Part shown: positions 1-64,000 of the stretch, in pieces
Position numbering within the stretch: the stretch's first letter is position 1
Layout of the letters: every line of letters starts with the position of its first letter
Source of the DNA: an uncultured delta proteobacterium
GTDB lineage: Bacteria > Desulfobacterota > Desulfuromonadia > Desulfuromonadales > BM103
Reading direction: 5' to 3'
NCBI GenBank assembly: GCA_963707155.1
Contig: CAVPPD010000030.1
Coordinates: 2,578-66,577, forward strand
DNA length: 64,000 nt
Translations under genes and position numbers: made by a program
Notes under the pieces: generated by a model
Seen by the model: only the letters and a program-made list of their open reading frames with translations
Told to the model about the DNA's origin: nothing
Database searches by the model: none

Positions 1-98
1 GCCCACCGAGCCTGATCGACAACGGCCTGAATATCGGTTTTATTCTCGAGTCTTTCTCTTTCGTGTTCGCTTTCTGGAAAATATGGTTGGCTTGTCAA
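1..98 (-). CDS. 5' fragment of a gene running off the window edge, possibly a class I SAM-dependent methyltransferase
   Basis: GGAG RBS then TTG start; reads MTSQPYFPESEHERERLENKTDIQAVVDQARWA..., recalling the N-termini (E..RL..KTD..V..QA.WA) of Geobacteraceae methyltransferases; only 32 codons visible. Confidence 0.4.
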   Translation of the reverse strand, partial: MTSQPYFPESEHERERLENKTDIQAVVDQARW

Positions 99-277
99 GA
101 CAGTCTCCGTCAATTTAAGATGCCCCCCGGTAGTCAGGCTAGCAAATTAATTCCAGATTCCAAAGATAATTATCAACATGCCCTGCTCTATACACGGACA
201 TTTTCATAAACCATCGTCAGGGTTAAAGGTTAATACAAGAATTTTCGCAGAAACCACCAAATATGTACCAAAAACTA

Positions 278-306
278 TTGAAGGGCACCAAATGCTGTGG
301 TAGATT
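278..306 (+). promoter_or_regulatory. sigma70-type promoter for the small ORF at 335
   Basis: TTGAAG-17nt-TAGATT with TG extended -10. Confidence 0.55.
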
Positions 307-334
307 CCTTAAAATTCATCAATGGAGGAGGGGG

Positions 335-442
335 ATGTCACATCGTTTTTTTTGTGACTTTGCCGATCAGGTGCTCAGACGTCTGATCGTCAGGGTCGTC
401 GGCTTGGCGAGTATCATGGTTGCAGGTTCCTATTTTTTCTAA
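335..442 (+). CDS. unannotated 35-aa small hydrophobic protein
   Basis: GGAGGAGGGGG directly before ATG; MSHRFFCDFADQVLRRLIVRVVGLASIMVAGSYFF*; promoter upstream and hairpin downstream. Confidence 0.55.
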   Translation: MSHRFFCDFADQVLRRLIVRVVGLASIMVAGSYFF

Positions 443-458
443 CATGCTCATTCTCGAT

Positions 459-495
459 CAGGAAGCCCCCGGCAACAATGGCCGGGGGCTTCCTG
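459..495 (+). terminator. 15-bp perfect inverted repeat (terminator/attenuator-like hairpin)
   Basis: CAGGAAGCCCCCGGC-aacaatg-GCCGGGGGCTTCCTG; weak U-tract. Confidence 0.6.
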
Positions 496-600
496 TCTGT
501 ACCACGCAAAATACGACTAAATCTTTACAACCACTTCAGCAGGACGTATAAAGGATCAAATCTGCCCATCCCGCCCCGGACCCCGGATTCAGGAGGCTCC

Positions 601-1929
601 ATGAAACTTCGCATACTGTTACTGACTGCCTGTTGCTCATTGATAACGGCAACAGCACTCGCCGCAGGCTACGGTGTCTTTACCCAGGGAGCATCCGGTC
701 TCGGCCAGGCAAATGCGGTCGTCGCGCACACAACCGGGCCGTCATCTGTCTATTTCAACCCGGCATTGATCAACGATGTCCCCGGCACCCAGGTTGAGGT
801 CGGCACTACGGCAATTTACGCCGATCGCGAAATAGACCTAGTGAGTGGCGGCAACGAAGAAGCAGATACCGAATGGAACGTCCCGTCCACGTTCTACCTG
901 ACCCACGAACTCAATGAGCAGCTGACAGCGGGCCTTGGGGTCTTCTTCCCCTTCGGCCTGTCAAACAAGTGGGATGAAGATTACGAGGGCCGTTACATCG
1001 GCACCGAAGCCGAACTGTTTACCACCAACATTAACCCGGTGATCTCCTGGCGAGTCAACAAGCGTGTTTCGCTTGCTGCCGGCGTTTCGGCCATCTATCT
1101 TGATTCAACCCTGAAGAGCAAGGTCAACCAGACCGCAGCATATCTGATGTTACAGAATCTGGGCGCCCCCTTGCCTCCTCTCGCAGCCCCTTTAAACGAT
1201 ATCGAGCAGAAGTTCGAGGGCGATGACTGGGGATTCGGCTACAACCTCGGCCTGTTGTTCAAACTGACTGACACTCTTTCTTTCGGGGCAGCTTATCGCA
1301 GCGAAGTCGAATTTGATATTGATGGAGCTGATGTCAAACTCACCGGGGTGAGCCCCCTCCTGTCCTCTGCTTTTCCAAACACCAAAGGCGATGCGAATGT
1401 GGACCTGCCTCAGCAGGCAGTGGCAGCCGTCGCAGCACAGCTGACTGAAAACCTGGTGATGGAAATCGGCCTGCGCTGGGAGGACTGGGATTCCACTGAC
1501 GAACTGAGAGTCGAACTGGAAACACCCGTTTTCTTTCAAACCTCACAAACCATCCCGCGCGACTGGCAGTCAACCTGGACCTACAATATAGGGGGTCAGT
1601 ATCAACTCACTGAGACGATGGCTTTAAATGCCGGATACCTGTACGGCCAGAATGCTGTTCCCGGTTCAACATTTGAGCCATTGATCCCGGACAGTGATGC
1701 TCACCTGTTCTGTCTCGGCACAGATTTCAGCGTCGGTCAATGGGTGGTTTCGGGCTCATTCGGATACGAGTATCGCGAGACACGTGACAAAGAGAATAAT
1801 ATCGGTGATTCGCTGGGATCGGCTGTCGCGAGCGGCGTTGCCGGGGAGTCGGTTGTCATCGGCACGGCCAACGGTGAGTATGATACGAGCATTTACCTGT
1901 TCGCATTAAGTGTCGGCTACCGGTTCTGA
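601..1929 (+). CDS. OmpP1/FadL-family outer membrane beta-barrel (hydrophobic compound transporter)
   Basis: AGGAGG RBS at ~591, signal peptide MKLRILLL...ALA, G-Q-A-x-G-x-A and YFNPA plug motifs, C-terminal aromatic YRF. Confidence 0.9.
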   Translation: MKLRILLLTACCSLITATALAAGYGVFTQGASGLGQANAVVAHTTGPSSVYFNPALINDVPGTQVEVGTTAIYADREIDLVSGGNEEADTEWNVPSTFYLTHELNEQLTAGLGVFFPFGLSNKWDEDYEGRYIGTEAELFTTNINPVISWRVNKRVSLAAGVSAIYLDSTLKSKVNQTAAYLMLQNLGAPLPPLAAPLNDIEQKFEGDDWGFGYNLGLLFKLTDTLSFGAAYRSEVEFDIDGADVKLTGVSPLLSSAFPNTKGDANVDLPQQAVAAVAAQLTENLVMEIGLRWEDWDSTDELRVELETPVFFQTSQTIPRDWQSTWTYNIGGQYQLTETMALNAGYLYGQNAVPGSTFEPLIPDSDAHLFCLGTDFSVGQWVVSGSFGYEYRETRDKENNIGDSLGSAVASGVAGESVVIGTANGEYDTSIYLFALSVGYRF

Positions 1930-2024
1930 TTTGAAACAAGCTCAGAACTAGAGACGATGAACATACCGCAGCTTCAGCGATCAGACGGCCAGGTTTCCAG
2001 GGATGAACAGCGAGAGGAGGGCTC

Positions 2025-3047
2025 TCAGGAAAGAGCGATGCCGGCAATTCGGTAGCGACAATGGTTGCAGCAATTGTCGGTCAACTCTGTCTCGACGAGT
2101 TTAAGACGCTGCCGGCGGATGACTGTCTTGCCGCAACCTGGGCAGTGCGTATCACCACCTCCAGGGTCATCAACATTCCCCAGATAGACGTATTTCAGGC
2201 CGGCCTCGCGACCAACGTTCCGGGCGAGGATCAAGGATGCGACAGGTGTCGGCGGCCGATCGAGCATCTTGTAGGTCGGATAAAAAGCAGAAAGATGCCA
2301 GGGAACATCAGGGCCAAGTTCTTCGGCGATAAAAGTCGCAATTCCCCGCAACTCTTCCTCGCTGTCATTATGCCCCGGAATCACCAGGGTGGTCACCTCG
2401 AGCCAGATACCGAGCCGTCGATAGTCCCTGAGGCAATCAAGTACACCATCGATCGAGGCGCCGGTTACCTCTTTATAGAACTGATCCGTAAATCCCTTGA
2501 GATCGACATTAGCGGCATCAAGATATGGAGCAATCGCTTCAAGAGCCTCTGTGGTTGTGTAGCCGTTGGTAACAAAAACGTTTTTTAGCCCGGCCTCCCT
2601 CGCCTTGACTGCAGTATCGAACGCATATTCAAAATAGATCGTCGGCTCGGTATAAGTGTATGCAATACTTTTCGAGCCACTCTCCAGGGCATGTCGAACG
2701 ACCTCCGACGGGGTCAACTCTGTGCCCGGGATGCCGGGATGTTCGTGAGGCCATTGAGAAATCTGGTGATTCTGGCAATGAAGACAGCGGAAGTTGCAAC
2801 CCACGGTTGCAATCGACAGGACGGGTGAGCCAGGGCAGAAATGGTACAGGGGCTTTTTCTCGATCGGATCAAGGTTCTCGGCTACGGCGCACCCATAAAC
2901 CAGAGAATAGAGGCTCCCCTCGCGATTTTCCCGAACGCCACAACGCCCCCGCCGCCCCGCTGTGATCACACAGTGAAACCGACACAGGTTGCAGCGCACC
3001 CTGCCACCGTCTGCGACTTCCCAGAATTTTGCCGGATGTAGGTTCAC
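2025..3047 (-). CDS. amrS: AmmeMemoRadiSam system radical SAM enzyme
   Basis: N-terminal CxxCxxxC...GxCGVR, DPIEKKPLYHF, GCNFRCLHCQN radical SAM motif, YTYTEPT, C-terminal CPGC/CNHC; GTG start chosen at 3047. Confidence 0.9.
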   Translation of the reverse strand: MNLHPAKFWEVADGGRVRCNLCRFHCVITAGRRGRCGVRENREGSLYSLVYGCAVAENLDPIEKKPLYHFCPGSPVLSIATVGCNFRCLHCQNHQISQWPHEHPGIPGTELTPSEVVRHALESGSKSIAYTYTEPTIYFEYAFDTAVKAREAGLKNVFVTNGYTTTEALEAIAPYLDAANVDLKGFTDQFYKEVTGASIDGVLDCLRDYRRLGIWLEVTTLVIPGHNDSEEELRGIATFIAEELGPDVPWHLSAFYPTYKMLDRPPTPVASLILARNVGREAGLKYVYLGNVDDPGGGDTHCPGCGKTVIRRQRLKLVETELTDNCCNHCRYRIAGIALS

Positions 3048-3161
3048 AGGGCCATTATAACAGAGACGAGACAAGTGGCGAGAGGATCTGTCCGGCATGC
3101 CGGCACGTTATGAGTTTTTAACTTGTAACGGGGCTTAAATCAGCCTGGATCCTGAAGGCAT

Positions 3162-3193
3162 CATTGACGCCGGGCTCTCAATGGAGAGAGCCC
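3162..3193 (-). terminator. hairpin downstream of the Sel1 gene
   Basis: GGGCTCTC-aatgga-GAGAGCCC. Confidence 0.4.
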
Positions 3194-3210
3194 AGCCATG
3201 CCATGAGATG

Positions 3211-3897
3211 TCAATAATGTACCCGGTGAGATAATTTTTTGGCAACGTCTTTCGCGCTTTTGATTTGCTCAGGAGTCAGCCGACCATCCAGGATCGCCAC
3301 ATTCTTTTTTGCATTTTCGTTGCCTATGCTGCTCGCAACAGACCACCAGGCATAGGCCATCTCAGAATTCCCTTCGTTATGATAGACACCGCCGAGACTG
3401 ATCATTGCCTCGATATCTTTCTGAAATGCGGCTTTTTCAAACCACCGGATCGCGGCCTTTGGGTCTTTCGTAACGCCAAGGCCATCTCTGTATGCAACAG
3501 CGAGATTATTTTGCGAGTCCGAAATCCCCTGTTCAGCGGCAAGAAGCCACCAATGAGCAGCCAGGGTGTAATCAGTGTCAACTCCCGTGGCAGAAAAATA
3601 CATATTTGCCAGAGCGTTTTGGCTCAGAGCATATCCCTGTTCAGCGGAAGCCTGGAACCATCTCATTGCCTCTGTGTAGTTTTGAGAGACACCCCTGCCT
3701 TCAAAATATAAGCTCCCCAGTATATATTGAGCCTCGCTGTCGCCAGCGTTTGCCTCAGACAACCACAGATCCACGGCTTTATTGAGATCACCTTTTTGAA
3801 AAGCTTGCAGTGCCTCGTCCGTTTGGGAGGCAAAAACTGTTGAAACGGCACTTGTCAAAAAAAACAGTAGCATCAGAAATGAACCGACCTGTTTCAC
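3211..3897 (-). CDS. secreted Sel1-like repeat protein
   Basis: signal peptide; repeated AQYxLGxxY..GxGV....A..W...AAEQG motifs; GGAGG RBS. Confidence 0.9.
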   Translation of the reverse strand: MKQVGSFLMLLFFLTSAVSTVFASQTDEALQAFQKGDLNKAVDLWLSEANAGDSEAQYILGSLYFEGRGVSQNYTEAMRWFQASAEQGYALSQNALANMYFSATGVDTDYTLAAHWWLLAAEQGISDSQNNLAVAYRDGLGVTKDPKAAIRWFEKAAFQKDIEAMISLGGVYHNEGNSEMAYAWWSVASSIGNENAKKNVAILDGRLTPEQIKSAKDVAKKLSHRVHY

Positions 3898-3994
3898 AAA
3901 ACCTCCATTTATTCATAATGAAATGAACACGACGTTTACACGTGTCAACTATATTAGAAACTTCGGATGGGCACGCTGCAGTTTTTAAAACTAT

Positions 3995-5092
3995 TTAAAA
4001 CATAAACCGCCGCATACCAACATTCATGAGAACCCCGACGCCGGTCATGGTCGTGATCATGCTCGTCCCACCATATGAAAAAAGTGGCAGAGGGACGCCA
4101 ACGACCGGCAGCAGTCCTATCACCATACCGAGATTAACGACGATGTGCCAGAAGAACATGGCCGAGACACCGATGGCAAGGTACATACCGAAACGGTCGC
4201 TGGAACGCAACGCAATATGCAGCCCCCAGAGTACGATCAGGCAGTAAAGCGTCAACAGCAACAAGCAGCCGAGCAGCCCCCACTCCTCGGCAAAAACCGA
4301 GAAGGCAAAATCCGTGTGACGCTCTGGCAGGAAGGACAGTTGAGATTGTGTTCCCTTCATGAAGCCCTGCCCACCGAAGCCACCACTGCCAACGGCAATC
4401 TTCGACTGTATGATATGATAACCTGCACCAAGCGGGTCCTGCTCCGGGTTGAGAAAGGTCAGAATCCTCCGTTTCTGGTAATCGTGCAGCAAAAACCATC
4501 CGCCACCGGCGGCGGCAAGTCCCGACACAGCCAGAAAGACAACGGAAGAACGTTGAACTCCCGCGAATAGAGCCATTGTTCCACCAATGCACAACACCAG
4601 AAGGGCTGTTCCCAGATCCGGCTGTTTCATAATCAGAAGGGCGGGAATCCCGAGGATCAGGCCGGGTGCGATTAATTCGCGCAGGGAAAAACCGCGTAGA
4701 TGTTCTTTTTCGCTTAAGAATCGTGCAAGAGCAATGATGATCACAATCTTCATGACTTCACTTGGCTGCACATTAAAGCCAGCCAGGCTGATCCAGCGGG
4801 TGGCACCCATACTTGTTCTGCCAACAGCGAGGACCAGCAACAGGAGCAGCAGGTTGCCACCATACAGGGGGAAGCTCAGATATTCCAGGTGGCGATAGTC
4901 AAAAAGGCAGATCAAGGCAACGATCAGGACACCGAACCCCAGCCAGTAGAATTGTTTGAGATAAACAGGTTGAGCAGCTGTCGTCCATGAAGAGGTGGCG
5001 CTGAACATATTGGCGATGCCAAGTGCTGAAATCAGTAAAATCAGCAGCAGGTAAGTCCAATTGAAGTGCGTCACGAGGCGTCTATCAAACAT
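3995..5092 (-). CDS. rodA: rod shape-determining SEDS glycosyltransferase RodA
   Basis: GATRWI, QPSEVMK, QPDLGT, GSGG, LPERHTDF, SYGGTS; follows mrdA. Confidence 0.97.
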   Translation of the reverse strand: MFDRRLVTHFNWTYLLLILLISALGIANMFSATSSWTTAAQPVYLKQFYWLGFGVLIVALICLFDYRHLEYLSFPLYGGNLLLLLLVLAVGRTSMGATRWISLAGFNVQPSEVMKIVIIIALARFLSEKEHLRGFSLRELIAPGLILGIPALLIMKQPDLGTALLVLCIGGTMALFAGVQRSSVVFLAVSGLAAAGGGWFLLHDYQKRRILTFLNPEQDPLGAGYHIIQSKIAVGSGGFGGQGFMKGTQSQLSFLPERHTDFAFSVFAEEWGLLGCLLLLTLYCLIVLWGLHIALRSSDRFGMYLAIGVSAMFFWHIVVNLGMVIGLLPVVGVPLPLFSYGGTSMITTMTGVGVLMNVGMRRFMF

Positions 5093-6972
5093 TAATCGGC
5101 CTCCGTTGTTGCCCCGGCAAGCGTATCATTGTGATCAGCTGCCTTGGAGAAATAAGCTTCGTATACGGCTTTGGCAACAGGCGCTGCGGCACTTGAGCCA
5201 TGACCTCCATGTTCAACGACCACCGCAACCGCGATCTGCGGCTTGTCTGCGGGGGCATAAGAGACAAACAGGGCATGATCCCTGTATTGATAGGGGATCG
5301 CTTCGTCATCCTTTTCCTGTTCTTCCTCTTCGTCTGATTTGCGTCGAACCACCTGGGAAGTTCCCGTCTTGCCAGCAAACCGGATTGTCTCCATGCGGCT
5401 GCGCCACGCAGTACCTCCGACGTCATTGACAACGGCCTCCATGGCTTTTCGCACTGCGCTCAGAGACTTCTCAGACCAGTTCACTTGCATGAGTTTTTCA
5501 GGCGCCAGCAGCCAGTCGGCCTGCCCCTCAAGATCAACAACTTTTTGAACGATCTGCGGCTTCCAGACCGTACCACCATTGGCCAAAGCTGCGGTCATCG
5601 ATGCAAGCTGTAGAGGCGTTGCCAGGACAAAACCTTGGCCGATCGAGGTAATCACAGTTTCGCCATTATACCAACTGGTACCGAAGCGCTTTTTCTTCCA
5701 GCTCCTGGTCGGGATCAACCCGGGGCGTTCACCACCGAACGGAAACCCCGTCGATTGCCCCAATCCTAATTGCTGCGCGGCATGCGCAATCCTGTCGATC
5801 CCTGTTTCAAGGCCAACCTGGTAAAACCAGACATCACAACTTTCCTTGATCGCTTTATGCAAATCGACAAGGCCATGACCATTTTTCTTCCAGCAACGGT
5901 ATTCATAGCTGTTACCAAGTTTGAATCTGCCATTGCACTGGACCGAAGTCTCCGGCGTCACGACCTTCGCCTCGAGGGCCGCCAGCGCCACCGCCATCTT
6001 AAACGTCGAGCCTGGTGGGTATTGACCACGCAAGACCTTGTTGGTCATCGGGTGTTGTGTATTCTCGATAAGTTCACGCCATTCGTCATTATTGACTCCG
6101 CGTGCGAACAGGGCAGGGTCGAAGGTCGGCCTGCTCACGAAAGCCAGGATTTCACCACTGTTAACGTCCAGCGCGACGACAGCTCCCGCATTATCCTCCA
6201 GAGCTTTTTCTGCCGCTTGCTGAAGTATCGCATCAATCGTCAGGTAAAGACGCTGTCCGGGCAGAGGGCTCCGTGTCGTCAGCTGACGAAGTTCGCTCCC
6301 TCTGACGTTGACCTCGATTCGTTTTTGCCCTGCAGTACCCCGCAATTTTCCTTCGAACATCTGCTCCAGAGCAGTTTTGCCGACCATCTCGCCGGAGCTG
6401 TAACCTGAGAACTCTGGATCCTGCAACTCTTCTTCCGTCACCTCACCGAGATAACCGAAAAGATGAGCGGCCATGTCGCCGAAAGGATAGTCTCGAAAGG
6501 GCTTCACCTCGACAAGAATTCCAGGGAGATTGACAGAATTCTCCTGAATTTTCTCCATCGACTGGCGACCAACATCTTTGAGAAGAGGGAGTGGCCGGTA
6601 GCGCGGCAAGCCCTCTCCGGCCTGCCAACTTCTTTTCAGCTGTTCCACATCGACTTCGAGTAATTCGCCAAGATCTTCAAACAGCTGGTCACGGTCGCCA
6701 ACTTCCTGACGCAAGGCGGAGACAGTGAAAGCGGGTCGATTATCGACCAACAGTGTCCCGTGACGGTCAAAAATGGCCCCCCGTGGGGCCTGGATAGCGA
6801 TATGACGGATTCTATTACGTTCGGAGAGGTTGCGGTAATGGTCAACGCCGAGAATCTGCAAATACCAAAGGCGTAGAGCCAGGACAAAGAATACACCGAT
6901 AACAATCAGTGACGAGGCAACAAAACGACGGCGCAGGCCGGGAGTTTCTTCTGGAGACGGGTTAAGACTCAT
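5092..6972 (-). CDS. mrdA: penicillin-binding protein 2
   Basis: N-terminal TM, PRGAIFDR, PGSTFK (SxxK), SCD, KTGT; mreBCD context. Confidence 0.96.
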   Translation of the reverse strand: MSLNPSPEETPGLRRRFVASSLIVIGVFFVLALRLWYLQILGVDHYRNLSERNRIRHIAIQAPRGAIFDRHGTLLVDNRPAFTVSALRQEVGDRDQLFEDLGELLEVDVEQLKRSWQAGEGLPRYRPLPLLKDVGRQSMEKIQENSVNLPGILVEVKPFRDYPFGDMAAHLFGYLGEVTEEELQDPEFSGYSSGEMVGKTALEQMFEGKLRGTAGQKRIEVNVRGSELRQLTTRSPLPGQRLYLTIDAILQQAAEKALEDNAGAVVALDVNSGEILAFVSRPTFDPALFARGVNNDEWRELIENTQHPMTNKVLRGQYPPGSTFKMAVALAALEAKVVTPETSVQCNGRFKLGNSYEYRCWKKNGHGLVDLHKAIKESCDVWFYQVGLETGIDRIAHAAQQLGLGQSTGFPFGGERPGLIPTRSWKKKRFGTSWYNGETVITSIGQGFVLATPLQLASMTAALANGGTVWKPQIVQKVVDLEGQADWLLAPEKLMQVNWSEKSLSAVRKAMEAVVNDVGGTAWRSRMETIRFAGKTGTSQVVRRKSDEEEEQEKDDEAIPYQYRDHALFVSYAPADKPQIAVAVVVEHGGHGSSAAAPVAKAVYEAYFSKAADHNDTLAGATTEAD

Positions 6973-7498
6973 ATCGGCTATCAAGTTTGCGCAGCCCGGG
7001 CAGGACCCTGCGAGGCATAAAGGTACGCTGAAGCCAGACGGTTAAACGTAACAGGACGAGGGCGGAAATAAAATTCAGCAGCAGCTGCAGAGGCATCTGC
7101 CACATCATTTGTGGCCAAACACGCGTCGTCTGACTGAAAAAGTCAAGGGCAAACGCCAGCAGAACAAACTGCAGCATCGTGCCGGTGAGAACCAACAGCA
7201 GCAGCAGTGGCGAGCTCTCAGTGTTCACCCTGGTCACGATGCCACGAACAGCGAGGAAAATACCGAACAAGACAAATCCGTTGAGACCCGGGAACCCTCC
7301 GGCAACACCGTCGTATCCCCACCCCAGCAGATAGACGATAAGACCGCCCCTTCGCGGCTCCTCGTGCAACCCGAGGTAGATCACAAGAATCAGCAAGAGA
7401 TCGGGTTTAGAATACCCTTGCAGCACCACGGGGAAAATAACCGTTTGCAGAACGACGGCGACCCCCGCCATGGCCAAGTAGATCAGAGTGCGGTTCAT
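6962..7498 (-). CDS. mreD: rod shape-determining protein MreD
   Basis: hydrophobic 178 aa, PDLLLILVIY motif, position between mreC and mrdA. Confidence 0.9.
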   Translation of the reverse strand: MNRTLIYLAMAGVAVVLQTVIFPVVLQGYSKPDLLLILVIYLGLHEEPRRGGLIVYLLGWGYDGVAGGFPGLNGFVLFGIFLAVRGIVTRVNTESSPLLLLLVLTGTMLQFVLLAFALDFFSQTTRVWPQMMWQMPLQLLLNFISALVLLRLTVWLQRTFMPRRVLPGLRKLDSRYES

Positions 7499-8313
7499 TG
7501 AAGACTCCGCAACAGCACCAGGACTTCCTCAAGGTGGGAGAAATCAACCGAGGGGGTCACCTCAATCGCCTGAAAAAGTCCGAACTCCTGCCGATCGACA
7601 CGACTGACATGACCCACGACCAGCCCCTTCGGGAAGACCCCGCCCATACCGCTGGTCACGACCCGGTCGCCGATCTTCACCTCTTCCTGGCGCAGAACAA
7701 AATCAAAAACCAGCTGTTCCCCCTGTCCGCGGCAGACACCACGCGCACGATTATCCTGCAGCAGACTCGCAACGGCCGAGGAAGCATCGGTTATCAGCAG
7801 AACCCTCGAGAAGCGTGGGCTGCTACGCACGACGCGACCGACGACACCCTCGGCAACGACGACGGGCATCCCTTCGGTAACGCCATGTTCCCTGCCCTTG
7901 TCGATCGTGACAGTACGAAACCAGCTGGAAGCATCCTCGGCAATCACCCGGGCCGGCAGCGTGTCAATCTCCTGCTCTTCCTTGAAATCGAGCAGAAGGC
8001 GCAGACGTCTGTTCTCCAGACGCACTTCGTCACTCTGCGTCAGAACGGCACGCAGGGTCCGGTTTTCCTCTACCAGCTGCCGATTTTCTTCGACGGTGTC
8101 TACCAGGTAGAGATAATGCCCCCAGATGTCGACGGTTGCGTTAATCGCCCTGTCAAGGCCGGCTTGCACCGGGCCGGTCACCAGCAGCACCACGCTTTCA
8201 AGGAAGTTCGTCTCGTCCTGCTTGCGCAGATTGACCGAGTACCAGAGCAGTGCGACCAGGAGCAGTACGCCACCGAGCAGCAGAGGTCTATTTTTATGCC
8301 ACCATTCCCACAT
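7495..8313 (-). CDS. mreC: rod shape-determining protein MreC
   Basis: TM + coiled coil ENRRLRLLL, IDKG..GV..GMPVV, GDRVVTSGMGGVFPKG. Confidence 0.96.
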   Translation of the reverse strand: MWEWWHKNRPLLLGGVLLLVALLWYSVNLRKQDETNFLESVVLLVTGPVQAGLDRAINATVDIWGHYLYLVDTVEENRQLVEENRTLRAVLTQSDEVRLENRRLRLLLDFKEEQEIDTLPARVIAEDASSWFRTVTIDKGREHGVTEGMPVVVAEGVVGRVVRSSPRFSRVLLITDASSAVASLLQDNRARGVCRGQGEQLVFDFVLRQEEVKIGDRVVTSGMGGVFPKGLVVGHVSRVDRQEFGLFQAIEVTPSVDFSHLEEVLVLLRSLQ

Positions 8314-8326
8314 GCTTCATTTCCAC

Positions 8327-8353
8327 GAAAAAAGAGGGCGTAAGGCCCTCTTC
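8327..8353 (-). terminator. hairpin with U-tract between mreB and mreC
   Basis: minus strand GAAGAGGGC-ctta-cGCCCTCTTTTTT. Confidence 0.5.
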
Positions 8354-8434
8354 AAATGCTGCAGAATCATAGCTGTCACAGACTTTATCCCGGGAAGCCC
8401 CGGGTATACTCATGACAGAGTTTCCCGGAAACGG

Positions 8435-9517
<1,083 letters not shown>

Positions 9518-9560
9518 TTAGAGTTAAAGTAGCCCCGATAAAGCGGGGAAAATGTTGTTA

Positions 9561-9637
9561 ACACTAGCAAAAGCCCCCCCTCTTTTCAAGGGATAAAAGG
9601 AAAAACTGTTGCATTTATACAGGTGATTGTCTAACAT
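9561..9637. promoter_or_regulatory. divergent sigma70 promoters for mreB (-) and ppiD (+)
   Basis: minus: TTGAAA-17-TAGTGT (9589-9561); plus: TTGCAT-17-TAACAT (9609-9637). Confidence 0.55.
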
Positions 9638-9689
9638 TCGGCCCTGTTCCTGAAAGACACAAAAACACCTCGAGGAGAAACCTCAACTC

Positions 9690-11635
9690 ATGCTCGATTT
9701 TGTTCGCAACAAACAGAAATCAATCATCATCAAATTGGCCTTTGCCATCATCATCCTCAGCTTTGTCATCGGCTACGCCATGCTCTCCGCACCCGGAGGA
9801 CCCGGCGGTGACGACCCGACCGCTGAAGCAGCGGTGGTCAACGGCAAGGCCATCTCTTACAACGACTTCCAGAACACCTACAGCAATCTCTACCAGCTCT
9901 ACCAGAACATCTACCAGGACCAGTTCACCCCGGCCCTGGAAAAGCAGCTGAAGCTCGCAGAGAAATCGCTCAACAGCCTGATCGATCAGATGCTGCTGCA
10001 GGATGAAGCAGAACGTCTCCAGATTGATGTCAGCAGCAAGGAGCTGGTCGATGCCATCGCACAGATCCCGGCTTTTCAGGAGAACGGCGTCTTCAACAAA
10101 GAGCGCTATCTGCAGGTTCTGGCCTATCAGCGCATGAACAGTGATGAGTTTGAAGCGATGCAACGCAGCGAACTGACCGTTGACAAGGTCCGTGAGCAGT
10201 TCCAGTCAGGCATCACCGTCACTGATGCCGACATCGAGGAAGAGTTTCGCAACAACAACGAGAAGATCAACCTCAATTTTGTCAGCCTGACACCTGCGTC
10301 TTTCGAGAGAAGGTCAAAGTGACCGATGAAGCTCTGGAAGCCTATTTCAAGGAGCAACAGGAAGTCTTCCGCACCCCGGAAATGGTTGCCCTGCGTTATC
10401 TGCAATTCGAGCCACAGCGTTATCTCGATGAAGTGACTTTCGAGGAGAGCGAGCTTGAGAGGTTCTATCGCCGTCACCTTGATCAGTTCGAGATTCTCGA
10501 AAGGATCAAAGCCTCACATATCCTGATCAAGGTCGATGAAGAGACAGATGAAAAGATCCGCGAAGAGAAACGTGCTTTTGCCGAAAAGCTTCTGGAAGAA
10601 GCCAAGGCCGGTCAAGATTTTGCCGAACTGGCCAGGATCAATTCCGACGACAAGGCCAGTGCCGTCAATGGCGGCAACCTCGGCTACTTCACCCGCGGTT
10701 CAATGGTCAAGCCATTCGAGGAAGCAGCGTTCAGCATGAATCCCGGTGACATCAGCGACCTGGTTGAGACGACCTTCGGCTACCATATCATCAAAGTGGA
10801 AGAGTACACCGAACCAGGCGTCCGTTCCCTGGAAGAAGCCATGGACGAAGTCAAAGAAGGGCTGCGCGAGGAGAAAGCCAAGCAACTGGCCTTCGAAAAA
10901 GCGATGGATGCCTACAACATCAATCGCAAAACTGGCGATCTTAAGGCAGCAGCAACAACCAACGAACTCGGCCTGAAAGAAACGGGTCCCTTTGCCCGTG
11001 ACGGCTACATCGACGGCATCGGCCGCAACGAAGAAATCATCAACGCCGCCCATCTCCTTGAAGAGAACACCTTGGCAAACCGGTCGTCACCGACAACGGG
11101 GTCATTCTTTTCGGCCTGAAAGAGCGGATTGCCAGCCATATTCCGGAGCTGACCGAGGTCAAGGACCTGGTGACGGCATCCTACCGGGCCGTTGAATCTG
11201 CCAAGCTGGCCCAGAGCTGCGGCCGAGGAACTGGTCGCTGACCTGGTCGATGGCGGCAACCTTGGCAAGCTGGCCAAGAAAGCCAAGTACAAGGTCGAGG
11301 AGACCGGTGAGTTCACGCGCACTTACAGCCCTTCGTCCCTCGCCTTGGCTCTTCAGAGGAACTGTTCACGGCTGCTTTTGCGCTGAACGACGATGCAGAC
11401 TGCTATTGACCAGCTGTTTCGAAATTCAGAACCGCTTCGTTGTCGCCGAGGTCAAGGAACGTATCGCTGCCGACTTTACCCTGCTGGATGAAGCCAAGCG
11501 CGAAGAGCTGCAGAAAATCGATCCTCAGCCGCAAGCAGAACGAGGCCGTCGAAAACCGCCTCGACAGAACTCCGCAGTGCAGCAACCATTCAGATTGCAC
11601 CTCGCGTCCAAGACATGTTGAACAAGGAGAAATAA
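9690..11635 (+). CDS. ppiD: SurA-N/PpiD-type peptidylprolyl isomerase (split by several apparent sequencing frameshifts)
   Basis: N-terminal TM, SurA_N domain (9690-10322), parvulin motifs ASHILIK, GGNLGYF, FEEAAF, TTFGYHIIKVE (10319-11119); remainder in shifting frames to TAA 11635. Confidence 0.85.
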
Positions 11636-11641
11636 AACATC

Positions 11642-12539
11642 GTGAGCTGCTATCGTTCTCGAAACCAACATGCCTGGCCTGAAACATGGTCAATCGCGGC
11701 AAAGTCCGCGACATCTACGATCTTGGCGAGCATCTGCTGATCGTGACCTCCGATCGTCTCTCCGCTTTCGATGTCATCATGAATGAAGGCATCCCGAAGA
11801 AGGGACAGGTTCTTAACCAGTTTTCGATCTTCTGGTTCAACCTGATGTCCGACATTATTCCAAACCACATTGTCGCCACCGAGGTCAGTGACTTCCCCTG
11901 CAGAGACCCACATCTACCGCGACCAGCTCGAAGGTCGCAGCATGCTGGTCAAAAAAGCGCGGCCGCTGCCGGTCGAGTGCATCGTCCGCGGTTACGTTTC
12001 CGGATCAGGCTGGAAAGAGTACCAGAAGACACGGCAGCATCTGCGGCATCTCTCTGCCTGAAGGTCTTCTCGAGAGCGACCGCCTTCCCGAGCCGATCTT
12101 CACTCCGTCGACCAAGGCAGAACTCGGCGAGCACGATGAGAACATCTCTTTTGAAGAGACCGTCAGAGCTCTGCGGTCAGGAGATCGCCGAGCAGGTTCG
12201 TGACAAGACCCTGGAGATTTACTGTCGTGCCCGTGACTTTGCCTGGACAAAGGGATCATTATCGCTGACACCAAGATTTGAATTCGGCACATGGCAGACG
12301 GCAGCCTGATCTGGATCGACGAAGCGCTTTCTCCTGACTCCTCACGCTTCTGGCCGAAGGAGCTCTATCGGCCGGGCGGCCCGCAGCCAAGCTTCGACAA
12401 ACAGTTTGTGCGCGACTACCTGGAGACCCTCGACTGGAACAAGCAGGCACCACCGCCACCGCTGCCGGACGAGATCGTCACCAAAACTTCGGAGAAGTAC
12501 CAGGAAGCACTTTTTCAACTGACCGGCATCACTCTCTAG
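11642..12539 (+). CDS. purC: SAICAR synthetase (frameshifted read)
   Basis: [57 protein letters not shown] across frames. Confidence 0.93.
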
Positions 12540-12571
12540 AGATGGTCAGTCCCTCGACGGAAAGGACTGCA

Positions 12572-13251
12572 GTGCCCCGTATTTTTCATATGACCAGAGT
12601 CATAATGCTTCTCAGGCATTATGTTAGGCTCTCACTCTTGGCGGCTGTGGCAGCGTTCCGGCAAAGACGACCCGCGTCCGGTTGAAGATGTGATCAGTCG
12701 TGCGGAGCAGCTGGTCAGGAGCAAAGCCTACGCGGCGGCGGCAGAGCAGTATGCGATCGTTATCGCCAAAGACCCGACGGTCGGCCGCTATTACCTGCGC
12801 CGCGCAGAGATTCTCGAACGCATTGACGAGGACAAAGAAGCCCACACGCACCTATGAGCAAGCCCTGCAAGATGGTCCCCGAGGATGACCCGGACCATCT
12901 GCAGATCATGCACCGCCTGGCCTTGATCGACGCCAACCACCTGTTCAAACTCGATGAAGCCGAAGAGCTCCTGCAGCGGATGCCGCGAAAGAGCATCGAA
13001 AAGCTCGACCTGGCAGCATTTCTTTACTACCAGGCGAGCCAGTACGATCAGGCGATCACCTTGCTCAACAAAGCCCTGGAACGGTCAGAAGCGCCGACCA
13101 GAAGGCCCTGCTGCTTTATCATGCCGCCCTGGTCTACGTGAAACTTGGTGACCAGAAGAACACCTTCGGCTCACTCTATTTTGCGATCAACAACGCCGAG
13201 CACCTGGGCCTGATTCGCGATATCGAGCAGCTCTGGCAAGAGATCAATTAG
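12572..13251 (+). CDS. tetratricopeptide-repeat lipoprotein (frameshifted read)
   Basis: AAAGGA RBS, lipobox LTLGGC, TPR-like helices in fragments 12621-12857 and 12854-13141. Confidence 0.65.
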
Positions 13252-13385
13252 TCGAGCCTTACCATGAAAGGACGTCGAGTCAATCCTGTCTCAGTTTCTG
13301 CCCAACTCTTGACGCCGGTCAACGCCAACAGCATCGAATTCGACGTAATTTGCACTCCAACACACTACAACATTGGAGGAAATCT

Positions 13386-13764
13386 ATGTCCATCACAACC
13401 AGCCCAAATTCATGTAGATCCGGCCAAAGCTTACGACCCTGGCCGAGATGACCCCCTATCAGGACGGCGCAGTCGTCAGTCGCACCCTGCTGCAGCACGA
13501 TACCGGCACGCTGACAGTTTTCAGCTTTGATGCCGGCCAGGCCCTGTCAGAGCACACGGTACCCTTTCATGCTTTCGTCCAGGTGCTCGATGGTGAGGCA
13601 CAGATCATCATCGGCGGCAACTCCGGTCAACTGTCACTGCTGGAGAAATCGTCCTGATGCCCGGCGGCATCTCTCACGAAGTCAAAGGCAGTCAAACGCT
13701 TCAAAATGCTGCTCACCCTCTTCCGCAGCACCTCGGCAGCGACAGCGAATTCAAGAAAAGCTGA
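13386..13764 (+). CDS. cupin domain protein (frameshifted read)
   Basis: GGAGGA RBS; YQDGAVVSRTL, TVFSFDAGQALSEHTVPF..FVQVLDGEA, later MPGGISHEV. Confidence 0.8.
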
Positions 13765-13810
13765 CACATCAGCGAGTGGCCTTGGAGGCAGCACAGCGAC
13801 AAAAAAGCAG

Positions 13811-13840
13811 TTGACACTCCCTGTACCGCTCTGCTATAAA
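13811..13840 (+). promoter_or_regulatory. sigma70 promoter of tRNA-Ala
   Basis: TTGACA-18-TATAAA with TG extension. Confidence 0.7.
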
Positions 13841-13853
13841 TCTGCACCTGTTC

Positions 13854-13929
<76 letters not shown>

Positions 13930-13936
13930 AAGATCA

Positions 13937-13967
13937 AAGGGTTACGCAATCTGCGTAACCCTTTTTT
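13937..13967 (+). terminator. intrinsic terminator
   Basis: AAAGGGTTACGCA-atc-TGCGTAACCCTTTTTT. Confidence 0.85.
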
Positions 13968-13982
13968 CGTTCCTCTTAACTC

Positions 13983-14011
13983 TTGACCACGCCGACATGA
14001 AACCCTATAAT
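13983..14011 (+). promoter_or_regulatory. sigma70 promoter of tRNA-Leu
   Basis: TTGACC-17-TATAAT. Confidence 0.8.
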
Positions 14012-14023
14012 GCAGTCCGCTTT

Positions 14024-14108
14024 GCCGAAGTGGTGGAATTGGTAGACACGTCGGTCTCAAAAACCGATGGCTTCTAGCCGTGCCGGTTCGATTCCGGCCT
14101 TCGTACCA
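14024..14108 (+). tRNA. tRNA-Leu(CAA)
   Basis: long variable arm, anticodon CAA, GGTTCGATTCC, CCA; 3' acceptor strand is one G short (probably a read error). Confidence 0.9.
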
Positions 14109-14114
14109 TTTACA

Positions 14115-14149
14115 AAGAAAAGCCCCCGATCATCGGGGGCTTTTTCTTT
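14115..14149 (+). terminator. intrinsic (bidirectional-looking) terminator
   Basis: AAAAGCCCCCGAT-c-ATCGGGGGCTTTTT. Confidence 0.85.
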
Positions 14150-14556
14150 ATCTATCCACCTCAACATTTATCTATAGATGATCTAACATCCTTCTGAAGG
14201 TTGTGGAAATGGGCAGCAAATGGAGAGTAAATTTAGAAAACTATTTCTGGAACTTTCACTATTTCTTCAGGATTGAGGTTATCTTAAGAATTGATATGAC
14301 ATCGAAGCTCCCATCCGCAGAAGCGCCCCCATAATTTTAAATTCTCCCGTTCCCCAAGACTCAAACTGCGAAGGCAACGATGACCAAATTCTTTATAATA
14401 TTTTTGCATCATTTCTCACAACGAAGGAGCAAATCCTGAACCAAGAACAAGCATCTGCAATCAATCACCGAGGAAATGACATAAATTGTCAGCGACCAAC
14501 ACCCATTATGCGTCATCATATGCGCATGTCCGTAAAGTACGGGCCTCCGAAAACGG

Positions 14557-15498
14557 TCATGAGCCCTCGACCAGAAAACCAAGATTCTTGTATTTAATGA
14601 CTGCAGTTTTCAACTCCTCGAGCATGACTTCTGGCATGGTGCTTTTCAGATCAATTGCGGCCCTGAAAAAGTTTTTCTTTGCCTTCTCAACGTCAGCGAT
14701 AAATACGTCGAGCGACGTTGGCACGGAGGTGTTGAGTGCATAGATCGCCTCGTAAAGGCCGTAAAGCTTGACTTAATTTATTCTTCGATTCGACAAACTT
14801 TTCCGGTGATTCTTTCAGGCTTTCCATGGCCTGATCTATCCTCGCCTTGACCTTGACCAGCTTGTCCAAATCTTGCTTGCTGGTGCGAGGGGCGATATTG
14901 GACGTCTCCACCACTTCCTGCCACCCGGAGGTGGTGTTCTCAATCATTTCCAGACTCAAGTCAGCCCCTGACTTGATCCCGTAAAGAGCGACGAGAAACT
15001 TCTTCGAATACTCCTGTTCCGCCTTGTTATCGAAATAAAGTTTGGTTATTCCGCCGGTCAGAGCCAGCAAAAGGACGGCCAAGCCGGCGTATAGCAGCCA
15101 ACGCCTGTCGGTCGACGTTTCTGCAATATGTTGAGGTTGTTTCTACGGAAGAATCCTTGGGAGACAGCAATGACTTTTGCGGATTTGGGCCGTCGAGCAA
15201 GACTGAAGTTTAACCCTGACTTTTGTTTTTTCTGCGCAACAAACCTGGTTGATTGTACGATGGCATAATCGGGGCACAAACTGCCGCATTGAACGCAATA
15301 GTGTTCACCGCCAAGTTCATGCCCGCAACCGAAACAATAGACCCGACCCTGCTTCTTGTATGCTCTCAGCATGAACTTTTCCTGCCGAGTCCAATACTTG
15401 TCATTGCACTCGGGACAACGCTGAGAGCTGCCGTCAGCAGTAATGACCTGCGCAGGCACTTCTATTGTGACATCACACTTTGGACAAGGGCACCTCAT
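14557..15498 (-). CDS. double zinc-ribbon, single-TM, coiled-coil protein (frameshifted read)
   Basis: CPKC..CPEC (MJ0042-like finger), CFGC..CVQC, then TM segment AVLLLALTGG and helical C-terminus ending at TGA 14557. Confidence 0.65.
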
Positions 15499-15586
15499 GA
15501 TTCAACCACCTTTATAAAGGGGGGCCGTAACAGGACCCGCTCATTCTGCGACAATATGATTCCCATAGAAGAGACAATAGACATCA

Positions 15587-16027
15587 CTAAAAATTCTCCG
15601 CAACCCCAACCCAGTTACCGTCACTTGCCCGCAAAATATCGTCCAAACTGTTCGCAGCGGAAATGACCTGCTCGGTCAAACCGTCTGGGCCAAGACTGTA
15701 AAGATCAAAATCCGTGTTCAACTCGGTAAACAATTCCCTGGGAGCCCCACCGTTGGCGATATTCAAGTATTGATAAAGGTTGCCCCAGGGGTCTTTTAGT
15801 GTACCGCGCCCAATGTCGTTCAAAGAATTGGGAAGAGCATTTGTATCGATCACCTTCGCCAGGATGTCTTTTTCGATCGCACGAATTTCACTAATCGCTC
15901 GCGTGATCTTAACGTTCTCAATAAATTTATTATAAGCAGGCATGGCTAAAGTTGCCAAAACTCCCAGAATTGCGGCGACAACAATCAACTCGACCAAGGT
16001 AAAGCCTGAGTCGTTGTTTCGAAGCAT
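15587..16027 (-). CDS. orphan prepilin / GspG-like pseudopilin
   Basis: G|FTLVEL class III signal, DPWGNLYQY, FDLYSLGPDG, DDI. Confidence 0.88.
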   Translation of the reverse strand: MLRNNDSGFTLVELIVVAAILGVLATLAMPAYNKFIENVKITRAISEIRAIEKDILAKVIDTNALPNSLNDIGRGTLKDPWGNLYQYLNIANGGAPRELFTELNTDFDLYSLGPDGLTEQVISAANSLDDILRASDGNWVGVAENF

Positions 16028-16215
16028 GCGTCGCTTCGACGCCAGGCTTAACTCTTCCTTTGACTCCAGGCTAAAACCTAGGGATGTCCGAGTCGTTTGG
16101 TTTCATAATAAGTCTCTCGCTGATGTCTATATGTCTATAAGATTAAAAGAACTTGCTGGCAAGAAAAACCCCATTGTCCCAGCGCATGTTAGCAAAGACG
16201 TCACAAGCGATTCTC

Positions 16216-16231
16216 TGCAATTTTGACGCCA
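16216..16231 (-). promoter_or_regulatory. sigma54 (-24/-12) promoter upstream of the orphan pseudopilin
   Basis: TGGCGTCAAAATTGCA: GG-N10-GC spacing exact. Confidence 0.65.
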
Positions 16232-16369
16232 CTATTTTCAAAACGTTAAAAACAAGTCAAGTTTCAACATAAGCCGTTACTTACTCCGTGATTCAACACA
16301 GGGGAGGAGAGTGCCAGAAGAAAAGACGCTTTGCCTGAGACACAGCAAGCACAGAATCACACCTGTTTA

Positions 16370-16451
16370 ATTTTCTCAAAAATGATTTAAAGTGTACCGT
16401 GGTGAGAGTTTAGCATCTTTTCGCACTTATTTTCTCAAAATTTTCTCAAAA
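16370..16451 (+). repeat. three copies of TTTTCTCAAAA, two in 11-bp tandem just upstream of a -35 box
   Basis: copies at 16371, 16430 and 16441. Confidence 0.7.
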
Positions 16452-16456
16452 TTTAG

Positions 16457-16485
16457 TTGTCAAACATATCTGCCTTTGATATATT
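16457..16485 (+). promoter_or_regulatory. sigma70 promoter with no downstream plus-strand gene
   Basis: TTGTCA-17-TATATT with TG extended -10. Confidence 0.65.
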
Positions 16486-16491
16486 CAACTC

Positions 16492-16569
16492 AACTCTTCG
16501 ATTGCCTGCAAGCCGAAGAGCTCTATGGACCCCGCGTATCCCCCCCCTCCTTACGCGGGGTCTTTTTTA
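16492..16569 (+). ncRNA. candidate small RNA with anti-Shine-Dalgarno C-rich loop
   Basis: promoter, hairpin CTCTTCG/CGAAGAG, 11-bp stem GACCCCGCGTA/TACGCGGGGTC with loop TCCCCCCCCTCCT and plus-strand U-tract. Confidence 0.55.
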
Positions 16570-16648
16570 TCTTTTTTTCAACTCCACAAGAACAAATCGA
16601 CTGATTTATTCCGGCAGTATTTCAGCGCAGAGCATTCTCGCGTCATTA

Positions 16649-18304
16649 TCAGTTCGCCTTAAATGCTCTCAGGAGATGCGGAACCAGTTGTTTCTTGCGC
16701 GACAGAACCCCTTTCAGCTCAAAGCGTCCCGCATCAATCTGGGGATAGCCGATCGCCGCGATCAGGTCCCTGTCGCCACGGACCACAAATTGACTGTTCT
16801 GCTGGACGATGTCAGTCACCAGCAAACCAGCCAATCCCAGGTTGCGTTTATTTGCGAGGGATTCCAGGCCTGCCAAAATCTCTCCCCTGCGCGCCTCGAA
16901 CTCCTGGAAGCCAACCACTTCAACCTGCCCGACGCCAAAGCAACGTTCTTCGACAGCATACTCTTTGAAGTCTGCGGTCAAGAGAGCTTCTACGCTTGGA
17001 TAAGCAGCCAGAGCACTGCCGGCCTGAAATATCTGACCGACCAAAGACCGTTGAGTCAAGACCTGAACATTTCTCCAGCCAACAGACCAGGTCGCGATCC
17101 ACATCCGTAGTCGTTGGCGACTTCAACAAAACCGTGTCGGAGAGCAGTCCGGCCAGCATAAGTGACGCAACCCTGGCTTCAGGCTCAATTCCGGCCTGTC
17201 GATAAAGCGTAGCAACGACCGAGCAGGTGCTGCCAAGAGGCTGGTTGATAAACCGAATCGGTGCGTCGGTATGAAAATTTCCCAGGCGATGATGATCAAT
17301 CACTTCGAGAATCTCCACCTGATCGGCGCCCGGCACGGCCTGCGACAATTCGTTGTGGTCGACAAGAATCAACTTGAGCGACGACGGTCTCAACAGGTTG
17401 GATTTTGTCACGACGCCACGCACCAGGCCGTCGCCGTCAAGGACCAGGACTCCCGGCGAAGTGCTGCGCATCAGGACCTTGCCAACTTCGTCGAGTCGGT
17501 CATCCAGGCTGGCCCTTGGGACATCGGCATCAGCAAGGAGACGAACGGGTGTAGACATCCGCGCCAAAAGCGCACTGGTCGCCGTATCGAAATGGGTGCA
17601 CAGGATCGAGACTTCCTTTTCGCGGGCCAATATTACGAGATCATCATCAATAGTCAGTCCGCCAGTCACGACCAGTAAACGGATCCCTGTCTCGATAGCG
17701 TTCAGCTGGATGTCTCTTCGATCACCGACAAAAACAACGATTCGTCGCGGGTCGACTTTTGACAGCCGCTGTTGAAAGCTCTCCACCGACATGGCCCCGA
17801 CAAACAGGTCAAGCTCGTCGGTGCGTGTCTCTTCAAAGAGGTTAACAGCCGAAGCCTGAAGGCAGCTCATGATTGAAACCGGTGAAGAGAGGACCTGACG
17901 GATAGACTGACCTGTGCGGGGCAGAAACACATGTTCGGTGAGCCGCTTCAGAATCAGCGCTCCAAGTGGTCGTGCATCGGTGTCGACAACAGGTAACATC
18001 CGGATGTCACGCTGACGCATGAGATCCAGGGCCTTCATGAGCGGCGCCTCAGCATCGATGACCGCTGGCTGACCATCAAGGGTATCCCGTAAACGGGGAT
18101 ACACATCGGTGAGAAGAGCCGGTGGGGCCTGACCGATCGTATCAAGAACAAATTCCGTCTGGCGGTTGAGGTGACCTGTTCGCCCGGGGAAAACATTCTT
18201 GCGCCCCTGCGCTGACACAGCTCTGAGTAAGCGATGGCGCTGCAGATAGAATCAGTGTCCGGATTACGGTGACCAACAACGAAGATCCTTTCTCCTCGGT
18301 TCAT
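16649..18304 (-). CDS. ppaC: Mn-dependent family II inorganic pyrophosphatase with CBS/DRTGG insert (frameshifted read)
   Basis: [16 protein letters not shown] pair, [35 protein letters not shown]. Confidence 0.92.
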
Positions 18305-19116
18305 AAACCCTCCATATCCAGCGCCCCACGTACGTCACCCATGCCGATCACATCTTCCACGATGCCTCGTTCAGGTATGCCTTGGTCATTGAGCCAGGCG
18401 TACAGACCGCCACCACCTGTCTCAAATATTTCCGGATCGAGCCTGACAGAGAGAAGCAGCCCGTGAGCAGGGAAATAACTCTGCTTTGCCTGTAGCTCCG
18501 GGGTCAAAACGTCCACTTCTATATCAACAAAGCCTTTACTGGAAAAAGTTGGGATCAGAAACTTCGCACCCCGCACCAGGGGACCGTAAATGCCTGACCG
18601 CAGGTTGTAGAATGCGGTCAACATGTCAACAGGATGAAGTCCTTCAGGGATCGCATGTTCTTTCTTTGAGTGGAGTTCATCTTCTTTCGATTTCTCCACG
18701 ACGACCTTCCCCTGGACATAATCGTAGCGGTGGCTGCGCCCCCGAATCTGCCATTTGCCCCATTTGCGTTTGACGATCCGGGCGGTGTGTTCAATGCTTT
18801 GCAAAGAGCCATCCGCAGTCAGCTGCATCGTTGAGGTATAAGTCTGGGTGCGGTCCCCTGCCAGCCAGGAGGCAATCCCCAGAGTGCGTCCGATCAACTC
18901 TGCGCGGTAGACATTCGGCTGGTCGGTCTCGGATAATCGCAGTTCGCCTTCCGCCAGCCTTGAGAAGAAGAGGAAATCGATGGAGTAGAGGTAGTCTTCA
19001 CCGACCAGCTGCTGAAATGGTTTTGTAACGCCCGCTTTTTCCGCACCCACACAGACAGGAGCAAGAAAAAACAGGGCAGAGGCCAAAACCCCCGACAAGA
19101 GAACTCGACCTCTCAT
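18301..19116 (-). CDS. DUF3108-like secreted protein
   Basis: signal peptide; GE.Y.Y.I.F..F..LAEGEL beta-rich pattern, [10 protein letters not shown]. Confidence 0.65.
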
Positions 19117-20066
19117 TGAAAAAGGCTCACGACAAAAAGGAGATAAGCACCCAACAGCAGGGCACCACGTTTGCGATCCAGCTGCAGTCGCGGCGACATC
19201 ATGGTCAAGAGACCAACCAGAAGAGCGCAAAAAGCCAGCATAATGGGGAAATCAAGGTTCAGGACTCTCGGTTCAATCGTAATCGATTGAATCATCGGGC
19301 AGATCCCAAGGACAAAGAGAATGTTGAAAATATTACTGCCAATCACGTTGCCGACGCTGATATCCATTTCCCCTTTACATGCACTCATCACTGAAGCCGC
19401 CAACTCCGGCAAACTGGTGCCCACAGCAACGATCGAGAGACCAATAATCAATTCAGACACCCCGAGCAGGGTTGCAATCATGACTGCACCACGGACCATC
19501 AACTCGGCACCAATCCCCAGGCCGACCATACCAATCACAACCAGGAAAATGTCTCTGCCGCGCCCCTTAGAGGCGTCACTGATGGCTTTATTAACCTCAC
19601 CATCGTCCGGAATCGAGGGATTCCGCGCCGTCATCAAGCAATAGACAAGAAACACCAACAGGCACAGGAATAACCCCAGCCCGTCCCAAAAGGCAATCTC
19701 ACCATCCATGGCAAGGAGATAAACACCAATGGAGGCGGCAACCATAATCGGTACTTCGCGAACCAGCGTGGAACGGGCGACGAGAACCGGCGTAATCAGA
19801 GCGGCAGCCCCGAGAATCAAACCGATGTTGGCGATATTGGAACCGATGATATTGCCGGCGGCCATCGATGATGCCCCCCGGACGGAGGCGAACAGAGAGA
19901 CCATAAGCTCCGGCATGCTGGTCGCGAACGCGACCACAGTGAGCCCGACCACCAATGGCCTGACACCGAAGGAAAGGGCCAGCCGGGAGCTCCCGGTCAC
20001 CAGATATTCTGCTCCGTAATAGAGCAGCAGCAAACCTGCCAGGACGAGAATTGCACCAAATAACAT
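19113..20066 (-). CDS. calcium/sodium antiporter (YrbG/CaCA family)
   Basis: duplicated alpha repeats TSMPEL/GTSLPEL and GNIIGSNIAN/GNVIGSNIFN. Confidence 0.93.
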   Translation of the reverse strand: MLFGAILVLAGLLLLYYGAEYLVTGSSRLALSFGVRPLVVGLTVVAFATSMPELMVSLFASVRGASSMAAGNIIGSNIANIGLILGAAALITPVLVARSTLVREVPIMVAASIGVYLLAMDGEIAFWDGLGLFLCLLVFLVYCLMTARNPSIPDDGEVNKAISDASKGRGRDIFLVVIGMVGLGIGAELMVRGAVMIATLLGVSELIIGLSIVAVGTSLPELAASVMSACKGEMDISVGNVIGSNIFNILFVLGICPMIQSITIEPRVLNLDFPIMLAFCALLVGLLTMMSPRLQLDRKRGALLLGAYLLFVVSLFQ

Positions 20067-20264
20067 TCAGAGATCCTTACTCATTAAATTTTCCGTCTTT
20101 TAGCTCTTACGAATCGCGATCACAAGGCAAATGTCCAGGATGTTCAGTCTAATACCTGAGCCACCAGGTGTCGAGAGTAAGACGCATTACTTCACGAATG
20201 ACTTGACTTATTCTCTGCGCTGAGAATAATATCCATATATTCAACTTTCCAAAAAGGATTAATT

Positions 20265-20567
20265 ATGTCAGAGATAGAATTCGACAAGTCCATTAATTTT
20301 GATCGTGAGGCAGAGATTTTAAAAGTACTCGGTCATCCGGTTCGACTGAAAATCGTCGCCGGCCTCATGTCCCAGTCCTGCAATGTCAAAAAAATCTGGG
20401 AGTGTCTTGAATTACCGCAGGCGACCGTATCTCAACACCTCGCTTTACTCAAGAACAAAGGGATCATCGAAGGCAAACGTGATGGTGTTGAAGTGTTTTA
20501 TCAAGTGACCTCTAAAGAAGCCCGAAAAATGGTTGAATCATTGATGGAAGGATTTGCCTGCCCGTAA
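20265..20567 (+). CDS. ArsR/SmtB-family transcriptional regulator
   Basis: LKVLGHPVRLKI, Q.TVSQHL..LK..GII...RDG...FY. Confidence 0.93.
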   Translation: MSEIEFDKSINFDREAEILKVLGHPVRLKIVAGLMSQSCNVKKIWECLELPQATVSQHLALLKNKGIIEGKRDGVEVFYQVTSKEARKMVESLMEGFACP

Positions 20568-20628
20568 GAAAAAAATCCAGCGTCACCATCGAAAGAAACA
20601 GGTCAGACGCGTTAAGGGACTCATTATG

Positions 20629-20660
20629 AATGGAGGCACACAACTGGTGCCTCCATTTTT
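20629..20660 (+). terminator. intrinsic terminator between arsR and bioC
   Basis: AATGGAGGCAC-acaactg-GTGCCTCCATTTTT. Confidence 0.75.
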
Positions 20661-20687
20661 ATCGTTCAAAAAGTTTATCGCCATTTG

Positions 20688-21508
20688 TCACGCGCCCGGT
20701 TTCTCGGCAACGGCAACAATCACTTCATAGCTTGCCGGCAAGCCTCCAACGCTTCGATAATTGTTCTCGTAGATTTTCATCATTGACTGCATGACACGCC
20801 GGGAAGCCAATCCACGTGGACGATCTGACGCAGCGTTACTGGCACCAATCTGTTTGAGTTGACGCAGCAGTTCGGGCACATCGACATGATATTCAACTTC
20901 CATGCTGCTGCACAGGTCGCGACAGGACAATCCGGCCGAAGTCAGTGCAGCAGAAACTTCACCTGGTGTCGGGAAGCTCTGTACATGTGAAGACCGTCTC
21001 CCGTCATGTTCCAGTATTGCCTGACGATGCGAAGACCGTAATTCGAAAAGGGTCTTCTCTCCAAAAAGTGCCAGTGCAAAAATTCCACCAGGCTCGAGGA
21101 CCCTTGTGATTTCACTGAACGCCGACGGCAGGCAGTCAACCCACTGGTAAACGGAGCTTGAAACAATTGTGGCGAAACTGTCGATTGGTAAAAGGCAAAG
21201 ACCTGGCATCGCCGTCACAGGCATGAGCTGAAGGGAGCCTGTTTGCCGCAGCCAGGGTCATGCCGTGGGCAATGTCCATCACGACAAGTCTCTGCCCGGG
21301 GTCAAAACGAAGGACTTCTGCTGCCAGAGCGCCGGTGCCGGTGCCGATATCCAGAAGCCCCCCGAGTCTTTTTTCCTGGGCCGGACAGCTTGCGAGACAA
21401 CAACTCCACGACACGCTTCTGGACTGAAGCATAACGGTCGTAATCTTCGGCATGGCTCGAGAAGTTATCCCGCATGTGACTGCTATCTATCGCCTTGACC
21501 GGGACCAT
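20688..21508 (-). CDS. bioC: malonyl-ACP O-methyltransferase (frameshifted read)
   Basis: FSSHAEDYDRYASVQ, LLDIGTGTG, GDA..LP, LRQLKQIGA; position in bio operon. Confidence 0.88.
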
Positions 21509-22314
21509 CAACAAAACTCCAGGATGCTGGCAGCGGTCTTTTGCGGCTGGCTTAAAAACGGACAATGACCGACACCGTGGAACTCGAGGAGTTCTCCGTG
21601 CGGCAGCATCTCCGCCAGTGCGCGCCCTGCAGAAATCGGTGTGATCTGGTCCAGGTCGCCATGCAGAAGCAACACAGGCAGGTGAAGTTCTGCAAGGTTC
21701 GCACGTTGATCATGCACGGCCAGCAGGCTGAGAAAGCCCAGCGCTGCACCACGCTCAGGCACAGGGCTCTGTCTCACGGCAAAAGTTCTGATCGTACGCA
21801 GTCTTTCGGCCGATATCTTTTCTCCGGCAAAAGCCAACATAAAAAAATCAGCCAGGGTCGCTTCGAAACGGCGCTCCAGGTTTCTGGCCAGGGCGCGGAC
21901 CTGAACAGCGGGCAGACCAAACTCCCAGGCTTCATCTTGAGTAAATCGGGGTGTCGTCGCAACCAACAGCAGTCGATCAACAGGCGACAATTTGCGGGCG
22001 GCAATCTGCAGCGCCAGCATGCCACCCAGAGACCATCCAAGCAGCGCGAAAGGGCCTTTGACAGCCGTCTCCAGCCAGGCTTCCAGATCAGCGGCAATCG
22101 TCTCAAGGTCAGCCTTTAAAGGAGGAGACGAGTGACCATGACCTGGCAAATCCGGGATCAGCAGACGAAAATCGGACGAGAGCAATGCGGCCAGCTCGCT
22201 GAAAACGGCCGCAGACATGGCCCAGCCGTGCAGTAGCACGAGGGGCCGTCCCTGGCCCGCTTCGAACCAACGTAACTGGCGTCCGTCCGGGAGTTGAAAG
22301 CTGTTGGATTTCAC
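21508..22314 (-). CDS. bioH: pimeloyl-ACP methyl ester carboxylesterase
   Basis: LHGW, DLPGHG, GWSLGG nucleophile elbow, HG..D, GH.PF; between bioF and bioC. Confidence 0.88.
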   Translation of the reverse strand: MKSNSFQLPDGRQLRWFEAGQGRPLVLLHGWAMSAAVFSELAALLSSDFRLLIPDLPGHGHSSPPLKADLETIAADLEAWLETAVKGPFALLGWSLGGMLALQIAARKLSPVDRLLLVATTPRFTQDEAWEFGLPAVQVRALARNLERRFEATLADFFMLAFAGEKISAERLRTIRTFAVRQSPVPERGAALGFLSLLAVHDQRANLAELHLPVLLLHGDLDQITPISAGRALAEMLPHGELLEFHGVGHCPFLSQPQKTAASILEFC

Positions 22315-23486
22315 GCGGAGAAATCCTTGTACGCAGAGACAATCTTGCCTGCGGCATCTTCGAGGTCAACTGCATCATGACTGGCCATGACCGTCGCGCG
22401 CAGTCGACAGAGACCTCTGGCAACAGTCGGCGGGCGGATGCCCTGCAGGAAGATCCCCTCTTCGAGCAACCTGGCGGTCATCTTCATCGTCGGCCCGGGG
22501 TCTCTCGTCAGCACCGGAATAATCTGCGTGCTGCTGCCCAGCAAATCCATACCGGCCGAGGTCAGCAACCCTGCCAATTGCATACGGTTGCGCTCCAGCT
22601 TTTCGCGCAGCAGCCGGCCTTCCTCACTCTCAACCAGATCCAGAGCCGCCATGGCTGCGGCCGGAACTCCTGGCGGCAGGCTGGTGGAGAAAATAAAGGA
22701 GCGGCTGTGATTGATCAGGGTGTCAATCACCGCACGTTGTGCAGCAAGATAAGCTCCCCCACAACCGAGCGCTTTGCCGAGCGTTCCCATGTGCAAATCG
22801 ATACGCTCCAGGCAGTCGAGATGTTCAGCCGTTCCCCTGCCCGTTCTACCCAACACGCCTGTACCGTGGGCATCATCCACCATCAACAGGGCATCATGCC
22901 TCTCCTTCAGGTCACAGAGTGCGGCCAGGGGAGCCATGTCACCATCCATGCTGAACACGCCATCAGTCACGATCAACCAGCGGCCTCGACGGTTTGGTCT
23001 CTCCTGCTCCATAAGTTCGGCAAGCGCGTCAGTATCGCAATGGGGGTAAACGAGGGTGCGTGCTCGGGCCAGACGACAGCCATCGATAATCGAGGCATGA
23101 TTGAGCTCGTCAGAAAAGATGACATCATCGGGCCCGAACAAACCCTGGAGAATCCCTGTGTTGGCGGCGTAGCCCGAGTTGAAGAGTAAGGCCGCAGGGG
23201 TTCCCTTGAAAGCGGCCAGGCGTTCTTCGAGCTCAGCATGGGTCGGCATGGTGCCTGAAACCAGTCGGCTGGCACCGGATCCGGCACCAAGCCTTCGGGT
23301 CGCTTCAACCATGGCATCAATCAGGGCCGGGTGTCCGGCAATACCAAGGTAGTTGTTTGAACAAAGCAACAGGGCCTCACGGCCGTCAATACTTACTTTC
23401 GGGCCCTGACCACCCCTAACCACCCGCAGAGAACGGTACAGCCCTTTTTGTTCAAGCTCTTCAAGGTCACGCTGCCAATCATTCAT
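22311..23486 (-). CDS. bioF: 8-amino-7-oxononanoate synthase
   Basis: CSNNYLG, GSGASRL, DELNHASIIDG, DGVFSMDG, DDAHG, GTLGKALG, IRPPTV. Confidence 0.96.
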   Translation of the reverse strand: MNDWQRDLEELEQKGLYRSLRVVRGGQGPKVSIDGREALLLCSNNYLGIAGHPALIDAMVEATRRLGAGSGASRLVSGTMPTHAELEERLAAFKGTPAALLFNSGYAANTGILQGLFGPDDVIFSDELNHASIIDGCRLARARTLVYPHCDTDALAELMEQERPNRRGRWLIVTDGVFSMDGDMAPLAALCDLKERHDALLMVDDAHGTGVLGRTGRGTAEHLDCLERIDLHMGTLGKALGCGGAYLAAQRAVIDTLINHSRSFIFSTSLPPGVPAAAMAALDLVESEEGRLLREKLERNRMQLAGLLTSAGMDLLGSSTQIIPVLTRDPGPTMKMTARLLEEGIFLQGIRPPTVARGLCRLRATVMASHDAVDLEDAAGKIVSAYKDFSA

Positions 23487-24286
23487 CAGGGTACCCATTT
23501 CTCCGGTGCTGTGATCGCTCCACATCGATCAAACAGAACAACCTGACGTTCCAGGTAATCGATCATTTCTTCTTTTGAAACCATCGCCCGGTCAATAAAG
23601 AAAACCCGGCCACCACGATGATCTCCAATCGATTTAAGCTCAGAAATGCGTTGATATCCATGCTGCCGGTCGGCGACGTACCCCGTCGTGTAATCCGGGT
23701 CGTCGGACCAGCAGAGCTCCGCGATGACTCCAGGTGCACTCAGAACCTTGCCAGCCAAAACCAGTGCTTCCAGAACCCGAGAATGACCAAGGCCATGCGA
23801 CATCAACTGCTGCTCCAGGGCTGAGCGGAATTCAGGAGCCAGATCCATCCGGGAGACCCTGACACCGCGAAACGGATCGTCCTCCAGACGCTCTGCGGTT
23901 TTTGCATCCATAAGCAGGGCTCCACGCATGACGGTACCTCCGGGCCCGGCACCGTCAGCCAGCAACTGGACCGCCTGGCTGGCAACCTCGACCTGGATAC
24001 CGGCCCTGACCAGCAGGCATACGGCTGCCTGACGGCCCTCCTGCCAATCGGAGACCTGACAGGTGGACACAACCGGTAGCTGTGCATAGTGAACAGTTGT
24101 CGCCTCGACGCGTTCCACGTTACAATGAACTTCATCAGCCGGGCCACCGGTCGCAGCCATCGCACGAGCCATCAAAGCCGCAGTCACTTCGCTGACAGAA
24201 GCTTCAGGAACGACTCTCTCAGCGCCGGTAATATGTGAACCCTGGCGTGAGCCACGCATGCGCACGGAGTAAAGGTGGGTGTCCAT
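23486..24286 (-). CDS. bioW: 6-carboxyhexanoate--CoA ligase
   Basis: YSVRMR, HITGAER, MRGA, RGVRVSRMD, EALVLA.KV, ELCWSDDPDYTTGYVA, GGRVFF. Confidence 0.93.
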   Translation of the reverse strand: MDTHLYSVRMRGSRQGSHITGAERVVPEASVSEVTAALMARAMAATGGPADEVHCNVERVEATTVHYAQLPVVSTCQVSDWQEGRQAAVCLLVRAGIQVEVASQAVQLLADGAGPGGTVMRGALLMDAKTAERLEDDPFRGVRVSRMDLAPEFRSALEQQLMSHGLGHSRVLEALVLAGKVLSAPGVIAELCWSDDPDYTTGYVADRQHGYQRISELKSIGDHRGGRVFFIDRAMVSKEEMIDYLERQVVLFDRCGAITAPEKWVP

Positions 24287-24294
24287 GGGCAAAG

Positions 24295-24347
24295 AAATTA
24301 CCACTGCAGGACGGGCTTGTCAACCTCAACACGGTCATGGTTTACAA
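24295..24347 (-). promoter_or_regulatory. bio operon promoter overlapped by a BirA operator
   Basis: palindrome TTGTCAACC-N13-GGTTTACAA (24317-24347); minus-strand TTGACA-17-TAATTT whose -35 is one half-site. Confidence 0.85.
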
Positions 24348-24425
24348 CTCTTTTCGCTTGGGTTAAACATGTGATAGTGTTAGCTTCTGCTCTATAAAAA
24401 TTAACCCTTTGGCCCAGCGAGAACC

Positions 24426-25217
24426 ATGTCAAAAACACTTCTGTCTCTGCTCTTCATATCCTACGCGACAGCGACTGTCGGCTACCTGGTGCACCTTGTC
24501 TACCGGCGCGGTATCATCGCCAAAGCAGCCCTGATCCTGGTAACAGTCAGCGTGTTGCTGCACACAGGGCTCCTGGTGCAGCGCTGGTGGATAGCGGGCT
24601 ATCTGCCGGTCACCAACCTTTTTGCAACCCTCTTCTTCTTCAGCTGGGCACTCGCCCTGATCTACCTCTACTTCGAGTTGCGTTACCGGATAAGGGCAAC
24701 AGGCCTCTTTGTCATGCTGCTCAACCTTGTCCTGCTGGGAGGAGCTTTGCCCAGGGACACCAGCATTTCACCATTGATCCCTGCCCTCGACACGCCACTG
24801 TTCAGCCTGCACATCATTTTCTCTTTTATCGGCTATGCATTTTTTGCCATGGCCTTTTCGATCGGCGTACTCTATCTCTGCCAAGCTCGTCTGAACAGCG
24901 AGATGTTGCCGGACTTGACGACATTGCGCCGCATCAACGAAGAAGCTATTTTCCTCGGGTTCGGACTGTTTACCCTCTGCATGATCGCCGGCAGCCTCTG
25001 GGCGCACATTGCCTGGGGACACTGGTTCAGCTGGAACATCAAAAGCGTCTGGTCGGTACTGGTCTGGATGTTCTACGCAGGGATGTGTCATGCCAAATTC
25101 ATCCGTCGCTGGCAGGGCGGCGTTTACGCCTGGCTTTCGATCGCCGGGTTTGGGGTCGTTCTCTTCACATATCTTGGTATCGGCCTGTTGCTGGAAAGCA
25201 ACCACCCATTGGACTAG
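24426..25217 (+). CDS. ccsA: System II cytochrome c biogenesis protein CcsA/ResC
   Basis: multi-TM; RWW..GYLPVTNLF, PAL...LHI, WAHIAWGHWFSWNIKSVW (divergent WWD), conserved His residues. Confidence 0.88.
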   Translation: MSKTLLSLLFISYATATVGYLVHLVYRRGIIAKAALILVTVSVLLHTGLLVQRWWIAGYLPVTNLFATLFFFSWALALIYLYFELRYRIRATGLFVMLLNLVLLGGALPRDTSISPLIPALDTPLFSLHIIFSFIGYAFFAMAFSIGVLYLCQARLNSEMLPDLTTLRRINEEAIFLGFGLFTLCMIAGSLWAHIAWGHWFSWNIKSVWSVLVWMFYAGMCHAKFIRRWQGGVYAWLSIAGFGVVLFTYLGIGLLLESNHPLD

Positions 25218-25395
25218 TTTTCGTCCGGGAACGGCCCTTTTCCGCAATCTCTGCGTCAATCGGCGGATTTGATTGTGCGGCGTAAAGCGCTACGCCTCCG
25301 CTCAAATCCTTGATTTCCTTGACATTGCGAAAAATTGCTCGTTTCCAGATCGAAAACTGCAGCGTGCCCATCCGAAGTTTCCGGATGGACACTAG
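25214..25395. mobile_element. ~180-bp MITE/REP-like element with imperfect terminal inverted repeats, flanked by CTAG
   Basis: left CTAGTTTTCGTCCGGGAAC vs reverse complement of right end CTAGTGTCCATCCGGAAAC (15/19); internal hairpins; no ORF. Confidence 0.6.
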
Positions 25396-25403
25396 GCTAG
25401 CTT

Positions 25404-26483
25404 ATGTATACGAGTGACCAAAAATCGAAGACGCTCTTACAGAAGCTCTGGGATCTTGGCTGTTCCCTGAAGCTCGCCATCGCCCTCGCTTCAGCAGCAA
25501 CCATCCTGATTATGGGTGGTTCGCTGGTCATGCATTTCAATCCCGAGATCTTCTCCGGCATGGAAGAAGAGGTCATGAGCAGGTGGCTGCCCAGGGCGTG
25601 GGCACAAGCGCCGGGCATGGTCTTCTGGGTTCCTTTAAGCGGTCTGTGTATTACCCTGTTCGCCATCAACACCCTGTGTTGTCTGATCGATTGGTGTTTC
25701 AAGATCAGGGCGCGCTGGCGCAAGACCGGTGAATATCTTATCCATGCCGGTTTCATCTTGCTGGTCATCGCCTACGCCTGGGGGAGCATCTACGGCTTTC
25801 GTTCGGGACCGCACCGCATGTTTCCTGGAGAACGGATTGCGGTCCCCAACATGCCTGGATATACACTGGCCCTGGAGGAGTTTACTCCACAGATCGAGCC
25901 ATCGGGGCGTCCCTTGGACATGAGGAACCGGGTCTCTCTCTGGAAAGAGGATAAGCTCGTTGCCAAGGCTTTGGTACGCATCAACCACCCGCTCATTTAC
26001 AACGGCCTGGTCATCCTGCCGAGCTCCTTCGGGCAGGAGTTGCAGGGGTTCCGTTTTCAGACTCCGGATCGTGGCTTTGTTGACCTCACCGTCGGCAGTC
26101 GGTTGCCAATCACATCAGGAACCAGCATGGTCGTTCACAAGCTGTTACCTGATGCCAGAAGAAACAGCCAGGGTCGGGTTCTGCAGACAGGCAACCGTCT
26201 CAATAATCCAGCCATGCAAATAACCATACAGAGTCCCGCCGGAGCAACCCTCTGGAACGGCTGGTATTTCCTGCGGGAGCAACCTCCCGGACAACTGGGC
26301 GAGGCCGGTCTCTTTCTTCGCCCCACGGAGCCGCTATACAAGACCTACAGCCTGCTGACGATCAATCGCGATCCGGGAGACAAACTGGCACTGGCTGGGA
26401 GCATCTGCATCTCAACGGGTGTCATTTTCGCGTTTTTTTCTTTCTATAGAAAAAGAGCCCATGGCGACCGACCAGAGATATGA
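25404..26483 (+). CDS. System II cytochrome c biogenesis protein CcsB/ResB
   Basis: SLKLAI N-terminus, NTLCC, YLIHAG, INHPL.Y.G, RDPG + C-terminal TM; adjacent to ccsA. Confidence 0.85.
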   Translation: MYTSDQKSKTLLQKLWDLGCSLKLAIALASAATILIMGGSLVMHFNPEIFSGMEEEVMSRWLPRAWAQAPGMVFWVPLSGLCITLFAINTLCCLIDWCFKIRARWRKTGEYLIHAGFILLVIAYAWGSIYGFRSGPHRMFPGERIAVPNMPGYTLALEEFTPQIEPSGRPLDMRNRVSLWKEDKLVAKALVRINHPLIYNGLVILPSSFGQELQGFRFQTPDRGFVDLTVGSRLPITSGTSMVVHKLLPDARRNSQGRVLQTGNRLNNPAMQITIQSPAGATLWNGWYFLREQPPGQLGEAGLFLRPTEPLYKTYSLLTINRDPGDKLALAGSICISTGVIFAFFSFYRKRAHGDRPEI

Positions 26484-26620
26484 CCGAATAGCGCTTGTCT
26501 CGACCATCGGTATTCGCTATTATTCTAAAACTTTAGCTTATCTCAAACGAGTCACTTTCTCGCGTCGACGATTCTTGCAGACACACCATCGAATGACCGC
26601 ATTGTTTTCTGCCGGGGATT

Positions 26621-28468
26621 ATGAAAAAAGCAATTCTGATATGTCTGTGTTCTGTGATCATGCTGGTGACCCTGAGCATCCCCGTGTATGCACGTGTTCT
26701 GGTCGGATTGTCTCCGGTTGCCCCTCTCTCAGAAATCGATCAACACACACTCAACGAGCTGAGCACCAAGTTTGAGGCCTTGACCGGTACAGAGGTCTCG
26801 TTGCGGAGCTTTGACAATGACGCCGCCATCATCAACTGGCTCATGCGTTTTCAGGAGATCGACGCTGCCATCGTCTCGCAGAGCTTCATCAGTCAGCAAC
26901 CTGCGGGGGCATTGAAACACCTCGCCGACCTCCACGCCAATGACAGTTCCTTCCCGCCGCTGGCACTCGTGACGCGCAACAACCTGAGTGGCGATCAGGC
27001 CAATCAGCTCCAAAAAGCTTTTCTGCACACAGACGAGAGTGACAGCGGTCACAAACTGTTTGCAACGCTGGGGTTGGCCGGGGTTTCCATGCCTGGAGAA
27101 CCTCTCAAACGCAGGGCACCCAAACCGGCTCCTCTGCCGCCACAACCCCTTAAGCAGGAACCCTCTCCCGCAGTAAGAGCAGAACAAACTGAGAAGGTAA
27201 GGCCAACTCAAGGAGAAGAGGTCGTTCCGCCGCAAAAACCTGCGCAAAAATCTGCGGTTTCTGTGCAGGACGAGAAACCTCTTAAGAACGAAACAAGCTC
27301 TTTATCCCAAACGGCCGTAAGCATCGCCGCGAAGGCTCCCGACAAGCCAGCACCTGGGAAAAAAGAACAACCAGAAATGGCAGCACGGGTTCAAGATAAG
27401 ACTGAACCTGAGTTGAAGAGCCCGGTCAAGCCGGTAAAAACGAATGAACAAACCGTCGAGCCCCAGGTCAGCAAGCAGGAGAAGCCTCTCAGCAAACAGG
27501 ACAATCGAACCGAGACAGCCGCACAGAAGGCAGCGCCCAGCAAAAGATGGCTCATTTTTGTTGCTCTGCTGCTCTTGCTTGCCATTCTTTTAAAGGTGAG
27601 TTTGTTTATTTTACGTTGGCAGAATAGAAGAAAATCAACGTTCGAACCGGAAGAGGCGCCAACCAGCGACATAATGCTCAACCATGTCGCCCCCCCCGCT
27701 CCTGCCGCAGCACCGGCCATGACATCAAACAGTGAAAAAGTTGTCATTGAAGCGGGTCGATTGGGCCCCGGAAAAGTACCCGCGTTGCTCAAACAATGTG
27801 CTGACATGCCGGAGCCAGTGATACTGTCAGTCACCAAGGGTTCCTGCGAGAAACTGGTCCACTTTGCTGGCGGCCAGGTCTCATCGGCCCTGACTCAGAA
27901 CTCGTCAGCTTCAGCATCCGGAGTACGCTGGGATAAGCTCGGCAGCCTCCTGGTCCGCGAGGAGTTGGTGACCAGTGAGGAACGGGACCGGGGAATGGCT
28001 CTGATCAGTGAGGAGCCAGGATTGCGCCTCGGAGAGGCACTGCTGAAACTCGGCCTGATTGATTTGTCGGGACTTCGACAGGCCCTCACCCGCCAGGCCA
28101 AGGTGACAATCTATTCGTTGATTCTCTTCCCCGAGGGACGCTATCAGATCTTCGCCTGCGATGGTTCGCTGCCGCCGGAGGAGAGTGTCTCACTTGAGAT
28201 CACGAACCTGATCCGTGAAGCCTCTCACCACAAATCAGAGTGGACTGCAATTCGCCAGGCTCTGCCCAACTTGAACACAGCCCTGAACTTTACACCAGAG
28301 GGTCGAATTAAACTTGAGAAAGTCGGCCTTTCTCCACAGCAGGAAGCGACCTTGTCGCTGATTGACGGCCAAGCCACGATCAATGATATCTGCATCGGAT
28401 CTTCAATGATGGACTACGAAGTCTATCGTTTCCTGTACCTGATGGTGAAAGCAGGCGTCTTAAGGTAG
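26621..28468 (+). CDS. membrane protein: periplasmic binding-like domain, Pro/Lys/Glu linker, TM, cytoplasmic DUF4388/PATAN-like + MshEN motif
   Basis: signal peptide; PhnD-like pattern; TM WLIFVALLLLLAILL; RLGEALLKLGLIDLSGLRQALTRQ. Confidence 0.7.
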   Translation: MKKAILICLCSVIMLVTLSIPVYARVLVGLSPVAPLSEIDQHTLNELSTKFEALTGTEVSLRSFDNDAAIINWLMRFQEIDAAIVSQSFISQQPAGALKHLADLHANDSSFPPLALVTRNNLSGDQANQLQKAFLHTDESDSGHKLFATLGLAGVSMPGEPLKRRAPKPAPLPPQPLKQEPSPAVRAEQTEKVRPTQGEEVVPPQKPAQKSAVSVQDEKPLKNETSSLSQTAVSIAAKAPDKPAPGKKEQPEMAARVQDKTEPELKSPVKPVKTNEQTVEPQVSKQEKPLSKQDNRTETAAQKAAPSKRWLIFVALLLLLAILLKVSLFILRWQNRRKSTFEPEEAPTSDIMLNHVAPPAPAAAPAMTSNSEKVVIEAGRLGPGKVPALLKQCADMPEPVILSVTKGSCEKLVHFAGGQVSSALTQNSSASASGVRWDKLGSLLVREELVTSEERDRGMALISEEPGLRLGEALLKLGLIDLSGLRQALTRQAKVTIYSLILFPEGRYQIFACDGSLPPEESVSLEITNLIREASHHKSEWTAIRQALPNLNTALNFTPEGRIKLEKVGLSPQQEATLSLIDGQATINDICIGSSMMDYEVYRFLYLMVKAGVLR

Positions 28469-28557
28469 CCACGTCTCCGGCTTGCAACATAAAGATGTCA
28501 AGAGCGGACAAAAGCAGCGACTCATTATTCTGACACTCCCAAGGGAACCAGCCAATC

Positions 28558-29538
28558 ATGATAATCAAGAATCACACGATCCTGATTGTCGACGATGTCA
28601 CCAAGCGTCGATTGCACCTCAAATCCATGCTCCTGGAAAGGGAAGATGCTGTCCTCGAGGCGGAGACCGCAGAGGCCGCGTTGGAACTGATCCGGAAAAA
28701 ACCTGCAGACCTGGTTATTACAGAGACCGAGCTGCCGACACGCAGCGGTCTTTACCTGCTCCAGGAGGTCAAACGGCGACACCCGGAAACCGAGGTGATT
28801 CTCACCACCCATAATGCCTCTTCATTCAGCCTTTTACAGGCTCTGCGACATGGAGCTTTTGATTTCATCGTCCGCCCCATCGACACCTCGGAGATTCTAT
28901 TTAACGTCATTGATCGCGCCTTCTCTCAAATTGATCTGCGCATACAAAATCAGGTCCTGCTGGCCGAACTGGAACATCGCAACCAGGAGATGGCTCAGTC
29001 CCTGACCATGATGACAGCTCTCAGTAAAGCAATTGAAACGATCAACTCGGCCATTGAAGTCGGAGATCTGCTGAGTCGCCTGCTTGACACGGCCCTCGGT
29101 GATTTGCACGCCCAGAGGGGCCTGCTTGCGTTGATCAGCGGTAACGGTCGTAACCACTTTGGCATCAAGATGAGTCGCGGCATTTCTGCAAACTTCATTC
29201 AGAAGCACCCTGACAAACTCCCCGAGGGGCTGCTTCTGGATATCGCCCGCAGCGGCAGCCCCATGGTCGTACCTGACCACCTGCCTGCCTACATGCTGGA
29301 CAGGGTCACCGCAGACGAGCAGCACCTGATCAGTGACCCGGGGCTGCTCTCTGTGCCACTTTATCACCGCGATCGCGCCATCGGCGTGATGATCCTGTTC
29401 GGGCACGCTGAGAACAAGCCATTCACCGATCAGAACCTGCAATTCCTGGTGCAGCTGGCACACCACGCCGCAATAGCGCTGGAAAAAGCTGGGATTATTC
29501 ATCAGCTGAAGAGGCAGGGCAAAAGCAGCAAGGCTTAA
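28558..29538 (+). CDS. atypical response regulator: receiver + coiled coil + GAF, no output domain
   Basis: ILIVDD, DLVITETELP, GAFDFIVRP; GAF motifs LSVPL, IGV, PFT..L.FL..LA..AAIALE. Confidence 0.8.
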   Translation: MIIKNHTILIVDDVTKRRLHLKSMLLEREDAVLEAETAEAALELIRKKPADLVITETELPTRSGLYLLQEVKRRHPETEVILTTHNASSFSLLQALRHGAFDFIVRPIDTSEILFNVIDRAFSQIDLRIQNQVLLAELEHRNQEMAQSLTMMTALSKAIETINSAIEVGDLLSRLLDTALGDLHAQRGLLALISGNGRNHFGIKMSRGISANFIQKHPDKLPEGLLLDIARSGSPMVVPDHLPAYMLDRVTADEQHLISDPGLLSVPLYHRDRAIGVMILFGHAENKPFTDQNLQFLVQLAHHAAIALEKAGIIHQLKRQGKSSKA

Positions 29539-29556
29539 ACATCAAGGCGTAAAAGC

Positions 29557-29592
29557 AAAAAACGGAAGACATAACATCTTATGTCTTCCGTT
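29557..29592. terminator. terminator between convergent genes
   Basis: AACGGAAGACATAA-catc-TTATGTCTTCCGTT with A-tract on the left (U-tract for dxs). Confidence 0.75.
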
Positions 29593-29621
29593 CACGATCA
29601 TTTCTCCATTAAGTTTTCTGA

Positions 29622-31494
29622 TTATTTTCCCAGAGCACCCTTAATGGTGGCGACAAGGCCTGCAGCGTCCAGACCATACCTTTGCCGTAATTCAGACTGA
29701 CTGCCCTGCTCAACGAATTTATCCGGCAGACCGATTCGTTTCACCGGCACTTTGACACCTTCTTCACAAAAGAGTTCGAGGACCGCAGAACCGAAGCCGC
29801 CCTGAAGGGCGTTCTCTTCTGCGGTCAACACGAAGCCGGTTCGGTGCGCTTCGGCAACCAGTAACTGTTTGTCAAGTGGTTTGAGGAAAACCGGGTCAAC
29901 AACTGCGATTTCAAGACCGTCGGCTGAGAGCATTTCTGCCGCGGACAAAGCCTCCGCGACCATCACGCCAACGGCAAAGATAACCCCGTCCTTGCCTTCC
30001 CGCAGCTTTTCGCCTCGCCCGATGGGGAGCGGAGATGGCGACACCGGTGTCAACTCCGCTTCCGGCTCCGCGGGGATAACGGTAAGCGAACGGGCCATTA
30101 AAATTTAATGCCGTTGCGACAGCGTGGCGCAGATAATTTTCATCCCGCGGGATCATGATCATCAGATTCGGTATATGTCGCAGGTAGGAGAAATCGAAGA
30201 CACCATGGTGCGTGGGGCCATCGGCACCGACAAGACCGCCACGATCAAGGGCAAAGGTCACCGGCAGGTTTTGCAGACAGACATCGTGCAGGATGTTATC
30301 ATAAGCTCTTTGCAGAAAAGTCGAATAAATGGCCAGGAACGGCTTGAGGCCCTGAGTCGCCATGCCCGCCGCAAATGTAACCGCATGCTGCTCTGCGATC
30401 CCGACATCGAAACAGCGTTCAGGGAAACGCTCGGCGAATGTGTTCAGCCCGGTGCCTTCGAGCATAGCCGCGGTAATCGCCACGATGCGCTCATCTTCTT
30501 CTGCCAGCTCCGTTAAAGTCTGACCGAACACAGAGGTATAACTGGGAGGGGCACTTTGGCCCTTCTTGATTTCACCAGTGACCGGGTCAAACGGTCCGAC
30601 ACCATGGTAGAGATGCGGATGCTCTTCAGCAGGGGGGAAACCCTTGCCTTTTTTGGTGACGACATGCATCAGAACCGGTCCGTCCATATGGGTAATATTG
30701 TCCAGAGTCTGTACCAGTTCTTCAAGCTTGTGGCCATCGATCGGCCCGACGTAGTCAAAGTCGAAGGCTTCGAAAAGCATGCCGGGCGTCAGAAACCCTT
30801 TCACCGCCTCTTCAGCCTTTTTTGCCAGGCGCCTGAGATCTTTGCCGATTTTCGGGACACTGTCGAGGAAGTTTTCCGTCTCGCGCTTCAGGCGGACAAA
30901 AAAGTCTGAGGTCAGCTGCCTGCTGAAAAATGAGGACAGGGCCCCGACATTCGGCGAAATCGACATTTCGTTGTCATTCAGGATAACGAGCAGGTTCTTT
31001 TTAAGGTGGCCGGCATGGTTCAGTGACTCAAAGGCCAATCCGGCCGTTAACGAACCGTCACCGATGACAGCGACAACCCTCTCGTGACCACCCAGAGTGT
31101 CGCGCGCTGTCGCCATACCAAGGCCGGCGGAAATCGAGGTGCTGGAGTGACCAACGTTGAAACAATCGTGGGGGCTCTCCTCGCGTTTTGGAAAGCCGCT
31201 GATTCCATCCAGTTGACGCAGGGTCTCGAACCGGTCAAAGCGACCTGTCAACAGTTTATGAGCATAAGCCTGGTGGCCAACATCCCAGACGATTTTATCC
31301 TTCGGCGAGTTGAAGACCCGATGCAGAGCAATGGTCAGCTCGACGACGCCAAGAGAACTGGCCAGATGGCCACCCGTCTTGGCCACCGTTCTGATAATAA
31401 CCTCCCGCAACTCGGCCGCTAACTGCGGTAATTCCGCTTCGGGAAGCGCTTTCATTGCTGCGATGGGATCTTCCTGCTTCAAAATGTCAGACAT
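29622..31494 (-). CDS. dxs: 1-deoxy-D-xylulose-5-phosphate synthase (one frameshift near 30065)
   Basis: [51 protein letters not shown]. Confidence 0.96.
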
Positions 31495-31513
31495 ATTCAC
31501 CACGTCTATCGCT

Positions 31514-32404
31514 TCAAGAGTTTCGATCAACAATGTAGCGGGCCAGCATCTGCAGGGGTTCCGCAGAGGCGCCCAAAGGAGAGAGAGAATCAACGGCCAG
31601 GCTGCAAAGTTCCTGAGCCCTCTGCCGCGCTTCAGCGAGCCCGAGCAAAGCGGGGTAAGTGACCTTGCCACGGGCCTGGTCACTGCCAACGTCCTTGCCT
31701 AGCGCCGACTGATCACCAACCACATCCAAGATATCATCAGCGATCTGAAAAGCCAAACCGGCGGCACCGGCAAAACGGGTCAACGCTCTGATCTGCTCCT
31801 CGTCGCCTCCGCCCAGGATGGCTCCGACCTGGACTGAAGCCAGAATCAGTCCACCGGTTTTGTGAGTATGGATATACTCCAGGGTCGGGAAATCGACCTC
31901 CTGCCCCTCCGACTCCATATCGACGATCTGCCCGCCGACCATCCCTTGAGAGCCTGCAAATCGTGCGACAAGCTCGATCACCCTCAGCACTGCGGACGGT
32001 TCCGTTGAACGGTTTGCGTCGGCATCAGCAAGGAGTCGAAAGGCTTCTGTCAACAAGGCATCCCCGGCAAGAATGGCCGTCGCCTCACCGTAGGCCTTGT
32101 GATTGGTCGGTCGACCACGGCGGAAGTCATCATTATCCATGGCTGGCAAGTCGTCATGCACCAGGGAATAAGTATGGATCATCTCCATTGCACACGCGGC
32201 ATGCATGACTTGTTGAGCGGACCCGCCAACCGCTTCGCTCGCTGCGATCATCAGGATTGGCCGCAAGCGTTTCCCACCCGCGAAAATGGAGTAACGCATG
32301 GACTGGTGCAGCGAGCGGGGCAAAACATCTTCCCGAGGCAGCCAGCGATCCAGGGCCCTGTCAACCAGAACCGAACGTTCATTCAGATAATCTTTCAATT
32401 CCAT
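31514..32404 (-). CDS. ispA: farnesyl diphosphate synthase
   Basis: [39 protein letters not shown]. Confidence 0.95.
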
Positions 32405-32412
32405 AAAAAAGC

Positions 32413-32652
32413 TCAGTCCGGATCTCCATTGCCACCGAACGGCTCTGTGGTCAGAGAGCCGTCACTATTTTTCGTCAGCTTTTCTATGCGCGCTTCCACA
32501 GCCTGCAGCTTTTTACGACACACATTCGCACTCTGTACGCCTGCTTCAAAAGCATCCAAAGCTTCATCCAGGGGGATTTGGCCTTTCTCCAGGCGTGCGA
32601 CAGCTTCTTCCAGCCCCTTCAGGGCCTGTTCAAATGTCATCTCTTTCGGCAT
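32413..32652 (-). CDS. xseB: exodeoxyribonuclease VII small subunit
   Basis: FEQAL..LE..V..LE.G..PLDEAL..FE.G. Confidence 0.93.
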   Translation of the reverse strand: MPKEMTFEQALKGLEEAVARLEKGQIPLDEALDAFEAGVQSANVCRKKLQAVEARIEKLTKNSDGSLTTEPFGGNGDPD

Positions 32653-32748
32653 ATCTTTTCCCTTTGTCATGTAAAACACCACGCCCTTGCCATTCTGTCA
32701 AGCGACTTCACCCCGAAAGGGAGACTTGTGTTCCGATTCAATGGCCAA

Positions 32749-33582
32749 TTATAAAGTATCGAGCAATGCAAGAGGATCAACCCGCTCACCCAAAAGCCTG
32801 ACAGAAAGATGCAGATGCGCTCCAGTCGACCGACCGGTGCTGCCAACCTTTCCCAGTTTATCGCCGAGTTCAAGGTCATGACCTTCCTCCACCAGCACTT
32901 CTGAAAGATGGGCATAGATGGAGAACAATCCCTCGCCATGATCGACAACAACGGTTCGGCCCGTATAGAAGAGGTCAGCGACCAGAACCACGCGTCCTTT
33001 GCTGACGGAGCTCACCAGGGCTCCGGCCGGACTTCTGAAATCGGTACCGCTATGCGGTGACTTTGCTTCACCATTCATCAGCCTGCGTTTGCCAAAGACA
33101 CTACTGACCGGATCAGCAACGGGTCTTTCGAACGTCGTCCATAAACGTGGTGAACTCAAACCAACGGTCCGATTGATGAGGGCTGCTTCACGCTCGATCC
33201 TGGCGACATCTGTTTTCACCGGATTCACCATACGATCCGGTAGCGTCAGGTGTTCCAATGGACGGTTTTTGTGGTCGACGCGCAGCATCAAGTCCACGAC
33301 CGTGGTTTGCCCCTGCAGATCAGCCAGTGAGGCAAACAGGGGATAATCGCCAGCAGGGACATCAAGGCCGACCGGCAACAGGGCCACGGCTCCTTCAGGG
33401 TCCGGATACAGATAGAAGACTTTATCTGTGAAGCGTACAACACCGAACGAGAGGGGCTCTCCCTGCCAGCGCAGCACAGCGACCTCGCCATTATGAATCC
33501 GGGGAGAGAGCAATGTCAGCTCACCGCACCAGGCCGGAGCGGTGAACAGCAAAGAGAGGATCAGCAGAGCGACGCGAATCAC
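32749..33582 (-). CDS. M23 family metallopeptidase
   Basis: signal peptide; HSGTD, DHG, YAHL, GSTGRSTGAHLH. Confidence 0.92.
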   Translation of the reverse strand: MIRVALLILSLLFTAPAWCGELTLLSPRIHNGEVAVLRWQGEPLSFGVVRFTDKVFYLYPDPEGAVALLPVGLDVPAGDYPLFASLADLQGQTTVVDLMLRVDHKNRPLEHLTLPDRMVNPVKTDVARIEREAALINRTVGLSSPRLWTTFERPVADPVSSVFGKRRLMNGEAKSPHSGTDFRSPAGALVSSVSKGRVVLVADLFYTGRTVVVDHGEGLFSIYAHLSEVLVEEGHDLELGDKLGKVGSTGRSTGAHLHLSVRLLGERVDPLALLDTL

Positions 33583-34778
33583 GAATCGACGTCCTCCACC
33601 CGTGTGCGTGCCCGACCGTGAGAGAAACGCAGCCAGAGTCGATCACCCGGTTCGAGTTCCGTCGCTGACAGCAGCCCGACACCACCCTCTTCGCGGCTGG
33701 CGATCACGTAGCCCCGCTCAAGCTGCAAGAGGGGTGACAGAGCCTGAAGACGACCAGCCAGGAGACCCAGAAGGTCATTGTAATGCCTCATTCTGGCGTC
33801 CCTGGCCAGGGAAAGCCTCTGTTCAAGACGAGTCACCTCGTCAGGCAGAGCAGCAAAATCCCGGGCGATCAACTTGAGCCGGCCTTCAAAACCGGCAAGC
33901 CTCTCGGAGATAATGCGCAGAGACTGGTCGAGACAGGATTGTAAGCGTATGATGAGATGATCGAGATGTGCTTCCAGATCCTGGCGGTTTTTGGCGACGA
34001 GCTCTGCAGCAGCACTCGGTGTCGGGGCACGCAGGTCGGCGACCATATCCGCAATGGTAAAATCCGTTTCATGACCGACTGCCGAGAGAACGGGAATTTC
34101 TGAGTCGGCAATAGCCCGGGCGACAGCCTCCTCGTTAAAGGCCCACAAATCCTCAAGGGAACCACCTCCCCGGCCAACAATCAATACGTCGAGTCCGCCG
34201 TAACGGTTGAGATCTTTGATCGCTTCGGCAATCTCCCGGGCGGCACCATCCCCCTGGACACGGACCGGCGCCAGCAGCAGCCGCACGTCTGGAGCCCGCC
34301 GCCGCAGAACCTGCAGGACGTCATGAATCGCCGCACCGGTCGCCGAGGTGACAACTCCGATCGATTGCGGGAAGGCCGGCAAGGGACGTTTGCGAGCTGC
34401 AGCGAAGAGGCCCTCGCCGGCGAGTTTCCCTTTGAGCTCTTCAAAAGCCGCCTGCAAATCCCCTTGTCCAGCATGAGTCATACTGTCAACGACCAGCTGC
34501 ATCTCACCACGCGCGACATAAACAGTGACGGTCCCGGAGCAAACCACCTGCGAGCCGTCGCGGGGAGGGGTCTCCACCAGTCGATTCCGGCTGCGAAACA
34601 TCACCCCTCGCAACTGGGATCCGCTGTCCTTGAGTGTGAAGTACCAGTGCCCAGACGCGGGATTCGAAAAATTAGAGATTTCGCCTTCAACCGTCACCGA
34701 GACAAAGTTGGTTTCCACAACCTCCTGGAGCAAATGGACCAGAGCGCTGACAGTTAATTTTCTGGACACATCAGTCAC
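33579..34778 (-). CDS. xseA: exodeoxyribonuclease VII large subunit
   Basis: GEISNF...SGHWYFTLKD, RGGGSLEDLWAFNEE, GHETDFTIAD, PTPSAAAE. Confidence 0.96.
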   Translation of the reverse strand: MTDVSRKLTVSALVHLLQEVVETNFVSVTVEGEISNFSNPASGHWYFTLKDSGSQLRGVMFRSRNRLVETPPRDGSQVVCSGTVTVYVARGEMQLVVDSMTHAGQGDLQAAFEELKGKLAGEGLFAAARKRPLPAFPQSIGVVTSATGAAIHDVLQVLRRRAPDVRLLLAPVRVQGDGAAREIAEAIKDLNRYGGLDVLIVGRGGGSLEDLWAFNEEAVARAIADSEIPVLSAVGHETDFTIADMVADLRAPTPSAAAELVAKNRQDLEAHLDHLIIRLQSCLDQSLRIISERLAGFEGRLKLIARDFAALPDEVTRLEQRLSLARDARMRHYNDLLGLLAGRLQALSPLLQLERGYVIASREEGGVGLLSATELEPGDRLWLRFSHGRARTRVEDVDS

Positions 34779-34869
34779 GCCCGAAGCACCCTATATCTTG
34801 TGGTTTTTGTTTGACTTTTCATCTGTTTACCCCTATATATTGGCGACGTTGGAGCAACGGAGAGGATCT

Positions 34870-36270
34870 ATGTCTACACCGTACATTGTCACGATTTCAA
34901 GCGAAAAGGGAGGGGTCGGCAAAACCACCCTTGCCACCAACCTGGCGATTTACCTGAAGGCCCTTCACGAGGATCTTCCGGTGACCCTGTTCAGCTTTGA
35001 CAATCACTTTTCCGTAGACCAGATGTTCCGGATTAACCGACAGCCGGCCAACGGTGATGTCAGTGATCTCTTCTCGGGCAGCAATCCTGATGATCTGGTT
35101 GAGATGGGCCAGTACGGAGTTCAGTTTATTCCTTCAAGCAATGAGCTCGGTCCACTGCGGCGAGAGCTTGATGATCCGACTGCTCTGGCGAGGGCTCTCG
35201 CCAAATCCAGTCTCGATGGCATCGTCATTCTTGACACGCGCCCCGACCTCGACATTTTCACCCAGAATGCTCTTTATGCCGCAGACCGGGTGATTGTGCC
35301 GGTTAAAGATGCGGCATCTCTCGACAACTGCCAGCATATCTCTGATTTTTTCGGCGTCCAAAACCTCTCCCGCCGACCTTTACGCATCCTGCCATGCCTG
35401 GTGGACGCCCGCATCCACTACGAAGGGCCTTTCAGCAATCTGCATCAACTCCTGAAAGCCTACGCAATCAACAGGGGCTATCGTTGCATGGAAGGGTTTA
35501 TCGCCAAAAGCCCCAAAGTGGAATCTCTGAATACCAACCCCGAAGGGAAGATGTACCCGGTGCTCACCCACGGTCGTCACACGACTGTGCATGTGCAGAT
35601 GACTCAGATTGCGCGCCAGGTCTACCTCAACTTTATCGACGCCGAGTCACGCCGCCTAGATGAGTACCGCAATGACATGGCCCATGCTGAGGAAGAGCAC
35701 CAGACGGCCTACGAAATGCGCTGTAAAAACCTGGCAACCGGTTGCCTGGTCTGCGGCAGGCCGCTCGTGAATAGCGGCCAGATTGATGCTGCAGGTTACT
35801 TTGCCCAGAGCTCCGACCGAAAGGTCTCCGGTTTTATTGAAGAAGAATGTTTTACCAGCCTGGTCTTTCGCTATTTCTACGGGGCGAAACGTGCCATTGA
35901 GGCACATGATCCAATCTGGGACCTGTTTCGCGAATCAGCCCAGCGCTCCTACTTCCTTTTGCAGCGAGCGCCCCATACCCGGAACTTTTACCAGCAGAAG
36001 CTCTCCTTCTATCGTTTTGACGATAACGGCCTTGAAGTGTCCCACAAAACCATCGAGCTTCAGGAATTCGAGAAGCGCCTGCTTTCAAAGGAGCGCTCGG
36101 ACCTGTTCCCTTTACTCGAGAGGACCCTCTTTGACAGTCAAGGCCGCCTGGAAGACACCTTCCTGCTGCTGCGTAAAGTCAGTTCAGACCTCCCGGAAGA
36201 GGTCCTCTATGACCAGAACTATGCAAACTTTTCCGCCATTATGACCAGGATCAGCTCTCAGCTCCCTTGA
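34870..36270 (+). CDS. ParA/MinD-family ATPase with ~200-aa C-terminal extension
   Basis: deviant Walker A KGGVGKTT, ILDTRP; C-terminal CLVCG...C domain; AGAGG RBS and TTGACT-17-TATATA upstream. Confidence 0.85.
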   Translation: MSTPYIVTISSEKGGVGKTTLATNLAIYLKALHEDLPVTLFSFDNHFSVDQMFRINRQPANGDVSDLFSGSNPDDLVEMGQYGVQFIPSSNELGPLRRELDDPTALARALAKSSLDGIVILDTRPDLDIFTQNALYAADRVIVPVKDAASLDNCQHISDFFGVQNLSRRPLRILPCLVDARIHYEGPFSNLHQLLKAYAINRGYRCMEGFIAKSPKVESLNTNPEGKMYPVLTHGRHTTVHVQMTQIARQVYLNFIDAESRRLDEYRNDMAHAEEEHQTAYEMRCKNLATGCLVCGRPLVNSGQIDAAGYFAQSSDRKVSGFIEEECFTSLVFRYFYGAKRAIEAHDPIWDLFRESAQRSYFLLQRAPHTRNFYQQKLSFYRFDDNGLEVSHKTIELQEFEKRLLSKERSDLFPLLERTLFDSQGRLEDTFLLLRKVSSDLPEEVLYDQNYANFSAIMTRISSQLP

Positions 36271-37410
36271 GCCAAGGCCTGTCGCTGTAACAACACGGAG
36301 ACAGGGACAACGGTCACACCACGGGCTGCCAGACCGGGCAGCTCTTTCCGCAAGGCCTCCAGGGTTTCAGGATAGGGATGACAGATCCCTATCGCCATGC
36401 CCTGCCTGCGAGCCTTGCCTTCCAGCCTGCGGATTTCTCGAATAACAGCGTCAACGTCAGCGACATTATCGAGGAAGACATCCCTGTTCATCGTCGGCAC
36501 TCCGTGCTGCCGCGCCACTTCAGGTGCCCGGGAGCGGCCGGTGGTTCGACTGTCAATAAAGAACAGGTTCTTTTCATGGAGACTTTCCATCACTGTTGAC
36601 AAAGCTCTTGCATCCTCGGTAAAACGGGAACCCATGTGATTATTGGCCCCCGAGGCGTGGGGAATCCTGGCGAGCAGGCTGTCAAAGCGACGACGTATTT
36701 CGGCGTCGTTGTATTTGACAAACAACGCTTCCTTGCCGGGGTTGACAGCAGGATATCCCTGCGGTTCCATCGGCGTATGCAGCATGACTTCACGACCGGC
36801 CGCGTGCGCCATCTCCGCAACCTGGGCAGCATGCGGCTCGTCAGGGAGGATTGCAAAGGTCACTTTCTCAGAGATCGAGAGTAGCATCTCAGCCGTGTAA
36901 GTACTTCGCCCGAGATCATCCATAATGATTGTGAGAAGAGGGCCGGTTGGGATGTCCTGGACGGGCGGAGTAAAGATAAGCACAATCTGCGGCTCGCCGT
37001 TTTTCTCAACGACCAGAGAATTGAGATCGCCCGAGCTGCACCGTATAATCGCCCGGGAAACGCTTCAAGCGCCCTTGAAAATCGGCAATCTGGTCAGAGG
37101 TCGGCAAGTTCGCTTCAAGGGTGTAGCGGGCAGGGGTCTCTCCCGGTTCCCGCAGAATGGTCCCACCATCAACGTTGAGCCCCGAGAGGAGTGTCTCAAC
37201 TTCTGCACGGAGTTCCTTGCTGTAATCGACCGGTGGCTTGGTGATTGGTGGGAGAGCAGGTTTCTGCGGAGCCTCTTCCATTCGGGCGAAGAGTATCAAC
37301 CCGATCACTGCACACCCGGTGATCCCCATCAAAAGCAGCAGAAAACGGTTTTTTTGAAAAAAATCAGGGCGCCGCTTCTTGGAGCGGCGCCGCCTGGTTC
37401 GCTTCGTCAT
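36258..37410 (-). CDS. divergent polysaccharide deacetylase (YibQ-like), one frameshift near 37020
   Basis: N-terminal TM; IIMDDLG, MLH.PMEP, GANNHMGS, FIDSRT, RDVFLDN, IGICHP. Confidence 0.9.
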
Positions 37411-37438
37411 TGTAAGTCCTTACCGGCGAGCCAAAAGA

Positions 37439-38741
37439 TCAGGCTGACTTCATCCCCTGAAGGATTTTAAAACCTTTCAAAAGATCAAGAGCGCGCATCA
37501 ACTGAAAATCGCTGCGAGTCTCTTCATCAAGAGAGGTCTTGTCTGTTTTGGCGGTCTCTTCTCCGTTGTTCTCCGTGTCGAAATGATTCTTCAGGTCTTG
37601 TTCTCTAAAGTGATTGAACTCATTCACTTCCTTGATCTCACTCTGCAGGACCTCAACATCAGGGATGATGCCACGGGCCTGTATAGACGTCCCGTTAGGC
37701 GTGTAATACTTCGCCGTGGTCAAGCGCAGTCCTGATTCATCGGTCAGGGGGATAATCGTCTGCACAGATCCTTTGCCGAAGCTCCGCAGTGCCCATAATC
37801 ACGGCACGACCATGGTCCTGCAGTGCACCTGCAACAATCTCTGAAGCACTGGCACTGCCGCCATTGATCAATACGACCAGCGGATAATCAGGTTCGGTTC
37901 CGCTGCGAGTCGCGGAGAACTCCATTTGCGCATCCTCCTCTCGCCCCTTGGTATAAACGATCAACCCTTCCGAAAGGAACTGGTCGGAGACTTCGACGGC
38001 CTGATCAAGAAGCCCTCCGGGATTATTACGCAAGTCGAGGATCAATCCCTGCAAAGAGCCACCATTCTCCTCGCGCAGCTGGACCAGGGCTTTGTCGAGG
38101 TCTTCTCCGGAATGCTCCTGGAACTGGGTCAGACGAACATAACCAAAACCCGGTTCGAGGGTCTTTGACTTGACACTCTTCACCTTGATAACTTCGCGCT
38201 CCAGGGTAAAAGGCTGCGGCTTTTCAAATGTCGCACGCATGATGGTGATCGTAATAGATGTCCCTGGCGCACCACGCATCAACTGCACCGCTTCCATGAT
38301 TTCCATATTCTTGGTATAGGTATCTTCAATTTTCAGGATATGATCACCCGCTTCCAGGCCGGCGCGTGACGCTGGCGTGTCTTCAATCGGCGCAACAATC
38401 GTAAGGAGACCATCACGCAAGGAGATTTCAATGCCAAGTCCGCCAAACTCTCCCCGAGTGTCGACTTTCATCTCTTTGTATATTTCGGGAGACATGAAGC
38501 CGGAATGCGGGTCAAGAGACGAGAGCATGCCATCGATCGCACCGTAGATCAGGTCTTTGACCGCAACATCTTCGACGTAACTGCGCCTGACGATCGTCAG
38601 CACATCAGTGAATAGCTGCAACTCCTGATAATCGGTGGCCGCATTCACCTCCGCCACCTCGAGACGTTCAAATGAAAACAGGCTAAGCACGATAAGCACT
38701 GTCAGGGACAGTAGAAGAAAAGACCACCTGTTGCCGAACAT
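37439..38741 (-). CDS. ctpA: S41 carboxyl-terminal protease (frameshift near 37785)
   Basis: [51 protein letters not shown]. Confidence 0.93.
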
Positions 38742-38756
38742 TCTGACCTCCAGACT

Positions 38757-39930
38757 TTAACGTGGCTCTAACCAGTCGGCAGGATCAATAGGTTTGCCAC
38801 CCTGACGAATTTCGAAGTAAACGGCGTCACGGCCTTCGTACCCCGAGTAGGCAACAACCTCGGCAGCGGTAACGGTATCACCTATCTGCTTGGTAAAACG
38901 CGCGACGTGAGCGTAAAGCGTATAATATTTACTGCCATGGTCGATAATCATCAGTTTGCCGTAGCCACGCAAACTTTTGGCGAAGATCACCTTGCCGTTG
39001 GCCGCTGCCTTCACAGGGGTCCCCACGGCGGCCTCGATATCAAAGCCATGGCTCTCTATAAGTGTTCCGAGTTCACCATGACGGCTGGTACCGAAACCGA
39101 CTTTGAGCTGACCGGGGACAGGCCACAACAAGCGCCCTTTTTGCGGTAAAAGCCCGCCCAATGTTTCAGTATAGGGTTGCGTTTGTTCCGTTTCAAGTGT
39201 TTTGACCAGTTCGTTCAGGCGAGTCTCCTTGGCACGCAACTCCTGCAGCATCCCGTTGAGAAGTTCAGTATCCTGTTTCACCTCGGCCAAGAAGATTCTT
39301 TTTACTGTCTTGCGCCTTTTTCAAAACTTGCTGCTCCTTGCTGCGACGGAGCACAACGGTCGATTGTTCCTTGCGCAAGGCTTCCAGCTCACTCACTGCT
39401 GCGCGTTGTTCTTCGGTCTGTTGACGATAGAGCGCCAGCAACTCGCGATCGTGCCGGACCATTCTCGACAAAAAGGCATATTTTTCAGCGATGTCGCGCG
39501 GGCTTTCAGTTTCTGAGAGCAGAGCCTTGATCAATCCCACCTCGCCGGTTTTGTAGAGGATAACCAGACGGTGACGTATTTGCCGTTCCGTTGCACTTCT
39601 CTGCTCTTCGATCTGGCTAAGTTCCCGGCGTTGTTTTTCCAGACGCCCTGTGAGCTCTGCTAATTGCCGTTTGCTTTTTTTGTCCAGCCGCTCGATTCGG
39701 CGCGTCTCTTCATCGAGACGGTCAAGGTCTTCCAGAAGCATTCCGCTTTCGGACTGTTTCCCACGCAAGCCCTTGAGGGTTTTCGAAATCTGCTGTTGAA
39801 TCTGATCAAGGCGTTCGCGACTCGCCTTCAGCTCCTCGTCTGCGGCCGTTGCGGGAGCTGCTTGCATCACCAGGCAAAGAATCATCAGCCCGCACAATCC
39901 TCGGCCAATTATTGCCGAAAATGGATTCAT
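38757..39930 (-). CDS. envC: murein hydrolase activator EnvC (frameshift near 39295)
   Basis: signal peptide, long coiled coil, degenerate LytM (LRGYG..IIDHG..Y.TLY, YFEIR); after ftsX. Confidence 0.88.
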
Positions 39931-40837
39931 GAGGACCCGAAGCGAACGAATTTACGCAAGGCAAAAAGACTGCCAAAGAGACCAATCAAACCGCCTCCAA
40001 CGACCAGCAGCCCCTGCCAGGACAGGGGCAGGAAATGAATCGTGTCGATTCCGGTAATCAGCAGCAGGCTGCCCAGACTTTTCTGCAGTATGACTTGAAA
40101 AACCAGGAAACTCAAACCAAGGGCGGTCAGTCCACCCAAAAGGCCTTGCAGAGTCCCTTCAACCAGGTATGGGAGCTTGATAAAGAGAGAGGTGCCACCA
40201 ACCATGGCCATGGCTTCGAGTTCATCCTGACGGGCATAAAGTGTCAGTTTGATCGTATTGGCAACAATGACCAGGGCGGCAAAGACCAGAAAGCCTCCAA
40301 GCGCTGAGCCAGAGACTCTGCAGCAAAAGAAGAAAGGCTTCCAGCTTTTCCAACCACCCCTGACCGTATTGCAGATCATTAAACCGGTGGTCCTTACGCA
40401 GTCGCTCTACAACCAGTTGTGAGTGCTGATTCACTATGCCAATCGTCGGCGAGAGAGATTTCCAGAGACGCAGGCAATATCTCTGGACCGAGCCCCGCAA
40501 CCAGGTCGGCATCGTCACCCAGACGTTTGGAGAAACGTTCAAATGCATCTTTGCGTGAGATGAATGTGACTTTCGCTACTTCTGGGTAGCTCTCAACGTC
40601 CTTGACCCATGCCCTGACAGTCTTGTCATCCGGGACATCCTCAAGGTAAACAACAATGGCGAGATTCTCATTCCAAGACGCGGTCAACTGCTGAACGTTC
40701 AAGACGGCGATGGTAAAAAAGGCCAGGAGAGCCAATGCAACGGCGACGGTACCGACAGACGCCAGACTCAACACCGGGCTTTGCCACATGTTTCGCAATG
40801 CACGTTTCAGGAAATAACCAGTACGCAAAAACATCAA
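39927..40837 (-). CDS. ftsX: cell division permease FtsX (frameshifted read)
   Basis: TM1, LPASLEI, NTIKLT.YAR..E...M..VG....I..P...EG. Confidence 0.92.
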
Positions 40838-41535
40838 AGCCGTCCCGTCATTTCGGTTGTGCCCCTGAAAAGGGGTAAATCGTCCATGGCCAGGCTGCCA
40901 CCCTCCAGAGCAACAATACGACGTGGGAACTGGCGGATCAGGCCACGATCATGAGTTGCCATGATAATCGTGGTCCCCCGCGAATTGGCTTTTTTAAACA
41001 GCTCCATAATATCCAGCGTCACATCCGGGTCGAGGTTGCCGGTGGGCTCGTCAGCGAGCAGGATCAAGGGATCAACCACCAGGGCACGCGCCACAGCAAC
41101 CCGTTGCTGCTCACCACCGGAAAGTTGTAAAGGGTGGTGGTTCAGCCGGTGTTCGAGTCCAACATTCTTGAGGGCCTGATAAACCTTTTTACTGATTTCA
41201 AAACGCTTGCAACCCCGGATCTCGAGCGGGAAAGCAACGTTTTCGAAGATTGTGCGCCGCTTCAGCAATTTGAAATCCTGGAAAATGATACCGAGGTTGC
41301 GGCGCAGGTATGGAATACGGGCAGGACCATATCGGGTGATATTACGCCCATTGATCAGAATCTGGCCACGCGTAGGACGTTCAGCACAGTAGAGCAACTT
41401 GAGCAGAGTCGACTTGCCTGCGCCAGAGGGGCCGGTCAGATAGACAAATTCACCCTTGTCAACTTTAAGGGTCACATCGCTCAGAACGTTTTGATCGCGT
41501 TGGTAAGCCTTGCAGACATTGAAGAGCTGAATCAT
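40834..41535 (-). CDS. ftsE: cell division ATP-binding protein FtsE
   Basis: [43 protein letters not shown]. Confidence 0.96.
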
Positions 41536-41544
41536 CTCCAGCTC

Positions 41545-41952
41545 CTACCAGTCCCGGTAGGGGATACCATTCAAACCGACCAGGTCGCTCCCGCTGAAAA
41601 CATTTTCCAGACCACCCTCGGCGAGCTCGCCCTCAATGGTCGGCGTAGGCGGCACCTCCTCCCAGGTCTCAGTGGACTGGGTGAACGGGTCACGAGGGAT
41701 GTCACGAATGTACTTGTTGGCAACAAGATCGTCTAAAGACTCCGGATAGCTGATATGGTCAGCGAAATAGGCATCGATTGCGCGGCGCATCTGATATAGA
41801 TTTTCCATCAACACCGCTTCACGCGCTCTGATCAGGTTGCGCTGGTAATTCGGCACCACGATGCTGGCCAGGATGCCAATAATGCTCATGACAATCAGCA
41901 GCTCGATCAGGGTGAAACCTCGCTGCGAAGCTTTTTTATTCTTCAGGATCAT
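41545..41952 (-). CDS. type II secretion pseudopilin (OxpG-like)
   Basis: G|FTLIEL; ARE.VL..NL..MR.AID.Y..D...YP.SLDDLV...Y.R.IP.DP.T. Confidence 0.88.
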   Translation of the reverse strand: MILKNKKASQRGFTLIELLIVMSIIGILASIVVPNYQRNLIRAREAVLMENLYQMRRAIDAYFADHISYPESLDDLVANKYIRDIPRDPFTQSTETWEEVPPTPTIEGELAEGGLENVFSGSDLVGLNGIPYRDW

Positions 41953-41958
41953 AGACTT

Positions 41959-42456
41959 TCACCAGGTATTGTAGGGAGTACCATCCATTGCCAGCTTCTG
42001 ACTCTGGGAATAAACATCGTAGATATCATCACCACCGTAGAATGTTGAGTCCGGATCGTCCTTGTACGAACGCAAGCCCCAGCCCTCGTCGTATTCGTCG
42101 AAGGGATCTTTTGGCAAGCGCCTCAAGTATTTGCGCTTGTAAGAGTACAGACCTCCCCAGTCACTGCCTTCGACCAGTTCTTGAAGATCTTTCGGATAGC
42201 CGGTTTCGTTGATAGCCGCGATAATTTTCTTTTCTTCAACAGCTCTGTCGAAGTCAGACTTGTAGTGATCGATAGCAGTTCGGATATCACGTAACGAGCG
42301 ACGCAGCTCCAGCTCCTTGCCACGTTTCGCGGTTACTTCTGCCATTGGCACGATCACCGTGGCAAGCACGGCCAAAATGGCCATGGCCAGGACCATTTCC
42401 AAAAGGGTCAGACCGCGTTGGCCTCCAGGTCTGGATATGTAACAAGACAATTTCAA
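41959..42456 (-). CDS. type II secretion pseudopilin (second, TklG-like)
   Basis: G|LTLLEM; KELELRR.LR.IR.AID, KYLRRLP.DP, DIYDVYS. Confidence 0.87.
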   Translation of the reverse strand: MKLSCYISRPGGQRGLTLLEMVLAMAILAVLATVIVPMAEVTAKRGKELELRRSLRDIRTAIDHYKSDFDRAVEEKKIIAAINETGYPKDLQELVEGSDWGGLYSYKRKYLRRLPKDPFDEYDEGWGLRSYKDDPDSTFYGGDDIYDVYSQSQKLAMDGTPYNTW

Positions 42457-45118
42457 TTGACTTCGATCATGACCGCCTCAGGAACGACCTGAAGTCGGAC
42501 CCCCGCAGGGTTACGGAAATTGACCCGGTTGATTTCAAGCTTGGTTTTTCCCGTCGTGATCGGCTTGAAACTAAGGCTGAACAGGTCTCCCGACCCTGAC
42601 GCACCCTGGCCGCCCGCGCCCTGTTTGTAACCGACAATAAGCTGCCCCGTGGTACGGTTGGGACTGCTTGAAAAGACTGTCGGCTGACCATCCTGCTTTA
42701 AAAAAGTCCCTTCGTTGATATTCACCAGTTCCAGAGCCGCCGGATCGTAGCTGACAAAGAGAGGCGCACTGTAGAGTTTTTCGACATCTCTAACTTGCAC
42801 CATAACGACAAATTCTTTATTAAGATCAACCTGTTCCGGTCCGTCAAATTGGATGACGGTCACTCCCCTCTCTGGAATTTCTAAGGAACCGGGAGTCGCG
42901 ACTTCATCCAGCCCCTTCATCTCCTCTGTCGGAACCAACTCCTCAAAAGGGTTTACAGTCCCCATTCGTTCAACCGGCACTGCAGGCTCAACAGCTTCAG
43001 GCTCAACAGCTTCAGGCTCAACAGCTCCAGGTTCAACAGCTCCAGGTTCAACAGCTCCAGGTTCAACAGCTCCAGGTTCAACAGCTCCAGGTTCAACAGC
43101 TCCGGGTTCAACAGCACCGGGTTCAACCACCGAGGCTCAACCACCGCAGGCTCAACCACCGCAGGCTCAACAGCCACGGGCTCATCCGTTAACGCCGAGG
43201 TTTGAGTCTTTTGCCTTTGTGTCTGGCTCTCGCTGATTGTAAATTTCAATGGTTTTACCGCAGGCACAGTATTCGGTTTGGTGAGTTCTATTTCACTCTC
43301 CAGTAATTGCGTAAAGGAGCCGAAATTAGGGCCACTCTTCAAGTTGTCTTCACCACCGGACCAGATGGTCGAGACCTCCATGTCTGGGACATCCACCTGC
43401 TTGACGATATAGGGCGTAATTGAAAGAAGAATCTCACGCTTTATATCCTCATTGGTAAAACTGGTGAACAGTTTTCCCAGGAATGGGATATCCCCGATAA
43501 TGGGAATCGTCGTTTCAGACTCTGTGGTCGCCTGCTCAAACAATCCTCCAAGAATGGTTTGCACACCATCTTTGATAGTGAGCACCGTTTGAGCGTTGGT
43601 TGTCTGAATCGTCAACGCACGGGTTCCTGCGATTTCGACCTCTTCGATGACCCGGCTGACTTCGAGAGCGACTTTAACTTCAACCGTATTATCCAGCTGG
43701 ATAATCGGCTCTATATCGACTTTGACACCGACATCTATGTATTGGACATTCGCTGTCGTCGATGTGTCTGTGACTGTGCTGGTTATGCTGGGTTCCCGCG
43801 TACCGATGTGGACTTTGGCTTTCTCTCTGTTTCTCACCCGGATCTTGGGGCTTGCCAGCACCTCTGAACTCGCTTGAGCTTTTTTGAATTCATATGAAGC
43901 CGTCGGAACGGTGAAAAAAGTCTGTAAACTGCTCAAACTGGTCGCGAGATTTTCATTACTGCCACCAGGGGAGAGAGTGCTGTCAAGGATACTTGTCGAG
44001 CCGGGGTTTGAAAAGCCCACCCCCACTCCATAGGTCGACAACTCCGGACCGAAATCCAGAGTGTCGGCATCGGCGACGCTGAGGATCTCCAGAGCAAAAA
44101 GAACTTCCGAGTTTTCACGGTCCGCAGCATCCAGAATCTGCTCAGCAAGCTTGATAACCTGCGGTGTATCACGGATAACGATGGCATTGCGCTCTTCATG
44201 CACGTAAATCTTGCGCAGTTGCAACATGGTGCGCAACAGATTAACTGCCTTCTTGGCATCGATGTGGGAGAGGAAAAAAGTCTGGATTATCTGGTCTTCG
44301 TACTGTTTGGCTTTCTCCCTGCTCTGCGGGTAAATGATGAGCGTCTTGCTGTTGAGTACTTTCTTGTCCAGGCCGTTCATCTGCATGATCAATTCCATCG
44401 CCTGGGCAAAACTTGCTTTTTCCAGAAGAACGGAAATCGTCTGGGTACGGATTTCTTCGTCAAAAATAAAGTTGATGCCACTCAACTGAGAAAGGACACC
44501 GAAGACTTCCTTGATATTGGCATCCTTGAAACTCAGGGTAATGGGTTCGGTGGAGGCAACATCGAGCTCGATTCCGTCCATGGCAACGGTACGCATGTCG
44601 CGATCAATCAAATCCTTAATGGCCAAGGCGCGCGCATTGTTGGCATCCAGTGCAAGGGCCTCTTTGATCGCCTTTTGTGCAAGGTTAAATTTTCTTTGCC
44701 CGTAGAAACTTGCTCCTTCTTCAGCCAGTTTCTCTGCATTGATCAGCTTGAGCAAATCATCACGCTCCTGCGCCGCAATTTCTATGCTCGAATCAAAACC
44801 AAGTGCAAGACGATACTCGGCAATAGCTTTTGACAGCTTGCCTTCCGATGCAAGCTTGCGCGCCAGTCTGACATGATGAGCAGCGGCACGGGTTTTTGAA
44901 GAGATCATTTTCAATTTATAGGTCTTGCTGCTCGGTTCCAGCTCAGAAGCTTCAAAGTATTTTTCAACCGCTTCGTCGTGCCTGTCTTCAGCAAAAAGCT
45001 GTTCAGCTTCTTCAAAAGCCGAACGCGCTTCCATGGAGGTGGTGCATCCACCCAACCAAAGTGAGGCAAGGAGCAGAATTACCCACCCGGCAAAACGGAT
45101 ATTATCGATTCGGATCAT
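42453..45118 (-). CDS. lipoprotein secretin (GspD/PilQ-like) with N-terminal TPRs, repeat linker and C-terminal cohesin-like domain; one frameshift near 43132
   Basis: lipobox LGGC, TPR helices, ITLSFKDANIKEVF, LASPKIR, YIDVGVK, GGL, IPIIGDIPFLGKLF, ITPYIV; C-terminal SYDP..LEL..I.EG...SGSG.L..L.F. Confidence 0.88.
42983..43185 (-). repeat. ~14 x 15-bp tandem repeat encoding (A/V)VEP(G/E/A)
   Basis: TCAAC recurs every 15 nt from 42988 to 43182; one unit is 14 nt. Confidence 0.95.
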
Positions 45119-45929
45119 TGACTTCTTCCTCCGGGGCAGCCTCATCAGCAGGGGCTACTTCTTCCTGACGTTCTTCGGGGTTATTCTCTTCAATGATTTG
45201 TTGAAAAGGGTTCTCGATGTCCTGCGGTGACGGCCTTAGCATTTTTCGCTTCGGCGTAAAAATCCGTTGATCGGGTTGGCCAGACACTGCCGCTTTCGGC
45301 TCCAGGCGGGCAGGTGAACTGGCGGACGCATTCAACTTCTGCTGCTCGATCAATTGTATCTCAACGAGGCTGTCACGACCGGGATGGTGGACTTTCAAAA
45401 GGTTGCCGACGATGGAATCCACCCGGAACTCATGATCCACTCCAAATGTTTCACCACGTTTAACAAGAAAAATCTCTCCACCGCTGGACAGAAAAACTGT
45501 CTTTTCCCCGGCTTTTTCAAGAAAACCGAGGAAGGTGAATTCTCCCAACGATTTTTGTACGACGTCAAATGGCACCACCGGTGCTATCGGTGCGACCGGT
45601 TGCACTGACGTTTCGACAACGACCGGCGCAGGGAGTACCGGCGGCGTCTCGGGGCGCGGTGAAGGCTTCTTGCCGAAATGGAAGATATCCCTTTGTGCGC
45701 CGGAGAACTCTTGTAATTCCAGAGACAAAAAATCGAAGTTGATGCGCTCGTGTGAACTCTCAAGCGTCTGGTCTTTAGTCTCTTTAGTCACTTTGGCCAG
45801 GACACGAGCCCGCTGGCTCTCTGTCCGTGGTGGCGCCTTTTCCTGCCTGGGTGTTGCTAAGTAGGCATAGAGCAGAGAGAGAGCCAGCACTCCCAGAAGC
45901 GCTGCAAGAATGACACGCTTGCGATTCAT
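45102..45929 (-). CDS. PilP/GspC-like inner-membrane-anchored secretion component
   Basis: N-terminal TM, RDIF, Pro-rich linker, F.FLGFLEK...K.VFL; between PilO-like gene and secretin. Confidence 0.7.
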   Translation of the reverse strand: MNRKRVILAALLGVLALSLLYAYLATPRQEKAPPRTESQRARVLAKVTKETKDQTLESSHERINFDFLSLELQEFSGAQRDIFHFGKKPSPRPETPPVLPAPVVVETSVQPVAPIAPVVPFDVVQKSLGEFTFLGFLEKAGEKTVFLSSGGEIFLVKRGETFGVDHEFRVDSIVGNLLKVHHPGRDSLVEIQLIEQQKLNASASSPARLEPKAAVSGQPDQRIFTPKRKMLRPSPQDIENPFQQIIEENNPEERQEEVAPADEAAPEEEVNDPNR

Positions 45930-46498
45930 GGCTCTCGCGTCTCCGGACGGAAAAAGGTTTCCAGATTCAAGCGCAAATTGACACCATTATCATCCGCACT
46001 TTGCAAACTGATCTGTTTGATCACCATCAGACGCACCGATTGCTCCAGAGAGTGGATAAATTTTTTGATCTGCTCGTAATCTCCCACAACATTGAAGCTC
46101 AGATTGAATTTCAGCAGAGGGATGTCTCCCATTTTCTCCGAGGTGTAACCGATCTGGGCAATATCCAGACGAGCCCGGTTGGAAAGAATCAGCAATTCCT
46201 CGATCAGCCCGGTAAATTCACGGTATTCCGGAACGGTCTGCTGAAATTTGGCGATATCCTGGCTGGCCAGCAGGTAGAGCTGTTCCGGACTTGTCGCCGC
46301 ACCACCCTGTTTACGAATTAATTGGCGAATTTCACCCTGCTTTTGCAGAAAAGCTGTTTCCTTTGCTGCAATTTGAGGGACTATCATTTGTTCGAGGACA
46401 ACGAAAAGGACAAGGTTCACCCCGATCAGGAGAGCAAGGAAAATGAGCAAACCTCGCTGAGAACTCCACAGCTGTCCGGCAAATTCTTTCAGGTACAT
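45926..46498 (-). CDS. PilO/GspM-like protein
   Basis: TM then coiled coil, V.GDYEQIKKFI..LE...R...I..I.L. Confidence 0.8.
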   Translation of the reverse strand: MYLKEFAGQLWSSQRGLLIFLALLIGVNLVLFVVLEQMIVPQIAAKETAFLQKQGEIRQLIRKQGGAATSPEQLYLLASQDIAKFQQTVPEYREFTGLIEELLILSNRARLDIAQIGYTSEKMGDIPLLKFNLSFNVVGDYEQIKKFIHSLEQSVRLMVIKQISLQSADDNGVNLRLNLETFFRPETREP

Positions 46499-47053
46499 CA
46501 GAAGGCCTCCCTGATTAACAGAGAGAAACCAATTTGCTCCTGCGATATCCGCACCCACCGTAACCTTAATCTCACCATGTTGCTGCAGGTACGCCTGACT
46601 GAGGTCTTCAGATATCAGAAGATTATCGACAAAGCGTGTCATCGCCGAAACATCGAGGGCAACACAGGAGAGCCTCACAGACTGCTTGTTAAAATCAGGT
46701 TGAATTGTGCGGATACTGACGTCGACCGGTAGCAGTTCCTCAAACCTGGTCAACAAATTCGTCCAACGAAACTGATCGGCCGCAATAATTTCATTTCCCA
46801 GGGCAACTTCACTCTTCACCTCTGCATACTTTTCCGGGGAATAAGCAGCCGTGACTCCCTGGACGCCAGGCATCTGTGCTCCCAGTTCCACGAAACGATC
46901 GTCCAACAACCTTAACTGTCTCCAGCATTGAGTAGCGTAGTAGCCATCAAGAGCCAGCAGCAAGGCAAAAAAAACACAGCCAAACAGCAGCCAGAAGCGA
47001 ATGCGCTGACGGTTCAAATAAGGTTTAGTGGCAAGATTGAGTTTAATTTCCAT
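46498..47053 (-). CDS. PilN-like protein (frameshift near 46555 creates an apparent fusion to PilO)
   Basis: LNLAT.PY, TM, W..LL..FEELLP.DV.I..I.P; alternative frame ends EQIGFSLLIREAF-TGA overlapping the PilO ATG. Confidence 0.78.
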
Positions 47054-47058
47054 TGGCT

Positions 47059-47967
47059 TTACATCATATGCTCTGCTGCGCCCAAAGCAGCGAGGACAGA
47101 ACCGACAGGTTGCAATCCACCATCTCTGCCGTTACCGCCGAAACGTTTCAGGGCCGGGTCCAGACATTTAACCTCACGTTTAAATGCGGCAGAGAGAAGC
47201 GTGTCTACATCCCCGTCCATCCCGGGATCGACATGTGCCATAACGACACACCTCTTCATAACCGGAAAAGAGTCATAAGCTTCGACAAGAGTGCGGTTAA
47301 TTTCACGAAAAGTTCGCTCAGGACTCGCCTTAAATTCACTGACCCGTTGATAACAGATGCTGTGGCCGACCACATACTGGAGACTCAGAAGACCGTGTTC
47401 CAGCGCCACCAGGATGAATTCGTCTCCAAGGTCGAGACGCGGGCGGTAATAATTATAGAGATTCAGTGAATGGAAATTGATGTGTATTGCATGTCGACGC
47501 GCTTCATTAACAAGATCCTCGTATTGCTCGATAACCGGTTGAGCAATCGCCGCGACAACGCAGCTTTGGCGCCCGTCCTCACGCTTGTCGAGCACCTGGT
47601 AATCAAGCTTGACCTGAGCCGGAGGTGCCGGCAGGTTTGATTTAAGGCGCCATTTGAGGATATCAATTCCTTCCTGGTGAGTTTTGAACGGAGCATCAAC
47701 CTCTGTCAGATAAATGCGACCGGCACGATCAGGCAGGCTCAAAGCAATGCGCTCTTCCTGACCAGCCAGGGCATCAACCCCACGTCGTAATCCTTCTATG
47801 AAACGCCTGGCATCACGAATGTTTGGCTGACGGCTGGAGACCTCCAGAACCCCCTCCAGGCTCTCAAAACGCAGCCCGACCAGTTGAGTCTGAGACCGAT
47901 GGCGTTTCAAAGCCGCCAGATAAAGCCCACCGGGCTGAATATCAACACCGACATAAACCCGGCTCAT
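47059..47967 (-). CDS. PilM/GspL-like actin-fold protein
   Basis: YVGVDI, ALSLPD, W.LK..LP....LDYQ, AALGAA. Confidence 0.8.
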   Translation of the reverse strand: MSRVYVGVDIQPGGLYLAALKRHRSQTQLVGLRFESLEGVLEVSSRQPNIRDARRFIEGLRRGVDALAGQEERIALSLPDRAGRIYLTEVDAPFKTHQEGIDILKWRLKSNLPAPPAQVKLDYQVLDKREDGRQSCVVAAIAQPVIEQYEDLVNEARRHAIHINFHSLNLYNYYRPRLDLGDEFILVALEHGLLSLQYVVGHSICYQRVSEFKASPERTFREINRTLVEAYDSFPVMKRCVVMAHVDPGMDGDVDTLLSAAFKREVKCLDPALKRFGGNGRDGGLQPVGSVLAALGAAEHMM

Positions 47968-49697
47968 TGTCGCCCTCCGCCCTGATCGGCAAAGGTGACG
48001 CGGTTGATTTCTGCAAGGGTCGTCTCACCTTTAAGCATCTTCTCCACTGCAGCGTCACGCAGGAAAGCCGTTCCCGCAGCGCGGGCCGCTTCCTTAAGGC
48101 GACTGACAGGAGCCTTGCTGACAATCAGATCGCGCAGGTCATCGTTGAGATCAAGCAGTTCAAGAATCGCGGTACGACCGTGATAGCCCTGGCCGTTGCA
48201 CTCCCGGCATCCGGCGCCTTCATAAAAAGTGTGATCTTTGTAGCGGTCGTAATCAAGTCCAGATTCAACAAAGTCCTGGCGGTCATAAGTGACGGTCCGT
48301 TTGCAGTGTCTGCAAATTTTACGCACCAGACGTTGAGCTGCCACGCAGTTCAGACAGGAGACAAAATTGTAAGCATCGATACCCATGTGCAAAAAACGCC
48401 CGAGCACATCAAACACGTTATTGGCATGTACAGTCGTAAAGACCAGGTGTCCGGTCAAAGCTGATTGCACCGCAATCTGGGCAGTCTCAGGATCACGTAT
48501 TTCGCCAACCATAATTTTGTCCGGGTCGTGACGCAAGATGGAGCGCAGTCCACGGGCGAAGGTCAGCCCCTTCTTTTCGTTCACAGGTATCTGCACAACA
48601 CCCTTCAGCTGGTATTCGACAGGATCCTCAATGGTGATGATTTTTTCCTCTTCGTTATAAATCTCTGTCAGTGCCGCATAAAGCGTCGTCGTTTTGCCAC
48701 TGCCAGTCGGTCCGGTCACCAGCACCATGCCATACGGCTCACGAATCATCCGACGAAAACGTGTCAGTTCGTGCCCTTCCACACCGAGCACATCAAGGGT
48801 CAGGCCATGAAGATCTTTGGCAATGCTTTCCTTGTCGAGAATCCTGATGACAGCATCTTCACCGAAGATACTCGGCATAATGGAGACACGGAAGTCGATT
48901 GACTTGGTTCCCATACGGACTTTGAAACGACCATCCTGGGGAATGCGTCGTTCGGAGATATCAAGCTCGCTCATGACCTTGATACGAGAAATGATTGGCC
49001 CCTGGAAGCGCCCGTCCAAAGGTTCCGTGGCGCGGAACAGGACACCGTCGACACGATATTTGATCTGAACGCCGCTTTGACTGCTTTCAATATGGATATC
49101 ACTGGCACGCTTTTTCAGAGCATCAAAAAGAGTCGAATCAATCAGACGAATGATCGGGCTGCTGTCATCGGTAAGCTTTTCGATCGACAGAACTTCCTCG
49201 CCTTTATCCGTTTCCTTGACAAGCTGCAGTTTAAAATCTTCGGAAACATTTTGGAGAACCTGTTTTGAACTCTGGCTTTTGTCCAGTAACGCGGCAATCT
49301 TGCTCCGGGCACCGACCTGGCAAACCAGTTGTGCATCAAGCTGCATTTCAAGATCGTCGAGTTCTGCTACGTTGGTTGGATCAGAGATCGCGATCACCAG
49401 ACCATCTTCGGATTTTTTCAGCGGGATGAAATTGTAGCGAATCGGCAGGTCGGATGGCAGAGATGCACTCAGTTCCGCATCCAGAAGAATCGTATCAAGA
49501 TCGACATATTCAAGATCGAACTGCTGAGCCAGGGCCTGAGCGACCAGTTCATCTGAGAGCAGGCCACGAGCAATGCCCACTTCACCGAACCGCTGCCCCG
49601 AAGAACCTTGCTGGTCGAGGATCAGACGCACTTCAGCAGGAGCGAGGGCGCCCATATTGACCAGGATTTCACCTATTTTACGATGTTCGAACTGCAT
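47964..49697 (-). CDS. GspE/PilB secretion ATPase with N-terminal MshEN-like motif
   Basis: [43 protein letters not shown], tetracysteine motif; N-terminal RKIGEILV...RFGE...GLL....AQALAQQ. Confidence 0.93.
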   Translation of the reverse strand: MQFEHRKIGEILVNMGALAPAEVRLILDQQGSSGQRFGEVGIARGLLSDELVAQALAQQFDLEYVDLDTILLDAELSASLPSDLPIRYNFIPLKKSEDGLVIAISDPTNVAELDDLEMQLDAQLVCQVGARSKIAALLDKSQSSKQVLQNVSEDFKLQLVKETDKGEEVLSIEKLTDDSSPIIRLIDSTLFDALKKRASDIHIESSQSGVQIKYRVDGVLFRATEPLDGRFQGPIISRIKVMSELDISERRIPQDGRFKVRMGTKSIDFRVSIMPSIFGEDAVIRILDKESIAKDLHGLTLDVLGVEGHELTRFRRMIREPYGMVLVTGPTGSGKTTTLYAALTEIYNEEEKIITIEDPVEYQLKGVVQIPVNEKKGLTFARGLRSILRHDPDKIMVGEIRDPETAQIAVQSALTGHLVFTTVHANNVFDVLGRFLHMGIDAYNFVSCLNCVAAQRLVRKICRHCKRTVTYDRQDFVESGLDYDRYKDHTFYEGAGCRECNGQGYHGRTAILELLDLNDDLRDLIVSKAPVSRLKEAARAAGTAFLRDAAVEKMLKGETTLAEINRVTFADQGGGRQ

Positions 49698-49711
49698 GCT
49701 TCGGCCCTAAC

Positions 49712-50917
49712 CTACTGTACCGTTCCAGCCATTTGAAAAATGGGGATATACATGGCAACGACGATTCCGCCAATCAGCAACCCCATCGTCATCATCATCA
49801 ATGGCTCAACCATTGTGGTGAGACGATCAAGGCGTCGTTCGACCTCATTCTCGTAATACTCCGAAACGTCCGTCAGCATATCAACTAACGAACCGCTCGT
49901 TTCGCCGACACCGATCATTCGAAGTGCAATCACCGGAAAGTTGCCGGTCTGCTCGAGGGCTTCAGAAACCCTCGCCCCCTCTTGAATACGGTTGACCGCC
50001 CCGGAGAGCTCTTTCTCCAGGACACGGTTGTTCAATGTCTTGCGCGACATTTGCATCGCCTGAACGATGGGAATCCCGCTCGCCATCGTTGTTGCAAAAG
50101 TCCGACAGAATGTCGACAGAGCATATTCACTCAACAGCGCCCCGAAAAAGGGGAGTCTCAGCTTGACCCGATCAATCACTAAAGCCCCTTTCTCTGTACG
50201 CACGTAGGCTCGCAACAAAAAGAGACTGATCAGCAGTGCCGGCAGCCAGAAAGGCAAACCCGCCAGCAGACCATTGGCGACGGCGATGACCATGCGGGTC
50301 AATAATGGCAGTTGCATGTTCGCATCTGCATAAACCTGGGTAAAACTCGGGATCACGTACAACAGAAGGAAGCCGAGCACCACCGTCACAGCAATCGCCA
50401 GAAGCGCCGGGTAGAAAGTCGCGCTGCGCACTTTCGCTCTTATCGCTTCGACACGCTTCTGGTACTCAATATAGCGCCCAAGGGTAATTGGTAAATCCCC
50501 CGACTGCTCGCCGGCCTGCAGTGAAGCGACATAGAGTTGCGGGAACATCTTCGGGAAACGTCCGAAGGCCTCGGAGAGAGAGCTGCCTCCCTTCACGTCT
50601 GTGCGTATATCTTGCAGGGCGTTGAGAAGCCCTCCCGCTTCCATACGGTCAACCAACGTGTCCAGAACCTGTAAAACCGGCAGGCCTGAACGAATAAGCA
50701 CTAACATCTCTTGATTGAGTGCCAGGAACCGACGTCCGCTTAAACTTCCCCCGCCAGCTCCCTTGGAGAACCACTGCAAAGAGACTTTATGCATCTTGAA
50801 GACAAAGAAACCCTGCTCTTCAAGACTCTCCTGAAGAGCCTCACGGCTCACCGCCTCGAAGTCCTTCTCGAGAACCCGGCCATCAGAGGTTCCAATTTTA
50901 CAGCGATACGTGGACAT
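49712..50917 (-). CDS. GspF/PilC inner membrane platform protein
   Basis: SGLP, G.SLSEA, GEQSG.L, FYP, GETSG.L..ML, EP....MG....YIPIF. Confidence 0.93.
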   Translation of the reverse strand: MSTYRCKIGTSDGRVLEKDFEAVSREALQESLEEQGFFVFKMHKVSLQWFSKGAGGGSLSGRRFLALNQEMLVLIRSGLPVLQVLDTLVDRMEAGGLLNALQDIRTDVKGGSSLSEAFGRFPKMFPQLYVASLQAGEQSGDLPITLGRYIEYQKRVEAIRAKVRSATFYPALLAIAVTVVLGFLLLYVIPSFTQVYADANMQLPLLTRMVIAVANGLLAGLPFWLPALLISLFLLRAYVRTEKGALVIDRVKLRLPFFGALLSEYALSTFCRTFATTMASGIPIVQAMQMSRKTLNNRVLEKELSGAVNRIQEGARVSEALEQTGNFPVIALRMIGVGETSGSLVDMLTDVSEYYENEVERRLDRLTTMVEPLMMMTMGLLIGGIVVAMYIPIFQMAGTVQ

Positions 50918-50988
50918 TAGCCTTAACGTTTAACATAATTGGCAAAAAAACTGAACGAAAATCCCTCGGCAGAGGTCATCAAGGCCAC

Positions 50989-51016
50989 AAAAAAGGCCGG
51001 TCTTTCGGGACCGGCC
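50989..51016 (-). terminator. intrinsic terminator after the cytochrome pair
   Basis: minus strand GGCCGGTC-ccgaaa-GACCGGCCTTTTTT. Confidence 0.8.
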
Positions 51017-51042
51017 GTGCATGTGAAGTTATCATAAATCAA

Positions 51043-52788
51043 CTAGTATTCCTTGGGGTTATGTTCCACACCATGGCAGTTGAGATAACAGGCACCATGC
51101 CGGGCGGCAAAACCCTGCGCTTCGTACTTCAGCTTACCATCAGCGTTCTCAAAGACAACGTCTTCGTTGAACTTGAGGAGGTGCTGGTACTGCACACTAC
51201 CGTGTGCATCGTGACAGGTAAAGCAGGAGGTTCCACCCTGACCCCCAGAACGTCCCTCGATATGCAAAGAGTGATACAGGAAACTCTCGTTTGACAAGAT
51301 ACTGATGCGATCATGACACTTGTAACAAAGGGCATACTCCTGCTGGCTCTCGGAGCGTTCGTCATCCATCTGGTAATTCAGGACCAGCAACCCGGGATAA
51401 TTCGATCCATGAGGACCCTTGGGCCCATTGGGATCATCACTGCCATGGCAGTCACTGCAACTGATTTGCGACACATCCTTCGGTTTCTGTTTCTGGGCGA
51501 CATAAGGCTCTTTGAGGCTGATAACAAAGGTGTTCTTGCCTTCACCCTCAACCGGATGGAAAGAAGGATTCGTGGTTTTGAACTCCTCGTGTTTGTTGGT
51601 GGAATTCCCCGGCAGGTTGGCGCTCTCGGAGTGACAGCGATAACAGAGTTCATATTCCTGAGAGATGTCCGCCATGAAGTTGCCGACTCGTCGTCCGGTG
51701 AGACCACGATAAGGGTTTCCCTTTTCGACCACGTGAGATTCGTGACAATCGACGCACTCCGAATGACGTGCGGCGTTGACAATGTCTTCCGGGAGCGACT
51801 CGTTTTTCAAATGCACGCCCTGAATAGTCAGGACTGGATGATTGTAAGGTTTACTCAGCTCTGCAAAGATATTCGGCAGGGAGAGGCTGCCGGTGTTTTT
51901 CAAAAAACCTTTTTCAATCATCTCTGCCCGGGCAGTTGCATCGCTGTGGCAGGGCAGACATGTTCCTTCTTCCCCGCTGACAGCCATCTTCATGCCCATA
52001 TGGCACGCCCGGCAACTTTTTGACATCACCGAACGATCACCGTGACTCCCCTTCAGCTTACCAAGGCCGCTATTTGCCCGGACATGGCCCATGGCCCCGG
52101 CAGTTGGCGAAGACGGAGCCGAGGAGCCGCTTGCCGGCTGACTGGTGGGCTCAAAATCCGGCAAAACCGGCACCGGCTGACCGGCCTTGGGCTGGCTGGG
52201 CTGAGCGGGAGCTGGTACGGAGCTGCTGTCCATGACCTGACTCGAGGGTTCAGACACGGGTACAGACATGCGACCCTTAGGCTGGCTGGGCTGAGCGGGA
52301 ACTGGTACGGAGCTGCTGTCCATGACCTGACTCGAGGGTTCAGACACAGGCACAGACCTGTTATCCCCGGATCGGTTCCTGGGGTTGGAAACCGGCGTAG
52401 ACCTGCTGCCCAAAGGTTCGCTCATGGGCTCGAAATCCGGCAAAACAGGCAGCGTCAAGTTTTTGGGCTGGTTCTGGTTCGTGTTGCGGGAGGGCGGAAC
52501 AGCAGTGTCCCCCGCTGGCCGGTTCGTAAACACCTCTGGTGGTGCTGACTCCGGAGTGCCGTCCAGGGGTTGGTCCGTGGTTTCAGCCGCCGGAAGAGAG
52601 GACTCCTCCGTGCCTTCTACAGGCTGTCCCGAGGATTCGTCAGCAGGCAGCAGTTGCCCCGAAGCACTCGTTGTAGACTGGCTCATGGACTCCGAGACAG
52701 ACAAGAAGAAGCATGAGAGTGTCAATAACAGCACAAACACAAGCGGCATTCTATACAAAACGCAGACCTTCATAATCATTTTGTCCAT
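51043..52788 (-). CDS. multiheme cytochrome c (7 CxxCH + 1 CxxxCH) with Pro/Ser-rich N-terminal region
   Basis: CRACH, CLPCH, CVDCH, CYRCH, CSDCH, CYKCH, CFTCH, CYLNCH; signal peptide. Confidence 0.92.
   Translation of the reverse strand: MDKMIMKVCVLYRMPLVFVLLLTLSCFFLSVSESMSQSTTSASGQLLPADESSGQPVEGTEESSLPAAETTDQPLDGTPESAPPEVFTNRPAGDTAVPPSRNTNQNQPKNLTLPVLPDFEPMSEPLGSRSTPVSNPRNRSGDNRSVPVSEPSSQVMDSSSVPVPAQPSQPKGRMSVPVSEPSSQVMDSSSVPAPAQPSQPKAGQPVPVLPDFEPTSQPASGSSAPSSPTAGAMGHVRANSGLGKLKGSHGDRSVMSKSCRACHMGMKMAVSGEEGTCLPCHSDATARAEMIEKGFLKNTGSLSLPNIFAELSKPYNHPVLTIQGVHLKNESLPEDIVNAARHSECVDCHESHVVEKGNPYRGLTGRRVGNFMADISQEYELCYRCHSESANLPGNSTNKHEEFKTTNPSFHPVEGEGKNTFVISLKEPYVAQKQKPKDVSQISCSDCHGSDDPNGPKGPHGSNYPGLLVLNYQMDDERSESQQEYALCYKCHDRISILSNESFLYHSLHIEGRSGGQGGTSCFTCHDAHGSVQYQHLLKFNEDVVFENADGKLKYEAQGFAARHGACYLNCHGVEHNPKEY
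52185..52358 (-). repeat. two near-identical 90-bp-period direct repeats (30 aa)
   Basis: SVPVSEPSSQVMDSSSVP(V/A)PAQPSQPK twice; nucleotide blocks at 52191 and 52281 almost identical. Confidence 0.93.
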
Positions 52789-52824
52789 CGGCAGGATTCC
52801 CACCTCACGTCAACAAGTGCCTTT

Positions 52825-53583
52825 TCAAGGAATATTGTGAATGGGCGGCGGTGATGCGATTGTCGGAGCGGTATGACAGGCGTTGCAGACATCATCATAG
52901 TAAGAATCAGTCACAGTGCCCCGATGACGCCAGAACGGCAGACCATAAACCCCCCGGGTATCCTCATGCGGGTCATGACAGGTCGTACACTGCATCTGTC
53001 CTGAGCCGTCGAGAGGAGTATCGATAGAACCATCAGGCAGCTGGTAAGCCCCCGGCTTCGCAGGGTTCAACACATTGGCAAGAACATCATTGTTGTAATT
53101 AAAAGAAATCGGATGAGATGTCGCCAGATCGATCACCGCAGAAACGTTAGTGATGGTTTCACTGCCTCCCTCCATCGTGACGGGTGTCCCGGCAAGCACA
53201 ACTCCAATGGAAGTCGCACCATCATGACAGGAAAGGCACATACGTGAGGCACCACTGGGGTATTTTGCCGGGTCACTCGTCGTGTACCCTGTTCGGCCAG
53301 GGTCTGTTTTGATCGCCAGAGCTGAAGCATAAAGCTGGAAGGTGGCTGTTGTCGGGTCAGGTCGGTTCCAAAGTGGCGTCTGGGGGGCAGCAGAATGGGG
53401 AGTATGACAAAAGACACAAACCCTGTCCGTGCCACCGGCAAGCGTTGTCGCCGCCTTGGGGCCAGAGTGCGTTGCGAGATTAGACATATTGTGAAGGTTA
53501 TTACTGTCGGCAATTGACAACGCGCAGGAAAGCGATGACGTGGTCAGAACCAGCACTAATGCAATAAGGAGATTTCGTTTCAT
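52825..53583 (-). CDS. secreted tetraheme cytochrome c, OmcE-like
   Basis: signal peptide; CVFCHTPH..PLWNR, CLSCHDG, HP, CTTCHDPH, CNACH. Confidence 0.88.
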   Translation of the reverse strand: MKRNLLIALVLVLTTSSLSCALSIADSNNLHNMSNLATHSGPKAATTLAGGTDRVCVFCHTPHSAAPQTPLWNRPDPTTATFQLYASALAIKTDPGRTGYTTSDPAKYPSGASRMCLSCHDGATSIGVVLAGTPVTMEGGSETITNVSAVIDLATSHPISFNYNNDVLANVLNPAKPGAYQLPDGSIDTPLDGSGQMQCTTCHDPHEDTRGVYGLPFWRHRGTVTDSYYDDVCNACHTAPTIASPPPIHNIP

Positions 53584-53644
53584 AACTTATGTCTATTGAA
53601 CCGTTAATTCAGAGATATTTTTTGGGCTGATTCCAAATAAAACC

Positions 53645-53660
53645 TGCAATAAACACGCCA
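53645..53660 (-). promoter_or_regulatory. sigma54 (-24/-12) promoter of the cytochrome pair
   Basis: TGGCGTGTTTATTGCA: GG-N10-GC, ~60 nt before the ATG. Confidence 0.7.
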
Positions 53661-53690
53661 TTGGCGCATGCAGGCGGCCCGACAAGCTCA

Positions 53691-54718
53691 TCACGGAAGC
53701 AACTGGAAAGCCTGAATCCTGTGATTGTAGGAATCCGCGACGAAAAGTCGCCCTTCGTGGTCTATAAACAAACCCGCCGGCAGGTTAAACTGACCGGCCT
53801 GTCGACCGGCACTGCCCCAGTACATGAGTAGATTTCCCGCCATATCAAAGACCTGAATGTTGTCAAATGCCGAGTCCGAGACGAAAACGTGACCGGCCTG
53901 ATCAACGGCAAGTCCTTTCGGTCGTGCCATGTAACCAGCGGCATCGCCGAGCTGCCCGATCGTGCCAAGAAGTTCGCCCTGGGCATTCAAGACCTCAATC
54001 CGGAACGAAAAGGCATCGAGAACCAGAATTTCACCATTCGGCCCGACAGCGACATTCAGAGGCCTCGCAAAGAGCCCGTCCGGGTTCAGCCTTACTTCGA
54101 ACCTCAGTCGCCATCGAACCGTCAGCGATTAAAAACATAGACGACCCCGGCACCCGCGTCCGCGACCAGCAATCGGCCGTCATGGGCCAGGGCCATTCCC
54201 GCCGGGCGTTTAAAACCTCCCGGTGGCGCCCAGCTTTCGAGATATTTCCCGGCGGAGTCGAGGACAAGCACCTGACTGTGGCCCGCATCAGCCATAAATA
54301 CCCGCTGACGCTCATCATCCACAGCAAGACCACTCGGGGAAACGAGGCTCAATCCTGAGAAGTTCAGGAAATAATCAACCTTGCGGCGATTCATATCAAA
54401 GCGGTAGAGCATTTGTGCGACATTATCGGCCACCCAGACCGTTCCAGAACGACTGGATGCAACAGCGAAAGGACCGACAAGAGAAGGTTCTTCCTGACGC
54501 TCGCCAAGCAACCAGCTCAAAGCTCCGGAAGCCCTGGCAGTCTCTTTGAAATCCTCGGGGCCGGACAAACTGCGCAGATAGCGAACACGCGGCTGATCAG
54601 GGGGTTCCGGCCACACCAGGTTGACAGCCTCATCCTGCCAGGCAACCGGCCCTGAAATCGATCCAGCGCAGCCAGTCAGCAACAGACAGAGGAGAAAAAA
54701 GGGGAGCGACCTGATCAT
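53691..54718 (-). CDS. NHL-repeat beta-propeller lipoprotein (frameshifted read)
   Basis: lipobox LTGC, VWP.PP..PR, repeated P.GLAVD..G..FV.D....IQVF. Confidence 0.87.
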
Positions 54719-54730
54719 CCGCCAGCCTGC

Positions 54731-55706
54731 CTACTGGTCAAAACGCTCGATGGGATATTTTTCTTTAAGCGAGGCCATCCATTGTCGTAGAGTTCCTTCA
54801 CGCTCAGCACCAACAAGGCTGGCGCGAATCTTGGCTGACACTTCATCAAACTTCAACTGACGCTCCTCATCGACCTTATCAAGTTTGATGATGTGAAAAC
54901 CGATACATGGTTCGCACCGGCCCGGACGATTTCACCAGCGGACATGTTCTGAATGGCTGCATCAAATTCAGGAACCGTCTGGCCGGCATGAAAAGCCCCC
55001 AGACTACCACCCACATATTTACTGCGATCATCAGACTCGTAGTAGGCGAGGTTATAGAAATCTTCACCGGCGATGAGCTCTTTTCAGGAGAGCCTCGGCA
55101 CGGGCGCGTTTGACTTCCTTTTCTTCTGCATTATCTGATGGATCGACCTTCACAAAGACATGACTGGCTGTGAACAGCTTGGGACGGAAATATCTCGACT
55201 TGTTCTCCTCATAGTAGGCGGCGACACTATCGTCGGTCACCGTTATTTTCTCATCGACAGCGACCGATTCTGCCTTGCGGGCGAGCAGGTCGAGATAAAG
55301 GTCTGCTTTGATTTTGGCGGCACTGGGGGGTATGGACATTACTCGGCCAAAGGTTTATTTTCACTGAGTTTCTTCTGCCATTCTTTCTCAAAGGCAGCGG
55401 CGTCAATTGAGATCTCATTATCGATCGCATACTGCACCTTGTAAGCACGTTCAATCAGTTCATCAAGAGCCTTCTGTTTGATTTCGGCAATCTTCTCAGC
55501 ATCCAGACCGCCATGAAAACTGACCTGCATCGGCAGGATCTTTTGCGCACGAAGATCAACGTCCGCTTGGGTAATAACCAGGTTCCCGACCTTCACCACC
55601 TTGCTTTCTGCTTGCAGCAGCCTGTTCAATAGCAATGGCAGTTAAAGGGAACCATGCACACACCATGGCCAGGGCGATCAAAAGGAATTCGAGACGAAAG
55701 GGACAT
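54731..55706 (-). CDS. PpiC/SurA-type peptidylprolyl isomerase (frameshifted read)
   Basis: AGGAG RBS; SurA-N helices ALDELIER, ASHVFVK, GGSLG.FHAG, G.HIIKL across frames. Confidence 0.8.
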
Positions 55707-55796
55707 GAAAGACTTCTCCTTGGATGTTCTCACTGGTTTTTACACAAAAAGCACAGGGTAGATGCGTCATTGCGTAAACAGAGGGTTAATCCGGTC

Positions 55797-55825
55797 AATA
55801 TATAAAGCAATAACCCCAATGTCAA
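55797..55825 (-). promoter_or_regulatory. sigma70 promoter upstream of the PPIase-NHL genes
   Basis: TTGACA-17-TATATT. Confidence 0.7.
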
Positions 55826-55834
55826 TTCAGTAGA

Positions 55835-55880
55835 AATCAAACGAGGCGATTCCCTCTGAAAGGAATCGCCTCGTTTGATT
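55835..55880 (-). terminator. terminator after the tRNA cluster
   Basis: 19-bp inverted repeat AATCAAACGAGGCGATTCC/GGAATCGCCTCGTTTGATT. Confidence 0.75.
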
Positions 55881-55881
55881 A

Positions 55882-55958
55882 TGGCGGGGCTGACGGGACT
55901 CGAACCCGCGACCTCCGGCGTGACAGGCCGATGTTGTAACCGACTCTACTACAGCCCC
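55882..55958 (-). tRNA. tRNA-Asp(GTC)
   Basis: GGGGCTG acceptor, anticodon GTC, GGTTCGAGTCC, CCA. Confidence 0.96.
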
Positions 55959-55974
55959 CGATCGATTGTAAATT

Positions 55975-56050
55975 TGGTGGGCGAAACAGGGCTCGAACCT
56001 GTGACCCTCGGCTTGTAAGGCCGATGCTCTCCCAGCTGAGCTATTCGCCC
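55975..56050 (-). tRNA. tRNA-Val(TAC)
   Basis: GGGCGAA acceptor, anticodon TAC, CCA. Confidence 0.96.
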
Positions 56051-56060
56051 AGATTTTAAA

Positions 56061-56137
56061 TGGCGGGGCTGACGGGACTCGAACCCGCGACCTCCGGCGT
56101 GACAGGCCGATGTTGTAACCGACTCTACTACAGCCCC
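56061..56137 (-). tRNA. tRNA-Asp(GTC), identical second copy
   Basis: same 77-nt sequence as 55882-55958. Confidence 0.96.
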
Positions 56138-56258
56138 GCATCAGACAGAAAACAGGAAACGCAGTGCAAGGAGAAACCCTTCTTAACGTTTCCTGTTTTC
56201 AATTTCTTCTACAGCGACAACAGGGCTGGTCCCGATGTCACTGCATCTTAAACTGTAA

Positions 56259-56531
56259 TTAGTTGATGGCGTCTTTCAAGGCCTTACCAGCCTTGAACTT
56301 GGGAACCTTGGCAGCAGGGATGTTAATCTTGGCGCCAGTCTGAGGATTCTGCCCCTGACGTGCAGCACGGTCGCCCACGCTGAAAGTACCAAAACCAACC
56401 AAAGAGACCTTCTCACCGGCCTTCAGAGCATCTGTAACAGCATCAGTAAATGCTTTCAGTGCCTTCTCTGCATCGGCCTTGCTCAGTCCCGCCTTCTCTG
56501 CAATTGAATTAACAAGATCGGCTTTAGTCAC
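56259..56531 (-). CDS. hup: DNA-binding protein HU
   Basis: GGAGG RBS + GTG; K.DLV..IAE, GFGTF, G.NPQTG..I.I.A..VPKF.AGK.LK. Confidence 0.96.
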
Positions 56532-56633
56532 AACATACCTCCACACGTAAAAGAATGATTAAGCCCTGCTGAAAACGGACTTATTTATATCAGACGCTTC
56601 AAAATTCAGTCAAGCAATAATTGGTTGAAATGA

Positions 56634-59053
56634 TCAATGATGGACCGATTTTTCTGAGTTCAACGCATAATCGCCATCAGCCTCTGACTGCGGTACCGGG
56701 AAGCTTCCCAGGATCGCTTCGTCAAGGACCTCATCCATGTGAGCAACCGGACGGATTCTTCAAAGCCCGACGGATTGTCATCGGGACTTCCTCAAGGTTT
56801 TTTTCATTCTCCTGAGGAATCAGGACGCGGTGAATCCCGGCTCGCTTAGCAGCCAGCAATTTCTCTTTGAGACCACCGATCGCCAGAACCCGGCCACGCA
56901 ACGTAATTTCACCGGTCATTGCCAGATCCTGATCGACGGCCAGACCAGTCAGGGCAGAGGCAATAGCCGTCGCCATGGTGATTCCGGCCGAAGGGCCGTC
57001 CTTCGGGATTGCGCCTTCCGGAACATGGATATGAATTTCAATGCGGCTGTAGAAATCTTCTTCCAGGCCGAGCTCCAACCATCTGGAGCGCACATAACTG
57101 AGCGCAGCCTGAGCGGATTCACGCATGACTTCACCGAGTTTGCCGGTAACGGTCAGGTTTCCCTTGCCGGGCAGGATTGTCACCTCGACATTCAGCAACT
57201 CACCACCGACCTCGGTCCAGGCCAGGCCGTTGACCAGGCCGACCCTGTGCTCCTCCTCCCGGACACCATAGCTGTAACGTGGCACACCAAGGTACTTTTT
57301 AATCTGCGGTGCGCCAACCTGGAAACGCTTGCCGAGCTGCCCGGCCCTGACAACCTCGCGGGCGATCTTGCGGAACACATTGGCAATCTCGCGTTCAAGA
57401 CTACGCACGCCGGCCTCACGGGTATAGCGCCGCACAACTTCGAGCAGTGCGGCCTCGGAGAATTTCACCTGCCCTTCCTTGAGCCCGTGAGTCTCCAGCT
57501 GTTTTGGCAGCAGGTATCGTTCTGCGATATGCACTTTCTCTTCTTCGGTGTAGCCTTCAATACGGATGACTTCCATCCGATCACGCAATGGCCCAGGGAT
57601 GGACTGCAGTGTATTTGCCGTGGCAATGAACATCACTGAAGAGAGGTCATAGTCGACATCGAGGAAGTGGTCACCGAAGTGTGTTGTTCTGTTCCGGGTC
57701 CAGAACCTCAAGCAGGGCCGAAGAGGGATCTCCCCGGAAATCCGTGCTCATCTTGTCGACTTCATCAAGCAGGAACACCGGGTTGCGTACGGCAACTTTA
57801 CGCAGGCCCTGGACAATCTTGCCAGGCATGGCGCCGATATAAGTGCGCCTGTGGCCGCGGATTTCAGCTTCATCACGGACACCGCCGAGGGAGACACGGA
57901 GGAATTTACGCCCCATGGCACGAGCCACGGAACGGCCAAGCGACGTCTTGCCAACTCCGGGAGGGCCAACCAGACACAGTATCGGACCTTTGATTTTCTT
58001 TACAAGGGCCTGTACCGCCAGGTATTCGAGGATTCGCTCTTTGACTTTTTCAAGGCCATAATGATCTTCTTCCAGGATCTCTTCCGCCTTGAGCAGGTCT
58101 ATCTGATCCTTGGTCCCCTTTTTCCATGGCAACGAGACCAGCCAGTCAATATAGTTCCGCACCACCGTGGCTTCAGCCGACATGGGTGACATCATCTTGA
58201 GCTTACGCAGCTCCGCACTCGCTTTCTCGGTCGCTTCTTTTGACATCCGAGACTTTTCTATCTTTTCTTCCAGTTCACGCAGTTCCTGCTTGAACTCGTC
58301 CTTCTCGCCCAGTTCCTTCTGAATGGCGCGCATCTGCTCGTTCAGATAATACTCTTTCTGACTGCGCTCCATCTGGCTCTTGACACGATTGCGAATCTTT
58401 TTTTCAATCTGCAGAATCTCAACCTCACGTTCCATAAGCGCCAGCAATTTCTCCAGACGCTTCAACGGATCCATTTCCTCGAGGATTTCCTGCTTGTCGG
58501 AAATCTGCACCGTCAGGTGAGCGACGATCGTGTCAGCGAAACGGCCAGGCTCATTCACGCCGGCAATCGAAGCCACCATTTCGGCGGGAATCTTTTTGCT
58601 GAGATTTGCATAAGCCTCAAAGGCACTATTGACGCTGCGCACCAGCGCTTCCTGTTCAGGAGAGTCACTCACCTGGTCAGGAAGTTGCTGCAAAGAAGTG
58701 AAAATGCACTCCTCCGTATATTCCAGATCAATCAGGCGAGCCCGAACCTCACCTTCGACCAGGACCTTGACGGTGCCGTCCGGCAGCTTCAGCATCTGCA
58801 CAACCTTACCGAGCGTGCCCAGATCATAGAGATCATTGGCCAGAGGATCGTCGGTCGTGGGGTCTTTCTGGGTGACGAGGAGCACCAGCTTGTCGTGCTC
58901 CATAGCCCACTCCAGAGCCTGAATCGACCGCGGACGACCAACAAAGAGCGGCGTCACCATATGCGGGAAGATCACGATATCCCGCAACGGCAGAACAGGA
59001 AATTTCGCTGTTTTCAGAGATTCAGGCAAGGCATCTGCTGAGACTTCAGTCAT
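56634..59053 (-). CDS. lon: ATP-dependent Lon protease (frameshifts near 57680 and 56757)
   Basis: [33 protein letters not shown]. Confidence 0.96.
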
Positions 59054-59095
59054 ATCAATATCTTTCAGCTGAGAACAAGACCGACAGAGACTCTA

Positions 59096-60343
59096 TCAGG
59101 CCGACTCGGCGCACTCGTAGATTACGATGGGTTGGACGCCCTTAAAAATCACATCTTCATTGATCATGACTTCTCTGACGCGGTCCTGGGAGGGAATATC
59201 ATACATAACATCGAGCATTGCATTCTCAAGAATGGAGCGTAACCCTCGCGCACCCGTTTTACGCTTGAGAGCCTCTTTGGCAACGGCAACCAGGGCGCCA
59301 TCGGTAAACTTGAGGCTGACATTCTCCATGTCAAAGAGTTTCTGGTACTGCTTGACGAGGGCGTTCTTGGGCTCGCAGAGAATTTTGACCAGAGCTTCTT
59401 CATCCAGCTCATCAAGCGTCGCTACGATCGGCAAGCGCCCGATAAACTCGGGGATCAGGCCGTATTTCAGCAGATCGCCTGGCTCGACATTACAGAGGAT
59501 TTCACCAATCTTCTGATCAATGTGCTGCGTGGACTTGGCACCGAAGCCCATGGTCTTGGCGCCAACGCGCTGACCGATGACCGTCTCCAGGCCGGAAAAA
59601 GCTCCGCCGCAGATAAAGAGGATATTGGTGGTGTCAACCTTGAGGAATTCCTGCTGCGGGTGCTTTCGGCCACCTTTAGGTGGAACGCTGGCGGTTGTGC
59701 CTTCAATAATTTTGAGAAGTGCCTGCTGAACGCCTTCACCAGAGACATCCCTGGTAATTGATGGGGAATCAGACTTGCGAGCGATCTTATCGACCTCATC
59801 AATGTAGATGATCCCTTTCTGAGCCTTCTCCAGGTCGTAATCGGCAGCCTGCAAAAGATTGAGAATGATATTCTCGACATCCTCGCCGACATAGCCTGCT
59901 TCTGTCAGGTTGGTTGCATCCGCGATTGCAAAGGGAACATCGAGGACCCTGGCCAGAGTCTGCGCCAGCAAGGTTTTGCCGCTTCCGGTAGGGCCGAGCA
60001 GGAGAATATTACTTTTCTGGATTTCGACATCACCAGATTTTTCTGCAGCATCAACGCGCTTGTAATGATTATACACGGCAACCGCGAGGACTTTCTTGGC
60101 TCGCTCCTGACCGATCACATAGTCATCGAGCGTCTCCTTGATCTCGACCGGTTTCGGCAGCCGACCGGCCCCCAGGGGGACCTCGTCGAGTTGAGCCTCT
60201 TCTGCAATAATATCTTTACAGAGCTCAATACACTCGTCGCAGATATAGACCGCCGGGCCGGCAATCAGCTTCTTTACCTCTTCCTGCTCTTTTCCGCAGA
60301 ACGAACAGGTCAATTGGTCACCATGGCCACTCTTTTGCGTCAC
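59096..60343 (-). CDS. clpX: ATP-dependent Clp protease ATPase subunit
   Basis: CSFCGK..CDEC zinc domain, [22 protein letters not shown] loop. Confidence 0.98.
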
Positions 60344-60365
60344 TACTTCACCTCAGTCAAGGAAT

Positions 60366-60950
60366 TCAGTTTTTTCTGGTCACTGTGTCGTCGATAATAC
60401 CATACTCTTTCGCAGCTTCGCTACCCATGAAGAAGTCACGTTCCGTATCGGCTGACAACTTATCAAGATCCTGGCCGGTATGCTCTGCCATGATCCGGTT
60501 GAGCGTCGCCTTCAGGCGAAGAATCTCCTTGGCATGGATACTGATATCCGTCGCCTGTCCCTGAAAACCGCCGAGGGGTTGATGGATCATAATCCTCGAC
60601 TGGGGCAGCGAGTAACGCTTGCCGGCGGCACCCGCTGCCAGCAACAGAGCCCCCATGCTGGCCGCCTGGCCGACGCAGATGGTTGAGACCGGGGCCCTGA
60701 GGTACTGCATTGTATCATAGATCGCCAGGCCGGCGGTGACAACACCTCCGGGCGAATTAATGTACAGGTGGATATCCTTCTCGGAGTCTTCTGACTCGAG
60801 GAAGAGCAACTGGGCGATGATCAGGTTGGCAACATGATCGTCAATCCCGCCACCGAGGAAAATAATCCGGTCCTTGAGAAGTCGCGAATAGATATCGTAG
60901 GAACGCTCTCCGCGACCGGTTTGCTCAACGACCATCGGGATCAGGTTCAT
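60366..60950 (-). CDS. clpP: Clp protease proteolytic subunit
   Basis: [27 protein letters not shown]. Confidence 0.98.
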
Positions 60951-62288
60951 GCGTCCTCCTTCTCGGCTTTCTTGTCGCTCTTCTTCTGAGCTTTGGGTTT
61001 TTTGGCGGCGACCTCTTTGATCTTGGCGCTGTCCAGCAGGAAGCTGACCACCTTCTCCTCGGCAATCTGCGCCATCAAACCGCTGCGGGCTTCGGCGCCA
61101 GCATAATATTTCTTCACCATGTCGATAGGAGCATTGGCCATGGTGGCGATCTCTTCCAGCTTGGCATCAATTTCAGACGCATCGGCGCTGATGTTTTCCT
61201 GACGCCCGATTGCTTCGAGAATCAGGTTGCCGCTGACCTGATCGGTCGCCGTTTTGCGGTAATTCTCACGGAAGTTCTCCGGCGTAATTCCCAGCGCCTG
61301 TGGCGTGAGCCCCTGTGACTTCATACGATTGGTGATGTTCTCATACATATAGTCAAGCTGCTTGGCAATCATCGCCTCGGGCACTTCGATCGGGTTGTTC
61401 TCGATCAGTGTGCCGACCAGCTTTTCACGCAGGTCACCTTCAACCCGGTTGGTCTCCTGGGCTTCATAGCTCTTCTGCAGCTGCTCCTTCAGTTCATCGA
61501 GTGTATCGACACCGTAGCCTTTGGCAAATTCATCGTCAAGCTCGGGAACAATCTTTTCCTTGATCTCTTTCAGGACAACCTTGAAAACGGCCGGCTTGCC
61601 TGCCAACTCAGCCTGGCCATACTCTTCGGGAAAAGTGACTTCGACATCCTTGGCATCTTCGCGCTGTCATGCCAACCACCTGATCTTCGAAGCCCGGGAT
61701 AAAAGAACCTGAACCGAGTTCAAGGAGGTAGTCTTCGCCTTTACCACCGGCAAAAGCATCATCGCCGATAAACCCTTCAAAGTCGATCACGACCGAATCG
61801 CCCTTGCGGGCTTTTTTACGCGTGGAGACTTCGACCTGAGCCTGGGAGGCTCTCATCTCTTCAAGTCGGTCCTCCAGGACTTTGGGGTCGGCAACAAACT
61901 TTTCTTTTTCGAGAGCAATCTTGGTGTAGTCCTTAGCCGTTACATCCGGCTTGATTTCCACTTCGGCCTCATAGGTAAAGGCTTCGCCTTTATTGATGCC
62001 GCTGCTTTCAACAATGCTCGGCTCACCGACAGCAGGCATATCATTATCCTGCAAAGCCTTGAAGTAAGTCGCATTGATCAGACTGGTCAGAACATCCTGC
62101 TCCATCTGAGCGCCATAATACTTCTCCAGAACCGACTGGGGCACTTTCCCGGTACGAAAGCCTTTGATCTTGGCACTTTTGCCGATTTTCTTGTAAGCCT
62201 TGCTGATTTCCTTGTCGACCTGCTCCGGGGCAACCTCAAAAATCAACTTCTTTTTGATACTGCTGACATCTTCAACTTTGACATTCAT
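60947..62288 (-). CDS. tig: trigger factor (frameshifts near 61610-61670)
   Basis: GFR.GKVP ribosome-binding motif, FKBP domain [10 protein letters not shown], upstream of clpP. Confidence 0.95.
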
Positions 62289-62384
62289 GCGTTCGCTCCT
62301 CACTTCCTCGACCGAACCCCGTGTCAAACCGACACGGAAGATCGGCAACATCTTCGATAAGATTTTTTAGCAGAGATATTGAGT

Positions 62385-62469
62385 TGGTGCGAGTGGGGAG
62401 ACTCGAACTCCCACACCTTACGGCACTAGATCCTAAATCTAGCGTGTCTGCCAATTCCACCACACTCGC
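62385..62469 (-). tRNA. tRNA-Leu(TAG)
   Basis: anticodon TAG, long variable arm, CCA. Confidence 0.96.
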
Positions 62470-62564
62470 AATGATCGTTCACAAACAATTAAGGCCCGAC
62501 TTTTCCCGGGACAACCGCCACATGCTGAGGGGTCGACGGGGAAAAGGCAGGCCCGAGAAAGTTA

Positions 62565-62640
62565 TGGGGTGAGTGACGGGGCTTGAACCCGCGACATCCG
62601 GAGCCACAATCCGGTGCTCTACCAACTGAGCTACACCCAC
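62565..62640 (-). tRNA. tRNA-His(GTG)
   Basis: anticodon GTG, G-1 at 62641, CCA. Confidence 0.96.
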
Positions 62641-62718
62641 CACAAATAAACACATCTAAAGCAAGGGTGAAAACATCCTCAACGGAAGAATCCGCTTCCT
62701 GGCTCCAGGCAATATAAG

Positions 62719-62795
62719 TGGCGCGCCAGGAAGGACTCGAACCCTCGACCCACGGCTTAGAAGGCCGTTGCTCTGTCCAGCTGAGCTACTGGCGC
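62719..62795 (-). tRNA. tRNA-Arg(TCT)
   Basis: anticodon TCT, CCA. Confidence 0.96.
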
Positions 62796-62797
62796 TT

Positions 62798-62879
<82 letters not shown>

Positions 62880-62888
62880 AAGTGGGAT

Positions 62889-62917
62889 TTTCTAGCACGC
62901 AGAAATCAATAATGCAA
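62889..62917 (-). promoter_or_regulatory. sigma70 promoter of the tRNA Pro-Arg-His-Leu cluster
   Basis: TTGCAT-17-TAGAAA with TG extension. Confidence 0.6.
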
Positions 62918-62982
62918 GACTAATCTTACAATTAATTATTATTCCCCCAGGAAAAGTCATTTTGGATTGGCCGACCAGAGTT

Positions 62983-63834
62983 TCAATCATCCTCAAGCTG
63001 GAAGCGAACCGGAACGCGAACCTGGCTGAGCACCGGCAGCCCGGCACGTTTGGCCGGGGTGAACTGCCAGCGTCTGACCGCTTGGCTGGCGGTTCGATCA
63101 AGCACCCGGTGCCCACAAGACTGATCCACCCTCAATTCGTCAACCGAGCCATCGGCAGCGACATCGACCAACAACCAGACCACACCTTCCCAATGCTTCT
63201 TCCTGGCCAGGTAGGGATATTCGGGCAAAGGGTTGCTGCGATAGTCTGGAACCGCCTCGACCAGATCCTGATGCAAGGGGGTTGAACTTGCCTCCCCCTC
63301 CTCAACCCGCTGAAATGCCACCGCCTGCTGTTTATTGGCGCTCCCGGTTAACGCTGTGACCGCTCCAGTCACGACAGCATCAGACTGTCGGGACTGTACT
63401 GAAATATGCGATAAATCGGTTGGCTCACCTTGCGGTGGCAGGCAAACTTTCTCGAGAGAGGAATCGCCTGTCCTGGGTTCGACATCTGGCAAGCTGGCTG
63501 CTTCTGCAACCCTCGCCTGCCTGGAATCTTTCGATGCAGCGTTTGTGTCGGGGACAGGCCTCTTTGAGCGTAGTGCTTTCATTGATTTCTGAGCAACCAC
63601 CGGGAGAGGTGTTGCCCTTGGGGCAGCAGGCGTTGCCACAGGTGGAGAGATGTTGTTTTCCAAAGGCAGGGCAACATCAGCGGCAGGAAGTAGTGAAACA
63701 GTCACCTGAGAATGAGACAGGCTAGTTCCTGCGGGAGGTGTGCCCCAGTCGTAAAGGACCAGGCCACCGTGCAGTCCGGTTGACAGAACAAGACAGAAAA
63801 GGAGCCTGAAAAGATGTGGGAAGTTTTCAAACAT
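62983..63834 (-). CDS. tonB: energy transducer TonB
   Basis: TM S..LH, Pro/Ala linker, P.YP..A.....EG.V...V.V..DG.V, S.G...LD..A..AV..W.F.PA, VPVRF.L. Confidence 0.88.
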   Translation of the reverse strand: MFENFPHLFRLLFCLVLSTGLHGGLVLYDWGTPPAGTSLSHSQVTVSLLPAADVALPLENNISPPVATPAAPRATPLPVVAQKSMKALRSKRPVPDTNAASKDSRQARVAEAASLPDVEPRTGDSSLEKVCLPPQGEPTDLSHISVQSRQSDAVVTGAVTALTGSANKQQAVAFQRVEEGEASSTPLHQDLVEAVPDYRSNPLPEYPYLARKKHWEGVVWLLVDVAADGSVDELRVDQSCGHRVLDRTASQAVRRWQFTPAKRAGLPVLSQVRVPVRFQLEDD

Positions 63835-64000
63835 TGATTAAGCAAGGCCACTGGACTTAAAAGTATTCAAGCTGCACGAGTCGAACACGCCATAAATGGT
63901 TTTTAAGTTGACACCATCTGTAAACATCTCAAGAATGCAACGTTGTTCTGTCGTTTGTCAATGCTTCAAAGTAACCGTGAGGCCCCGATTCTATGTCAAC

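What the first reader, a model, noticed from the sequence alone, without database searches (positions are those of the whole stretch)
41545..55706. Candidate cytochrome-nanowire folding, assembly and export system: PPIase + NHL propeller + two multiheme cytochromes + T2SS/T4P hybrid
Seen: one co-oriented block of PPIase, NHL lipoprotein, tetraheme cytochrome, ~8-heme cytochrome, GspF, GspE, PilM, PilN, PilO, PilP-like, secretin and only two pseudopilins, with no PilT, GspHIJK or porin. Known: Geobacter OmcE/OmcS polymerise into heme nanowires; OmcS-associated clusters include a prolyl isomerase and beta-propeller proteins; the Geobacter OxpG T2SS is needed for Fe(III)-oxide reduction. Inference: this locus pairs those chaperones with a secretin channel, suggesting a route in which an OmcE-like cytochrome is folded, exported through the OxpG-type system and wired by the tethered octaheme. 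The T2SS itself is a known type; the link to these cytochromes as substrates is the untested part.
Basis: partly seen in the sequence, partly recalled or inferred. Interest (0 to 1): 0.85.

Follow-up and report, generated by a model that had tools for sequence, protein, structure and literature searches.

The report
Stopper module for OmcE cytochrome nanowires
Next to an already known secretion machine lies a likely separately transcribed four-gene cassette whose small heme protein is a relative of the nanowire protein OmcE carrying one extra histidine, is kept or lost together with the distant OmcE genes, and likely caps and wires the end of the nanowire rather than being the nanowire or its export route.

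Summary
The genes are there, but they form two modules. The secretion genes are the known Pul/OxpG system (orthologues of G. sulfurreducens GSU1776-1784). The scan noted this pairing before on another genome (e1-3121897). Pul occurs in 196 of 250 Desulfuromonadia genomes, 113 of them without the cytochrome cassette. A conserved terminator-like hairpin separates the two.

The tetraheme has the OmcE fold but is not the nanowire subunit's orthologue. It forms its own clade, has a C-terminal tail with a ninth histidine, and is fused to the octaheme in other clusters. Its D. soudanensis orthologue is Dsoud_2415. Petersen et al. 2026 named that protein as a candidate nanowire anchor but doubted it because it lies outside the omcE cluster.

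Here the cassette tracks the unlinked omcE barrel (75 both, 165 neither, 10 discordant; phi 0.91) far better than the adjacent Pul (0.37). Best reading (0.45): a cap-plus-octaheme base for OmcE filaments, with a propeller and a PPIase as helpers. Binding is untested. An omcP-cluster control also co-occurs, and this 62%-complete genome shows no omcE.

The parts
55797..55825 (-). sigma-70-like promoter match upstream of the cassette (11 of 12), after the tRNA-Asp/Val/Asp array
   Evidence: consensus match only
54731..55729 (-). SurA/PpiC-type periplasmic PPIase, broken by at least 4 frame changes (likely assembly indels); start approximate
   Evidence: intact 332-aa orthologue in L012
53691..54718 (-). 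NHL beta-propeller lipoprotein (GSU1788 orthologue), one frameshift near 54128-54104
52825..53583 (-). OmcE-fold tetraheme with four conserved distal His plus a C-terminal tail His249; orthologue of GSU1787 and Dsoud_2415; candidate nanowire cap
51043..52803 (-). Octaheme cytochrome (7 CXXCH + 1 CX3CH; GSU1786 orthologue) with a genome-specific Pro/Ser linker; homologous to the C-terminal part of fused 11-12-heme proteins
50995..51016 (-). Intrinsic-terminator-like hairpin with U-tract between cassette and pul genes
   Evidence: z -3.0; conserved in 40 of 74 loci
49712..50917 (-). PulF (GspF/PilC family)
47964..49697 (-). PulE ATPase with MshEN domain and a c-di-GMP-motif match just under the cut-off
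47059..47967 (-). PulM (PilM-like)
45926..47053 (-). PulN and PulO; read as one ORF only because of a frameshift near the end of pulN
45102..45929 (-). PulP-like (no family hit; positional orthologue)
42453..45145 (-). PulQ lipoprotein secretin: TPR-STN-secretin-linker-cohesin; frameshift at the 15-bp repeat array (42983-43174)
41959..42456 (-). Pseudopilin PulG
41545..41952 (-). Pseudopilin OxpG

Best explanation
The block is two neighbours: the known Pul/OxpG secretion system, and a likely separately transcribed cassette that likely encodes the cap and electron inlet at the base of OmcE nanowires, whose filament subunit and likely exit barrel are encoded at a distant locus. Shown: the tetraheme keeps the OmcE core and four distal histidines, adds a ninth, and pairs genetically with the octaheme (fused in other clusters). 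The cassette is gained and lost with the omcE cluster. Inferred: the ninth histidine, or a spare histidine of the octaheme, fills the heme left open at a filament end and so stops growth. The octaheme would continue the heme chain into the periplasm. The propeller lipoprotein would hold the pair at the outer membrane and the PPIase would fold these proline-rich cytochromes. Pul would not be needed to export the filament subunit.
For: Orthologue of Dsoud_2415 (ALC17176.1; ALC17169.1 = DSOUD_2408, consecutive; 47% identity). PMC13712944 singles it out as the 4-heme/9-His anchor candidate. Ninth His: tail His in 53 of 54 Desulfuromonadales domains; His just before CXXCH-4 in 31 of 44 Geobacterales and 2 of 2 from another class; 1 of 68 stand-alone tetrahemes. 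Own clade, SH-aLRT 99, apart from OmcE. Tetraheme and octaheme tile fused 11-12-heme proteins end to end (hhalign E 3e-54 and 3e-83). All 24 fused-type loci fetched in the class carry their own stand-alone tetraheme, and 22 of 24 a barrel-like ORF before the propeller. Co-occurrence with the unlinked omcE barrel: 75 both, 8 cassette only, 2 barrel only, 165 neither of 250. Both-or-neither contrasts recur inside 8 of 10 genera tabulated. Only 2 of 72 multiheme-rich genomes without the cassette have the barrel. Terminator-like hairpin after the cassette in 40 of 74 loci against 0-1 of 63-79 after internal genes and 0.8% in shuffles.
Against: No interaction was shown. The window's own genome (62% complete) has no omcE or barrel match. 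The kin site is at a contig end, but a 91%-identical ccsB lies elsewhere without omcE behind it. 13 of 44 Geobacterales domains have no ninth His near heme 4, and its position differs between orders. Co-inheritance is not unique to omcE: 37 of 38 strong hits of an omcP-cluster protein also fall in cassette genomes (phi 0.58; 0.33 at the loose cut-off). Kin are not independent. The tree leaves the cassette-fused relationship unresolved. Which OmcE histidine crosses subunits was not checked here. Tn-seq shows no strong electrode defect for GSU1786-1788 (-0.73, -1.16, -0.56 against the paper's -2 line).
Confidence: 0.45

Rival explanations
1. The cassette is a periplasmic 12-heme relay (tetraheme plus octaheme) that serves the same extracellular-electron-transfer lifestyle as OmcE and OmcP. 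It is retained with them as a suite but does not cap any filament; Pul is an unrelated neighbour.
For: GSU1786 is grouped with periplasmic cytochromes in the cytochromome survey. The omcP-cluster control co-occurs too. No lipobox on either cytochrome. Terminator and separate regulation from pul.
Against: Only 2 of 72 multiheme-rich cassette-less genomes carry the omcE barrel. The OmcE fold, the N-terminal His (97 of 104 domains) and the ninth His are kept. Self-contained barrel clusters encode the same pair fused, next to a stand-alone OmcE-type subunit.
Confidence: 0.25
2. The cassette is an OmcE accessory and Pul is its export or installation machine: the folded cap-octaheme pair is pushed through PulQ to act as a surface or tip adaptor for OmcE filaments that leave by their own barrel.
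For: 83 of 83 cassette genomes have Pul, while 3 of 34 genomes with only barrel-type fused clusters lack it. Adjacent in 74 of 79 loci. The link persists in another Desulfobacterota class in a different chromosomal setting (L050, L051/L265, L263), with only a 42-bp gap and no hairpin in L050. Fused clusters also abut pulF in G124 and G255.
Against: Conserved terminator-like hairpin. pulF has its own regulated promoter region, and pul genes change without GSU1785-1788 and vice versa. Five f12 genomes have the modules separated. Pul is near-universal in the class and the same system type occurs without adjacent cytochromes in Betaproteobacteria. This genome has two canonical Gsp systems and type IV pili as other routes.
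Confidence: 0.2
3. One reading: the tetraheme is itself a nanowire subunit, folded by the PPIase and propeller, secreted through Pul and wired by the octaheme.
For: OmcE fold and all four distal His; no porin in the block; PPIases and propellers serve OmcS and OmcZ (passages); cassette always with Pul.
Against: Not in the OmcE clade. Tail of median 14 residues and a longer heme 3-4 loop, where 63 of 75 stand-alone domains end 1-2 residues after CXXCH-4. A ninth His would close the inter-subunit site. DSOUD_2415 did not fit the D. soudanensis filament map. It tracks a separate omcE cluster.
Confidence: 0.07

Closest known systems
Geobacter sulfurreducens Pul/OxpG atypical type II secretion system, GSU1776-GSU1784 (Mehta et al. 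2006, seen only as cited in PMC3543383 and PMC10599522)
   Same: Same gene order before ftsE, TPR-secretin-cohesin PulQ, two pseudopilins; 29-66% identity for PulM, PulQ, PulF, the pseudopilins and PulE (L101); D. soudanensis orthologues are annotated PulF, PulN, PulQ, OxpG.
   Different: The reported substrate is the multicopper oxidase OmpB, not cytochromes. The window lacks the GT2 (GSU1789) and 3-heme (GSU1785) genes and has a PPIase instead.
Dsoud_2415, candidate OmcE 'anchor/stopper' of Desulfuromonas soudanensis (PMC13712944, Discussion)
   Same: Direct orthologue: same position, 47% identity, four hemes and nine conserved-position His.
   Different: The paper names one protein and doubts it for lying outside the omcE cluster. 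It does not mention the octaheme partner, the fused forms, the pul linkage or the co-inheritance found here (sections 7, 8, 9, 12 read; supplement not readable).
OmcE nanowire subunit (PDB 7TFS, 9YUQ) and its cluster
   Same: Fold, CXXCH spacing pattern and four distal His; propeller lipoprotein neighbour.
   Different: 29-33% identity, separate clade, C-terminal tail and ninth His, no large beta-barrel next to it.
osc (omcS companion) cluster (Shen et al. 2025, seen only as cited in PMC13194489 and PMC13712944)
   Same: Folding helper and propeller-type proteins encoded with cytochromes.
   Different: No OmcS-type hexaheme and no porin here; the helper genes were not shown to be orthologous.
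Uncharacterised barrel-type clusters with a fused 11-12-heme protein (e.g. L170 in G062, L178, L072, L057)
   Same: Propeller followed by the OmcE-fold domain plus the octaheme domain, in one chain; two such loci also carry a 39-42% identical PPIase.
   Different: They hold their own stand-alone tetraheme and a barrel-like protein; the window's version is split in two and has neither.

Membership tests
Pul/OxpG atypical T2SS | Order pulF-E-M-N-O-P-Q-G-oxpG, usually before ftsE | tested here: met
   (L101)
Pul/OxpG atypical T2SS | Lipoprotein secretin with TPR/STN N-terminus and C-terminal cohesin domain | tested here: met
   (one frameshift in the window copy)
Pul/OxpG atypical T2SS | No retraction ATPase or GspHIJK in the locus | tested here: met
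Pul/OxpG atypical T2SS | Secretes OmpB-type or other folded substrates | not testable with these tools
   experimental
Canonical Gsp T2SS | GspC/L/M platform and minor pseudopilins GspHIJK | tested here: not met
   absent from the block; canonical-looking sets lie on contigs C15 and C38 (read from ORF order and translations)
OmcE nanowire subunit | OmcE fold, 4 CXXCH and four distal His | tested here: met
   E 9e-24 to 7TFS; Foldseek prob 1.00 on a pLDDT-65 model; H31/63/157/206
OmcE nanowire subunit | Chain ends 1-2 residues after CXXCH-4 with only eight conserved His | tested here: not met
   15-residue tail with His249
OmcE nanowire subunit | Falls in the OmcE clade | tested here: not met
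OmcE nanowire subunit | Large beta-barrel gene in the cluster (criterion used in PMC13712944) | tested here: not met
OmcE nanowire subunit | Polymerises into filaments | not testable with these tools
   the paper reports the orthologue did not fit the D. soudanensis map
OmcE anchor/stopper candidate (Dsoud_2415 type) | Four hemes, nine His, OmcE-like structure | tested here: met
OmcE anchor/stopper candidate (Dsoud_2415 type) | Co-evolves with the filament locus | tested here: met
   phi 0.91; not unique to omcE; kin not independent
OmcE anchor/stopper candidate (Dsoud_2415 type) | Binds a filament end and stops growth | not testable with these tools
osc (OmcS companion) system | OmcS-type hexaheme plus porin in the cluster | tested here: not met
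   no OmcS hit in PDB searches of either cytochrome; no porin

The most novel reading that the evidence does not exclude
OmcE nanowires are built by a two-locus machine: the omcE cluster supplies filament and barrel, and this cassette supplies a 12-heme cap-and-inlet (a split form of a fused protein found across many phyla) that the adjacent Pul secretin system exports or installs, which would explain why cassette and pul have stayed side by side in two classes of Desulfobacterota.
Probability: 0.2. Interest if true: 0.85.

Novelty: new variant of a known kind. Interest (0 to 1): 0.62.

Why it matters
How cytochrome nanowires are terminated, anchored and connected to the periplasm is stated as open in PMC13712944 and PMC12307469. 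This analysis ties the one published anchor candidate to a conserved four-gene cassette, supplies the co-inheritance whose apparent lack made the authors doubt it, and names its partner. In the model organism these are GSU1785-GSU1788, so the question can be tested with single deletions and one histidine mutant. It also predicts that the many uncharacterised barrel clusters with a fused 11-12-heme protein (Desulfobacterota, Acidobacteriota, Planctomycetota, Bacteroidota, Nitrospirota) are self-contained nanowire systems with their own cap. The secretion system itself is not new.

Tried and rejected
The AlphaFold2 model of a fused protein was too poor to use (pLDDT 53.6). The tetraheme model was only moderate (64.7). 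No solved relative of the octaheme was found.

The ~670-aa ORFs of fused clusters have no Pfam or PDB family and only one below-cut-off NCBIfam hit. They show no detectable homology to the omcE neighbour (hhalign prob 4). They are called barrel-like only from C-terminal motif, alternating pattern and a lead-level Porin_4 hit (0.88, 33% of members).

Sequencing runs: no RNA holder listed. Contigs laid on the region were too fragmentary to test the frameshifts. A lenient terminator heuristic (59 of 74) had no control and was replaced by the strict one.

Rejected: a real PilN-PilO fusion, pseudogenisation of the cassette (housekeeping genes are broken alike), a lipid-tethered octaheme, and GT2 (GSU1789) as a fixed cassette part (kept in cassette-less L226, L227, L230 and absent in Desulfuromonadales).

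Papers by Mehta 2006, Shen 2025 and Wang 2022 were not held and are cited second-hand. The supplement of PMC13712944 could not be read and may bear on Dsoud_2415.
Full report
Observation. The octaheme has seven CXXCH and one CX3CH. PPIase, NHL, pilN and secretin carry frameshifts, but so do lon, tig, ftsX and the envC-like gene, and same-genus orthologues are intact. I treat these as assembly indels (inference; the reads laid could not test it). The genome is 62% complete; named close relatives are Desulfuromonadales MAGs.

The secretion half is known. The locus in G062 (L101) has the same order with 29-66% identity for PulM, PulQ, PulF, the pseudopilins and PulE. Its two cytochromes match G. 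sulfurreducens records exactly. Its gene sizes and spacing match GSU1776-GSU1788 in a published table (constant offset, my arithmetic). PMC3543383 (passages) calls this the Pul system, needed for OmpB secretion and duplicated in a species with no ompB. A pseudopilin query found it in 196 of 250 class genomes at least 90% complete. The same architecture occurs with no adjacent cytochromes in Eleftheria, and pseudopilin matches occur in Ralstonia and Burkholderia replicons.

Linkage of cassette and Pul. Octaheme orthologues (E at or below 1e-89; next best 4e-40) occur in 83 of 250 genomes. I read the neighbourhood of 82 (G260 not fetched): pulF adjacent in 74, not adjacent in 5 (all family f12), contig too short in 3. 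All 83 have Pul somewhere, and 113 of 196 Pul genomes have no cassette. Of 20 pul upstream regions fetched, 9 keep lon-HU next to pulF and have lost the cassette with its PPIase, one leaving an octaheme remnant. The PPIase was found at 23 of 29 informative Desulfuromonadales and 16 of 42 Geobacterales loci. The link also holds in another class of the phylum in a different setting (L050, L051/L265, L263), so it is old.

The modules look separately transcribed. A strict hairpin-plus-U-tract test was positive after the cassette in 40 of 74 loci, against 1 of 79, 0 of 78, 0 of 64 and 0 of 63 after internal genes and 0.8% in shuffles; the window has the hairpin. In PMC10599522 (passages and supplement search) pulGPQF rise in the gsu1771 mutant, GSU1771 binds the pulF promoter region, and GSU1785-1788 are not listed. 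In PMC10063792 (passage and supplement search) GSU1787 and GSU1789 fall and no pul gene is listed. Tn-seq (PMC5585712, passages and supplement rows) gives electrode log2 ratios of -0.02 to -1.16 for the six genes looked up, short of the -2 line; pooled screens can hide extracellular functions.

The tetraheme is not the OmcE orthologue. It matches 7TFS (E 9e-24; Foldseek) and keeps four distal His. In a tree of 162 domains, thinned from 211 at 72% identity (quick IQ-TREE, SH-aLRT only, midpoint drawing), the Pul-linked tetrahemes form one clade of 71 rows with support 99. OmcE of both solved structures lies in a separate 55-row clade, support 97. Of 75 stand-alone domains 63 end 1-2 residues after CXXCH-4; 97 cassette-type domains have tails of median 14 and a longer heme 3-4 loop. 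Seven of the 75 were cassette members mislabelled by the script and were relabelled. For 95 of 97 the best non-cassette BLAST hit is the N-terminal domain of a fused 11-12-heme protein, though the tree leaves that relationship open. Profiles of tetraheme and octaheme tile the fused proteins end to end. All 24 fused-type loci fetched in the class also hold a stand-alone tetraheme, and 22 have a 655-926-aa barrel-like ORF before the propeller (barrel identity is inferred).

The anchor link. PMC13712944 (abstract, sections 7, 8, 9, 12 and passages) notes that the OmcE interface has a heme needing a His from the next subunit. It reasons that an anchor would have four hemes and nine His, and names Dsoud_2415 as fitting but outside the omcE cluster. 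The preprint's supplementary legend says DSOUD_2415 did not fit the filament map. The cassette tetraheme of G061 is ALC17176.1, and ALC17169.1 seven genes away is DSOUD_2408, so it is DSOUD_2415; the window protein is 47% identical. A ninth His is a family trait: in the tail in 53 of 54 Desulfuromonadales domains, just before CXXCH-4 in 31 of 44 Geobacterales and 2 of 2 from the other class, absent in 13 of 44 Geobacterales, and present in 1 of 68 stand-alone domains. The octaheme has 11 invariant non-CXXCH His for 8 hemes, and its first one corresponds by position to a nearly invariant His about ten residues after heme 4 of the fused proteins, so it could supply the ligand (inference).

Co-inheritance. 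The omcE-cluster barrel (DSOUD_2953 as query) was found in 77 of the same 250 genomes: 75 with the cassette, 2 without; 8 cassette genomes lack it and 165 have neither (phi 0.91, against 0.37 for Pul). The loci are about 0.6 Mb apart in G061 and 1.3 Mb apart in G062. Both-or-neither contrasts recur inside 8 of 10 genera that I picked for having several genomes. Of 72 cassette-less genomes with 10 or more paired-CXXCH matches, 2 have the barrel, and none of 34 genomes with only fused-type clusters has it. Seven of the 8 cassette-only genomes gave other OmcE-like matches.

Results against this reading. A second control, an omcP-cluster protein, gave phi 0.33 at E 1e-20, but 37 of its 38 strong hits are cassette genomes (phi 0.58). 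Retention of a whole electron-transfer suite is therefore a live rival, and kin are not independent. The window's genome shows no omcE or barrel. Its purH-purD-purE-resB run ends at a contig end where same-genus G011 continues into ccsB and the omcE cluster, yet a 91%-identical ccsB lies on another contig without omcE. Its status is undecided, although 4 of 4 well-assembled same-genus cassette genomes have the barrel.

Mechanism. Shown: gene content, orthology, fusion elsewhere, ninth His, co-occurrence, terminator-like site. Inferred: tetraheme and octaheme form one 12-heme unit. The tetraheme joins an OmcE filament end, closes the open heme site and stops growth, and the octaheme carries electrons in from the periplasm. 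The propeller lipoprotein positions the unit and the PPIase folds it, by analogy with OscH and the OmcZ isomerase (passages). The filament would leave by its own barrel, as PMC13712944 favours.

Novelty. Pul is published, and Dsoud_2415 has been proposed as an anchor. Searches for GSU1785-1788, Dsoud_2414/2415, oxpG and secretin-cohesin terms found no paper that links the candidate to this cassette, the fused forms, pul or co-inheritance with omcE. The library lacks most subscription papers, including Mehta 2006, Shen 2025 and Wang 2022. Other papers seen as passages only: the cytochromome preprint, PMC8557921, PMC7894505, PMC9473688, PMC12307469. Verdict: new variant of a known kind; interest 0.62, because it makes the open question of nanowire anchoring testable in a model organism.

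Noticed in passing
L178 (G124:C100) and L272 (G255:C36): A complete barrel-type cluster (13-heme, stand-alone tetraheme, two propellers, 5-heme, barrel-like ORF, fused 4+8-heme protein) sits directly upstream of pulF, a second juxtaposition of the same domain pair with Pul.
   Followed up: partly
L168-L191, L057-L062, L072, L074, L078, L270, L276: Widespread uncharacterised clusters with stand-alone OmcE-type tetraheme, barrel-like protein and fused cap-octaheme across Desulfobacterota, Planctomycetota, Acidobacteriota and Bacteroidota; candidate self-contained nanowire systems. Nitrospirota loci (L052, L079) have the pair split again.
   Followed up: partly
L050, L051/L265, L263, L277 (family f31): Another Desulfobacterota class has NHL-4 heme-8 heme-(3 heme)-pul with a third pseudopilin, outside the lon/ftsE context; GT2 precedes the cassette in L050 and L051.
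   Followed up: partly
window 52185-52357 and 42983-43174: A 90-bp tandem duplication lengthens the octaheme's Pro/Ser linker and a 15-bp array (EPGAV-type repeats) lengthens the secretin-cohesin linker; both are peculiar to this genome.
   Followed up: partly
G000 contigs C15, C38, C11: Two further canonical-looking Gsp type II secretion clusters and a type IV pilus locus in the same genome.
   Followed up: no
G000 C6:1-5060 and C36:25829-30211: purHDE-resB ends at a contig end where kin carry ccsB and the omcE cluster; a 91%-identical ccsB lies on C36 beside a transposase-like ORF (label from recall) and a second ccs-like pair.
   Followed up: partly
L220, L224, L225: Extra pul copies in cassette-less genomes lie next to very large (940-1990 aa) ORFs and a pilin-like gene, possible alternative Pul substrates.
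   Followed up: no
window 47964-49697: PulE has an MshEN domain with a c-di-GMP-binding motif match (36.6 bits, cut-off 38), hinting at cyclic-dinucleotide control.
   Followed up: no
L149 (G079) 11145-14888 of L041; L207, L208: A 35-heme protein directly follows the octaheme where pul has moved away; 56-58-heme giants follow OmcP-type tetrahemes in two genomes.
   Followed up: no
window 36258-63000: Frameshifts in lon, tig, ftsX, envC-like and apparently ctpA show a high indel error rate in this assembly; apparent pseudogenes or fusions from this genome need checking against kin.
   Followed up: yes
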